64,000 nt of DNA from Podarcis melisellensis. Taxonomy: Eukaryota. The position numbers and the translations under genes are program-made. The notes under the pieces were generated by a model. That model ran no database searches, was not told the DNA's origin, and was given only the letters and a program-made list of their open reading frames with translations. The stretch lies in the NCBI GenBank assembly GCA_964234715.1, contig OZ174277.1, one strand, 5' to 3'. Shown in pieces: positions 1 through 64,000 of this stretch; position 1 is the stretch's first letter; each line of letters begins with the position of its first letter.

Positions 1-222
1 CCCCTGTCTTAGGATCTCCCATCACTAAACTATTGCATGCCATTCATCAAGTAAGCCTTGCTAAGACTATGTTGTTTATGGAGAATTCAACTTAGGTGGC
101 CTTAAATTTGGATTCAAACTCGGGCACATTACTGGAAATAAAAAACACCATCAGCAGACTACCTGCTACCAGACTGCTCAATTTCAAAATGTAGGTACAT
201 CAAACATCACGTTTTCATGGGA

Positions 223-346
223 GGGGAATCTGTGGCCCTCCAGATGTTGTTGGATTCCAACTCCTATCAATCCCAGGAAGGATGGCCAATGGTCAAGGAG
301 GATGGGAGCTACACTCCAGCAACATCTGAAGGGTCGCAGGTTCCCC
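223..346. mobile_element. Short palindromic non-autonomous DNA transposon (MITE); family copies also at ~403-478, 8999-9132 (related), 11635-11730, 28745-28865, 35720-35840, 52324-52447
   Basis: Arms GGGAA(T/C)CTGTGGCCCTCCAGATGTTG...CAACATCTG(G/A)AGGG..CAGGTTCCCC are mutual inverted repeats; many dispersed copies in the window. Confidence 0.75.
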
Positions 347-1521
347 ATATCTATCCCTGGTGAGTGTGTTTTATTAATCACTACCATACCCTATAACAGT
401 TGTGGGGAATCTTTGGCCCTCCAGATGCTGCTGAACTACAACTCCCATCATCCCTGACCACCTGCAACGCTCCCCATGCATACCCTAGAAGAACCTTTCA
501 CCATGGCACATTAGCTTTGTACATGCAGGGAGAAAGTTATCTGGGTAAGCCCTGGTATTAAATCTCTAACCATAAATCTAAAGTGGCACATTTCTGCAGC
601 AGATACAATATGTAGGACTGCTGGTCATGCAGCTTGGCCATCACTCATAGCCGGGGGTAAGATGCCTGGTTCTCGGCCTCAATTTCCCATGAATAAAAAT
701 GAAATGATGGCGAGTCACTTTACGGGTCTTTGAAAAAATCTTAAAGTGCCAAGCGAGTAACTAAAAACTGAGGGTAGAGTCCTACAGCCTTAAAGGTATC
801 TCCATGATACAAGATCCAGCGATTGCATCACGAATTACCAGAGGCCAGAACAGTCTGTCCTCCACAACACCAACACATCTCTACATTATGTGCCTGTTAT
901 GGGCTTAATTGTAAGCTGCCTTGGGAGGCGATCCTGGCTGAGAAGCAGAGTTCAGATGCAATAAATAAGTAATGCACAGTAGTGGGCCAGGCCATGAGGT
1001 GCAGCTGCCCTCTTGACAGCAGTGAGATGGAGCTTACTTGGACAGGGTTGTGCAGGGTGACAGTGAGATTGGAGCTGTGCAGGCAAACTGGCAGGAATGC
1101 CAGATTGGTTCCACTTGTTGTGCCTGCACAGCCTTCATCTTGCTGCCACCCAGGGAAGCTGCAGAGATGTCAGGACAGGTCCATGGCTATGCCTCACGAC
1201 ACAGGCTGCTACTGATAACAGATATTCTGCTGTGTTCCTTTTCTCAAAAAGTAGCTTGAGAACTCCCATCACCAGTCATATGCTATAGCCCTCCTCTGAC
1301 TGTGATCAGGAAACATGCAAAGGGATGAGCATGTTCAATCCCTGCACCTTTTAGAACCCTGTTTTCTAGGGCTACAAAATACTCAAGGAACATAACTGAG
1401 TATAGAAGGCTCCATGTTGCAGTCAGCCACCCTCCACAAATTGGTCAACAAGAACAGTGCTGGGGAAGGGGCAGAGCTAGCATGATTACAGGACATATAA
1501 TACAAAGCCATGGCTAATGGT

Positions 1522-1724
1522 AGGGCTGCCATTTCAAAGGCGGAATTGACGTCTGGGGGGAATTTCCGAAAGGCAGCGGTTTGTCTTGGATCTTAGGCAA
1601 GTAAAAAAACACACACACACAAAAACCATTCAACAAGATTTGTCTTTTTTTTTTTAAAAAAAAAAAGGTGAGGTAGCCAGGAAGAGCAGCTCTTCACTTT
1701 AGATTTTAGGCAGTGGCAGCTCCT
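1522..1724. mobile_element. Degenerate MITE with AGGGCTGCCA...TGGCAGCTCCT termini
   Basis: Imperfect terminal inverted repeats of a type common in reptile non-autonomous DNA transposons. Confidence 0.45.
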
Positions 1725-1732
1725 TAACTGTA

Positions 1733-1957
1733 GAGTGTACCTCGGGTTACATACGCTTCAGGTTACACACTCCGCTAACCCAGAAATAGTGCTTCAGGTT
1801 AAGAACTTTGCTTCAGGATAGGAACAGAAATCGGGCTCCGGCGGCGCGGCAGCAGCAGGAGGCCCCATTAGCTAAAGTGGTGCTTCAGGTTAAGAACAGT
1901 TTCAGGTTAAGAACGGACCTCCGGGACGAATTAAGTACTTAACCTGAGGTACCACTG
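1733..1957. mobile_element. Tc1/mariner(Tigger/pogo)-type MITE, family A
   Basis: TIR (C/G)AGTG(G)TACCTC...GAGGTACCACTG with TA target duplication; internal sequence near-identical to copies at 45893, 46716, 50323 and 50466. Confidence 0.85.
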
Positions 1958-4900
1958 TAGTTAATGTGGAGGTCTGAGTTCACACATAATGCTATGGTTA
2001 ACGTTAACTACAGTTTATAAATCAGCTCCATACCTTGGTCAGCAAGCAACCTTGAATCGTAGTTTAATAAACCCCAGTTAAGCAGCTGGACTGGATTCCA
2101 ATGGAATACTAAGACATGAAGCTGAAATCTTATGAACATAGAGGGCATTGCTTCTGGATATGCAAACATAGGCTGGTGCTGTTTGCCCCATTGAACCTCA
2201 GAGTACAGTTTAATTCAGCTTTGAGTACAGTTTTGCTGATTTCAATATAACTGTCGTAACTACCTTTATCTGGATCTGGGCCTTTATGATTAGGTCACTA
2301 TTTGAGGGACTAATAGCCCCATCCCATGTATATTAAGTAGCAGTAACTCCCACTGCTTTCAGCTGGGAGTAAGCAATGAAACTTAATGTGCTTAATGAAT
2401 AAACGGGGGCTTATTAATATTGTAAGCCAACTTGAGTATGGTTTTAACCATGGAAAGGCAACATACTACATTATGTATGTTTGTATGTATGAATGAGTCA
2501 TAGAACTGTAGAGCTGTAGACCACAAGGGTCATCTAGTCCAACCCTGGGGAATTGCAGGATTGGTTCTCCACATGCATGCAAGTTTTTTTTTGTTTTTTT
2601 GCAATGTTGTCAATGCAAGTCTATAACCCCTATTCACCCTTTTGAAAGGAGACTCGAGTTATTCATTTATTTATGCCGCGTAATACTTGACAGTCCCTAA
2701 AAAAATTACAAAATAAAAAATACAATATGTGTTTACAATAAAACTCAGAAACTGCACTGTAAATCAATGCAGTATTAGAAAAACCTATTGCTAACGACCC
2801 ATTTGCAATATCTCAATGGCCAGTTTACTGCAGCCTCGAATTTCAGACCAACTCTGCATCCTGTTTAGCAGCATTGCAGCTCCTCTTTTACATTTCAGAC
2901 AGTGTGGATCCAGCACCAGATCTGTCTCTCTCGTTTCCTTCCAGCGCAATAAACTGCTCAGTGTACCTTCGCTTGAGATGACGTGTCAGGCCGAAGGAAC
3001 CTAAAGAGTTAAGAGCACCCCACCTGCTAAGTTTTGCTGAAAGGCTCCACGCGCGAGCGCTACCCTTTTGCCAAGGAAACCAAATTGTGCAACCAATTCA
3101 AACGAGAGGAAGGGAGGAGAGAGGGGTGGAGGGGCGGGGAGGAAGTGATTTGTTGCTGGCGCTTTACTACTACTACTATTACTACTATCGCTGACACTGT
3201 GATTGAAAGAAGAAAAAAAAGCGAGCACCGCGCTAGCCAACCGAAGGGCAGCCCCTGCCGTTGCTCTGACGCGATTTCACCACGCTAAGCCCTCCGGCCA
3301 GGTGCTGCAAGGGGAAGCAAGCCCCGGGCTTTTTTTCCTTTCTCTTTCGCCCTCCTTCGCCAACAGGGGATCCATCATCGCCTGTTCTCCCCGCCCGGAG
3401 TGCAGGAGATCGTAACTCCCCGCCTTGCAGTCCCATTCATGCTTCACACACTAATACAACTCCTTCCTGTACAGGATGTATTATTACCATCATTAAAAAA
3501 AATAATCCGGCGCTGAGTTTTTTTTTTTGGTAAGGCACGGTTCGAACTCTTCCCAACCCAAAACTTTGCGCTTTGCCAAGGCAGGGAAGAAACCCCACGA
3601 GTTCCCCCCGCCCCGCGCGGCCGCTCTGCAGGAAGGAAGCGAACTGGTTGGGCGGCGCGGCGCGCGCGGCAATGCCCGGGCTCGGCAGAAGCGGGGCACC
3701 CCGGGTGCGTCACCCAGGGCCGCCGAAGTCGCTTTTGTGACCCAGACTCGCAACTTCGGCTGCACACAATCGCGAGCGCACGCATGCCCGGCGCCGACCC
3801 GTTTTCTCGCCGCCTGCCTATTCTCTTTTCGTATTAGATTAGCAATAACCGAAAGAGAAAAGGGAAACTTCAGCGTGAGCCCCAGCAGCTAGGACTTTGC
3901 TTTCCGTGCCAAGGGGAAAGGAAGGGAGGAGGGGAGAGAGCGCGGGCAGAAAGGGAGGAGGGGAATAATCGCTGGCGCTACACGGCGAAAGAGAAAGGCA
4001 AGTTCTGGCTCCACGTGGAGCGACTGTCCCGAGATAATTGGAAAACAATCCTGCACTGTGTGAGCGTTTCTGCAGACCACGAGGCGCTGCTTGGCCCTTC
4101 CAGTTCCCTGCTGCACGCCACGAACAGCGGAGGGTGAAAGGGGAGCAGCGCCGGGTAGCCAGAGTCACCTCCACCACCCCACAGCCACAACGTTCCCCAG
4201 CACAGGACGACTGAGGCTTCCTCCATAAGACACACAGGCGACCTTGTCTATCTTGCCGTGCAAGATCAGGCTCAATATTAGCAAAACGAGTGACAGTTCT
4301 TGACAAGCACCCCCCTAGCCCGTTCTCCCCTTCCCTCCCATTGCATCCTCCTCTACAGCCAAAGTTGTTCCGCACGTTGCTGCAAATAACGCTCGGGCTT
4401 GCGGAGAACAGCCTGTGCATTAATGAATGCCACACTGCACAGCACTGCTTTTGGGATGCATATATAGCATACATACATATACATATGCTTTTTCTAAAAG
4501 AGGGGTTATCGGGAGGAAGCTGAGTTTGGAGTCCCGAACCACCACGCCGGGCAAATTCAAAAAGAGAGAGCTGGGTCTCCCTTCCACGCAGCCTGTCATC
4601 CACCTGACACAACCACAGAGAATGAATGAGACGAATGGACACAGGGATCAAATACCTGCAAGCTAAGCCGCTCCGACATTTTTACACCCTTTTCTTACCT
4701 CCAGTGGGCTGCTTGCTCGCCTGCTCCGGCCCCAAAGGATCGCGGAACGGGGACGCCCGTCGCGGTCGCCGGAGGCAGCGGGTCCCCTTGGCAAGCCAGG
4801 AACGGGCCTGAACCTTTTTATTTAATTATTTTGGCCCACGCGTGCAACGCGTAGCCTGGGAGGAATACCCTCCCGCGCACGACACACAAAACACGCCTTT

Positions 4901-5284
4901 CACTGCACAAACCTGCACGACTCATTGCAAATAATCGATCCTTCGTTAACTCCTAAGTTACTCGCAACCGGGAGCGGAGGGATGTGGCTTGCAAAGGGGA
5001 AAGTAAGCTGCTAAACTTTTGCTGATGCAGCCTTGCGCTTTCTTGCAAGGCACCCGTTTTAATGCACGCTCTGACAGGTGTGCAAAAGAACTGCTGCAGC
5101 TCTCGCCCTCCTGGAAGTTTAGGGAGTTTCTTTTCTTCTCTGACACTGCGATAGTTTCCCCCTCCCCAAAAAAGCAGCCCGACAAGACAAGACGCACACA
5201 CAGAAAGAGGAGAGAGACAGACAGGCAGAAATGCATTGGCGTTGCGAAGGGGTTTGCTTTTCTGCCCCTTCTTGCTCTTATTAC

Positions 5285-5307
5285 CTGTGCCTAGGTCTCC
5301 TGGCCAT
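5285..5307 (-). CDS. MYB: c-MYB coding exon 1 (23 nt, MARRPRH + AG of Ser codon); remaining exons outside the window
   Basis: Minus strand reads aggATGGCCAGGAGACCTAGGCACAG|gtaat. This gives the MARRPRHS N-terminus and 23-nt coding exon typical of vertebrate MYB, a strong Kozak context and a GT donor. It lies in a CpG island divergent from HBS1L (conserved synteny). Confidence 0.96.
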
Positions 5308-5555
5308 CCTTGCATTAGTCACTGAGGGCAAGGCGAAAAGTAGGTGGGTGGGTGGGGGAGGAGAGGGCTTTATGCTGCTGGAAGAGGTGCTTGGCGTTTC
5401 TTGCCGCTTAAGAGGAGCTCCTCCGCCGCAAAGTTCTCAGGAGCGGGAGAGGGGAGGAGGAAACAGGTTGAGATGAAAGAGTAAACTCTGTAAACAGAGA
5501 TGCCATCAAACAAAGGGCTTTTTGGACACTCCCCCTCCCGCCAAATCTGGCGCCC
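5308..5555 (-). promoter_or_regulatory. MYB: MYB 5'UTR and core promoter (TSS near 5470)
   Basis: Minus strand ...GGCGCCAGATTTGGCGGGAGGGGGAGTGTCCAAAAAGCCCTTTGTTTGATGGCATCTCTGTTTACAGAGTTTAC...TCAACCTGTTTCCTCCTCC...TCCTGAGAACTT closely matches the mammalian MYB TSS region as I recall it. E2F site TTTGGCGGGA at 5536-5545. Confidence 0.88.
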
Positions 5556-6604
5556 CTGCAGTGCGCAGGCGCTTCTCCAGCCGCTGGCCCTGGGTCTTAC
5601 TGGCACGGAGGAAGTCCTTCCAGCCCATTCGGCTCTGTGTGTGGCTCGAAGCGCGCGCGGCTGAGGCGGCGCCGGCGGCAGCAGCCCGGAGCTGAACTCG
5701 AGGGGGAGAGCGGGCAGGCGCGAGAGGCGCCTTTTGCTGCACAGTCCCGCGCAGCCGAGACGTGTCCTACTGACACACACACAGGCACACAAACAACCCC
5801 CCCCCCGCCAGAGCACACCCCCGCCGGACCGCCTGAGCACGGGCTTGCTCGTGGAGCCGGGGTGGCTGGGAGGCGCCATGCCAGGCTTCACGAGAGGAGC
5901 CCGCTTCGCTCTCTCCTCACCCACTTCGTGGCCTCCATAAGGAGACGGCTGGGCTCAAACTTCCTCTGGCGCTCTGCCCGTTTTGCTTGCCAAGGAGGAA
6001 GCTCTAAGCTGCAACTTATTCTCCGCCAGGTCCACCTGTCTTTTTTGCGGGGTGGAGGTGGACGGTAATGTCGCTAGTTTTTTTATATTTTTTTACAGGG
6101 CTTCTATGACTTTTAACGGCAGGCAGGCAGGCGTCCAACAGGTGCAGTGCCACCTTTCTGTTGAGAGAAACGACCTGTTGAATTTTTGCCTGACACTGGA
6201 AATGCTGCAGGTTATAAATTCTGCCGGGGGGGGGGGAGGGAGAGAAGGTGGTGGCAACCCCATCTGAGGCTTACTCAAATATACTCCTCCTGGGAGGAGA
6301 TTGCAGCAGGCTGCGCTTTCTTTGTATTTAGAGGCTGACAGACTGCTGCTTCCAGTGTTTTGAAATCATACCTTCCATCCGGATTGTTGCAGCCCAGGAG
6401 TTGCCTTTGCTAAAGGCACCCGTTGCACATGTGTTAGGAGTAGCTGTGGAGTGCACAGTGGGAGACAGTTTCTGCATATATCTGTAATGTAAGAGGGGAA
6501 ATGCAATGCAAGACACCAACACATCCAAGTTTCTGCACTTTCTGCATACAAGTGGGACCTACAACAAAAGATTGCAGGCTGGAGTGTTGCTTTTCATTAT
6601 TCCA

Positions 6605-6760
6605 GTCAGCCATACGCAGTTGGAAAGAGCGTGGTGCTGATAACGTCAAGGCTGCAGGTTCGATCCCAGTATGGGGCACCTGCCTACTCCTTTATTGCAG
6701 GGAGATGGACTAGTAGATTAACCTCAGGGTCTCTTCCAAATCTACAATTCTATGATTCTT
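6605..6760 (+). mobile_element. tRNA-derived SINE with CR1-like 3' tail (POM-SINE-like of lacertids)
   Basis: tRNA-like head (cagttggaaagagcgtggtgctgataac...GGTTCGATCCC B-box) followed by ggactag...ttccaaatctacaattctatgattct CR1-type tail. Second copy on the minus strand at 30752-30893. Confidence 0.75.
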
Positions 6761-7368
6761 TGCCTTCTTCCAGGATATTCTATTCCATTACCTCATTTTC
6801 TGTTCCCCAACATTTCCAACCATTAGCCACCATTTGATGGCCATTGAGAATGCTCAGTTCTGACTGGGCTGGTTTGGGGGTTTTTTTGTCCCCTTAGGTT
6901 ACCCCCCTTAAGATCTTTAATACTTCTGCAAACTCTGGGGTTTCCCCAAGTTTGCTGATACATTCCTCTGCTCTGTGGCCCCATTTAGGCTGCAGTGTTG
7001 GCACTCATCAACTGAGTTCACGATTAGAGGGAGTGATGTGCAATGCATGCACACCCATTATGTATCCCCATGAGACTGTCCTGGCCCACACCAATAGAAC
7101 CAAGAACAGACTAGTATACTAATAAGGGGTGTGGGTGTGGGTGGGTGTTTGTGTGTATAATACATGTCTGCCACTTGTTTACTTCATTACCTTTACAATA
7201 TTGTCTGTGCCCAGTCTCTCAGAAGTCTCTCAGGCTATGTACACATTAGTAATGTCATTCCCCCTCACTGTGTTTCAAGCTGCCTTTTTACCTCCCGATT
7301 TGTTTTCCTGCCCCGAACGCCTATTCCATGAAGCTATCATCTGTGCATGCAGAATGGCTGTATCAATT

Positions 7369-7484
7369 CTGTTGTTGTTGTTTAGTCGTTTAGTCGTGTC
7401 CGACTCTTCGTGACTCCATGGACCAGAGCACGCCAGGCACTTCTGTCTTCCACTGCCTCCCGCAGTTTGGTCAAACTCATGCTG
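7369..7484 (-). mobile_element. 5'-truncated BovB (RTE clade) LINE 3' end
   Basis: (GTT)n tail plus tttagtcgtgtccgactcttcgtgac..catggacc BovB 3' sequence; 9-bp TSD GTATCAATT at 7360-7368 and 7485-7493. Confidence 0.9.
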
Positions 7485-8430
7485 GTATCAATTGTACACA
7501 CAGCTTAAACACAGCTCATGGAAGCTGGTTTGAGGGAAAATGCATCAAACAGCAATATTTCTCAAGAAACTACAGGATGTATATGGATAGTGGCTGGCAC
7601 CATGTGCACTCAGGTTCAAACACCAGCAGTGGGGATGCACGAGTAAGCAGGGATGTATACACAGCCTCAGGTGTGTCTTCTGTTTTGCTGCCGATGACCT
7701 GCCAAGCTGTTTCCACTTATCTACACAGGAGTTTAATGTGGATTTGAAGCTGCATGTGAAGCTGCTTGATTTTTTTGGTGTTGTCCGCGCTGCATTCTCC
7801 CCATCCAACTGGCAGCCTACAATTTTTCATACTAAACTTGGAAAGTAAATACAACATTAAAATTACTTGTTACCTGACTGGACACACTAGAACACACTGT
7901 GTGGGCAGGTTCTGGTGATGTTTCTGCAGTGTCAGTTATAACCCCATACTTCCATTTTGCTTCCATCAGCTGATAGGAAAGGATTTGGGTTCCTGGTATA
8001 TTTTTTAATGAAAGCTGTTCTTTTGTGCAGAAGAGATCTTGTGCAAAACAACTGTGTTAAAAATTAAAATGGAATTTCTCCCTGCAGATCAGAAGGTGGG
8101 GAAAGAAAAGGGAAGGGAAGGAAGTCATGAGTGACTCCAAATTCTTGTCTGGCTTGAAGCAACACACATTTGTTCGATGAATGCAGCAGTTTTCTGCAAA
8201 TCTGATATATTGGAAAACTCGTCTTTCAAAAGCAATTAAAAGGTGCCTGCACACAAATATAAAAAAACTTGTCCACATGCCTACAATGGACCTCTGGGTT
8301 CTGGAATTTACACTGGGTGGGGAAGTACCAACTGAGGGGAGGGGACAACACACAGTGTGAATACATCACATCAAGCACTGCCCAATAGCATTAGTGGGAA
8401 ACACTAACTTAGCAGTGACTTTAAGAGACG

Positions 8431-8860
8431 TCAAAAGATATAAAAAACTTTGGAAAACCCCAGAAGATAAAACAAGCCTTGTAAGGAGTTCTTCGAAAGG
8501 TGCCATAACTTAAAAGGCCCTCCTGGTTGCCATCCATTGTATCTTGGAGTGATTGGGCAGAATGAGGAGGAGGAAGGTACACAGGGCTTTAAAGACGAGT
8601 ACCAGTCCCTTGACTTGAGCCCAAGAGCCAGTGTAGCTGTTTTAATGTTAGAAAGATAATGATCTTGCCCTCTGGACCGAATCAATGGCCTAACTGGACT
8701 AACTGCACTTGTCTCTGAAGGCAGCCCTGCATACAGTCTATGGCAGCAGTCTAGCTTCAATAATACAAATGGAGTATGAAAGACCATGACATAATCCAGC
8801 ACAGATTGCAGCTGGTGCGCCAGTTTACACTGATGAAAAGCAGTGCAAACTACTAACACC
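8431..8860 (-). mobile_element. Degenerate L2 LINE ORF2 fragment
   Basis: Translation has remnants such as KLDCCHRLYAGLP, resembling the L2 RLDYCNSLYVGLP motif seen intact at 17.6 kb. Confidence 0.6.
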
Positions 8861-9904
8861 ACTTGGGTCTCAGTGTCAATTTAATGCTCTTTACTGCCTT
8901 TATCGTTTACTAAGAAAATTAATTGAGGTTATCAAAAATGTCGTAACTTGATATCACCCTTATAGCATATACAGAGGTTTTGGGTTGAGGATCAGGATCA
9001 GTGTTTCTCAAATTCAGGTCCCCCAACTGAAGGACTACAATTCCCATCATTCCTGACTACTAGTCCTGCTAGCTAGGGATGATGGGAGCTGTAGTCCAAC
9101 AACAGCTGGGGACCCAAGTTTGAGAAAGTTAGGGCATAGGTGGGGGCAGAGGGGAGGAAGGAATCCAAGGAGGTTTTAATATGACTGCAGCTACTGTTTT
9201 TCTAGGAAATGTTCCAGCACAGGTGATATAGCCTGTACCTGATCCCAGGTGGTATCCAGGTGGTCTGAGCTCCATGTGGGGATGGTGTGGGAAAGTCAGT
9301 GCCTCATTTAAAAAGAAAGTAAATATTATCTTTCCAGCAGTATTCCAGGCAGCCTGAGGACCATTCTCCACCTCATACTGACGGCTTGTTGAAATTAGTC
9401 TCCATGCCTTCCGGCCCACCAGCCCCACTTGGCACCAGCCTCCACCATTTACAAGCTTACAATGTAGGTGAATATTCTGTTGTTTTGTCACCAGGTTGGG
9501 TCACAAGTGTTTAAAAATATAATATTTAAATGAGTTTTCAGACAAATAAAATCAAAAGAATAGAGTGGGTCCTAAAATATATAAGTCAAAGGTGAAGGTA
9601 AAGAAGTATATCTCCAGCATGCAATGGTAACTACATAATGAAGGTGCCTGGCTTTCTCTGTGAGGAGAAATTCCACAACTTAGGAGCTGCCACAGATCAT
9701 TCCCTCTCCCAGGCCACCTCCCTCCTGAGTTTTTGAGGGTGGTGGCACTATCAAGAGGTGCCCTGCTCCTGATCTTAACACCCATGAATATGTGCAAGGT
9801 CAGAGGCAGTCTTTCAGATATTTGAGCCCTGTGTTGTTTATGTGTCTGAGAGATGTTTATTATTAGCAGAAACTAGCTGATATTATTATCGTTTTTCTTC
9901 ACTA

Positions 9905-10260
9905 CATTGCCATCTGGCCAAATTCAAAGTGCTGGGATTAATATTTAAAGCTATGCAGCTTGAGGCCAAATTACCTAAGGGATTGTCTCCCTTTCTGGGT
10001 GGGGCACCTCTGAAGTTGCTGGAAGGTGTTGACATAAGGGGGCTTCTCAGTAGTGGCTCCCAGCTTAGGAAACGTTCTCTCCGGGGATACATACCTGGCA
10101 CCATCACTATCCATTTTTAAGCATCAGGCAATAATGTTTCTATTCCGCCAGGCAATTGGGCTTTATAATTATCTATGTCTTCAGTGCGTAGGATGTTAAT
10201 CTTGTCTTTATAAATTTGAATGTTTTTTTTTAGCTTTTTGCTGTTTAAGTTTTATGTCGG
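9905..10260 (+). mobile_element. Degenerate L2 LINE 3' fragment
   Basis: aaattcaaagtgctgg..atttaaagct (FKVL..FKA) followed by T-rich 3'UTR typical of L2. Confidence 0.55.
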
Positions 10261-11769
10261 TTATCATATATGAGCCATTTTTGGGTTCCTGTTTTGGGGG
10301 AAAGGTGACCAATAATTATAATAAAGCCCTTTCTTTAGTAGTATCTTGGTTGTGAAATGCCCCAAAGAGTTTTATTGGTGCAGGCTTTTCATTTTGTTCT
10401 TTAAAATTCTGATTGCTTTTTAGACCCTGAGCACTAATCGTTTTTATTCTCATTCTGGATGATTCAACGTTGTGTTTGGTTTTAAGTCCATTTGGTTTTT
10501 ATATTTTATGGTTTAAAAAGTCTTTTGGTAAACTGCTCAGAGAACATACAGTTAATGAGTGGTATAAAATGCTGCATATAAATAAAACTAATAAAAAGGC
10601 CTAATTTCAAAAAGTGCTTAGTACACTTTTGTATGCATTGCTGTGGACGTCTCTTCACATATGTTCACTCTAGAGTGGCTATACTCCCCTGCTTGCCAAC
10701 GCCCCCACTCCCCCTTATTGGGCCAGCCCTGATGTTGTTGACTTGTGCATCTGGTCACCCTTTTGCAACAGGAGGGTTGTCTTTTGACAGTACAATCCTA
10801 TTCAGTAGTGAGCCCCATTGAGTTCAGTGGGACATACTCCCAGGTAAGTAGGTATAGGATTGTAGTCCAGGTCGGCAGTGTTTGAGTTGTGTTAACAGGG
10901 AGGAGCCCCATGATAACCCACACAAATACAGCAGGCGTTTGGCTTTAGTTTTTGAACAATTGTACTTTTGCATGTTTCTATTTCGTGTGTTTTTTTAAAA
11001 ACAATAAATAAATCAGAGGCTAGCAGTTTAAAAGTCCAAGTAATTAGGAAGGGGTTGCTGACTTTTGCTTGACTTTGTATAATAGTCCTGCTGGGTTTTT
11101 ACTCTTATTTTTCTCTGCTTATGACAGAAGAGCTTCTGCTACTTCTGTCGTAGGAGGGTGTCTACTAAGCTCAAAATGGCTCAGTAAATACTTTTCTTAA
11201 ATACAGAAATGACTCACATTTTGAAAGAAAATGGTGAAATATGCAAAGTTCTCAGTTTAAGCAGTATAGGTCAGAATCTTGCACCTTTTAAGTGGTTTTA
11301 GGCTCTGTTCCTAAGCATACTTATGTGAAAGTAAGTAGATCCCCTGATTTTCTGCTTTTGCAATCTGGAGAAGCTGTGGGGCAAGCAAAGAGCGAGGAGT
11401 GGTGGGTGTAGTCCCATTGTGCAAGCTAAAATCATTGCGCTGATGGGATATGTTTATTGAATATTGCCTGTAATATTTTGACTCCAAGCTTGATCTCAGC
11501 AACCACCGTGTTGGCACTGATAGTAAATGAGTAGGCCATTTTGATAAGAAAAGGTCTGCCCTGATATCCTCCTGTTGAAATTTTGTAGTAGAAAGAAGTT
11601 AGAGAGCAGATGTGGATACTATAGTGCAGAGCTGAGGAATCTGTGGCCCTCCAGATGTTGGATTCCAACTCCCACCACCATGGCCAATGGTTAGGGATTA
11701 TGGGAGTACCCAGAGGGTTGTAGGTTCCCCACGCCTCCTTTCATCATGCTGTGTCACTGCCGGGAGAGA

Positions 11770-12177
11770 GGTATGGACACAGCGCACAGAGCAAAGATTT
11801 TCTCCTTTTCACAGAGCACTAGAACTCGCGGACATCCTATGAAGTTGGAAGATTCAGGGCAGATAAGAAAAGGACATAGTTAAATTATAGAACTCTCACC
11901 AGTGGTGGCAGTGAAGGCCACCAACTTGGATGGCTTTAAAGGACAAATTCATGGAGGAGAAGTGGCTACTAGCCACAATGGCTATGCTTCCTCTCTACAG
12001 TTGGAGGTGGTAATACTTTTCAAGACTAGTTGCTGGAAACCGTAGGAGGGAAGAGTGCTCTTGTGCTAGGGTCCTGTTTATGAGTTTCCCACAGGCACCT
12101 GGTTGGCCACTGTGAGAAGAGGATGCTGGACTAGATGGGCCATTGGCCTGATCCAGCAGGCTCTTCTTGTGTTCTTA
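11770..12177 (+). mobile_element. CR1 LINE 3' end
   Basis: cactagaactcg..ggaagattcagg..gccaccaacttggatggctttaaa..ggatgctggactagatgggccattggcctgatccagcaggctcttctt, a squamate CR1 3' region. Confidence 0.8.
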
Positions 12178-12518
12178 AGGTCCCCTGACCATTAGGTCCA
12201 GTCGCGGACGACTCTGGGGTTGCGGCGCTCATTTCGCTTTACTGGCCGAGGGAGCCGGCATACAGCTTCCAGGTCATGTGGCCAGCATGACTAAGCCGCT
12301 TCTGGCAAACCAGAGCAGTGCACGGAAACACCATTTACCTTGCCGCCAGATCGGTACCTATTTATCTACTTGCACTTTGACATGCTTTCGAACTGCTAGG
12401 TTGGCAGGAGCTGGGACCCAGCACCAGGAGCTCACCCCGTCGCGGGGATTCGAACTGCCGACCTTCTGATCGGCAAGTCCTAGGCTCTGTGGTTTAGACC
12501 ACAGCATCACCCGCGTCC
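12178..12518 (+). mobile_element. Sauria SINE (Squam1), near full length, inserted in the CR1 tail
   Basis: Diagnostic ggtcatgtggccagcatgactaagccgc, acctatttatctacttgcac and ggattcgaactgccgacc segments; 12-bp TSD CTTGTGTTCTTA at 12166-12177 and 12519-12530. Confidence 0.92.
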
Positions 12519-12739
12519 CTTGTGTTCTTACTTCTCCTTTATTACAGCAGTGCAGCTTTGCCCATAGCTAAGACTGGCAAAGGCATGGCATTCAGAAATA
12601 TGAACCTATGAAGAGCTATTACACAATACACAATTCTGCATGGAAGGCATCAGGATCATATTCAAGTAATTTTTTGCCAGAGTAGATGCACTGAAATAAA
12701 TGGCCACGGCTGCTCCTAAAAGGTGTGAGCCTCCTCAAC

Positions 12740-13396
12740 ATTCTCACTGGGGTATCAGGTGGCCTAGGAGTGTCTTTTTCCAGCTCCAGCTGGTTTGCCA
12801 CCTATGGCCATTTTTAGATACAAATGACTTGGCCACTGTACTCCATGCTCTGGTAACTTCCAAATTATTACAGTCATACCTCATGTTACATCTGCTTCAT
12901 GTTACATTCTTTCAGGTTACGTCCCGGAAGTACCGGAAAGGGTTACTTCCAGGTTTCGCCACTCGCGCATGCGCAGAAGCGCAAAATGACGTCACGCGCA
13001 TGCACAGAAGCAGCGAATCGCAACCCGCGCATGTACAGATGCACCACTGCGGGTTGCGCTCTTTTCATGTCACGAATGGGCCTCTGGAACAGATCCCGTT
13101 CGTAACCAGAGGTACCACTGTATTATAATGTAGTCTACATGGAGCTGGCCTTGAAGATGACTTGAAGACGCCAATTGGTCAAAAATGCAGCTGCCTAACT
13201 AACCAATGCAGTTGGCTGGGGTTCTACTCAGAACACATATAACCCTTGTTTTAAAACCGCTGCATTGGTTGGCAGTTTCCAGGCCCAAATCAAAGTACTC
13301 ACAATAGTGTTTGTCAATGTCAGTTTTGCAAACAGTTTTAAGCTGCATTTTAAAGTGTTGTAATCCACCCTGGGGCCTTAGGGTGAAGAGTGAGTA

Positions 13397-13438
<42 letters not shown>
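12740..13438 (+). mobile_element. Degenerate L2 LINE 3' fragment ending in (AAT)14, interrupted by a MITE
   Basis: Translation DLATVLHALVTSKL continues after the MITE into ...VQNAAA...LHWL-like sequence; (AAT)n tail 13397-13438. Confidence 0.7.
12871..13120. mobile_element. Tc1/mariner-type MITE, CpG-rich variant
   Basis: CAGTCATACCTC...GAGGTACCACTG TIRs, TA duplication at 12869-12870 and 13121-13122. Confidence 0.85.
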
Positions 13439-13439
<1 letters not shown>

Positions 13440-14423
13440 TCATCTTCAGTCCTTTAAATTCAATGGGTCTGCTTTGAGTGTTAGTTGAATACAAAGAATC
13501 TCACTGTTATCCATAAATAGATAAGTCATATTAGCTGCATCTTTCCAGCATGAACACTGTATGCCCATGCAGCAAAACCACCACGTGTAGGATTGTCATG
13601 TTACAATGCCTTAAATCACTTACAAGCTTCATGATAAGTCCTTCGCAATGCCTAGCATGAGGAACACAAAGTGAGTGCAAGATTCAAACCTATTATTAAG
13701 CAGGGAGACATCCTGCGTGCTCCACTCCTAAGTATACTACTTGGAACTAAGTTCCACTGAAAGCAGAGTGAACTATCAGTATGTTTAGAGACAGTATGCA
13801 GGAGTGTGTGCCTTCCAGGCTTTCAATTCTAGTTACATTCACTCAAAACCATTATAACTCTTTGTTTGCAATGCCAGATTGTAGTGCCTTATGCCCTACT
13901 TTTTAACTAACTCTAAATACCCAACTGGAAACAAGGATTGGAGACCACAGGTTTAATCACAGAGCAGGAAATGGAGCAAGAGTGTAACTTTGCAAAACTT
14001 TGGTAGCCAGTGCTGTGGTCACAAAACCATTGCGGAGGCAGTATTTCACGTGAACCTCTGATCCCGTCCTCATTCCACCATTTCCCTCCCTGTGTTTTTG
14101 GGAAAGGGGGAAACCTTATACCTTCTTTGGTAGGAACTGTTATTACTATTTATCAGGAGCCATTCTTACAACCTACTTGGGTACCAGGTCAGTATCTAAA
14201 ACTGCTTGGGCCCTTAAGGTCAGTTTTTCTTGTCAGCTGCTTTGGAAATCTCTGCTAGAACTTCTCCAAAGAACACACACGCTAATAGTTCTCTTGACAA
14301 CATACAATTCTTCCTTTGTTTTCCTCTTCAGAAACATCCCCCCCACGATTCCCCCCCCTTCCCGCCATGCCTGCAGTTTCTAAAATAATTCATGGTCTCC
14401 ATATCATGTGCATAGTGTAGAGT

Positions 14424-14635
14424 CAATGTGGTGCAGTAGTGGTTTGAGTTTTGGACTGGGGCCTGGGAGACCAGGGTTCAAATCCCCACACAGCCCACAC
14501 AAAACTCACCGGGGCAGTCACTGTCTCTCATCCTAACCCATCTCACAGGTTTGTTCTGAAGATGAAATGGGGTCAGGGAGCAGTGTCGGCCACCTTGAGC
14601 TCCTTGGAAGACAGTGGGAGAGGAATAAACAAATA
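14424..14635 (+). mobile_element. tRNA-derived SINE (Squam3/MIR-like); partial copy near 50825-50940
   Basis: A-box/B-box head (tggtgcagtagtgg...GGTTCAAATCCC), then cagtcactgtctctca.cctaacc.atctcacagg body and ccttgagctccttggaa tail. Confidence 0.7.
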
Positions 14636-15908
14636 ACATCTGACTCCAAAGGGGATCCTATTGCTGACAAAGAATCTCAACACTAGTTCTACATGCACAA
14701 AACAGCTTTGTGTTTTTTATATTTCACTCAGCCACACATATGAGTAGTATTCAGTCATGTGGGTAGACACAGATCTAGACTTTCAGAAACTGCAGAACAC
14801 TTTCACTTAGCACTCTTGCTTTAGTAGCATGAGAAGTCATGTTTGAAGCTATTTTATAAATATTTATTTATAAATATTTGTCACTTTTGGATATGAATGG
14901 ATATGAATGTTCAAAGGAATAAGGAATGTTCACAAGTACTAATAAAAGTGATTGGTAGATATGTGCCTGTCTATCTCATGTTTGTTGGTTGCCTTTCTCT
15001 TTCAATTTGTACATGGTCTTTAGGGTGCAGTGTTTCATTGATTAATATCACTTCATAAACTTTTGATCAAGTAAAAGGTGTCCCAAATTGATTCGACTGT
15101 TTATTTTTTTAAAGTTAATTATTTTTAATGTAGGTACTTAAATAAAGGTATTTAAAAACTTCAGATGACAGACACCATCATTGAAGATGCCTATTCCATT
15201 TTTAACACACTGGAAGGGACCTCTCTTACAGATGTGCCTGCTATGCTACACATAAAAAGAATGTGCTTGTCAAAATGATGGTTAATTGGTTAAATTGCCC
15301 CTCCCCCCCAAAAATATAGTCTGCTCCCCCCCCCCCAAGATCTGAGGGACAGTGGACCGGCCCCCTGCTGAAAACGTTTGTTGACTCCTGATTTAGGTCA
15401 TGCATTTCCTGCAGAACCATGGAAGGAAATATATTGCAGTTGGATTCCAGATTATGTTTGTACTTGAAAGATTGTGCCTACAGGTCTGTTGCTAACAAAG
15501 CTGCAATCCTAACCACACTTAACTGGGAGTAAATCCCATTGAATTAGATTTGTCTTACTTCTAGGATTAGAAATTAGGATTGAATTACAAGTGGCTTTGA
15601 GCAGTTGCAGCTCTTAGTTGTCTGTTCCATAACTTTGTGTATTTATTTTCTCATATGTTATTTGTACCTGGCATTAGTGTTACTAGTGGTTTCTCTGCAT
15701 TCAAAAATGCAAGCGCTAAAATGTAAGGCATGATTAGCATCCTAAAAGATAATTTTAACAATGAGTCATTGGCTGTCAAAAGAGCTTGAAGAGCTTATGG
15801 TCCAACTCTGTGAACAAGGGTATGATACTTGAAACCCTTACATTCTGAAATTTCTTCTTCTTGTTATCCCACCCTTCCTCTCAAGGAGCACAGGATGGTG
15901 CACAGCAT

Positions 15909-15983
15909 TACAATACAATACAATACAATACAATACAATACAATACAATACAATACAATACAATACAATACAATACAATACAA
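15909..15983 (+). repeat. (TACAA)15 microsatellite
   Basis: Perfect pentanucleotide tandem array. Confidence 0.98.
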
Positions 15984-16350
15984 ATGTTTAAGAAAATGTC
16001 AGTTATAATGACTAGAAGAATAGCAGTGTCACAATATAACTATCAATAGTACAAATGCACCATAACATAGCTTTAAATAATAGCACAATATCGGCAAGCA
16101 GTCTGGTCTATATTATGTGCCCCGAACCCAGGTGAATAAGCATATCTTTACTTGACAATGTGGGAGCTAGCTGTATTTTCCCAGGGTGAGAATTCCATGT
16201 GGTGCCACCACCAAGAGAGCCCTGTTTCTCATCATCATATCCTAGGTATGTGATCACAAGTAGGGCTTCCTCACAAGAACTTAGAGCATAGGTTGGCTGG
16301 TACTGCGGGAGGTGCTCTTTCAAGTACTTGGGTCCTAAGCTTTTAGTAAT

Positions 16351-16738
16351 GTTGTTTAGTCGTTTAGTCGTGTCTGACTCTTCGTGACCCCATGGACCAG
16401 AGCACGCCACATACTCCTGTCTTCCACTGCCTCCCACAGTTTGGTCAGACTCATGTTTGTAGCTTCGAGAACACTGTCCAACCATCTCGTCCCCTGTCGT
16501 CCCCTTCTTCTTGTGCCCTCAATCTTTCCCAACATCAGGGTCTTTTCCAGGGAGTCTTCTCTTCTCATGAGGTGGCCAAAGTATTAGTACCTCAACTTCA
16601 CGATCTGTCCTTCCAGTGAGCACTCAGGGCTGATTTCCTTAAGAATGGATACGTTTGATCTTCTTGCAGTCCATGGGACTCTCAAGAGTCTCCTCAAGCA
16701 CCATAATTCAAAAGCATCAATTCTTCGGCGATCAGCCG
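16351..16738 (-). mobile_element. 5'-truncated BovB LINE 3' end, young insertion
   Basis: Minus-strand ORF MRREDSLEKTLMLGKIEGTRRRGRQGTRWLD is the BovB RT C-terminus; perfect 14-bp TSD AAGCTTTTAGTAAT at 16337-16350 and 16739-16752. Confidence 0.93.
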
Positions 16739-16951
16739 AAGCTTTTAGTAATATGCCTATCTAAACTACAAACATAAACCAGTTTCACACTTATTTAACT
16801 CTTTGGGCTTTTAGTTGAGAAATCCAGGAAACAATAATTTAACAAAGTGCTAAGGATTCTAATACTTTTTGTCACATTTTTATATCTAATATAATTCTCA
16901 AGGGTATGGAGTTGGGGCAGCCGCAACAGTTGAACTGTCTTTCAGGTTGGT

Positions 16952-17001
<50 letters not shown>

Positions 17002-17790
17002 TTTTATTTATATCCCGCCTTCCCCAGCTGAAGCCGGGCTCAGGGCGGCTAACAACACTAAAACAGTGCAACATTATAAAAACATTATAAAAATTAATTA
17101 AAATCAAAATTGATGGCAACCATAAACTAAAGTTTTGTAAAGATTGCCAAAGGAGGGAGTCAGGCTGCGCCCTGACCAAAGGCCTGGTGGAACAGCTCTG
17201 TCTTGCAGGCCCTGCGGAAAGATGTCAAGTCCTGCAGGGCCCTTGTCTCTTGTGACAGAGCATTCCACCAGGTTGGAGCCGCAGCCGAAAAAGCCCTGGC
17301 TCTAGTTGAGGCCAGCCTAACCTCTCTGTGGCCTAGGACCTTCAAGATGTTTTTATTTGAAGACCGTAAGTTTCTCTGTGGGGCATACCAGGAGAGGCGG
17401 TCCCGTAGGTACGAGGGTCCTAGGCCGTATAGGGCTTTGAAGGTTAAAACCAACACCTTAAACCTGATCCTGTACTCCACCGGGAGCCAGTGCAGCTGGT
17501 ATAGCACCGGATGAATGTGATCTCGCAGCAAAGAGCCCGTAAGAAGTCTTGCTGTGGCATTCTGCACCCGCTGGAGTTTCTGGGTCAGTCTCAAGGGCAG
17601 CCCCACGTAGAGCGAGTTACAATAATCCCGTCTGGAGGTGATCGTCGCGTGGATCACAGTGGCTAGGTCAGGGCGAGAGAGGTAAGGAGCCAACTGCTTA
17701 GCTTGGCGGAGGTGAAAAAATGCGGCATTTGATATAGCTGCAATCTGCGCCTCCATGGAGAGGGAGGTATCGAAGATTACACCCAAACTC
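16952..17790 (-). mobile_element. 5'-truncated L2-clade LINE (ORF2 C-terminus intact) with (TAA)n/(TTA)n tail
   Basis: Open frame SLGVIFDTSLSMEAQI...DYCNSLYVGLP...LQRVQNATARLL...HIHPVLYQLHWLPVEYRIRFKVLVLTFKAL, stop at 17160; microsatellite tail 16952-17000. Confidence 0.93.
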
Positions 17791-18639
17791 ACAATGCTAC
17801 TTGCATGTTTGCACTCCATAACTGTGAAAGCATGTGATAATTTGCATGAGCGAAACAACCACCACAGAGCAAGTGTCACAGCCAAACTTTTAATTACCTC
17901 AAGCACAATATTCTCTCCATGTGTACCACTGACATGTTCAATTGTTAGCAATCAAGTGATAACTTGTCAAGTGATAACACACTGAGTGGTGTTTGTGAAT
18001 TGGCTGTATACATGTGTGTGGATGAGTATAGTGTTGAGATGGCAACCTCCATCTCAGACCTATGCTTGCCCATGGTAAGATCTGAAAAGATCCCTGCACA
18101 TACATGGAATATGCACAGCTCTGTTGATGGGGCTCTTTTCAGACCTTACAGCAAATGATCATAGGTTGCAGAGAGGAGGAGCCTTAAAATCTCAGGGCTG
18201 CACTACAAGCAATCATTGTAGCAGTGAAGGAGGACTGAAATTGCCAGTGTGACAGAGCAGCTGTGCAGCAACAGCTTGAGGTTGTTGTGTTGCTCATCTT
18301 GGAACAGCATGCAGAAGTGCCTGTATGGATTCAAAGAATACAGAGTGGGTAGGTGGAGCACACCAATAGTGAAACTAGGGGAAATACACTCAGAAGTTAA
18401 TATAAAACTTGCGTGAGAATTATTTTTCTCTGAAATAAATGTGATGCTGTATTTTACAGTAAATGGACCCATATTTGCACTTTCCTTCTAGATCCTCATT
18501 GAGTCTTGAATGTTCTTTTCACTCTACTAGCTGTTCATTTCTTAAAAATATATTGCTGGCACCCTTTCTGTTTTTCTGTATTGCAGACAAATGTCACCTG
18601 CACTCCAGCTATCTGGACTGATAACAAACTTTCACTAAT

Positions 18640-20685
18640 TGTAAGAAACGTATGTCAGAAAAGATCCAAAACAACAGTGCAGAGTTGCTTTGTGCTTGTT
18701 GGTGCAGCACTTTGGTTTTTTTGATGTTGAGCGATGGTCCAAGCTTTTCGTAAGCTTCTGCAAAGATATTTAGGATAGTTTGGAGGTACACAACCCTGTT
18801 TAACACCTGATCCCACTGCGAATGGTTAACTTTGAAAGCCATTCTTATCTGCAATTGTTGCTGTCATATTATCATGGAGGAGCCGAAGGATGTTCACAAA
18901 TTTATCTGGACAGCCAATTTTCAGAAGGACAGTCCACAGATCATTACGATTTGCAGTGTTGAAGGCATTGGTCAGGTCAATAAATGCCATATACAGGCGT
19001 TGGTTTTGCTTCATTAATGGCTGCATAGGGGGTCTCCACCCCCATCATTCTGCCCGGACACTGAGGTCCAGTGCTGAGGGCCTTCTGGCGGTTCCCTCGC
19101 TGCGAGAAGCCAAGTTACAGGGAACCAGGCAGAGGGCCTTCTTGGTAGTGGGACCCGCCCTGTGGAAAGCCCTCCCACCAGATGTCAAAGAGAAAAACAA
19201 CTACCAGACTTTTAGAAGACGTCTGAAGGCAGCCCTGTTTAGGGAAGCTTTTAATGTTTAACAGACTATTGTATTTTAATATTTTGTTGGAAGCCGTCCA
19301 GAGTGGCTGGGGAAACCCAGCCAGATGGGTGGGGTATAAATAATAAATTATTATTGTTGCTGTTGTTGTTACCAAAGTGCTTTTGCACTCAGCATCTCCC
19401 TGCCTCCCAAATTCCATGCCAGAGCGAGAGTCAAGTACCAAGATGATCTGCGAATGAAGCTCACTCCCTTGCAAGGACAATTCCCCTCAAATCATCCTTG
19501 GTTATCTTCGCTAATGGTCTCCGCTATCATGGGAGCGGCATATATTAAGGCAGACAGGGAGCAGCATCCATTAAGGCAGTCTGCTCTCTGCATTTTTCTT
19601 GAAGCTGTCGAGCAGTGAAAATCATGTCTACTGTCCCCCTACAAGGTCGAAAACCATTTGGGGATTCAGGCAAAGTAGCCTTGGATATTGTTAGGAGATG
19701 GTTTGCTAAGATCATTGCAATAATTTTGCTGGCTGCAGCTAATAAAGAGATGTCTCAATAGTTCCTCAATCCATTCTATCACCTTTTTAAAAGTGATTGA
19801 TAATTTTGCCATCCCTAAAGTCTGCTGGGATCTCCTCTCTCTCCCAGATTTTTTTGAAGAGCTTGTGAAGTTATTGTGCAAGTTCAATTCCGCCCGCTTT
19901 TAGGACATCGGCAGGTATCCCACCAGGTCTGTTGGCTTTGTTGTTTTTCATTTGGTTAATAGCTGTACACAACTCTCCCAGATTTGGAGATACTGCAAAC
20001 TCATCTCTATTTTTTGGGTGGAATTTGTAAGAGGACCTCAGGGCAGCTACAGGGGAGTTGTGGTTAAGGAGATGCTGGTAATGTTCTTTCCAGTGCAGTG
20101 CAATAGCTTATTTATCTTTTAAAAGTGTGGTACCGTCTGTTGAGCGTAGGAGGCATATGCCATGATTTATTGGCCCATAGATGGTCTTTGTGGCTTTAAA
20201 GAAACCCTGTGCATCATGAGTGTTGGCTAAGTGCTGGATCTCTTGCACTTTTTTTTATCCACCAGGTGCTATTTAGTTCTCTGGTTCTTCTTTGAACCTC
20301 AGCCTTAGCATTGCCATAGGTTTTTGTCTTAGTGGCACAGTTTCTATTTCTTTGCCAGATCTGAAAGGCCTTCCTTTTCTTGTCAATAATGCATTCAACC
20401 TCACTGTCATTCTCATCAAACCATTTCTTGGTTTGCTTGTTCATAGGCTGCAATCATGGGTGTTTTTAGCTTGTTCCAGTGTTCCTCGATGTTGTCAGGG
20501 AACTCCAAAAGCAGATGGTCCTTAAGAGTTGTTTGGAAGCAATCCCACTTAATAAGACCTTGAAGGGCTTGAGTGTTCATTTTGTGCCTTGGTTTCCTTC
20601 CTTGAAGCCTGCGTTGAGATATAATCTTGATAGCCATTGTGAAATGTATTAATCAGTGATCTGTCCAGCAGTCGTCAGCACTCTT
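18640..20685 (-). mobile_element. Degenerate RTE-clade LINE ORF fragment (non-BovB), interrupted by an L2 at 19027-19370
   Basis: Minus-strand pieces WFDENDSEVECIIDKKRKAF, LYMAFIDLTNAF...GCPDKFVNILRLLHDNM and FAEAYEKLGPSLNIKKTKVLHQ are RTE RT-region motifs in colinear order. Confidence 0.85.
19027..19370 (+). mobile_element. L2 LINE 3' end inserted in the RTE
   Basis: RTLRSSAEGLLAVPSLRE...RQRAFLVVGPALWKALP...FRRRLKAALFREAF followed by 3'UTR and tatt/gtt tail. Confidence 0.88.
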
Positions 20686-21674
20686 CATACAGGCCTTTCA
20701 GGTCTTAGGGCAGTTCACAGAATAAAATCAGAATATAAAACCACAAAATACATAATCAAAATAAAAACAACAACAACCCAATAACTACTCCCAACACATT
20801 TTAAAAGGGCATAGGGTGCCAATCAAATTTTCTCTTAAAAATCTTCTGAAGATATTCCCTAGTTAGCTAACTATTTCCTTTAGGTTAAAAAAAGAGAGAG
20901 GGTGGGTTGTTTATTTAATTAATGCTAAGTATTCATATCTTATGAATTTTATGCTAACTCTCCTTATCTCTTTTTGTTACTCCTATAATGATTTTACATT
21001 CTGGGTTATGTTGGTTTCTGTATCCGTCTTACTTTAATGTTTTATGACTACTTGTTTCCCATATGATTTGGGGGAGAAATTACCTCTTTCTTTTCCTAAT
21101 CATGTTTTCACTTGTTCTCGCAAATGACTGCCAGGTTTATAATGAAGGCTGTGTGTGGCTGTGTGTGCGTGCATCTGTTCCTTTTCCTCATGGCCTAGTG
21201 TTGGGTTCTCCAGGTCTTTCTTTCTATGAAAAGTGGGCCATCTACTGTTGGTTTCAAGTATGGGCTTTAAATTGATATTAGTACGGCAAGCACAAGGAAA
21301 GAATCAGATTGTGTATACAGACACTAAACATGCAGCGTACATTATTGAAAGGAATGTGCTGAGCATATTTACTTTTTTGATATATTCCCGCCCCCAGCTC
21401 GGTATTTTGTTTTGAAGGAGAATTTAACACTTGCAAATTCAATAGACCCGATGACCTGCCTTTACTAACCTAAAAATATCCAGCTTAAAATAAAGATATT
21501 ATGGAAGGCTGCATCGTAAATCTTCCAGAATGATGTAAAAACTCCTGTGAGAGCTGGCTTTCATTAAGCAAAATTCAGATGGGGCAAATTAGTTGTAATT
21601 AACTGTATTTTATATGTTAGTAGATATTGTATCCTATACTTACACTTGAGCACAGATCTATCTCTTATGTGCAC

Positions 21675-21705
21675 TATGTATGTATGTATGTATGTATGTA
21701 TGTAT
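21675..21705 (+). repeat. (TATG)n microsatellite
   Basis: About 7.5 tandem copies. Confidence 0.9.
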
Positions 21706-22519
21706 CACCCTATGAACAAACCTTGAGAATGTAAGAATAGACTTCCCCATTGAAATCAATGAGGAAAGTATTCTAGTCATCTACTGGCTAGAAAAGATAG
21801 CTGGATTGGGATATATATTTGCTTTTGCTAATTTTCTCTGGGGAAGTGGCAGGATACAAATCAATCTATCTTCATTTGTATTTTTTTAAAAAAAAAACCT
21901 CTCATGGCATAGGGCACAAGAAGGTTTGCTTACAGCTTGATAAAAGTAGTTAATTTTCAATTTATAGCCATTTATCTAGCAGGTTCATCTGTTTCAACAT
22001 GATTATCAAGTGATTGCTTTAAAAACTGCATCCTAGAATTCTGCAATTTTGACTCGTCTGCATCTACTGAGTCATATCTAGACCTATCTAGTGAACTGAG
22101 AAAAACATGCCTAATAATGCCAGTGATAACCAGCCAATGTCAATGTAGACATTCTGCCCTTTGCTCGTTATTATGAATCACCTACTTCTGATTTTTGAAT
22201 TATTAACTGTAAAGGTGATGCCCAGGAAGGAACAGTCCAGCTAGTTTTTCTAATTTCTGTACTAGAGTGTCATAGCTTGTCTTCCGAGTACTTGTTTTGA
22301 CTTGTATTGGATGTGGTCATGATCAGTGGAAAAAATGACAGTATTCCCCCACTCCCCGCTTGAAAATAATTCAAAGCCTCAGGGGGTTTGTATGTGCCTG
22401 CATGCGTGTCTTAAATATAAAGCAAATGCATCTGTAACCAACAACAACAAAAAGGCTTTGTTTCAAGTGGAATATATAAAATATTGAAGTACTTTTTAAA
22501 GACATACAGCTGAAAATTA

Positions 22520-22868
22520 AAAGGTAAAAAGGTAAAGGTACAGGACCCCTGGATGGTTAAGTCCGAGGGAGCTGGCATTTGTCCACAAACAGCTTTCCAG
22601 GTCATGTGGTCAGCATGACTAAACCACTTCTGGTGCAACAGGACACCGTGACGAGTGCCAGAGCGCATGGAAATGCCCTTTACCTTCCTGCCATAGCGGT
22701 ACCTATTTATCTACTTGCACTGATATGCTTTTGAACTGCAAGGTTGGCAGAAACTGGGACAGAGCAACGTGAGCTCACCCCATTGCATGGATTTGAACCG
22801 CTGACCTTCCAATCGGCCGCAAGACCAAGAGGCTCAGTGGTTTAGACCACAGCACCACCCGCGCACCA
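22520..22868 (+). mobile_element. Sauria SINE, older copy with internal deletion
   Basis: (AAAGGT)n head, ggtcatgtggtcagcatgact, acctatttatctacttgcac; degenerate TSD AGCTGAAAATTAAA / AGCTGAACAGTAAA. Confidence 0.88.
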
Positions 22869-24068
22869 TAAGCTGAACAGTAAATTTATATTCATTCACG
22901 TTTTCTCTAAGTGATTTATTGACTTCAAGATTACATAGTACAGTTATTCTGGCCTTGACTGTCATTCAAAGAAATAATTATCACCTTTGGGGCTTGTAGC
23001 CTAACTAAAACCATGATCCAAAGAAGGAAATGGCATGGAAGAGAATGCAATTTCTAGCTGAGATTTGCCTGGGCTACTCAATAGTTCTCAATGCCAAAGA
23101 AACAGATGACTATTCTGTTTCAAAAGAAGCTAGACTTCAGTAGGAGAAACTGCTGCAGCTACAACCATATATACAATTCCAGCTGTGTGTACTTTCATGT
23201 ATATTCATCTCTTACTTGGGTTATGGCCATTGTGCTTTGACTTTATGAAATTAATTAGTTGATTGACATTCAGGGGTGTTGCTTCCAGGTGGATAAATGC
23301 AGCTAGTTTCTTATTTTGTGCTGTAACTGTATTTTTATATCTCTTGTGCTTATCTGTATTATGGTGAATTTTATGCTTTCAGCTGTAATTCATGACTGTT
23401 GTAAAACTGAGAGTAGTCATTTCACCCAAAACACAGCCTAGAAATGTAACAAACAAATAATGCCAGGACCAGGCACCCTCAATGATATGGGGCATAAAGG
23501 AGACAAACTTATTACACTCTGAAGTTAATGGAAGTACTTCACGGAAAAGTGCCTCTGGGTTGCGTATGGGAGCCATTCATGCTGTGATTCATCACGGTTG
23601 TGTCATCTTTTTTAATAATGATTTTTAAAACTGCAGTTAAAGGGAAGAGATGGTGTTTTACTCCTTGCACATAAGTGATCAGCCTAGCTGGTTGCACCTT
23701 TAAAAGTTTGCTCTCATTTTAAGAGCTCTTCCCTGTAAGAGAATGTGACTAGCACAGTAATCTCTTTAGATCGAGAATGAACTTTTGTAAGTGTGCCAAC
23801 TTTATACAAGCAAATGTGGCAAATGAAAAATCCCCTTTAACATTGTCACATCCTGGTGGGGGCTGCCAGCTGCTTCCAAGTTCCCATGCGTCTCACTGCT
23901 GGACTATTCACACCCTTATCAATGAATCAACGTTCTGTTCATTGAGCCTAAATGAGCAGAATTATGATGTGCATATTCGGCCAAAGCACCTGACCCTTGG
24001 GTGACACGTCCGTCACACACTACGTTTATTCAGGCATCTTATCTAAGAATGCAGGAGTCTGCCTTATA

Positions 24069-24408
24069 CAGTGGTGCCTCGCAAGACGAAATTAATCCGT
24101 TCCGTGAGGCTCTTCGTATAGCGTTTTTTTCGTCTTGCGAAGCAAGCCCATTGACAGCTTAGCGGATTAGCACTACAGCTGTCAAGCGGCTTCCAGCGAT
24201 CAGCTGTTAAGCGGCTTATCAGCGGAACAGCTAATAAGCGGCTTAGCGGCTTAAGAAAAGGGCGAAAAAAGCGAGAGAAAAACGCGGGGGGATGCAAGAT
24301 TTTTTTCGTCTTGCGAAGCAACCCCATAGGGGAATTCGTTTTGCGAAGCGCCTCCAAAACGGAAAACCCTTTCGTCTAGCGGGTTTTTCGTCTTGCGGGG
24401 CACCACTG
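24069..24408. mobile_element. Tc1/mariner-type MITE, family B
   Basis: TIR CAGTGGTGCC(T/C)CGCAAGACGAA, TA TSD; near-identical reverse-oriented copy at 52813-53168. Confidence 0.9.
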
Positions 24409-27400
24409 TATCAGATCAAACTATTTGTCCATTTATAGTCTAATAGTATACCCTGACTGGCACTGCAGGGTCTCCAAATAGGTCTTCTGCCTCTCCGGAT
24501 ACCTGATATTTTTAAACAGCGTCCTGCCACCTATCAGGGATCGAATCTGGGGCTTTTGCATGCAAAACACATGCTCTATCGCTAAGTGAGAGGGCCCTTG
24601 GTATGTTTCACAGTCAAAAATAGTTTTGTTAAGGCACTTCCATACCTGGATGTTTATTTTGTTTTGCATAGTAAGGGGAAGTAGACCCAACAAGCTTTGG
24701 CCTACTTGCCAAGCATTGGACACCACTAGCTTGGCCTGACCCTGTTCTATGGTTTTATAATACTGAGTTGTAGGGTGTCTGCCGTCTCATGTATGTAGGG
24801 CCATAATGATTATGCAGTGCATGTGTAAAGGCACACACACAAATCTAGAGAGCAAGAAAATGGTGACTTGGACATTTGTTTTGGATGACAGGGTTTATTT
24901 GTGGGCATTTTGTGTGGCTACTCAAATGCAGAGGCCATGGTGCATACTTTGTTACACATTGGTTGACATCCTCAGATAAGAATTGCCCTATTTATATCAA
25001 TATAGCTGAAGATATACTAAATATTGGCTATTGGGAGGCAGTCACTGCAACCTATTTTATAGTGACAAGTAACATCGAAATTATTGTAGTCAGCTTACAC
25101 CAGAATAAATAATGTGGAAATTTGGAAATTACTTGGAAAACCACAGATCTTTTCTCAGTTTCCGTTTTTGTTACAGCCACTTGCATCTCAGAGTTGGGAG
25201 ACACTCCAGGAAAGCATTCAATGCTATGCAGAGGTCCGGGTGCAGCTGTGGAGGAGAATGAGCTGAAATGAAAGTCACTCCTCCATGCACAAACAGAAGT
25301 ACTTTCACTTGTACTGCTAAAGCACCATTCGATCCAAGCAGACCTGGCCCACTGATAAGGCAAGGTGCCCTCCTTGAGCAGTGGAAGCCCAAGAGAGGCT
25401 CCTGCCTTGCCTCCACTGCCCGCCCCATCACCTCTGCTGGCAGCAGCAACGGTTTCTGGCAAGATCTTGTGAGGTCTTGCTGGAAGCCAATGCTGCTTCC
25501 AGCACTACACAGGCACCATCAACAACACAGGTAAGAGAGGTGTGATGGTGACGCTGCAGTGGGGGGGGGGAGCAGGGAGGTAGCAAATTCTGCCCCTGGA
25601 TCCGAACCCCAGGAAGTATAAGGCACCAGGATATTCAAACTGGCCACCAAGGCAATGGAGCCTGGGCTCTTCACTCCCTGTGCGCCTGGGACAACTTTTA
25701 GGCTGAAGCCTTAGTGGCAGTGCTACTCATATGGTGGGCAGAACCAGATCTGCATCTCTTCAGTCTAGCCATGACCATGTGCTCTGAGGGACTAACAGGG
25801 GCTGGCTGCTTATATATTACTCCTTGCTCAGTTTGAGCAACTGCCAAACCTCTGAGGCTTCATTCCTGTTGCTGGTCATTTGGTTCTCATCTGTTCAACC
25901 TAGCACCCAACCACTAGCACATCTTCAGAGTATGTCTCTCTCTGCCCTGGCCTTTGTCTGCCTGATCCAGTGGCTGATCTCCAGCCTGTCTAGGATCACA
26001 CCTCTGTCCCATCTGATTCATCCCTGTCTTGCCAAAATCAGACCCCCTGACACAAAGGTAGGTCTCATTTGAAACAGTGGAGCATTAGCATTTAACTATG
26101 TGTACATATTTTCAATAGAACCCATCCTAAGCACACCTACTCTTCTCTGGGTTTTATAATTCACATGGCATCCTCAGTGAATGTTGCCCTTTAGAGCATT
26201 TCATATGTGGATGAGCTCCAGTGTTAACAGAGAGCTTCACAAACTTTTGATCACCCAAGGCTAGGTTAAAGTTGGAGGCAATTGTTACTCTACATTTCCT
26301 GTGTTCCCCGGCAATCTTTTTCACCCTTGAGAATAGTGGGGGTCGGGTATAAAGTTGGAAGGTGGTGGAAAAAATTGCCATCCTCTTGTGTGAATGGAAG
26401 ACTATATTGGGACCAGAGGTATATAGTGGTGGATGCAAATTTAATTTTCCAAGGTACACTTCAGCCCCATTTGTGGCACATTTGTGTGCCCTGGCACAAA
26501 GCTAAGAAATTATCTGCTTGATAGTAACTACCACCTGCCTCTGGTGTTAAATCACTGAGATGGATGGTGAATAATTTGGACTCTGTAAATGTCAAGAAAA
26601 CATGCACCCACAAGCTCTGAAAGGAAGGTTGGAGGAGCGTAATGCGACGCCTTCCTTCAGTTACCGCTTTCTTCTTAAATTCTCCTACACTGCTTCGTTG
26701 TTGATTTGGGATGAGTTGGTAGTCTCCTTGACCCCTCCTGCTAATTCTTTGCTTTCCTCCTCCCCACAGAGTTAAGTGACTTCTCAAATAGTCTCCCTTT
26801 TATCATGATGTTTGCAAATGCCTCATCTCCCCCTTTCACTCTCCTCCATCTGCTTAAATGTTGGTCCTTACATCAAAAGCATAATAGCTTTCACTTGTCT
26901 ACCAGGCCTCTCCTATTTTGGGAGCTGATCTGGAAGTCAGATAGAACCACCAAGCAGGCACAATCTTGCTTTCAATAGCTGTCTGCTCATCTCTTTAAGC
27001 CTCTGCAGTCGCTTGAGGAAACTGAAGGCTGCTTTTCATATGTTAAGAAGAAATCATATCTTGCCATACAGTCTTTGAAATCCCAGTCTACAAAGAACTG
27101 TCCATTTTGTGCTGACATTGGCCTGGAATTCCCCTATCAAACACATGTGCTTAACTTTCTCCCTGACACACACATCTGGCAAGTGCAACCTAGAAAAGCA
27201 GGCTATTCCATTCCAAACATGGCTGTTCTCCATCTTGCTCACAGAATAACACCCACCCGGTTCCTATTGAAGCAAAGAACAGAAATGGTCTTGCCCTACC
27301 CCACCCCTCGCTTTTTGGCATATTAAGCTGGCAGAGCTCTTAAATTCCCAGGAGCCTTTATTCTATACCATCAGATTTTCTGTCTTCGCTGCACTTTCTA

Positions 27401-30400
27401 ATACCCTGGGGGCCATCCTGTGTTTTATTTACAATTTCCTTTCAGTGTTTAAAGGATTATATGATCTTTTGCTAGTCTGAGACAGCAGCAGGCTGTTGAG
27501 AAGCAGTAAATGGTTTCATTTTCTTGGGAGGAACTTCGTATTGGGACATGTAATATATTGGCCACTATGAAATAGGTTGTATTATATTACTACTAATTCT
27601 CAGTTGAACATTATCTCAGAAAGCAGCTCACAGCAATTAAAATGCTGCTGGAAGCAGGAGAATCAAGGAAGGAGCTGGGGGGCCAGGGCTCCCCAAAGTT
27701 TCCAATGAAAGGGCCAGTCCCCCTAAAGTTGGTGGACATTGCCATTCAAATGGTATCTATCTGTGCGTGCTATGTTACATGATTATGTGGGGCAGGGCTT
27801 ACCTGGGCCCCCAATATTTTATTCAAGTTGGCACCCCTTTTTGGAAGAAAGGGGTTTTCAGCTGGAGCCGAGTCCCGACAGTGAGGACTGGCTTGCTGTA
27901 GCCTTCCTTTTCCCTAATGGCCTCAACTGATATAGCTGCTGCAGGAAGGCAAACAGAGAGGGCAGAAATAGCTGACGAGACTGAAAAAGATTCACTGTCA
28001 GGATCCTATGACAATGAACACCAGCAGAAACTCCTGAAGAGGGGAAGAAAAACTCCAGGGCAACCGCCAGAGGGGAAATGTGCCACATGGTCTGTTTCAA
28101 GGAATCGATTCTCATAACACATTTATTTAAAAGAGTCTATGTCCCATTTGTTGACTTCTCTCAGATCAAGTTCTGAGGCCTGAGGAACTGGCTGTCCACA
28201 AAAACAGGTGCACGATCCAAATCAGGCAGGAGGTCAAGTTCCAGGGCAGCAAATGAGGTTCTCAAAGCAGCCCAAGGCAGGTGCGTGTTCAAGGTCAGGA
28301 AAAAGGTCAAGCTCCAAGGCAGCAACAGAGAGTCACTCAGGCCAGAAGCAGGTTCAAAGACAGGTAGTGGTCACCATGATCAAAAGGAGCAAACAGGAGA
28401 ACACAGCAGGAACTGGGCAGAGTCCCCACATTGCGTTGCTAAGGCTGAGGAACAAGACCAGACTCTTCTAGGACCTGTTGCCCCTTGAACCAGCCAACTG
28501 GAGGCTCAAGCAGGCTGGTACCGCAGCCTAGATGGTATCATTCAAGCTCAGTCTACCAGGTTTGTCATAGAAACAATGCAGGTAGCATAGGTGGTAGAGC
28601 ACCAGTGTCTTTCTGCTGTGAACACCCCCACCCCAGTACCTTACACAGGAGCTACAGACTGAAAGAAAGAGGTAAGCTCAGATGTTCATTTCGTATGCTT
28701 CTTCTTCATAGAGAAGACTTACTTTGAAACTTTACACTAGAGATGGGGAACCTGTGGCCCTCCAGATGTTGTTGGATTAAAATTCCCATCATCCCGGGCC
28801 AATGGCCATGTTAGCTGGGGCTGATGGGAGATGAGGCGCAACAACATCTGGAGGGCCACAAGTCCATCACCTGTGCTTTATGCCCTAGAAATCATTCCCC
28901 ATTTTTCCAACCAAGAGCATGTGTTAGGATGATAAAGGTAGCAGAACTTGGACTGTTCAGAGATTCCCCCCACCTTTGTCTCTGCCAAAAACTTCATGTA
29001 AAGTACTAAAGAACTTTTCAATCTGTATGAACATTGCTCAACACCTTTTCCCTACAACAGATGTCATGCTGGTATGTGGCTGCATAATGTTAGAGGTTCT
29101 TTTTGTTAAATATCACACAGTCAACACACTGATTTATGTCAAGGAACATCAACAGGGGGAAGTGATACCTCGTTCTCCTCATACTGAAAAAGTGAAACCT
29201 GTAAGACAGACTTGAATCCAGGCAAGGCAGTGCGAGGGATTACAATTGCGGACGTTATCAGTGCTTAGGAAGTCACACGTTCCCCTTCTAGTTGAATAAT
29301 ATATAATAAAAGCATTTTTAAAAAGTTACAGCTGCCTATGGATTAAAGGTTTACTAAAAGTCTGATAGAAGAAGGCAAGAGACAATGATAAGGATATACA
29401 TTGTTCTATAATCAACACTATTTTGTGTACATTCTAAAAATTAATAAAAAATGCAATAGATGCCCCAGACAGATCACATCTTTTGTCTTCGTGTGGTACA
29501 AGAAAGATATCTGTTTAAGGTATAAAGATGGTGCTGTCTCTGCACTGGGATTTGGAATAAAATGCTCCAAGATTTTTTTGTTTCGACAGTCAAAATACTA
29601 AGTTGGATCTTTGTTCTGCTTCCAAGTGTGGTTGGTTTTATATTCCTGATTTTGTACTCTGATCTTACGGTGCTTCCAGACTATTGCTCTTATTTCTCAG
29701 GTCTTAGATTAATGCCTTTTGTTCTCCATCCTACTGAATGCCCAAACTGCCCAGAATCACTAAAGGCCTGAAGTTTTTCTTTTCTGAACAAGAAGCCCCA
29801 AGCGCTTTAGCCTTTTGCTGTACAAAAGAGACTCCAACCTCTGTAATATTTTAGTAGCTCAGGTCCTTTCTGAATCTACTTTGAGCAACCTTGACCCAAA
29901 CATTATTTCATAAACGAAAAAGAATGAGTTTATCAGCTTTGTGCATTCTAGCTTACTATCTGAATCGTGGCACACCAACAAGCAAGCTGAACAAAAGTGG
30001 AGAGAAAGCCTGTGTCAAGAGTATAGTTTGGTGGGTGTGGTAATTGTTAAGAATATCAACAAAAATGTCACATTTGAGAGGCAGACAATAAATCACAGAC
30101 TGAGGCCAGCAGAAAAGAATCGGAAAGAGGTGGAAGCAATTTTCAATGTTTGTCTAAACGCAAAACAGTCTAATCATGTTAAGACCTGAACTAGTGGGAA
30201 ACTACAGTTTTGTGGTGTAGGACTTTTTTTTAATTGTTACACAGTAACAAAAAGGAGGGCTTTTGCGGTTTTGGGGCTTTTTTTGTATTTTGTTTTTAAA
30301 AGGGAAAGTGTTCCAAAGTGTTCCAGCAAGTTTTGGTACAGGAAGCAAATTCTATGCCAAATTAGCACTAATATCTAGATTTTACAGGTGTGCTTTCTCC

Positions 30401-30751
30401 CTTTCCCTGCCTCTTGAGCTGGGAAATCCCCTTTATATTGTTTTTATAAAAAATAAAATAAAATATAGTATTGTCTTTCCCCTTGCTTATTGCCCCAGAA
30501 GTGAAGATGAGTCTCCACAGAATTTAGACAATGTTAACTGGGTCAAACTAATTTGGGTTTTGCAGTCTAGCATGCTACTAGTAGAGAAACCATGTCCAAA
30601 CATTCAGAGCTAACCACAAGTAGCCACAGCCCTGGCCAGCTTGAACCAAGTTGCAATGGGCATCCTTTTCACAATCATTGCCCTGCCCCCCAGTTCAAAG
30701 TGCCAATGACATACATGCTTTGTATACTGATGTTCATTAATTTCCTTTTGA

Positions 30752-30893
30752 TCATAGAATCATGGAATTGTAGAATTGCAAGGGACCCCAAGGATCATCT
30801 AGTCCAATCCCCTGCAATGCAGCTGTCCCATATGGGGATCAAACCTGCAACCTAGGTGTTATCAGCACTACACTCTAACCAACTGAGCTATTC
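30752..30893 (-). mobile_element. tRNA-derived SINE with CR1-like tail (same family as 6605-6760)
   Basis: Reverse complement reads gaatagctcagttggttagagtgtagtgctgataac...ggtttgatcccc...ttctatgat. Confidence 0.8.
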
Positions 30894-31406
30894 AGGCACA
30901 GATATTTTGCTTCCACATCTGCAGTTCTTTAACGGTCATTTCTTTTGTGACCTTGATTGTTCATTTCACATGAACTTTAAATTCCTGATTCTGACATTTG
31001 AAGGCATTCTCTCTCCTTCATAGTTAGAAACATTGCACAAATCCAAATGGTGCAGCTCAAATGCTGAAATCCTCTAAACGTATGCTTGTGGCTATACCCA
31101 GGAGTACTCGTACATGACTATAAAGTCCATGCCTCCATAACCTACAGTAAGAGCCATGACCATCTAAGGACAAGTCAGCAATGCTGCCCCTCTATCAACC
31201 CTTCATCCTTTGACATCTGTCTACAGATAGAGAATTTCACTGTCCATCACAAAGCTGATATCATCTGTCTTGAGGAAACACATGGTGGTTGTTTTCCTTT
31301 CAGGCAAGCTGAAGATAAGTAGCTACGATACAGAAGTTGCTACATGAAACACTGTGGCAAAACTATGTATTGATGTCTTGAAGGATCTTTTTCTTATTGG
31401 CCTTCA

Positions 31407-31894
31407 TTGTTGTTTAGTCATTTAGTCGTGTCCAACTCTTCATGACCCCATGGACCAGAGCACGCCAGGCACTCCAGTCTTGCAGTGCCTCCCGCAGTTT
31501 GGTCAAACTCATGCTGGTAGCTTCGAGAACACTGTCCAACCATCTCGTCCTCTGTCATCCCCTTCTCCTTGTGCCCTCAATCTTTCCCAACATCAGGGTC
31601 TTTTCCAGGGAGTTTTCTCTTCTCATGAGGTGGCCAAAGTACTGGAGCCTCAGCTTCACGATCTGTCCTTCCAGTGAGCACTCAGGGCTGATTTCCTTCA
31701 GAATGGATAGGTTTGATCTTCTTGCAGTCCATGGGACTCTCAAGAGTCTCCTCCAGCACCATAATTCAAAAGCATCAATTCTTCGGCGATCAACCTTCTT
31801 TATGGTCCAGCTCTCACTTCCATGGTTTTCACTGGGGAAACCATAGCTTTAACTATGCGGACCTTGGTCGGCAAGGTGATGTCTCTGCTTTTTA
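31407..31894 (-). mobile_element. 5'-truncated BovB LINE 3' end
   Basis: Minus-strand RVPWTARRSNLSILKEISPECSLEGQIVKLRLQYFGHLMRRENSLEKTLMLGKIEG. Confidence 0.92.
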
Positions 31895-34227
31895 TAAATG
31901 TTGGGTAAATTGGCTTTGCCGATGTATTTTCACCCTTCTAAGTAGTGGTTGAATTTTGAAGTAGTCCATTTCCCCCCCACCTTCCCATAGATCTATGGTG
32001 TGGACAACATAGATTGAGTGCCATATTTCTCCACATTTCATGGGCACAGGGTGAGGGAGACTGCTTGGTTCTCAGCAACAAATGTCCAATTATGATTTCA
32101 ACTAACTTTCCTTAGTTGGAAAATATACAAATTACTTTAGGCACACCCTACAAACTTTAATTTCCTTTGCTATTGCATCATTAAGCTTAGCTCTTCAACA
32201 ACAGGGTTTTTTTGCCCTCAACTGCTCAAGGGCTCCTCCAAATGACCTGTTTATTGAGCATTCATTCCATAGGAGCCAACTCCTAGGGGCCAGGGGTCTT
32301 TGTCCTCCCCATAAAATATTTGATGGGTTGCCCCCCCCAATTGCCATTCAAATGATGTCCGTGCACCATGTCATGTGATTGATTATCCAGGACAAGGCTT
32401 ACTTGCCCCTCCCTCAATATTTTATTCAAGTTGGCACCCCTGATTCATTCTGATTTGTTTTCAGGGCTGTTATAAGACAACGAGCATTGTTTCTGATTTT
32501 CTTGCAGGGTATTAACAAATATTCCTGTTAATCATTCATTCATCCCACACTTTTCTATGCATTTCCCCATCACTTCCCAATCAAGAAAAAAATCCACTTT
32601 TTGAGAAAATGAATTTGTTGCATTAGGGTGGCAGATCACATTAATCTACTTTTATCACACAAACCTATTGAATCCCTCCTACAAAATACTGACAAACTGA
32701 AGGCACCCCAAATCAAAGGTAACTCTAATCCAAAGAAGGAATGTGTATTACCCCCCCCCCCCGGAATTAAGCTCACAGAAGGTGAAGCTACAGAACCTCC
32801 AAATTATTCTTTATCTTCCCAAATTTAAAAAGCAGTTTATGAACATCTTTTAAAAGCAGGATGCTACTTGTATTTGCAAATTATGACCCCAACATCTCTC
32901 TGCCTGCTTTTTATACAGTGGAAGAAAAGAGGGTGGTTGTTTATCTTCTGCTGAACATTTTAAAGTTTTAATAAATCTGATAATTCCATGCCTTCTTTTA
33001 AGCCATCCCCTATGAAAGAACTTAATGTATTTCTTTAAATTGGGGTTTAATTATTATTTTTACTCATAACCATCAGGTAAATGATTAAACATGAAATGGC
33101 AAAATGAACAACTAGAACACGCCTAGGGCAACGAACAGAATTTTAACATGTTGCATTTTAATTTCCATCTGTCAGTGACTGTCAGTGATGAATGAAGCAA
33201 CAGGTATAAGTATCATATTAATATTATAATGCAATTAGTTAATGATGGCCAATTGATTCAGTGAGGATTTGCAAAGGGTGGATTCACACATACAGTCCAT
33301 CAACCCATGGAACCGATATTGCTCTATGAAGTACATCCTAACATATGTACAGGTACACTTCTGAATGGTCAGTATGCACCTTTTTTCTATAACATGCATA
33401 TAGAAGCACAAAATGGGCCATGCTAGATCAGGTCCAGTCAATTACCACCCATGCTGCTGCTCCACAACTGCCCCTTATTCTAGACATCCCCAAAGCCTTC
33501 CTGGTTAGTCATCATTGATGGACTAATGCTCTGTGAATTATTCTAATCCCCTTTTAAAGCCATTTAAGCCAGCAAACATGACCACATTTGTGGCAGCATT
33601 TTCCTAAAGTAATTGTGCATTAATGTGAAGAAGTCCTATGTTTTGTCTGCCCTGACTCTCCAGCTAATAAACTTCACTGGATGATCCAGGTTCTGGTCTT
33701 ATATGAGAGGAGGAGGAAAATATGAGATATGGCAGAAAGAGAAGAGGTTTCAATTTTGAAGATGAGCCCAGATTTTTAATTAACTTTTCCTCATAGCCAG
33801 AATTCTGTGATCATTTTGTTACTGATGTAGATATAGTGGCCTGGTGACAATCCAGTGTCTAATTTTGAAAGTGACAGATGCCACGGCTTAATGATGTCTA
33901 TGCCCGGAAAGCCTTAGCCCTGATCTCAGGTATGCTCACTGTCATACCAATGAGAGAACGGTGAGCATCAGCACATGCTCAGAGGCATTTTCTACTTACT
34001 ACTTCACATGTTCCATACTGCACCTTGAGAAGCTTAGCTGGCAGAGCAAGGAATCACAGTCAACGTCCATAATTTTTCAGTGGCCAATTTCTTCCTTATG
34101 TGGTTCAAACTCTATCTCTTCATCGAGCATGAAGACTGCGTGAGAGATGACCTGATTCTCCTCATAATCGGACTATACAATGAATGCTGAAAGAAAAATA
34201 ATCATGTCATCTCACAGGAGCCTACTA

Positions 34228-34420
34228 AAATCATAGAATCATAGAACTGGAAGGAACCCCAAGGGTCATCTAGTCCAACCCCCTGCAATGCAGGAATCCC
34301 TGACAGATGGCTATCCAACCACTATTTAGAAACCTCCAATGAAGGAGACTCTACTACCTTCTGAGGCAGAACTCTCTTCCTAATGCTTGGAATCTCTTTT
34401 ATTGCAAATTGAATCTATTA
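34228..34420 (-). mobile_element. CR1 LINE 3' end fragment; similar short tails at ~2497-2560, 38731-38800, 39889-39955, 54265-54335
   Basis: (ATCATAGA)n tail plus gggtcatctagtccaaccccctgcaatgcaggaat CR1 terminus. Confidence 0.75.
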
Positions 34421-37400
34421 AATGGCTTTTAACACATACACCTGCCTCTTACTGAAACCACACTCCGCATTACTTGGTAATATACAATCTTAGTTTATAA
34501 TTTATTTCTCAATGGCAAGTTGAAAGGTCAGTCAAAGTTGATCTAGGTCAGAATCTAGCCAAAGCTCAGCACTTTTATGTCCTATTGGAAATAAATTTGC
34601 TTCACTTCTGTGAAAAGCAGTAGGACTTTGAGGCTACAATTCTGTATACACTCTTACAGGGAGTAAGGCACATTGCTTTCAGTGGGGCTTACTTTAAACA
34701 CATCTAAGATTCTGCTCTGAAGCACTTTGACTGGATTGTGCCCTTTGTGTTTATAGATAGCACATTAGAGATATCTTCAGAAAAATTTACTTTCCTTTTT
34801 CCCTTATATCTGATGAAAACTGCACTTGCTTCGGGTGGAACAATGATCTTAATCTCATCACCATTCACTTCAACTCCTACATCTTTTGAAACTGTATCTC
34901 TGGAAGTTTCTTTTACAATAAATTAACTGCATTTAAACTTTCATGCTTCCTGTCCTCTAGTTTAGGCCTTAGTTATCTGAACCAACATTCTTGATTACCA
35001 CACTATTATCTGAATGCTATTTTCATAGCTTGGGGGTAGATGATTTGCTGTGCATGCAGAAGGTCCCTGGCTTAGTCCTTGGAATTCCCAATTCAAGGGA
35101 TTGCCAGTTGGTCACAGGCATAGGCACCAAATCCTAGGGGCCAGGTCCCTTCACTCCCCCCCCACCCCAAAAAATATTTGAGAGAGCCAACCCCTCTTCC
35201 CAAGTTGATGAGCGCTGCTGCCTTCTTTCTGTGCCATGTTTGGACTTCCTTTTCCAGCAAGCCCTGTAACGAACTTGTAAAAGGGTTGTTGGATGAAAAG
35301 AGAGCTGGAATTGGGCAAACACCTCCAAAAATGTTCCTTGGGATTGAAGCTAAAAGGGGCATCTGCACAGGGGGGCTGAGGAATGACCTGAGAAAATCCA
35401 GGCACCTAAGCATTCCAAACAAGAGGAGGAAACTGAGATTTGTGTTCTCTGGCTACTTCTGCAAAGTTTGTATGTGTGTGTGTCTGGCGCACAGTCTGTC
35501 TTGCTACATGTACTTCCAACAGCAAGAGACATTGTTCAGAGCTTCACTATTTAGTTTCAAGTTTCTTTTCTGCTGTCCCTTCTTCCTCCCTGCCTCCCAC
35601 CCATATAACCATCTTTGTCTGCCCACCCCCGATTTTCTTCAAGGTGGTGACCCTGGTCCCAGGGCTGCTGGACCAATAAGGTGACTCAGTACAAGGCAGG
35701 TTCATATGTAAAACTTAAACCAGGGGTGAGGAATCAATGCCTTTCCGATGCTGCTGGACTACAGCTCGCATAATACCTGACCATTGGCCATGCTGAGGCT
35801 GATAGGAACTGGAGTCCAACAACATCTGGAGGATCCCCATTCTTGACTTAAGCAGTTCTTCCTTTATTCCTGTCTGGAAAAATATATGTGGTATTTTTGT
35901 CGTTTCTTTTAGCAAGATGTAAAAGGAAAGAAGCATTGCTTTTCTGGTTTACATAATAGGATCTTTTTTGTTTTCTGAAAAACCCCACTCCTACTAATTA
36001 GACAGCACTTTATATGTTATTGACATTATATTCCACAGTAAATTGTACTGACATATATTTGGCCTACAGTCAGAGGATGTTATCAAACGCCCATGGAAAG
36101 ATAGACGTGCTCATTGATTTATGTTCTTTCCATCATGGCCTAAACTGTCATCTCTACAAACCTGATTTGTGTGGTTTCTTTCTTTTCTTTTTCTTTTGCG
36201 AATTGTGTTATCAGTGACTGTATCAAAAGCAAAGCACGGGTCAATCATCTGAAATTTAGAGAATAGTCACCAGCATCTTTCCATTCCTATGTGGAGAGGC
36301 CTGCATAGGACCCTCTCCAGGGTGGGCTGCCTGATTCGCTATCCTCATACATCACATGCATTCCCTGATGTTCAGCATTCACTTATGCTGCCCCCGCTAC
36401 CTGCCCATAGAGATGGAAACAACAGCAATGCTGCCACGGAGTCCCTGTGTGAGAGGTAAGCACTGATTCCCACTACTCGAGGAGGAGAGTGTTAGGGCAA
36501 GACAGCCAAGGCATGACAAGGGGGAGACATGGGAAACAGTCACGCCACACCTTGCAGTATGCCTTCCTTGTGCCCTCATTGACTTACCTGCATAGGGAGT
36601 TCTGTCCTGCGATCTCTCCACATTTGTGGGAGTGAAATGTGGCTTATGAGCATGTGAGCATGACTGCCTCACCAGTGTGTGAAATTCACTTTTTCCAACT
36701 CTTCGGAGGAAGAGTATTAGAACCATAAAGTTTGGACAAGATCCAGGCCGCATTCACACCATAAAGTGCTATGATACCACTTCAAACATTCATGGCTTCC
36801 CAACCAAAATTCTGGGAGTTGTTTCCCTCTCAGAGCTACAATTTTCAAAGCTTCCTGTGGAGAGAGATTGACTGTTTTGCCCTCCTGCAGTTTCCAGAAA
36901 CTGGTCTTCTGAAACATTACTGCAACCAACAGTGGATATTCTTTTGCTGTGGCCCAAACGCTTTCTGAAACTATCTACCAGAAAAGTGCCTTCTTTTATT
37001 CCCTTGTTCAAAAAGTGTTTCACTGAGTTATTTTTATACAGCAATGCTGACAGCGAAGATGGGATGGGGAAGAAGAGGTCAGCCAGAAGAGTTGGCTTTT
37101 CAGGTTTGCAGGTGTGGGATGAGAGTGCGTGAAACCAGGAGGTAGGGGATTTGATGAACGCCCAAACTCATTCATAGCTTGGGGGTAATAAGGAGCAGAA
37201 GCGCTTGTGTCTGAATGAAAAAACAAACCAAAGGCCTGGAGGTTTTTTTAAAAACCAAAACCAAAACAAAAGGATGTTTCATGTAATTGCAGGTCTCATA
37301 TGTTTCAATGAATTATAGCTTCATTAGGAAATCTTCCTCTTTGGTCAATAATATCTTTTGTGATGCTGCTTGACAGAGGAAAATACATGCCTCTCTGCCC

Positions 37401-40208
37401 AAAGGTGTTGTGTGCATAGGAGTATTAGGACGATGGAGATAGTGCCATTAACTTTGCCAAAATGAATGGAGGAGGAAGGGAACGTGGCTGAAGGAAGGAG
37501 AGCGATGGTGGCTTACGGTAAAATGTTCAAACTGTCAAATTCCTCCTGAAACAAATTAGCTGATTATAATCTTGTTGACATTTGGAGACCATCCAGGATT
37601 TCTTTTATCCCCCCATAAAGAATGACTTTTTTATTGTAGGAAACACAACTTTCCTTCCTAGCATCAGTTTTATATGCCTGACCCTTCAGGGCCAGATTAT
37701 TAGGTATGGGAGCCTTATGCAGAACCCTGATCTGAATCATCCTCTGCTCTCCCAGTACATGAGAAGAAGTTACATCCTTCTCTTTGCTAGCATTCACAAG
37801 CAGTTGCAGGCATGCAAACATAATCCCACGAGTCTGTTCCTCCTGCTGGCTAGTCAGCAATTTCTCAAGTTTTTCAGTCTCAGGAAGCATACCCACTACA
37901 ATCTCAGAACATGTTGACTTAAAAAACCATTTTCAAAACATTTGGTGACATAAGGAAGTCCAGTTCAGGAAGTGGAAGGAATGCACTCTTCATACCGGGA
38001 TTTCAAAAATGCTAACGTTGGCATATTTAAACTGTGTCATAAAGGGCGGAAACCAGGAGGTAATGAATGTTCATTCATGATTTATATGCCGCTTTTCCAC
38101 AAAAAAATCATGCTCTATGGAGCTCACAACAAAGAAACAGGGCCGTATTTCAAACAAACACTGCAAAAACAATCTAATAATAACATAGCAAAAATTTCAT
38201 AACAACATAGCAAAACAAAAATATAACAACATACCAAACAAACAATTCAAATACTATAAATATAGCAAGGCTATTGAAACAACATGCGGGATCCAATAGC
38301 AAAAATAACAGAGGAGACTCAGTTTCACCTTAGAAACACTCCTCCCATGAAATTGATCACTTATGTTCATACCGCATATGGTCTACTGGAAACTCAATGT
38401 GATATAGCGGTTCATGTCTATAAAGGGGGCCTGCCAAGCCCACAGGCTTAACCAGCCTCTAGGATTGTCAACTTTTGAATTAAAAATGCCAGTAACTGGA
38501 CAGAGTCAGAGCTCAGCAGGTTCTGGAAGGGGTCGAACGTAATTTTGGGGGGCCATAGTACAAACATGTAGCATGGGCTACATAAATATCATGTAGTCAT
38601 AGTCATGAAATCTAAGTTCCTATTACAATTCTGAAATTATATTTTCTACATTTCTGATGTTACTCCATGGCCCATACTGGGGCCATTCTACCATATCTCA
38701 ACCCATCCTTTTGCTATTTTTAATAATTCTAGAAGAGCCTGCTGGATCAGGCCAATGGCCCATCTAGTCCAGCATGCTGTTCTTGTAATGGCCAAACCAC
38801 AGTAAAGTAATACATTTATTAGGACCAACTAAAACGCCACAAAAAGACAGGGGGGGATTATTATTTTTTTTTTAGGGGAGATAGGGATGCTAATGCAAAA
38901 AATGCTGAAGACACAATGCTTTATCTCAGCTTTTGACACTTGGGGTATGTGTTTTAGGATTGTAAGATGACACCTGGGGTGTCTGTTTTTAGGATTGTAT
39001 TTTTTATGCTTGTAAGTTATAAACTGTTTTTTAATGTTGTATTTTGATGTTGTAACTCACTCTGGGACCTTAGGGCAGAGGTCAGGCAATAAATAAATGA
39101 ATAACAATAATAGCCTGGAGACTGACATGGGGATCATAACAGAAACTGCCTGGAATGATGTAAGGAGCCTATTCCCCACCCCACCCTACCCCTGAAAAAT
39201 ATGAAAATCTTGGAAAATAAAATCTTAAAGGTTACAATAAACCCTTATTAATTTCCAGGGCACTTCGATGAGAAATTCTATGTCACTATGGGAACTTGCT
39301 CTTGGCAAATATGGTAAAATGTTTAATTAAACTTAGCAAAGATATTTTTAGAGCAAGACCAAGACAGACAGAGAAGGAAGAAAAAGAGTGACAGAATCTT
39401 GGCAGATCAACAAAAGGAAAGAACACAAAAAGAAAAGGATTAGTGAAAATAAAGATCAAGCGAAGATCAAAAACTTTTATTGGCTAAATTCCAGAAAGCA
39501 TTTCCTACATTTTATAAGCAACTCTATTCTTAACTGTTTAGAACAGAGGAACTAGTTGATCTTCACCTAAAGGAATACTGACCACCCTCTGTGTTGGTGA
39601 ACAGAGGCCCTTATAGACACCAAACGAATATAGAACGAAGTACAGTTGTCAACTGACTAAAGTGTCATGTCCTGATATATTATATACTGAAGAAAAGTCT
39701 CATACAGAATGTGCTGGTCTGTTTGACTAACATGGTGGATGTCATTTATTTTGTTTGCTTTATAGCACTGGCTTTCAAGCTTTGTGCCCTCAATTAATTC
39801 TTCTTCAATTTGCCTGCTGAGGAAGGCTTGAGAGTTGCAGAGAATGCTGGGGCATGCTCTATGTCACAGTATCACTTTCTGCCGGCAAGTCATAGAATCA
39901 TAGAATCATAGAGTTGGAAGAGACCACAAGGGCCATCGAGTCCAACCCCTTGCCAAGTCCCATTAGATTTTGCCATTGCCTCACACAAGCTTGGTAAACC
40001 ACAGAACAAACCAAACACTGCCCTGCGGTAAATACTGTATAGGAAAAGCAACAGTGTTGGATGTTGATGATCTTTGTATGTACAGGACCTTGTATAAACA
40101 GTGAAGACGAAAATGAGCGCTTCATTTGAGTGATAAGACATTTTATATTATATGGAATAAGTGCATAGCCAGATTAACCAGTGACAGCATTACTGTATTG
40201 TAGCATTC

Positions 40209-40481
40209 TGTTGTTGTTGTTGTTTAGACATTTAGTTGTGTCCGACTCTTCGTGATCTCGTGGACCAGAGCACGCCAGGCGCTCCTGTTTTCCACTGCCT
40301 CCCAGTTTGGTCAAACTCATGCTGGTAGCTTCGAGAACACTGTCTAACCATCTCGTCCTCTGTCGTCCCCTTCTCCTTGTGCCCTCCATCTTTCCCAACA
40401 TCAGGGTCTTTTCCAGGGAGTCTTCTCTTATGAGGTGGCCAAAGTATTGGAGCCTCAGCTTCAGTATCTGTCTTTCCAATG
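40209..40481 (-). mobile_element. BovB LINE 3' fragment
   Basis: KLRLQYFGHLIREDSLEKTLMLGKMEGTRRRGRQRTRWLD on the minus strand with (GTT)n tail. Confidence 0.9.
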
Positions 40482-40557
40482 TAGTTGAGTAATATTATGA
40501 ACAGCTTAAATTTTGCAAATTTCTTCAGTGAAGCGTCTCAAAAGTATGTTAAAAGTA

Positions 40558-40732
40558 TGGTGATGGAGGAGACTCTTGAGAGTCCCATGGACTGCAAGAA
40601 GATCAAACATATCCATTCTGAAGGAAGTCAGCCCTGAGTGCTCACTGGAAGGACAGATCCTGAAGCTGAGGCTCCAATACTTTGGCCACCTCATGAGAAG
40701 TGAAGACTCCCTGGAAAAGACCGTGATGCTGG
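40558..40732 (+). mobile_element. BovB LINE internal fragment, opposite orientation
   Basis: RVPWTARRSNISILKEVSPECSLEGQILKLRLQYFGHLMRSEDSLEKT on the plus strand. Confidence 0.9.
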
Positions 40733-41581
40733 TTGGCCACATTTCACTTCCCCGGTGGTAGGAATGATGGGACTACCAAGTTCAGTATTAGAAGGAACAA
40801 GATGGGGCCTGTTAAGAATTGCAGGAAGGGGAAAACAACTGGGAAATCCATCTCTTAGCACAATGCTACCAGAAAGCTGAGCACTGGCATTAGATGAGTA
40901 CATCCCTGCGACATAGCCCTGCCTGAACTTCAATAGTATAATGGCTCTGAAGTCTGGGGCTAGATGAGAAGGAAGCTGTTTACTGAGACCTGAATCCAAG
41001 CAGCACAATGTGGCTTCTCCCACTGTGTTCAGTTGAAATACTGTTTCAAACAGATTCATCATTTACTTCTTCTAAGCCAACTAACACTCAAGTTGCCACC
41101 CTCACTATTTCTAATTCTTTCCTTTGCAGCTATCTTAACTTTCATCATTATTCAGATGATTCTGATGTTAAGCCAAATCATCTGTAATGGGGCCAAATCA
41201 TCTGCTGACTTGGGCCAAATCATTTGTTGCTACTAAAGCGGAGGACTATAGTAGTCATATTCTTGTAGCTTCTACAGTTTTGATTAGTCACCTGGAAGTT
41301 ATGCACCAGTAGTCTTCTGGTTATGATTGGAGTGCCTTTGGGATCTGCCCCACTAGTGCAGCTGTTAGTCATTGTTTCCGTTTAGGAGGGACTCTCCCTA
41401 CCACCTCCAATGGCCAGACAAATGCCACCGTGACCCCTCCAGAATATACAGTAGGTCTTGGTTAGATAAGAGCTGAGCCTGGAAAATAGGCTTTCACATC
41501 AATCACCTGCATTTGTACAATAAAGGTGGCCTAGAAATGTGTTTATCCAGCCAGGGTGGCCTAGAAATGTGTTTATCCAGC

Positions 41582-42255
41582 CAGGGTGGATAAAAATCAA
41601 TGATTTAAAAAAAAAATCACAAAGAAAAAAAAAAGATTTGATTTAAATCGGATTTTTAAAATAAAATGCTTTTGGGGGAAAAATATTTCTAAAGATAATT
41701 TTCTATTTAAGTTACATTATAGTCCAAAGGCTATTCATCAGTAAATAAGGATTTGTTTTAAGTTTTTCATGTGTGCTTAAACTCAGTATAAGTTTTTTTT
41801 TAAAAAAAACAACTGTTTAACCACATCAGTTAACAAACATGGATACATATGCTATAATGTTATTGTTTTAGTTAAATAAATTGTTTAAATTGTTATTAAG
41901 GAAATGATTGTTTTTCTCCTTCCAATTAAGTACAGCAGAAAAGTTGTCCAAATATAAGCAGTTAACTTATTAAACCTCACAATAATTTTATAATTATCAG
42001 TCTATGTATTTCTAATAGTATAACCAAATCAGTAATTTTTTATAGAACTGTAAAAATTACTCTGAAAATTTATTATTCTAAAAATGAAAACTTCCTCTGG
42101 TTGTAAATATTAAGATTATACCAGCAAGAATGGGTCTTTCTGTAAAAAAAATGATTTCAATCAAGTCTTATTGACTAGTGATTTCAATCAAGTCTTATTG
42201 ACTAGTGATTTAAATCATGATTTAAATCAATTTGATATAAATCAAATCCACCCGG
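41582..42255. mobile_element. AT-rich non-autonomous hAT-like DNA transposon
   Basis: TIR CAGGGTGGAT...ATCCACCCGG with multiple subterminal GATTTAAATC palindromes; internal 27-bp tandem duplication at 42152-42205. Confidence 0.75.
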
Positions 42256-43479
42256 AATGCAACACATGACCGTTCTTCCTGATTATTAGAAATAAGCTTT
42301 CCATTTGCCCAAATGTTTGCCTTCCATCTGCATTCAAGTGTGCAGGGGGGAAAAGCAAACATGTACTGTAATGCAGTTAGGATTATCTGAAGGCTGAATG
42401 CTCCTGGTGGTTCAAAGTCAGCCACTACCTTACAAACTCCCTGCCTCTGAAAATTGACAGGGAGAAAAGTTTAGGAATTATAGTTTCTGATATGGAGGTT
42501 TTTCTTATACATTGCTGTTGTTTTTTAACAGGTGGTTTTCAGAGTATTTAAATATACAGAATTGCAAGTCCCCTCCTGCAACAGGACATCCAATTGTTTC
42601 CCACAAGGGCACAGTGGCCACTTTGGGCACTGTGATATTGTACGATTTCACACCAAGATTTCCGCATGGTGCCCCAAAACATGTGTTATTTTGGCACTGA
42701 GAAAGTACGGCCAACCAAAAGCACATCTTTTAGGCTCCGTAATATTGTGCAAGTCATATGACTCACATAGGAGCACGGATGGGAAGATACGTATCCAGGT
42801 TTTGGGACTCAACATGTTGCAGGGTATGCCAAAGTAGTTCAGTCTGGAAAGGATTCCTTTTTGTTCTTGTTTTTACAACATAAGGCGGCATACATAACAA
42901 AATAAGATGCATTAAGGTACATTAAAATGATGAGATCAAGCATAGCCAACATTTTTAAGAGATCGGCTTATAAGATGGGCCAAAAGCCTAATTCAAATAT
43001 TTCCATAGAACATGTTAATTATACAAATCTTCTAAACAATTTCTAGGAAATAAGGCCTTTTGTACTTAATGCGTCTTACTTCCAAATAAACTTCCATGGA
43101 ATTCGTCTGTGAGACAGCTCAGCTGGCTCCATCATTCGAATGTGTCATAGAAAAGGCTAATTCTTAAGACTCATTTGGAAGGGCTGTACTGCAGAGGCCA
43201 AACGCAGTAGAGTTCTAAAACTGTGGGGCTGACATGGAGAAGGTTCTATGTTGTATCCAACAAAGTCATTCCCAGAGTGGAACCACCTCTGCTCATTCAG
43301 TGGAACTTCTCCCTATCTTCTCCCTCAACCTGTTTCCCAAAAACCAGAGGCTTAGGGGGAACCCCCAGAGCAGATTTGCGAGGTGCATGGGGGAGAAGAG
43401 TGTGGAAGTTACCTTATGTGTGTGAAAGTAGTTGCCGTCACACAATGTATTCTTTGGATACATCCCTTTATCTCTTGCT

Positions 43480-43770
43480 CAGTCTAACCTAATCAATCTT
43501 GCAGCAGGCAAACGAGCAGGGCCTCTGAAGATCTCAGCAAATGGATAAGATAGTACGGGTGAAGGAGGTCCTTATATTAATCTGTTCCAAAACTGCTTAG
43601 TGCTTTAAAGGTTAACACAGGCACTTTGAAATGGGCCCAGAAACAGCAACTGGTGCATGACTGTTGTTGCGTGCTCTAATTTTCTTGCATCTGACAACAA
43701 CCAGGTACTAGTTTTGCACCAATTGAAGCTTCTGAATTGTCTTCAAAGGCAACTCCATGAGGGCAATTGT
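43480..43770 (-). mobile_element. Degenerate L2 LINE fragment
   Basis: gctttaaaggttaacacaggcactttgaaatgggccc and ttttgcaccaattgaagcttc resemble the reverse of L2 FKVL/QLVQN segments. Confidence 0.55.
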
Positions 43771-45892
43771 AGTAGTTAAGCCTGCATATAAGTGGTGCAT
43801 GAGTAACTAAGGCTAAGGTTCAAGTGCTCTAAGTATGCAATTCCTACACTCCTAAAAATACTTCCCTGGTTACCACTATCACCTGAACCTCCATAGATAG
43901 TGACTAATCTAGAACCACAAGGCTGCAAGTCTGCCTTTCCGTGGGGACTGCAAACCTGCCCAGAACTGGTTGTACACCTACATCTAGATTGGCCAATTTC
44001 CCAACCCACAAGACTTCCACCATGGGTTAAGTTTCAGTTCAACCTCATCCAGCCCACCTGCATTCCAGAATCTTGAGGGTTTAATAGGCGGAAAATAGAG
44101 AGAGCTGTGTCTTGCTATATATATACACAGTATATATATTCTTTTGGCACATGGGGTTGCTGTATCTCCTACATTTTGTGTTAAGTTGTAAGATAACACC
44201 TGGTGCATTTCTAAAGTCCCCCCCTCCACAACTAAGATTCCAACCACAAAAGGCGGCTGTGGCTTTATAAAAATTGCTTCTTGTTGAGAGGTACATTCAA
44301 TGTTACCGTGAAAACATCTCAGACCTTCAGGCAGCTTATATCGGTAATGGGTTTGGAGAAAGCTAATTGTTGGGCCTTTTTTTATTAAAAAAAATCCAAA
44401 ACAAAACATGAAAGAAGAGATGCCACATAATTTTGCCATACTGTTCCTATAAAGGTCTATAAAACATAATTTCCAGTTCCAGTGCCCTTCTTCCTTGCAT
44501 TTTGAAGATATGGAAATAAAGGATAACAAAACAGGCAGGCAATTCCTCCTGACCTCTATTATTTATTATTAAGTATCATGAATTTTCATACCACTTAAGG
44601 GATCTATTTGAAATGCAAAATATTTATAATCTTAACAGCAGAACTGTTATATAGCTTGTACTGTTTCTGTTCTTCACGGCAGGAGTAAAGCAGCAGACTA
44701 AATAAATAAATAAATAAATAAATGGTGCCATTAGTGTGCCAGTAATGTCATCAAAAGATGTTCCCTACCTCAAGGAGTCTACAAACTAAATTAAGGCGAG
44801 GAGGAAGAAATGTATCAGAATAGAGAAGCTCATCCAATATTGGCAACAAGAATTTTCAGAGCAGATCTGGTGATTTATAAGAACTCTGTTTTAAATAGGA
44901 AACCTCATGTATTGATTCCCAATATCAGAGAGCATATCAATAGAATATTGTTTTTCATTCAGATTAAGTGTGTGTTCATTCCATCCCATGATCTGGAAAC
45001 AAAATCCACATTTTGCCTCCTTGGCAAAACACAAGTCCTTGGCATCTCACCTATTGATGTTCAGATTAATTCATTCAGCAATGTACTGAAGCATGAGCTA
45101 TTGACTGTTTTGCACAGTATGCTATAAAATATTAAATCTCCTGTCATGAAAGAATCAAGGGTTTGTTGTGAAGCGAAAAACAACATAGCCAGCCCATAAC
45201 TATAGCTCTTCATTCCTAGGAGGGAACAAGCTGTTGTTCCTTATTCCTCTCAGCAGGTACAACTTGCCATGTGACAATGCTTACAAACACACACTTTTCT
45301 AACCCAGGAAAACTATTTGTTCACAGAATGAAGTGTGCGAGAGGCGCATTCAGCAAGAGACTATAAATAATCACATATGCATATCCCTTGAACAGACTGT
45401 CAATTTAAGCATTCTCATGTGCAGAAAATGTGTTACTCTGAAGTAACACTTCCATCCATTCACTATCCCAGTGTAAGTTTTCTCCCAGTGCTGCTGATCT
45501 AAAGAGATCATGTGTAAATAGTTTTTACAAGTGCTTAACCTTGTCACCTTTTGTTAATCTGCTTAATACTGCATGAGCAAAAAAGTTCAGATCAGAGGAG
45601 CACAGAAGTTAACTGGCTAACAGCCCAATTCTAAACATGCCAATGCAGAAGTAAGTCCTATTGAGTTCAAGGGGAACATGCAATTAGTATGCTTTGGGAT
45701 TTAAAACAGTTTTTAAAAACAGTTCACTGAGAGAAGAGACTTTGCTCTCATTAGAGGTGGACATATTCATTGCCTCCTCTAAGAAATGTTATCAGTTTTG
45801 TTCAATAGTTTATTGTGTACAGTAGAAGTTCATGTTATATGTGGGTTTCCCTACTGTACTCAGGAATTCTGCAGACTTAAGAAAGTGGAATA

Positions 45893-46130
45893 GAGTGGTA
45901 CCTTGGGTTATGCTTCAGGTTACATACGATTTAGGTTACAGACTCTGCTAACCCAGAAATATTACCTCGGGTTAAGAACTTTGCTTCAGGATGAGAACAG
46001 AAATCGTGCTCCGGTAGCGCAGCAGCAGCAGGAGGACCCATTAGCTAAAGTGGTGCTTCAGGGTAAGAACAGTTTCAGGTTAAGAACGGACCTCTGGAAC
46101 GAATTAAGTACTTAACCTGAGGTACCACTG
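45893..46130. mobile_element. Tc1/mariner-type MITE, family A
   Basis: GAGTGGTACCTT...GAGGTACCACTG, TA flanks. Confidence 0.88.
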
Positions 46131-46715
46131 TAGATGTTACTGGGATGTTATTGCGATCCCCTATTGGAAGGGAGATTTATTTTCACATAGGGCAGCATTC
46201 AAAAATCTGTTTCTTTGTGTGCTTAGTTCTTTTACTTGAAATGATTTGTTAAAAGGCACCCTCATCAACCATCTGGAGTGATACAGTCCCAATCTACCAC
46301 TTTTATTACTCAGACATGGAGTTACAATTCCCAGCACCCTTAACAAACTACTGATCTTCCAATATATTTGGCTCTTATGTAACGGAAGCAGCAGTAAAGA
46401 CCAAGGGATCTGATACTTAGGTCTAGAAACATAATCAAGTAGAGAAATATAATCAAATGCATTCTTAACCTGGGAGTTAAGTTTCACTGAACTCTGTAGG
46501 ACTTGTACTCAATCGTAGCTAGGCATGTATATTCAGAAGTCAATCAACCAACCAATATTTCCACTTTCCTTGTCTTTTACTCAGTAGTTTGTAGTGATTA
46601 TCTCATTTTCACTTCAAAAACACTTATAGGAGGAAAAGCCTGCCTATCTGTAGTAATGAGTTTCTAACTTTGAATAGCACTGGAGACAAGATAAAAGCCA
46701 AAGTTATATCCATTA

Positions 46716-46958
46716 CAGTGGTTACCTCCAGTTACAGACACCTTGGATTACAGACACTTCAGGTTACAGACTTCGCTAACCCGGAAGTAGTACCTAGAGT
46801 TAGGAACTTTACCTCGGGATGAGAATGGAAATCTCGCGGTGGTGGCATGGGGGCAGCGGGAGGCCCCATTAGCTGAAGTGGTACCTCAGGTTAAGAACAG
46901 TTTCAGGTTAAGAACAGACCTCCGGAACAAATTAAGTTCTTAACCAGAGGTACCACTG
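46716..46958. mobile_element. Tc1/mariner-type MITE, family A
   Basis: CAGTGGTTACCTC...GAGGTACCACTG, TA flanks. Confidence 0.88.
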
Positions 46959-48175
46959 TAGACCACAGTGGCATTATATTGCTGTTAAACACCAGTCTCA
47001 TCAATGAGGCTAGTCTCATTGATTTATTTATGTGTGTTACTTTGTTAAATCTCAGTTTAACAACAGTTGCCAAATTAAGTAGCATTGTGCCCAGTACATG
47101 CATTCTTGGCGAAAAAAAGTCACTGGAATTGCTCCCAATAGTAATTGTTATCTTATGACAATTATCTATAATTGACAACTTAATATTTCCTTATTTACAT
47201 TATGGTCAAGGTGCATGAATTAAATATTTAAACAAAGGCTGTTCTATGGTCTCTTTACTTTCCATTGCCTGCTTAAGACATGGTGTGTTATGTGTGACTG
47301 ATTAGATACAATACTTCAAACTTTGACTTGTATAGCAAAAAGAATGAAAAGAGATTACAGATACTTAGCCAAACAACTATTATAGAATACAGGTTAATTT
47401 AATATCTGAAGATTTTGCTGAAGTTAGAAAAAACTGGTTAAAAAGCATTTTCAATGCAAAATAATGCTTTAATATTATTTGGGGCGAAGCCATTTTATTT
47501 TGCAAACTCCTCAGAAAACATAATTCAAATCTTTGTGGCTTTTAAATTAAAACATGTTGCTTTTGAGTGATGTGACAATTAATGTTCATTGCTGTTTATC
47601 ACTGATTAGCTTTTTAAGTACATTTTAGCATGCTTTATTATCTTAATCATATTAGCAGTCTGATCCTATCCTCGGTTATAGAACATTGAAATTGAGCTGA
47701 CAGTTTAAGGCCATTCAGATTTCCAAATTTGTTTGCTTAATTATGGTGCAAACAGTGGTACATGACTGTGTAGACTGGTTCAGGAAGAGGTTTGCATAGA
47801 ATCCTCTGCTAAAATGGAGGGGGGGTCTTTTGTTTTAACTCTGCCTTGCAAGGTGCTTTGAAGTCCCAACGTCAGGACTTCAAAGCACCTTCAGTCTGAT
47901 GCCATTGTGATGTCAGGTGATTAACAGGTGGACAGAACCACCCACGTGTCAAATTTGGCCTATGAGGCTAATTTTGATAAGGATTTGTCCCATGCAGCGA
48001 GAAAGGTTCCCCATCTCTGATGTAGGAAAAGGTTGATTTAAACCAGAATGTCCACAGGTGGGTTGGAGGCCCTCATCCATCTTTGTGAAACAGTGCAGCA
48101 CCACTGAAGGAAGTGACTGATGGCCTTATGCATACATCAAAGTTCAACAAGCCTTTTATAACATAGTTGTGTACC

Positions 48176-48369
48176 CATTGAGTCAATCACCCATCTCCTA
48201 CTACCCTCCTGAGAAAACCCCCACCCTCCCACTATATATAAGGGTCTGGTGACTTCTGTTTCAGTGTATCTGAAGAAGTGTGCATGCACACGAAAGCTTA
48301 TACCAAGAACAAATTTAGTTGGTCTCTAAGGTGCTACTGGACATTTTTTATATTTTTTTGTATATTTCG
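48176..48369 (+). mobile_element. Penelope-like retroelement terminal (pseudo-LTR) remnant
   Basis: tatatataag...ctgaagaagtg...cacgaaagctt...ttagttggtctctaaggtgctac is the typical reptile Penelope terminus; perfect 13-bp TSD ATAGTTGTGTACC at 48163-48175 and 48370-48382. Confidence 0.82.
48266..48303 (+). ncRNA. Minimal type-I hammerhead ribozyme-like motif within the Penelope remnant
   Basis: GTAT-CTGAAGA-A-GTGTG(CATG)CACAC-GAAA-GC-T-T-ATAC: both catalytic boxes, stem II hairpin, stem I GTAT/ATAC and palindromic AGCT mini stem III. Confidence 0.6.
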
Positions 48370-48622
48370 ATAGTTGTGTACCTGTGAGCACAATTAGATA
48401 GATGTATTTGCAGCACGATTAAACAGCCATTTATTGGCCTCCTGTTGGCAATCTATTCACATAAGTTTGCCAGACTAACTTGGACTGGTGCACCCAGAAA
48501 GCCTGCACTTGTAAGTGGTTCGAGAAATGCAGGTGGCACAGTAAAACCATGCAAGGCCTTCCACTGGCTACAAATGGGCAAGTGTGACATCTGGCATTGG
48601 AGGAATATGGGAGTGGTTATAT

Positions 48623-48762
48623 CAGTGGTGTAGCGTGGGGGGTGCAGGGGGGCTGGCCGCACCAGGCGCAACACCTGGGGGTTAGGGGGCGCAAATCCAT
48701 AGGTTAGGGGGCGCAAATTACTTGCCTTGCCCCGGGTGCTGACAACCCACGCTACGCCACTG
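48623..48762. mobile_element. hAT-type MITE
   Basis: TIR CAGTGG(T/C)GTAGCGTGG; perfect 8-bp TSD GGTTATAT at 48615-48622 and 48763-48770. Confidence 0.92.
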
Positions 48763-50322
48763 GGTTATATTCGGTGGCATCACATCCTCAGTGCTAGGAC
48801 CCTCGCAAACCATTCAAAACCACAGTTCAGAACACAGTAATGTCAATAGAGATCCCACTAGAACAAGCACCACATGCAGGAGCTTGTGTATGTGGCAGGA
48901 AGTGTAACATCAGACACAAAAAGACCCTCCACAAGCTGTTCCTCAAAACAAAGCCTCCTGACTTAGGACATGGCTTCCCACAAAGAATCCCAGTAACTGA
49001 AGTTTGTTATGGTTGCAGAGACTTGTAGCTCAGGGAAGAGGGTAAATTAGTATCCAGGTTTCTATCTGGGAAGCCACGTACTTTAAAAGTATTGCGTGTA
49101 TGCAGCCCAATGGGACAGCAAGAGCCGTCATTAGGAAAGTACAGTGGGCAGATGAACAAAGAGAATATCTGTCCATCATTGCACAGGAACTGTTCACCAT
49201 GTAAAGATGTGATGATGAGAACTAAATAGAATTGAAGCCAAAATAGACTAGCTTGCAGGGGTGAAGTATTTATCCTCATCTCTGTAACTGTGAGAGTTAT
49301 GAAGACTTCCAAAAAGGTTTACTTTACATGTGGCATTTTTCCCATATGGAAACAAGCACCATGTGACACCCACCCGCTTCTCTTTTGGTCACAAACACAC
49401 ACACTGAAATATTTAGGCATATTGTGTTTAACACTACAAGAAAATTGCCTGAAGGGTTTTTTTCTTAGCATGTTTTTCTTAAAAGTTGTGGGCAGTGTGT
49501 CTCATTATCAAGACCTTGCATATTTTCAATATCCACCCAACTTTGTGGTATTACTATAATTTTTTTCAAGGGTAGAGTGACAAGCACATTGATATAAACA
49601 AAATCATTATACTGCAGGGATGATCTTTTATCAGATAGGTTTTCAAGTAGATTTATAAAATGGAGAATACATCTGTCATAGATTAGTTATTCAGATAGCA
49701 CAGTTGTTCTAGCAATGAGTAATAATAGATTCTTTATGTTTAAGACTTTTGAAATTTAAACATGCTAACAAACTGATGATTTAGTTCTTTCCCCCTGGTT
49801 ATCACATTCATTGAATGAAGCTGGTGTTTACTGTTCAAGTTTTATGTTCCTTAGGATCTTTCTCCCTTCTCTTTGGAGACTTGTTCCAACCCCCTTCCCC
49901 CATATGAGGTAAGGTGGGTTGCACCCATTTGGTGGATTCCCTTCCCCAGAGCTTGCCTGGCCCCAAAAATTTTATCCTTTCTGCACCGGATGAAAACATC
50001 CCGCCCCCCGGCTTTTTGGTGCAGTAACTATGTAAAGCACTATCACAAGCATTTTGCAAACAGAGAACGTAAGCTAAAGGAAAATGACATGCTGCCTCGT
50101 TCCATAACATAGGGTAATTTTTTAAAAAGGGATTTGAAATGAGGGCTCTGTGAGCAAAGTACTATTCTTTACCACCAGTAAACTGTCATTTATAAAACTG
50201 AAAAAATTATAGTAGCCACTTTGGACTTTGTTACTGGGAGAACCAGTGTAGCTAAAACTTAAGTGTTAAGGCTAGAATGAGGGCACTTGCTTTCAAATCT
50301 CCCTCCATGACTTGACCATATA

Positions 50323-50764
50323 CAGTGGTGCTTCTAGTTAAATACTTAATTCGTTCCGGAGGTCTGTTCTTAACCTGAAACACCACTTTAGCTAATGGGG
50401 CCTCCAGCTGTTGCTGCGCGATTTCTGTTCTCATCCTGAAGCAAAGTTCTTAACCCAAGGTACTACAGTGGTACCTCGGGTTAAGAACTTAATTCGTTCC
50501 AGAGGTCCGTTCTTAACCTGAAACTGTTCTTAACCTGAAGCACCACTTTAGCTAATGGGGCCTCCTGCTGCTGCCGCGCCGCGGGAGCACAATTTCTGTT
50601 CTCATCCTGAAGCAAAGTTCTTAACCTGAAGCACTATTTCTAGGTTAGCGGAGTCTGTAACCTCAAGCATATGTAACCTGAAGCCTATGTAACCAGAGGT
50701 ACCACTGTATTTCTGGGTTAGCGGAGTCTGTAACCTGAAGTGTATGTAACCCAAGGTACCACTG
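50323..50764. mobile_element. Family A MITE with a second family A copy (50466-50707) nested inside
   Basis: Outer TIRs at 50323 and 50764; inner element flanked by TA at 50464-50465 and 50708-50709, after which the outer sequence resumes (tttctgggttagcgg). Confidence 0.88.
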
Positions 50765-51069
50765 TACATGTCTACTGAGAAGTAAGCACCACTGAGTTCC
50801 AGTAAGACTCCCAGGGAAGTGTGCTCTGCTACCTCAGTCACCAAGCTCGCTGGGTGGCCTTGAGACAGTCATTCTTTTTCAGCCTAACCCATCTCATCCG
50901 GATGCTAAACCATTTCCGTTGTCCTCAGCTGGTTAGAGAAAGGCAATGATTTTCGAAATGTCATAAACTGTAATAAAACACCTCTTATTTGGATAGTCAA
51001 GGGCAACTTGACTGGCTCGTCTGCCACCTATGTAGCCACATATAAAATGCAAAAAGAAACAAAATAAAA

Positions 51070-52130
51070 ACCTTGCGAGGGCCACATTAACTCTGAAGGA
51101 CACACGTCTGGCCGTGGGAACTCCTAATTCTTGACGTGGAGCGCAGGAATGAGCATTAGGAATTAATCCTGAAGCAGGAGGTGTTTTCCCTCGTGTGAGC
51201 CCGCCTAATTCAGAGGGTAGCGTCGAAAGACCATCGCTAGCTAGCTAGCAGCCCGCCACTCAACTCGCAATGCACGCGGCACTGACGTCCGAGAGCGGCT
51301 TTAAGTAGAGGGCGGGCCTGGTCATCGCGGGCCTGGCTCTGATTGGCCACTTGACGCTTCAGCGATCGGACAGTTTAGCTGACGTAACCCAGCTAAAGCG
51401 CGAACAAACAACAACACGCCAAGGCCGGACGGGGGCAGTACGTCACGCGCCCCTCCCACCTGCCGCTTCACTCCAGCCTGACACACGCGTGCGCGTACCG
51501 GGTCTGGGTGAGGGAGGGGAGAGAGAAAAAATATACAGCGTAGCGCATGCGCGAAAAGCTGCCTACGAGGAGGGCGGGGCAGCGGCAGCACTGGTAGGCC
51601 CAAACCAACAACATGGTGACCCGGGGGCGCTACAGACGCCTCGTCTGAGGGGGGTGTCAAGGGGGCCGAGCCTCTCTCAACTACCTCAGGTCGCCATCGG
51701 CGCGCTCGCCATGGCCCGGCACAGGAACGTGCGTGGCTATAACTACGACGAAGGTAGAGAGTTGTTGTGTTAAGGGGGAGCTGCTCCTCCGCCTCCAGCT
51801 TCGCGGGAAGGCCCTCCCCGCCCCTCGCACGACAGACTAGCGCGGCTCGGCATGGGGGTGGCCGAAGGGAGGGGAGAGTCTCTCTCGGAGAGAGTGGCGG
51901 TGACGTCACTAGCACGCCCACGACCTGCCCGGCGACTGGGGGTCTCGAACGAGGCGCTGAGGGCGGTCGCGGCGGCGGAGGGAGCCGAGAGGCACGGCGG
52001 GAGGGGGGCAAAAGAGAAGGCATGGCTAAGCGTGGGGAGGCCGCTTGGTGCGAGGCGGGTCGGGTTTCATTGGAGAGGAGCTGGGGTCCTTCCATCCTGT
52101 TTTAACCCACGGCTCACCACACCTGTTGGC
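51070..52130 (+). promoter_or_regulatory. HBS1L: HBS1L CpG-island housekeeping promoter
   Basis: CpG-dense. GC box GGGCGG 51310-51315, inverted CCAAT (ATTGG) 51342-51346, several TGACG CRE half-sites, perfect NRF1 palindrome GCGCATGCGC 51543-51552, full CRE TGACGTCA 51901-51908. Confidence 0.85.
51711..51753 (+). CDS. HBS1L: HBS1-like protein, coding exon 1 (43 nt)
   Basis: gccATGGCCCGGCACAGGAACGTGCGTGGCTATAACTACGACGAAG|gtaga = MARHRNVRGYNYDE(D), the HBS1L N-terminus; phase-1 donor. Confidence 0.97.
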
Positions 52131-52812
52131 CTACCTGGTGGGGGCCTGAAACCTATGGCCCTCACTGTTGACAGAGGCGCAACCATTTTGAAAGGGACGC
52201 TGCTGCAGTGTGTGTGGTAGTGGGGATGGCTGATGAGGGTGAACGTGGTTCAAGAACTGACAAGAAGTAAGGACCCTTCGTGGTTCGATATGGTGGACCT
52301 CTGGAGTACTGCAAGCCAAGGATAGGGAATCTGCAGCCCCTCCAATTTCTGCTGAGCACCAGCTCCAAGCATCCCCAGGCAGCATAGGCTGTGGTAACAG
52401 ATGGTAGGAGCTGCTGCCTTACAACATCTGGAAGGCCACAGGTTCCACTTCCTCAGTATAAGGAACACACATGATGCATAAGCTGCCTGCTAGCAGGGGC
52501 GGTTGATTGGTCGCTGTTGGAAAATCCTGTCAGTTTCAGTGTAGAAAACACATAATCACAATGTATATAAACAATCTGATTTTACAACTGCTGCTGTAGA
52601 TGCATCCATGTATTGCACTGGTCCAAGTTTAGGCTCCTCAAAAAACTTCTGTTTAAATGTTCCCCAAAAACCTTTTCATTGTGCTTAATCCATTTTATGT
52701 GATTACACATAAGTACTGTACTTAAAACAAATGTGAGAATATACGTATTAGTGTAAAGTATGGTAGAGCTGCGCACCTATAATGAAAAAAACACTGTATA
52801 AAAACTGCAATA

Positions 52813-53168
52813 CAGTGGTGCCCCGCAAGACGAACGCCTTGCAAGACGAAAAACCCGCTAGACGAAAGGGTTTTCCGTTTTGGAGGCGCTTCACAAAACG
52901 AATTCCCCTATGGGGTTGCTTCGCAAGACGAAAAAAGTCTTGCATCCCCCCGCGGGTTTTTTTCGCTTTTTTCGCCCTTTTCTTAAGCCGCTAAGCCGCT
53001 TATCAGCTGTTCCGCTGATAAGCCGCTTAACAGCTGATCGCTGGAAGCCGCTTGACAGCTGTAGCGCTAATCTGCTAAGCTGTCAATGGGCTTGCTTAGC
53101 AAGACGAAAAAACCGCTATATGAAGAGCCTCACGGAACGGATTAATTTCGTCTTGCGAGGCACCACTG
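52813..53168. mobile_element. Tc1/mariner-type MITE, family B, in HBS1L intron 1
   Basis: TIR CAGTGGTGCC(C/T)CGCAAGACGAA, TA TSD; reverse-complement twin of 24069-24408. Confidence 0.9.
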
Positions 53169-53959
53169 TAATATCAACAAGATAAAATCTGGCACATGCT
53201 ATGTGCCATACATTTATGACATACTATATTTTCATATGAGGTCAGAATAGGCATTTCAGTATATATAACTGAATTATAAGGGATTTTATTTGTAATCTAT
53301 GTATTGCAGAACCTTTTGACTACTACCCTTCTTGAATAGATATGGTTAGGGTTGTGCTGTAAATGATTAAATTTTATTTAGAAATATCTATCTTTAATAA
53401 TTTAAGATCAGATGGGCAAATCCAACATGATTCCCCTATAGTATAATAATATTCTATATCCTACCTGCACACTCTATTTTTAACATTACTCTGGATTAAT
53501 TATTGCCCTTTTGTTGTCATATGCCTTCATGTTACGTATCTTTCACATGTTTCCTTTTCAATTAGTCTAGAGAAGAATATTTTTAAAGCTTTGACTTGAA
53601 AAATTTAGGAATTTGATTTCCCTGTATTTCATCTTTGAGGCCTAAAATCATAATTACATTATTTGGAAATAAAACCCTCCTAATCTCAAAAGTCTGACAT
53701 TTCTGCACACCTCTATCATTATCACTGTTCAAGGACACATTCTAGCCAGGCAAAAGTGCTCAAGAATGACACAGAGCATGGTCAATGAGGATATGGTTTC
53801 AGGAGAGAACATGGTCTGCAGAAAGTTCTGAGGGCCGGGTAGAATGACCTGGAAGGTGATGCACCTGAGCTATAATGTAGCTTAATGTTTATTATTAGAA
53901 TGTGTATAAGAAAACTTTTTAAATTCAGTTGTAAGGAAATTGTCTTTCTTGCTTCTTAG

Positions 53960-54025
53960 ACTTTGAAGAAGATGATCTTTATGGACAGTCTGTAGAGGAT
54001 GATTTTTGCATTTCACCTTCAACAG
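53960..54025 (+). CDS. HBS1L: HBS1L coding exon 2 (66 nt)
   Basis: ttcttag|ACTTTGAAGAAGATGATCTTTATGGACAG...TCAACAG|gttagt = (D)[21 protein letters not shown]; phase 1-1. Confidence 0.96.
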
Positions 54026-54646
54026 GTTAGTTTAATATTTGGCCATTTATGTATGGTGTGGCATCTGACCTAGAGGGAATGTACTGGCCTACATCAAAAA
54101 TTGGGTATCGTTTAGCAAGGAAATGAATGAAAAAAAGGGAGAGTGGAGGCATAAGTTGCTAAAGTCACTTGTGTAAGATCATTTTTAGAGGCAAGCTTAG
54201 AATTCATCTCCAGTACAGTACAGTACTTCTACTTGAACAACACTTTGATTCCCAATGGGACAACTCCATACTCCTGCATTGCAGGAGGTTGTACTAGATG
54301 ATACGGTCCCTTACAACTCTACAATTCTATGATTAACTGAAATAATTTTATATTGCTGTGGCCATATAACTACGCTAAAAACAAATTGCCGTGAAAGATG
54401 GAAGTCCTCTAAAGCCAAACTAGTTGCTCACAACTTGTGTTGAGCATAATAGGAAACCGATTTGGCAAGAGTAAGATATACCATAGAAATCTGAAGCATT
54501 TCCAGAAAAGCATATTATGAATCGTTAGAATAACAAATATTTGCTTTGCTGTAAATGTTAAAAAATAGCCTGATTTATTAAATGGCACAAAAGTCTTAGG
54601 ATTTGGGAATTGAACAAAACTGTTGAACTCTTTGTTTATGTTATAG

Positions 54647-54778
54647 CTGCTCAATTCATTTACTCAAGACGCGATAATCCTACTGCATATGCCGAGACAT
54701 TAGAAGAAAAATATGATTATGAAGCAGAACATAGCAATGATTGTATTCCAAGTCACCAGCTAACAGGTGCTGAAAAAG
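54647..54778 (+). CDS. HBS1L: HBS1L coding exon 3 (132 nt)
   Basis: ttatag|CTGCTCAATTCATTTACTCAAGACGC...GAAAAAG|gtaatt = (A)AQFIYSRRDNPTAYAETLEEKYDYE...; phase 1-1. Confidence 0.95.
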
Positions 54779-56389
54779 GTAATTGTAAATATACATTACA
54801 TTGACTTAATAAACTGAAGTGATTGTGTTGCCACCAGAACATGTGCATGTGACAGTAATGTCATATTCTGAAGTTTGTATAATAGTTATTAGATTTAATG
54901 AGTGGAGGCTATTGGGTGGAGAGATGGACTGATGGAGACTTCAAATCACTCCCTTTACCTTCACTTACCCTCTCATCATCTGTTCTCCCTCCACCCTCAG
55001 TAAAGAGATGGATGTACAGAGATGGCTGTAATGAGGGCCTGAGGGCTACTGTTAGACCAGTCTCACTTGGGCTGGGAAGCATACTGGGGGATTTGGTGTT
55101 GCAAGCTCCTTCTGTAGTCAACACCATGAATACAGTTCCTCAGTTGCTCAGCTATTGACACTCAAGCTACTAATGCCTTTTTCAGAGTTTTGTTGGATAA
55201 CCTTACATTTCTTTCAGTTTTTTGGGATGTTCCTCTTCAGATCTGCTTACTCTTCACTGTACTTCTGTCATGTAGATTGGAGTAGGTGGACAGGCTTTTA
55301 GAAGGGTATTGAATTAAAATAAGCGATTCACAGTTCTTAGAGCTAAAGGCTTGTAATTAGCAGATTTTTATTAGCACTCCACTTCCAGTGCTTGCAGTTG
55401 TGGTTAACCATCTGCTAAATCCTGAGGCCTGAGAAGATGTGATTTACCTTAGAAGTTAATTACAGTATCTGTAAATGCTTAAAATGTACTGTTAAGTGAC
55501 GTATCAAATTATGTTGAATTATTTAATGCTGAATATATGCATTTTCCCCTTGGGAGTAAATGCTGTTTGTCTTCTTGATGATACCTATGCTGATAAATAT
55601 TCAGCCTGTTATGAAGTCCTAAAAGCTGACAACTTCATTATTCTGCTTAGGAAAATAGAATGTACTATGTCAGTGCTTCCCAACTTGTCTGTTGGACCTG
55701 CAAATGGGTTACAAAGCCTGTTCAAACCCAGAATAATTATAGTTGTGAGATTTTTCAGCAATGACTGCTGTGAGGATGAAATATAGTAATTATTTATCAA
55801 TAATGATCTGAGACTATGTTTGGCAAAATGCAAACTCAGCCCTCCCACTGATATCTTCAAAAATAATGTTATTCATGATAAAGTCAATTTAAAATAGTCA
55901 TACTTCATTGTATCTGACACTCTGTAGCAATACTTTTTAAAGAATTTTAAAATAACTTATTAAGAAATAGCCTACAGTCAGATGTTTGGTGTTCTTACAT
56001 TCTTATAAACAAATCTGTGAATAAATTTGTAAGTACTATAAACACTTCATCAAATTCCACATAAATAGGGGCATTAAGTTACTTTTTGCTTAGATCTCTT
56101 AAATAACTGTTATAAAATAGGCAGACACAGTTTAAATGTATGAAACTGACAACTGCCGAAGTCAAAAGGTCCAAAATTGATTTGACAATAAATTTGGACT
56201 TGTGGGTCACCATACCAAAAAGGTTGGGGACCACTCCTCTAAAAGGGTGGAGAATGGATATTTGTTCCTGGATAAAGATGGTTGTGATTTGGTTAAGAAA
56301 ACTTAGAGCACACTGCTTCAAAATTTGGAGCAACTGTGCATATTTATTTAAAGCCATTATATGAGAGTCCCTTGTTCTTTTTTTTTAAG

Positions 56390-56581
56390 CTAAGCTTGAT
56401 TTGTGCCTTGATCACATGAGAGAAGTGCTTGGAAAGTCTGTGCCTGAGAAAGTGATGGTGGAAGCAGTATTGAGCAGTAAATTTGATCTACAACAAGCTT
56501 TGGATTCTTTACTTGCCCAAGACAATAAGCAAAATAAGATCAAGAATGAGGATGCCGTAATTGCAGGGAAGGCAACAAAAG
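56390..56581 (+). CDS. HBS1L: HBS1L coding exon 4 (192 nt, HBS1 N-terminal helical domain)
   Basis: ttttaag|CTAAGCTTGAT...ACAAAAG|gtatgt = (A)KLDLCLDHMREVLGKSVPEKVMVEAVLSSKFDLQQALDSLLAQD...GKATK(G); phase 1-1. Confidence 0.96.
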
Positions 56582-57130
56582 GTATGTTTACGTTTAATTT
56601 TTGTGTGATTTACTATGTGGCTCTTTTGCATAAGGGGCAGCTCTATAGGAAGTTTTTTGCTTCTTTTTACTATTTCTGTTTGTTAATAACTTAAATGACT
56701 AAGCTACATATATAGAGGCATCCTGTGATGAATGCTTAACGTACTGTTAATCTGTAGTCTTCCAAGGATCTGTAAATATTATTAGCACTATATGTTGCAC
56801 TAAATAATTTGAACTAAAATTATATCATGTAATGGTTAATTTATAAATTTGATGCAGATTGTGTAATTAGAGAGATAGTATTGAAAAACGTGCATATTCT
56901 AGCTTAGTAGTGCTAAATTTCAACTGCAGAGTTGTCTATTTAGCATAGTAAATGGAATTCATGAGGCTGTGATTTACACATCTAATACAGTTTTGATAAT
57001 GTTTGTTAATTAAATGCCTTTCTGTGTTTTTTTCTATTTTGCTGTTGGCTTTCCTGCTTTGCCACAAATTGGAACTGTTTTTGCTTTGACCCTGTGTCTC
57101 TCTTGGAATTGTTGGCTCTTGTAAGGTAAG

Positions 57131-58623
57131 GCTTATTTTGCTCAGAAATATTTTCTAGCACTAACAACTTGACTAACTCCATTGAAAATACTTTAGATAC
57201 CACTAAGTCCTGCTGTAGTCTCAGCAACCCTGTGGTCAATTTTGAATCTTGTAACGCTTCAGCTCCAGGTGACAAAACAGTCTTCAGACCCAAATATGTC
57301 AAAACACCTTCAGTAAAAAAGAAAAAATCCGTTTGTAACTCCTCGGGAGCTCTTCCTATACCATTCAGTGACAATGATAAGTCACTTTATAAACCACTGA
57401 ACAAGCAGGTAACACTCCCACCAACTGACAGCACCAGCACAAGTTGGAAATCTTGCAATGAAAGTGATGCATGCTTTAGTTCAGAGGCTGAATTGCTGAA
57501 GGAAAATTCTTCAGAAAATGGGTCTTGGAACCCATCTGAATTTAAAGGAGTTGACTTGAAGGGCCTGGTCAGGCTTAACGAAACGGGTGATTCAGCAGAT
57601 GCCCAAGATAGTGCATTAATTTTTCTCCAGAAAAACTATGATAGCGAAAGCTGTTTGGATAATCCTCCTGGTTTTATAAATGCTTTTGGAAATTTGATGC
57701 TGGACAGCAAGAGAAGTTACCAGCTCAGTAAAAAGGCCGAACTATCTGGAAATGCCCCTTCATTTTCACACAGTAAGGGCAGCTTCCAAGGGCATATCAG
57801 CACCTCTTCAGAAGCGAATAGCTTAACATTTTCAGTGTCTCAAAGCCCATCACTGGCTGATCTCCTACAGGAACACCAAGGAAGTAATTCAAGCAAGCCT
57901 CAATCCTTATCTGATCTTTGCAACCCATCAGCAGGTTTCACAGACTTGGAATTAGGACTTTCACCATTGTCCCAACTAGCCAACCAACCTCAAATTTCAC
58001 CTGGAATGACAGAACTGTCAGGATCTCTATCTTCCTTAACATTCTCCAAGTCTTCTCCAGTAAAAGAGCTTGAGAGTTTATCACTTTCAGATTTAATTGC
58101 AAAATCAACTGCATTGGATAAGCCTCGAACAACAAGCAGCTGTTCTGAGCTTCGTATACCTAAAACAGTGCAACCTACAGTTGTGAATTCAGATATTGAT
58201 CTAAGTGTTCTTATTAGAAAATCAACATTATCTCCTCAACATGTACATGTACAATCAGGCACTTCACTTCCAGAAAAAGACGCTTTATTTTCAAAGCAAG
58301 GACGGCAAATGTTTGTAGCTAAAGGAAGGAAGAAGAACCAAAAGAAAATGAGGTCACATATTTTGGAAGGCACTTTTCCATGGGCAAAGGCCCTCTCTGC
58401 AACACCATCAGCCTTTGCTATAACTCTCTGTCTTCATTATCCCCCAAAGAGATGTAAGCGCCAAACAGTTAATCTTCACAAGGCTTTCTTATACAGTAGG
58501 CAAATGCAAGAAGTAAAAATTAATGAAACTGGACCCTTATTAGCAATAACACCTTTTGACTTCAAATCGCCATCTCCAGATGACATTGTAAAATTAGGCC
58601 AAAAGAAAGCCTTCACTAGATAA
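57131..58623 (+). CDS. HBS1L: HBS1L alternative terminal exon (5a) encoding the SKI7-like isoform HBS1LV3/HBS1L3 (exosome/SKI adaptor); whole isoform about 641 aa
   Basis: Long Ser-rich open frame ending ...WAKALSATPSAFAITLCLHYP...HKAFLYSRQMQEVK...ITPFDFKSPSPDDIVKLGQKKAFTR*, matching the HBS1LV3 C-terminus. In-frame acceptors at 57129-57130 (exon start 57131, gives KGLFCSE, like human KGVLFSS) or 57144-57145 (start 57146). The exact 5' boundary is uncertain. Confidence 0.93.
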
Positions 58624-61610
58624 CAACACAATGAACTAATGCAGTTTTGATTATTTTTACATTAAAAAAGATATTTTGAACAGGTTGACTTGGACAGCAA
58701 AGTGGAATGGATGTCTTAAATGCAAAGACAATTCTCAGTTAATTTTGGTTAACAAACTTTTGTAGTAAAGTTTTTGAATAGATGCACTGAATTCCAGTCC
58801 TTTTTTATCCTTTTATTCTATAATTGATAGAGGTAGATCTTAATCTTTAGCGCCTCAACTTTGGAATAATGTGTTAAGGTGCTGAATCTTTTCTAAATAA
58901 TTAATATTGAAAAAATATTTTTAAGAAAGAATGTGCTAGCTCCTGCTAGAAATAACATATTTATTTATGGTTTCAGGATTACCTTTAACAAAAATTACAC
59001 TGGGGACCAAATTATTAAATACTTGCTGTGAATGAATTTCCATAAAGTTTTTAATCTCTAATGTGTTTAATACGGCACTGTTACTGTTTGTAGCTGCCTT
59101 GTGGCACATTAGAGCTTTGTTTGCTTTGTTTTTAATCTGTTCCTTTCTTTGAAAAATTGATTTGTCAGTGCATGTTTTTGAAATCCCCATGGCAAAAATA
59201 TTTAATTTACAAATGGCTTACCATCATGTTCAAACTTGGTGAGACCAGAAGTATACATTCAAGAGCACAGCTTGTGAATTTTTTTTTAATGGGTGGTTGT
59301 CAAATGCATTTTTTTTCTTTCACACAAATTATTTGGCATTACTGTACTTTCCTGTACTCTCTGGCTTTTTCGTCACTTCATATTAAATCAGGAGGTCATG
59401 TGTGTTAGCTGTCATATAGGTGCATAGCAGGGAACCACAGCCCAGTCTGTCTTCCTAATTCAAAGATATATTGTACAAATAAGCAGACATATGCCAGCCA
59501 TGTGCTCACTTTATAAAACTTACTAAGGTACAAGCAAAATATTTTACACGTACCTGTAAAAAGTGTAATGTGTGCAGCGGTCCTTTAAAAGATTCAGGCT
59601 GAAGCTTCCCAAAGTTTTTAATATAGAATGATCAGGATGTTCTCTGTCCAACTGAGGAATAACTTAATTATTAACCAAAACACCTACTTCTGCAATCTTT
59701 TTAGCTATATGTTGTAGAATACTATTCTTTTGAGCACCAGTATCTTAAATCTCATTCAAACGGTGATAAGATTATATTTTTTGTCTATTAGCTTTCTGTT
59801 TCTGCTGCTTTCCATACTTGTCTTTATTATTATTATCTTCATCAAGGATTATAGGCATTTGTCAAGTTAAGACTTTGTGTGTTTTTGATAGTATCAAGTG
59901 TTTTGAGCAGAGCATAATGCATTGCTGTATTTTCAGTGAGCACCCTATCTTAACTTTTGTATTTAATTTAACAGGCAGCTATTATTTAGGTCACTGGGTA
60001 AAATATATATTTCTTGGAGAGATGTTTTTACATGCTTTAAGAAACAAACAGCCATGTCAGTATGTAAAATAATTTTGATTTTTAACTTGAAAGTATATTT
60101 TTATTGTAAGGTACATTCCATTGCCTTTTGGTGCATTTTTTTTTATTGTTGTGATTTGACACTTATTGTTCAGCTGTCTCATTAAATACCACTATTTCCA
60201 AATGCTTACTGCATCAGATGACAAAAATAGTGTTTTTCCAGTATCTCTTGCTCAGTGGAATTCTTCCTCTGTCACTTTTGCTTAAAGTTTTCTCCCAGGC
60301 ATCCCATGTACCGTAATTGTATGGGATTCCATAGAAAATGAGGGGAAGAGGCTGTTGTGATGTAGGTACAGTAGACTAGTGTGGTAGATTGTGGCAGGTG
60401 TGGTTTAGGCAGCTTGACTGGAATAATTGTAGTGTAGTCCATCACTCATTTGACCACAACTTGAAGCCATGGACTACCTATTTAGACAGGTTCCGAAATG
60501 GTCATTAAGTAAATGTGTAAACACTGTATATTTAGATATAATAGTGTTATGATGCTGCAGGTTTTTTTAAAAAAAAGATGTAGATGTATATAACATAATG
60601 GTTGACCAAAGATGAACTTTACGTTGTTTTTAACTGTATTTTTGCTTCCTAGATTTTTTTGAAAGATTTTTTAGCTTTGAAAATATTTCTGATTGGTGCA
60701 TATTCTTCAGGTAACTTAGGACATGACCCATTCTCTTTTGGATATGGTTGCACCCATTGGAGGGGCTTGACATGGAGCTGAATAAATTTATCCTCTCCCT
60801 CCTGGCAGGCTGAAAGGCATGTGCAAATGTATTGTGCTGTGTTTGTTAGATAACAGTGCAAGGATGCTGCACGCCTCTCTCCTTTATAGTGATCCACCTG
60901 CCCCTTTTCCCATATCTTGAATCTACAAGTTCATTTGAGTTCAGAGGGGTGGTAACTTACAAGTACTGTGGAAATGAAGAACACATGGGTTGCTATATTG
61001 GTGGTGTGCATTGACCTCTTTTTTATGATATCAGCCAACATGCTGTACAATATGTGCAAACCCGAGCTGGAGGTGAGGCAGCAAATTTTAATCCTGATCT
61101 CTGCAAACATGCATCATGCCTTTACATTTTACTGATATTTTACTGCTCTGAAGCCAGCCTCTGTTTTTGCATGTGTATATATATGGTACATTTTTTATAA
61201 ATAGTGTATATTTCGAAACTGTAAAAAACTATTTGGATGTGTACTTTGGACATCTAAAATGTGCTAGTCAAAATATTCAGAGCATTGCGAAATCAGCATC
61301 TTAGGTTTTTTATGTATTCAAAAACAAATTTTAAAGTAAAATTGACCTGTAGCTTGTTTCATGAAAAATATAGATATATAAAATAAATTTAATTTGAGGA
61401 TCAATAATCAGTGCACACTGTATTCTGTGTCTTGCTGTGAGGGTTCAAATACTTACAGTACCTTGTGTTGGTGGCTTCTCCATTAATATTGTTTTTTTAA
61501 AAAAACAGAATTGTATATTTCCATTCCTAAAAACTCTATAAAAATAGTTTAAATTTGCACTCACATTTTGTGGAATTAATAAATAAAAATTATTCTTTCC
61601 CTTAGTGTGC
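58624..61610 (+). other. HBS1L: Probable long 3'UTR of the SKI7-like isoform, with proximal ATTAAA (58661-58666) and distal AATAAA signals (61382-61387; tandem 61578-61587)
   Basis: About 3 kb AU-rich stretch with no recognisable repeat. It ends at overlapping AATAAATAAA, followed by U/GU-rich sequence (~61590-61670). Confidence 0.5.
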
Positions 61611-64000
61611 CTGGATTTAGTAATTGGAACTGAAGTGAAAATAATGGTTGCTCACTCTGTGTGTTGTTGGAAAGCTGTTTAAATATCGTTGAATAGTTTG
61701 GTTACTTGTGTTTCATGGTCATTCTGAAGGCTGTATAGAAACACTACAACAATCCAAAAGTTGAAAATCTATCTTTGCCATTATTGTATTTTTTATATTT
61801 TGTTTAGAAATGCTGACTTCATTCTTCACAGCTTTCTGTCTGTAGTTCTTTGAGGTTCCGAGCTATAGGTAAAATAGGTTCTGTGGGAGCAGGAGTGAAA
61901 TGTATAAACTGTGTTGCAGTTTTGGTCTCTTGTTTCCCTGCCTGCCTTTCAAAAATGTGGATAAAACCCTTGGTCCCATGACAATTAAATCTGTGGCAAC
62001 ATGTATTAAAGAGATTTGCCTTAAAACTTAGAGAGAGTTCCATAGTTCTGTGAATTAGGGTCTATTTCTTAAACAATTTAAGTGCATTAAAACTCAGGAA
62101 TTTGCTGCTTGTCTGCTTGTCTATATCAAATGGTGCATGTGTGTATTGATTAGTTGATACTACAAGAAGTGTGCTTTAACTGAAGATATGCACATGGATT
62201 CAACAGCTAAAAACTCAGGAAAAAAAGCGAAAGAGATGGGGAGGATATTCATGTGACTCAACCCTTGAGTGTTTTCCTTCCTGTCTAAAGGTCATATATC
62301 TACACTAGATCCATTGTATTTTTCCACTTTGTGGTCACTTGCCTAACATTCTGTTACTGCTAAAATCTTCTTGTTGGTTATATGGGTATTGCTGACAAAT
62401 TGCAGTAGTTGAAAAAGAGCAATGAGATTTGATTTAGCCTACCTTTTTGTTTTGGAAAACAGTTGTCATACAGATAAGATAACATTGTTGCATGCAAGTT
62501 TAATGAAGATTCCAGGCTGATATGTGATATATGACCTCCTAAACCCAATCCATTGTACCCTATGGCATCTACTACAGCATCATAAAGTTCCTGTCTTGGT
62601 TTGTGTTGTGGGTGTGCCAGCTAAGAGGCATTTCATCCTAAGTACTTGTTCCATAGGCCCAAGGAAACAGTTGCATCTCGATACAGCTAATGTAGTGGAC
62701 AATTGTATCTCCATGGAGAGGGGATTGTACGTCTGGGATAGCACAACAGAAAAGGCTCTGTTCCATATGGTCTTACCATATACTGTAGCTGTAGATGGAA
62801 CTATGACCAGAGTCACAGATTTTATAGCATGAGTTATTCTGTAACAGGGAAAATGATATTTCAAGTACTTAGAGCCCAAAGTCAACAACCTAAGGAGGCA
62901 GCTGGGGCTGATATTTAAGGATAGATGTCATAAGATTCCGTTTCATGGCAAAATTTGATTAAAATCAATACAGGTTTAAAAGGTTCATTCTGCCATCTTG
63001 ATTCAATGTGTTAAGAGGTATCCAAATGCATGGAGAACAGTTAATCAACTTTACGAAATATTTAGTAGCTAAGAGTGAATTCACTGGGTAAAGAATTCAT
63101 GTTTGATGCAGACTACTACTAAGCGTACTTTGGACAGTGTATGCCTAATGTCAAAGTTCCTTATAATTTAAATGTAGCTATGATAAAAAAGCTTCAGTCA
63201 TTTATTTCACATTAGTAAAATACGGGGTAGTGAATAGGACCATATCAGTCTCTTTTGGGGAACATTTTGTAACAAGAGTCACATTCTGTTTGATACAGCT
63301 GTGTGTGGGCTTTAGAAAGGAAGTGGCTTATGTCAAAAGCAGTGAGAAACATTTTAAAATGTTTTTGAGCTTCACTTTGTATATACACCTACACTGGAAA
63401 AAATGACACTCCCAAGACTTTTTCCCTGAGATGTTTTATCTTGCAGTCTTAAAGGTAGCATACTATATTTGAAAGAACACCACTTTAAAAGCTAGGGCAG
63501 ATTTATTTTGCATATCAACAGGAAATCAGTGGAAATGTTTTGCTATGTATGGCTGAATAATGAAATAATGTTTAGTGTTCTCTTCTGTTATTACATAGTT
63601 CTGTTTTAAACAAACCCTGTTAATATTTGAAAATCTGGGATTTGTTATGTTAAAGATAAGAGCAATTATACATATTCTGCTGGAATTATTTGTTTGGATT
63701 TTTTGCCACAAGGCTTAGAGTAGGTCCCAATATTTTAGAGGCTAGAAGCAGAAGAATAATCTATATTTTATAAATAAAGGTTTGTCCTTTGGTCCTTGTA
63801 GAAAACCACTTCCTGGTTATTGTTGTCTGGCTATCATGTTTCACCATCCCAACCCCATCTCTGAAACCTCTTTTCTATTCTGCAGCCCCATTTTTACCTT
63901 CACCACCATGCCCATGCCTCTCCTTCCTTCCTTTTGTGCAACCCTCCCCCTTGCGCACGAACAACCCCCATGGCAACCTGCATTTTCCTTCTCCCACACA

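Follow-up and report, generated by a model that had tools for sequence, protein, structure and literature searches.

SKI7 alone, to our knowledge, physically links the SKI helicase complex to the cytoplasmic exosome; defects of SKI2 and SKI3 cause trichohepatoenteric syndrome. Current structures explain one short helix of its 175-residue SKI-binding region. The HBS1L locus of the lizard Podarcis melisellensis raises the question of what the rest of this disordered arm does, because an earlier note made from the DNA sequence had described there a periodic array of six short (S/P/D)LxxL motifs and proposed that it is a multivalent docking platform. Where do these motifs come from, and what might they bind? 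We followed up the array in the window, that is, the whole stretch of 64,000 nucleotides of contig OZ174277.1 (assembly GCA_964234715.1) in which the locus was analysed. Positions are those of the window; residue 1 of the exon protein is at 57160.

The array lies in an alternative exon whose use is documented by spliced contigs from three runs (X1, X3 and X9) of related lacertids. These contigs join 56581 to 57131 and excise 56582–57130 whole, as one GT..AG intron. The donor GT is at 56582–56583; the acceptor in use is the AG at 57129–57130, at the end of a GTAAG string, and the exon begins with GC. The contigs span the entire exon, with a 3' untranslated region that reaches at least 59350. 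A further run, X19, contained 0.98 of the words sampled from the window; the splice joints are those of X1, X3 and X9. The joint is in frame and the frame is open from 57133. Spliced contigs and the in-frame junction together therefore establish that the SKI7 exon is used and that it starts at 57131. In all three runs, some contigs lead from 56581/56582 to the canonical downstream exon rather than to 57131. Contig word depth was 34–285 for the shared exon and the canonical junction versus 12.6–34 for the SKI7 exon, which fits SKI7 being the minor isoform, contig depth being a poor measure of abundance.

The exon alone served as the query in all searches. Its nearest named protein is HBS1L isoform X3 of Podarcis raffonei (98% identity), and it is 91% identical to a Lacerta agilis isoform. 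A Pfam scan of the exon protein returned no family match; PF08938 lies upstream in the orthologs. The arrangement is that of SKI7 (HBS1L3), in which the shared HBS1_N exons are joined to an alternative exon, and two further features of this isoform are present, are invariant or nearly so, and align to 9g8m_E. At 57637–57639, where the N-terminal part of the exon is poorly conserved, related lacertids carry an in-frame 6-nt insertion; within the array they differ at, among other places, 58027 and 58080 (both synonymous) and 57904, where residue 1 of motif 2 changes from Ser to Pro. The features of the locus are collected in Table 1.

Table 1. Features of the HBS1L/SKI7 locus, in window coordinates.
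Feature	Position	Strand	Basis or remark
Upstream HBS1L exon, end of HBS1_N region, common to both isoforms	56390..56581	+	Sequence, frame, contigs of three runs
SKI7-specific alternative exon, coding part to TAA stop	57131..58623	+	Spliced contigs, open frame, homology
Equivalent of human SKI7-SKI region 372–546, holding the whole array	57841..58365	+	Alignment to 9g8r_E and 9g8m_E; boundaries from PMC11540850
Motif 1 with flanks, SPSLADLLQEH (hexamer SLADLL at 57850)	57844..57876	+	Archetypal S-L-A-D-L-x-x-x-H copy; sequence and conservation
Motif 2, SLSDLC	57904..57921	+	Conserved in amniotes only
Motif 3, PLSQLA	57964..57981	+	Fish form SLSQLASEH, archetype-like
Motif 4, SLSSLT	58024..58041	+	Invariant S-L-S-S-L in 39 amniotes
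Motif 5, SLSDLI	58081..58098	+	Inside the equivalent of human SKI3-docking helix 451–464 (58075..58116)
Motif 6, DLSVLI	58198..58215	+	Invariant Ile just before; conserved down to ray-finned fishes
Exosome-binding end (SKI7-EXO equivalent), including ATPSAFAITL and PFDFKSPSPDDIV, downstream of the array	58390..58620	+	9g8m_E alignment; PMC11540850, PMC5389692

Six motifs within the SKI-binding region

The six hexamers stand exactly where the earlier note had placed them, and their spacings of 18, 20, 20, 19 and 39 residues can be read directly from the sequence. Between exon residues 226 and 396, [SPD]LxxL occurs six times against 0.99 expected in composition-preserving shuffles, an enrichment of ~6-fold (P ~1.5e-4). 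The best period of the six motifs is 19.5 residues with a resultant of 0.989, which random placement matches in 2–4 of 10,000 trials (P ~3e-4); both P values are optimistic, since the motif was defined after being seen. The claim that the period has no counterpart in the DNA also holds, as neither a tandem nor a direct repeat was found under the array within the window.

Alignment of the exon protein to human SKI7 chains in the PDB (E 5e-72) places the array in a structural context. Chain E of 9g8m-p aligns to residues 226–487 and chain E of 9g8r to 227–396, the latter being the array itself; chain positions equal the human residue number minus 364, an offset checked on the published PFDF at 609. 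The human hexamers that the earlier note gave for comparison (SLTELF, TLSDLC, PLSQLA, SLSSLA, SLSELI and DLSVLI) are all present in the human chain. Human and lizard share the exon, the order of the six motifs, the contact residues of motif 5 and the exosome-binding end downstream.

According to Kögel et al. (2024, PMC11540850; PDB 9G8R, 9G8M-P), human residues 372–546 form the fragment that binds SKI238. This construct begins two residues ahead of motif 1 and includes all six motifs. Helix 451–464 docks to the convex side of SKI3, where the TPR29/TPR30 cleft receives Leu454 and Ile458, and an L454D/I458D mutant, which was enough to affect binding in pull-downs, served to validate the docking model (PMC11540850). 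In S-L-S-E-L-I, the human motif 5, the first Leu is Leu454 and the Ile is Ile458; they correspond to L309 and I313 of the lizard protein. As judged by alignment, motif 5 is the published SKI3-docking helix. In an AlphaFold2 monomer model the lizard region is disordered, with a mean pLDDT of 48; motif 5 carries the one helix that the model places in the array.

Because the array is the equivalent of 372–546 and motif 5 carries L454/I458, at least one partner of the array is identified, namely the SKI complex. The earlier note had mapped the known exosome and SKI contacts downstream of the array and had proposed that it couples decay to a partner still to be identified or to condensates; no result pointed to condensates. 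A downstream position is right for the exosome and for SKI2 RecA1, which contacts human residues 555–632 (PMC11540850), but not for SKI3, since 372–546 is the array. The proposal of conserved short docking elements on a disordered arm is supported, and a platform of several motifs describes the array fairly, but SKI3 was already known as a partner. Another partner for motifs 1, 3, 4 and 6 is possible.

What the published work assigns to the region is confined to two helices. The cryo-EM map contains a single SKI7 helix on SKI3, and a second helix predicted by AlphaFold-Multimer, H1, within human 430–465, made no substantial contribution (PMC11540850). Motif 4 is probably H1, being the sole candidate upstream of H2 in 430–465. 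Fragment 267–386, which contains motif 1, was tested too, but only 372–546 is reported as a SKI238 binder; the accessible text describes neither a periodic array nor a repeat family and gives no role to motifs 1, 3 and 6 (PMC11540850).

Conservation singles out the motifs as a group. Mean identity is 0.88 in the hexamers versus 0.63 in the spacers among 39 amniotes (permutation P 5e-5), and 0.78 versus 0.44 across jawed vertebrates (the same amniotes with echidna, six frogs, axolotl, caecilian, lungfish, coelacanth, gar, sturgeon, tarpon and elephant shark). Motifs no better conserved than spacers in amniotes and fish had been named in advance as evidence against a docking role; the opposite is found. 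The N-terminal part of the exon is poorly conserved, as the earlier note had stated, its mean column identity being 0.47–0.49, as against 0.70 across the array and 0.82 at the exosome-binding end.

The individual motifs differ in their histories. Motifs 4, 5 and 6 are invariant or nearly so in the 39 amniotes, including columns S289–L293 of motif 4 and S308, L309, D311, L312, I313 and A314 of motif 5. The most conserved element of the array is motif 1 with its flanks, which reads SPSLADLIQEH (SPSLADLLQEH in this lizard): its identity among non-amniotes is 0.96 versus 0.81 for motif 5, and all seven ray-finned fishes examined (six teleosts and bowfin) keep it intact, motifs 4 and 5 being variable in them. 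Motif 6 takes the form DLSxLM in teleosts. At 0.43 among non-amniotes, motif 2 is at spacer level, and it is lost also in some mammals and lizards. Each vertebrate motif has conserved flanks of its own, which distinct binding sites fit better than interchangeable copies do. A 632-residue mammalian cluster representative (P0121), which may be a primate, was counted in one motif listing and otherwise left out.

A repeat family beyond vertebrates

A profile of the array and the exosome-binding end, searched against 1.8 billion representative proteins, found many SKI7-like proteins outside vertebrates. Between HBS1_N and an end resembling Patch 4, these proteins carry strings of S-L-[AS]-x-L-[AI], mostly followed by x-x-H. 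Molluscs with 5–13 copies include Mya arenaria, Ruditapes philippinarum, Mercenaria mercenaria, Ylistrum balloti, Patella caerulea and Octopus bimaculoides; the richest arrays are on other eukaryotic contigs, and copy number in the family ranges from 3 to 13. The motif is enriched in 82 of the 109 SKI7-like representatives, these being the ones with the SPDD end (shuffle P <= 0.01; median 3 copies versus 0.14 expected), and 27 representatives have six or more copies. His occupies position 9 in 51% of 448 family instances even though it lies outside the search pattern, and Ser at position 1 is nearly invariant.

The length of the repeating unit depends on the lineage, with periods of 14 residues in venerid clams and of 16, 17, 19, 24–26 and 35 residues elsewhere. 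Under the arrays of two relatives the DNA itself is a tandem repeat, of 51 nt in 14.7 copies (89% match) and of 57 nt in 4.5 copies (93%); at one of these two loci an HBS1_N exon is directly upstream.

The vertebrate motifs resemble the family consensus to different degrees. Motif 1 has all of it, including His9; motif 5 is without His9, and motif 6 is only a loose fit. Anamniotes have additional copies upstream, such as SLSELI and SLADLI. A 22-column profile built from non-amniote instances only and run on human 9g8r_E gave positive scores to motifs 1, 3, 4 and 5, with motif 1 best (9.8 bits) and motif 5 second (7.9 bits); over the whole database its E-value is not significant, which is to be expected of a profile this short. 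Unit-against-unit profile comparisons of pairs 1-5, 3-5, 5-6 and 1-3 gave in-register P values of 2e-5 to 1e-3, which carry little weight, as motif-centred windows are partly circular and several controls overlap neighbours. Judged by sequence, the six motifs appear to be copies that have diverged from an old animal repeat, S-L-A/S-x-L-A/I-x-x-H.

Other approaches contributed less. A hydrophobic-moment scan did not single out the motifs, and when the 22-column profile was run against solved structures, yeast Ski7 was not among the matches, all of which had E >= 0.2. One of them, Xrn1 (PDB 3pie_A 756–769), contains G-I-S-L-S-D-L-A-K-R-H, the full consensus including His9, at E 1.1; this match is probably due to chance.

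In the limited literature searched, neither the motif strings nor any account of SKI7 as multivalent or repetitive turned up in a relevant context, and Kalisiak et al. and the zebrafish study confine their discussion to two C-terminal motifs. The main functional element of the array, the SKI3-docking helix, is already published. New with respect to the literature searched are the repeat family, its variable copy number, the lineage-specific periods of its copies, with two arrays still tandem in the DNA, and the top conservation of motif 1, an advance that is modest but real.

Possible roles of the copies

With slightly better than even confidence, we read the array as the lizard ortholog of the SKI-complex-binding arm of SKI7: a disordered string of short leucine docking motifs that arose by tandem duplication of S-L-[AS]-x-L-[AI]-x-x-H, in which motif 5 is the main anchor and the other copies make weaker contacts. 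By homology to the published human work, motif 5 would form a short helix upon binding and insert its first Leu and its Ile into the TPR29/TPR30 cleft of SKI3. Motifs 1, 3, 4 and 6 would engage neighbouring grooves of the SKI3 superhelix, or other surfaces of SKI2N-SKI3-SKI8, in a weaker and dynamic manner. Since the map contains one helix, the contribution of H1 is not substantial and mutation of L454/I458 is enough to affect binding, contacts of the motifs other than 5 should be weak, state-dependent or directed elsewhere. Two further observations weigh against this reading: fragment 267–386, with motif 1, is not reported as a SKI238 binder, and the vertebrate motifs each have flanks of their own. 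Weak contacts could raise avidity and capture radius, which would keep SKI238 attached to the exosome-bound end of SKI7 as the helicase opens and acts on the ribosome.

Yeast offers a precedent for several helices on one SKI3. The N-terminal helices H1–H3 of yeast Ski7 bind the convex face of Ski3 at TPR20–29 (Keidel et al., 2023, PMC10659929; PDB 8QCB); like the human motif 5, they are short elements of a disordered arm, each of which places two hydrophobic residues into inter- or intra-repeat pockets of Ski3. In contrast to the array, they are located at the opposite end of the protein, and the binding residues are not conserved between yeast and higher eukaryotes, according to the human study (PMC11540850). 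Yeast Ski7 is nevertheless a closer precedent than Dcp2, with which the array had originally been compared. The N-terminus of the yeast protein begins with an S-L-L-E-Q-L-A-like string, which would fit the published Leu4 and Ile12. The helical leucine-rich motifs of Dcp2 are repeated short leucine-rich helices in the disordered tail of an mRNA-decay factor, and they bind Edc3 and Pat1; they differ from SKI7 in consensus and in their receptor, an LSm domain rather than a TPR groove, and the likeness is one of analogy. The same applies to the LD motifs of paxillin, Leu/Asp-rich amphipathic helices along a disordered region that dock on helical-bundle surfaces: protein and partners are unrelated to SKI7.

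The array could be read differently. Motif 5 alone might serve SKI3, with the other copies, above all motif 1, docking a partner that is missing from the published reconstitutions, such as another surface of the ribosome-bound assembly or an accessory factor of the SKI pathway like FOCAD-AVEN. This reading, which we regard as tentative, draws on the better conservation of motif 1 than of motif 5 among non-amniotes and in ray-finned fishes, on the His9 that motif 5 is missing, and on the human data, in which the published map shows a single helix and a fragment with motif 1 only is not reported to bind (PMC11540850). Against it, motif 5 ranks second on the family profile, which makes it appear to belong to that family rather than to be a separate invention, and the yeast precedent of several helices on one Ski3 argues against a separate partner. 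A related proposal is possible, if doubtful: S-L-[AS]-x-L-[AI]-x-x-H may be a new short linear motif class of animal SKI7, varied from 3 to 13 copies by tandem duplication, in which motif 1 would be the recognition element for a site or partner that current structures lack. A third component, or a specific state of the ribosome-bound complex, would thereby be linked to SKI238 and the exosome. The even spacing might itself be functional, as a molecular ruler that sets successive helices into successive TPR grooves of SKI3. Amniote spacings (18, 20–21, 20 and 19) are nearly without indels, and the 3-4-5 spacing of 20 and then 18–19 residues is kept in most jawed vertebrates. Yet the array accumulates 1.65 indel events per 100 residues, a value between those of the N-terminal part (4.3) and of the motif-free linker after the array (0.6), and is thus not specially protected; motifs 5 and 6 lie 37–39 residues apart in birds, reptiles and therian mammals, 35 apart in echidna and 30–42 apart in other vertebrates, and the periods of other lineages run from 14 to 35. 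A ruler is therefore improbable. As indel density is not special to the array, the 5-6 distance varies and other periods differ, the 19–20 residue period is most simply explained as left over from tandem duplication, and extra constraint on spacing is not seen; on the reading that we favour, it would be a relic of the length of the duplicated unit and not a ruler under selection.

Two other accounts carry still less credence. The motifs might be mainly regulatory, acting, for example, as export signals of the leucine-rich type or through phosphorylation of a Ser that stands three positions ahead of Asp/Glu; the sequence pattern S-x-x-D/E does occur in motifs 1, 2 and 5, with the nearly invariant Ser1, but position 4 is acidic in only about half of the 448 family instances, and in our view the hydrophobic pattern does not fit the usual four-residue export signal, which makes this account highly unlikely. 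That the pattern is a functionless by-product of Ser/Leu-rich disorder we consider scarcely credible. Ser and Leu are indeed the two commonest residues of the exon and the motif was defined post hoc, but shuffled sequences contain about one copy rather than six, motif columns are far more conserved than spacers over more than 400 million years, and one copy has a function that is structurally solved (PMC11540850).

If the published helix is one copy of an old repeat whose copy number has drifted between animal lineages, and a different copy is the most conserved, the disordered arm breaks down into testable sites, which matter for the strength of SKI238 binding, for the state in which SKI238 is held and for the possible recruitment of something else. 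Motif 1 (SPSLADLIQEH) has the top conservation in vertebrates and is explained by no structure.

Other elements in and around the array

The exon contains several further short elements. Additional LxxL sequences adjoin two of the motifs, GLSPL (57955) next to motif 3 and ELESL (58066) next to motif 5. A 14-nt near-repeat, 58096–58109 and 58213–58226, is separated by 117 nt; it gives motif 5 of this lizard the sequence L-I-A-K-S-T and motif 6 the sequence L-I-R-K-S-T, a likeness after the Ile that is missing from most other vertebrates.

Anamniotes have a conserved element, approximately (E/D)LFGSLxSVLQ, 21–29 residues upstream of motif 1 (P0126, P0134, P0135 and P0136). It is weaker in turtles and degenerate in squamates, including the window at 57742–57780 (ELSGNAPSFSHS). 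Salmonid SKI7 orthologs (P0303, P0311, P0337 and P0146) are named NAC subunit alpha muscle-specific form-like, mucin-1-like and proline-rich protein 36-like; these names look like errors caused by low-complexity sequence.

A seventh [SPD]LxxL match, DLKGL(V), is located at 57553–57570, ~100 residues upstream of the array. Across the 39 amniotes D132 and L133 never vary and K129 and K134 hardly ever do, in a stretch that is otherwise poorly conserved, and DLKGLV may be a further docking motif.
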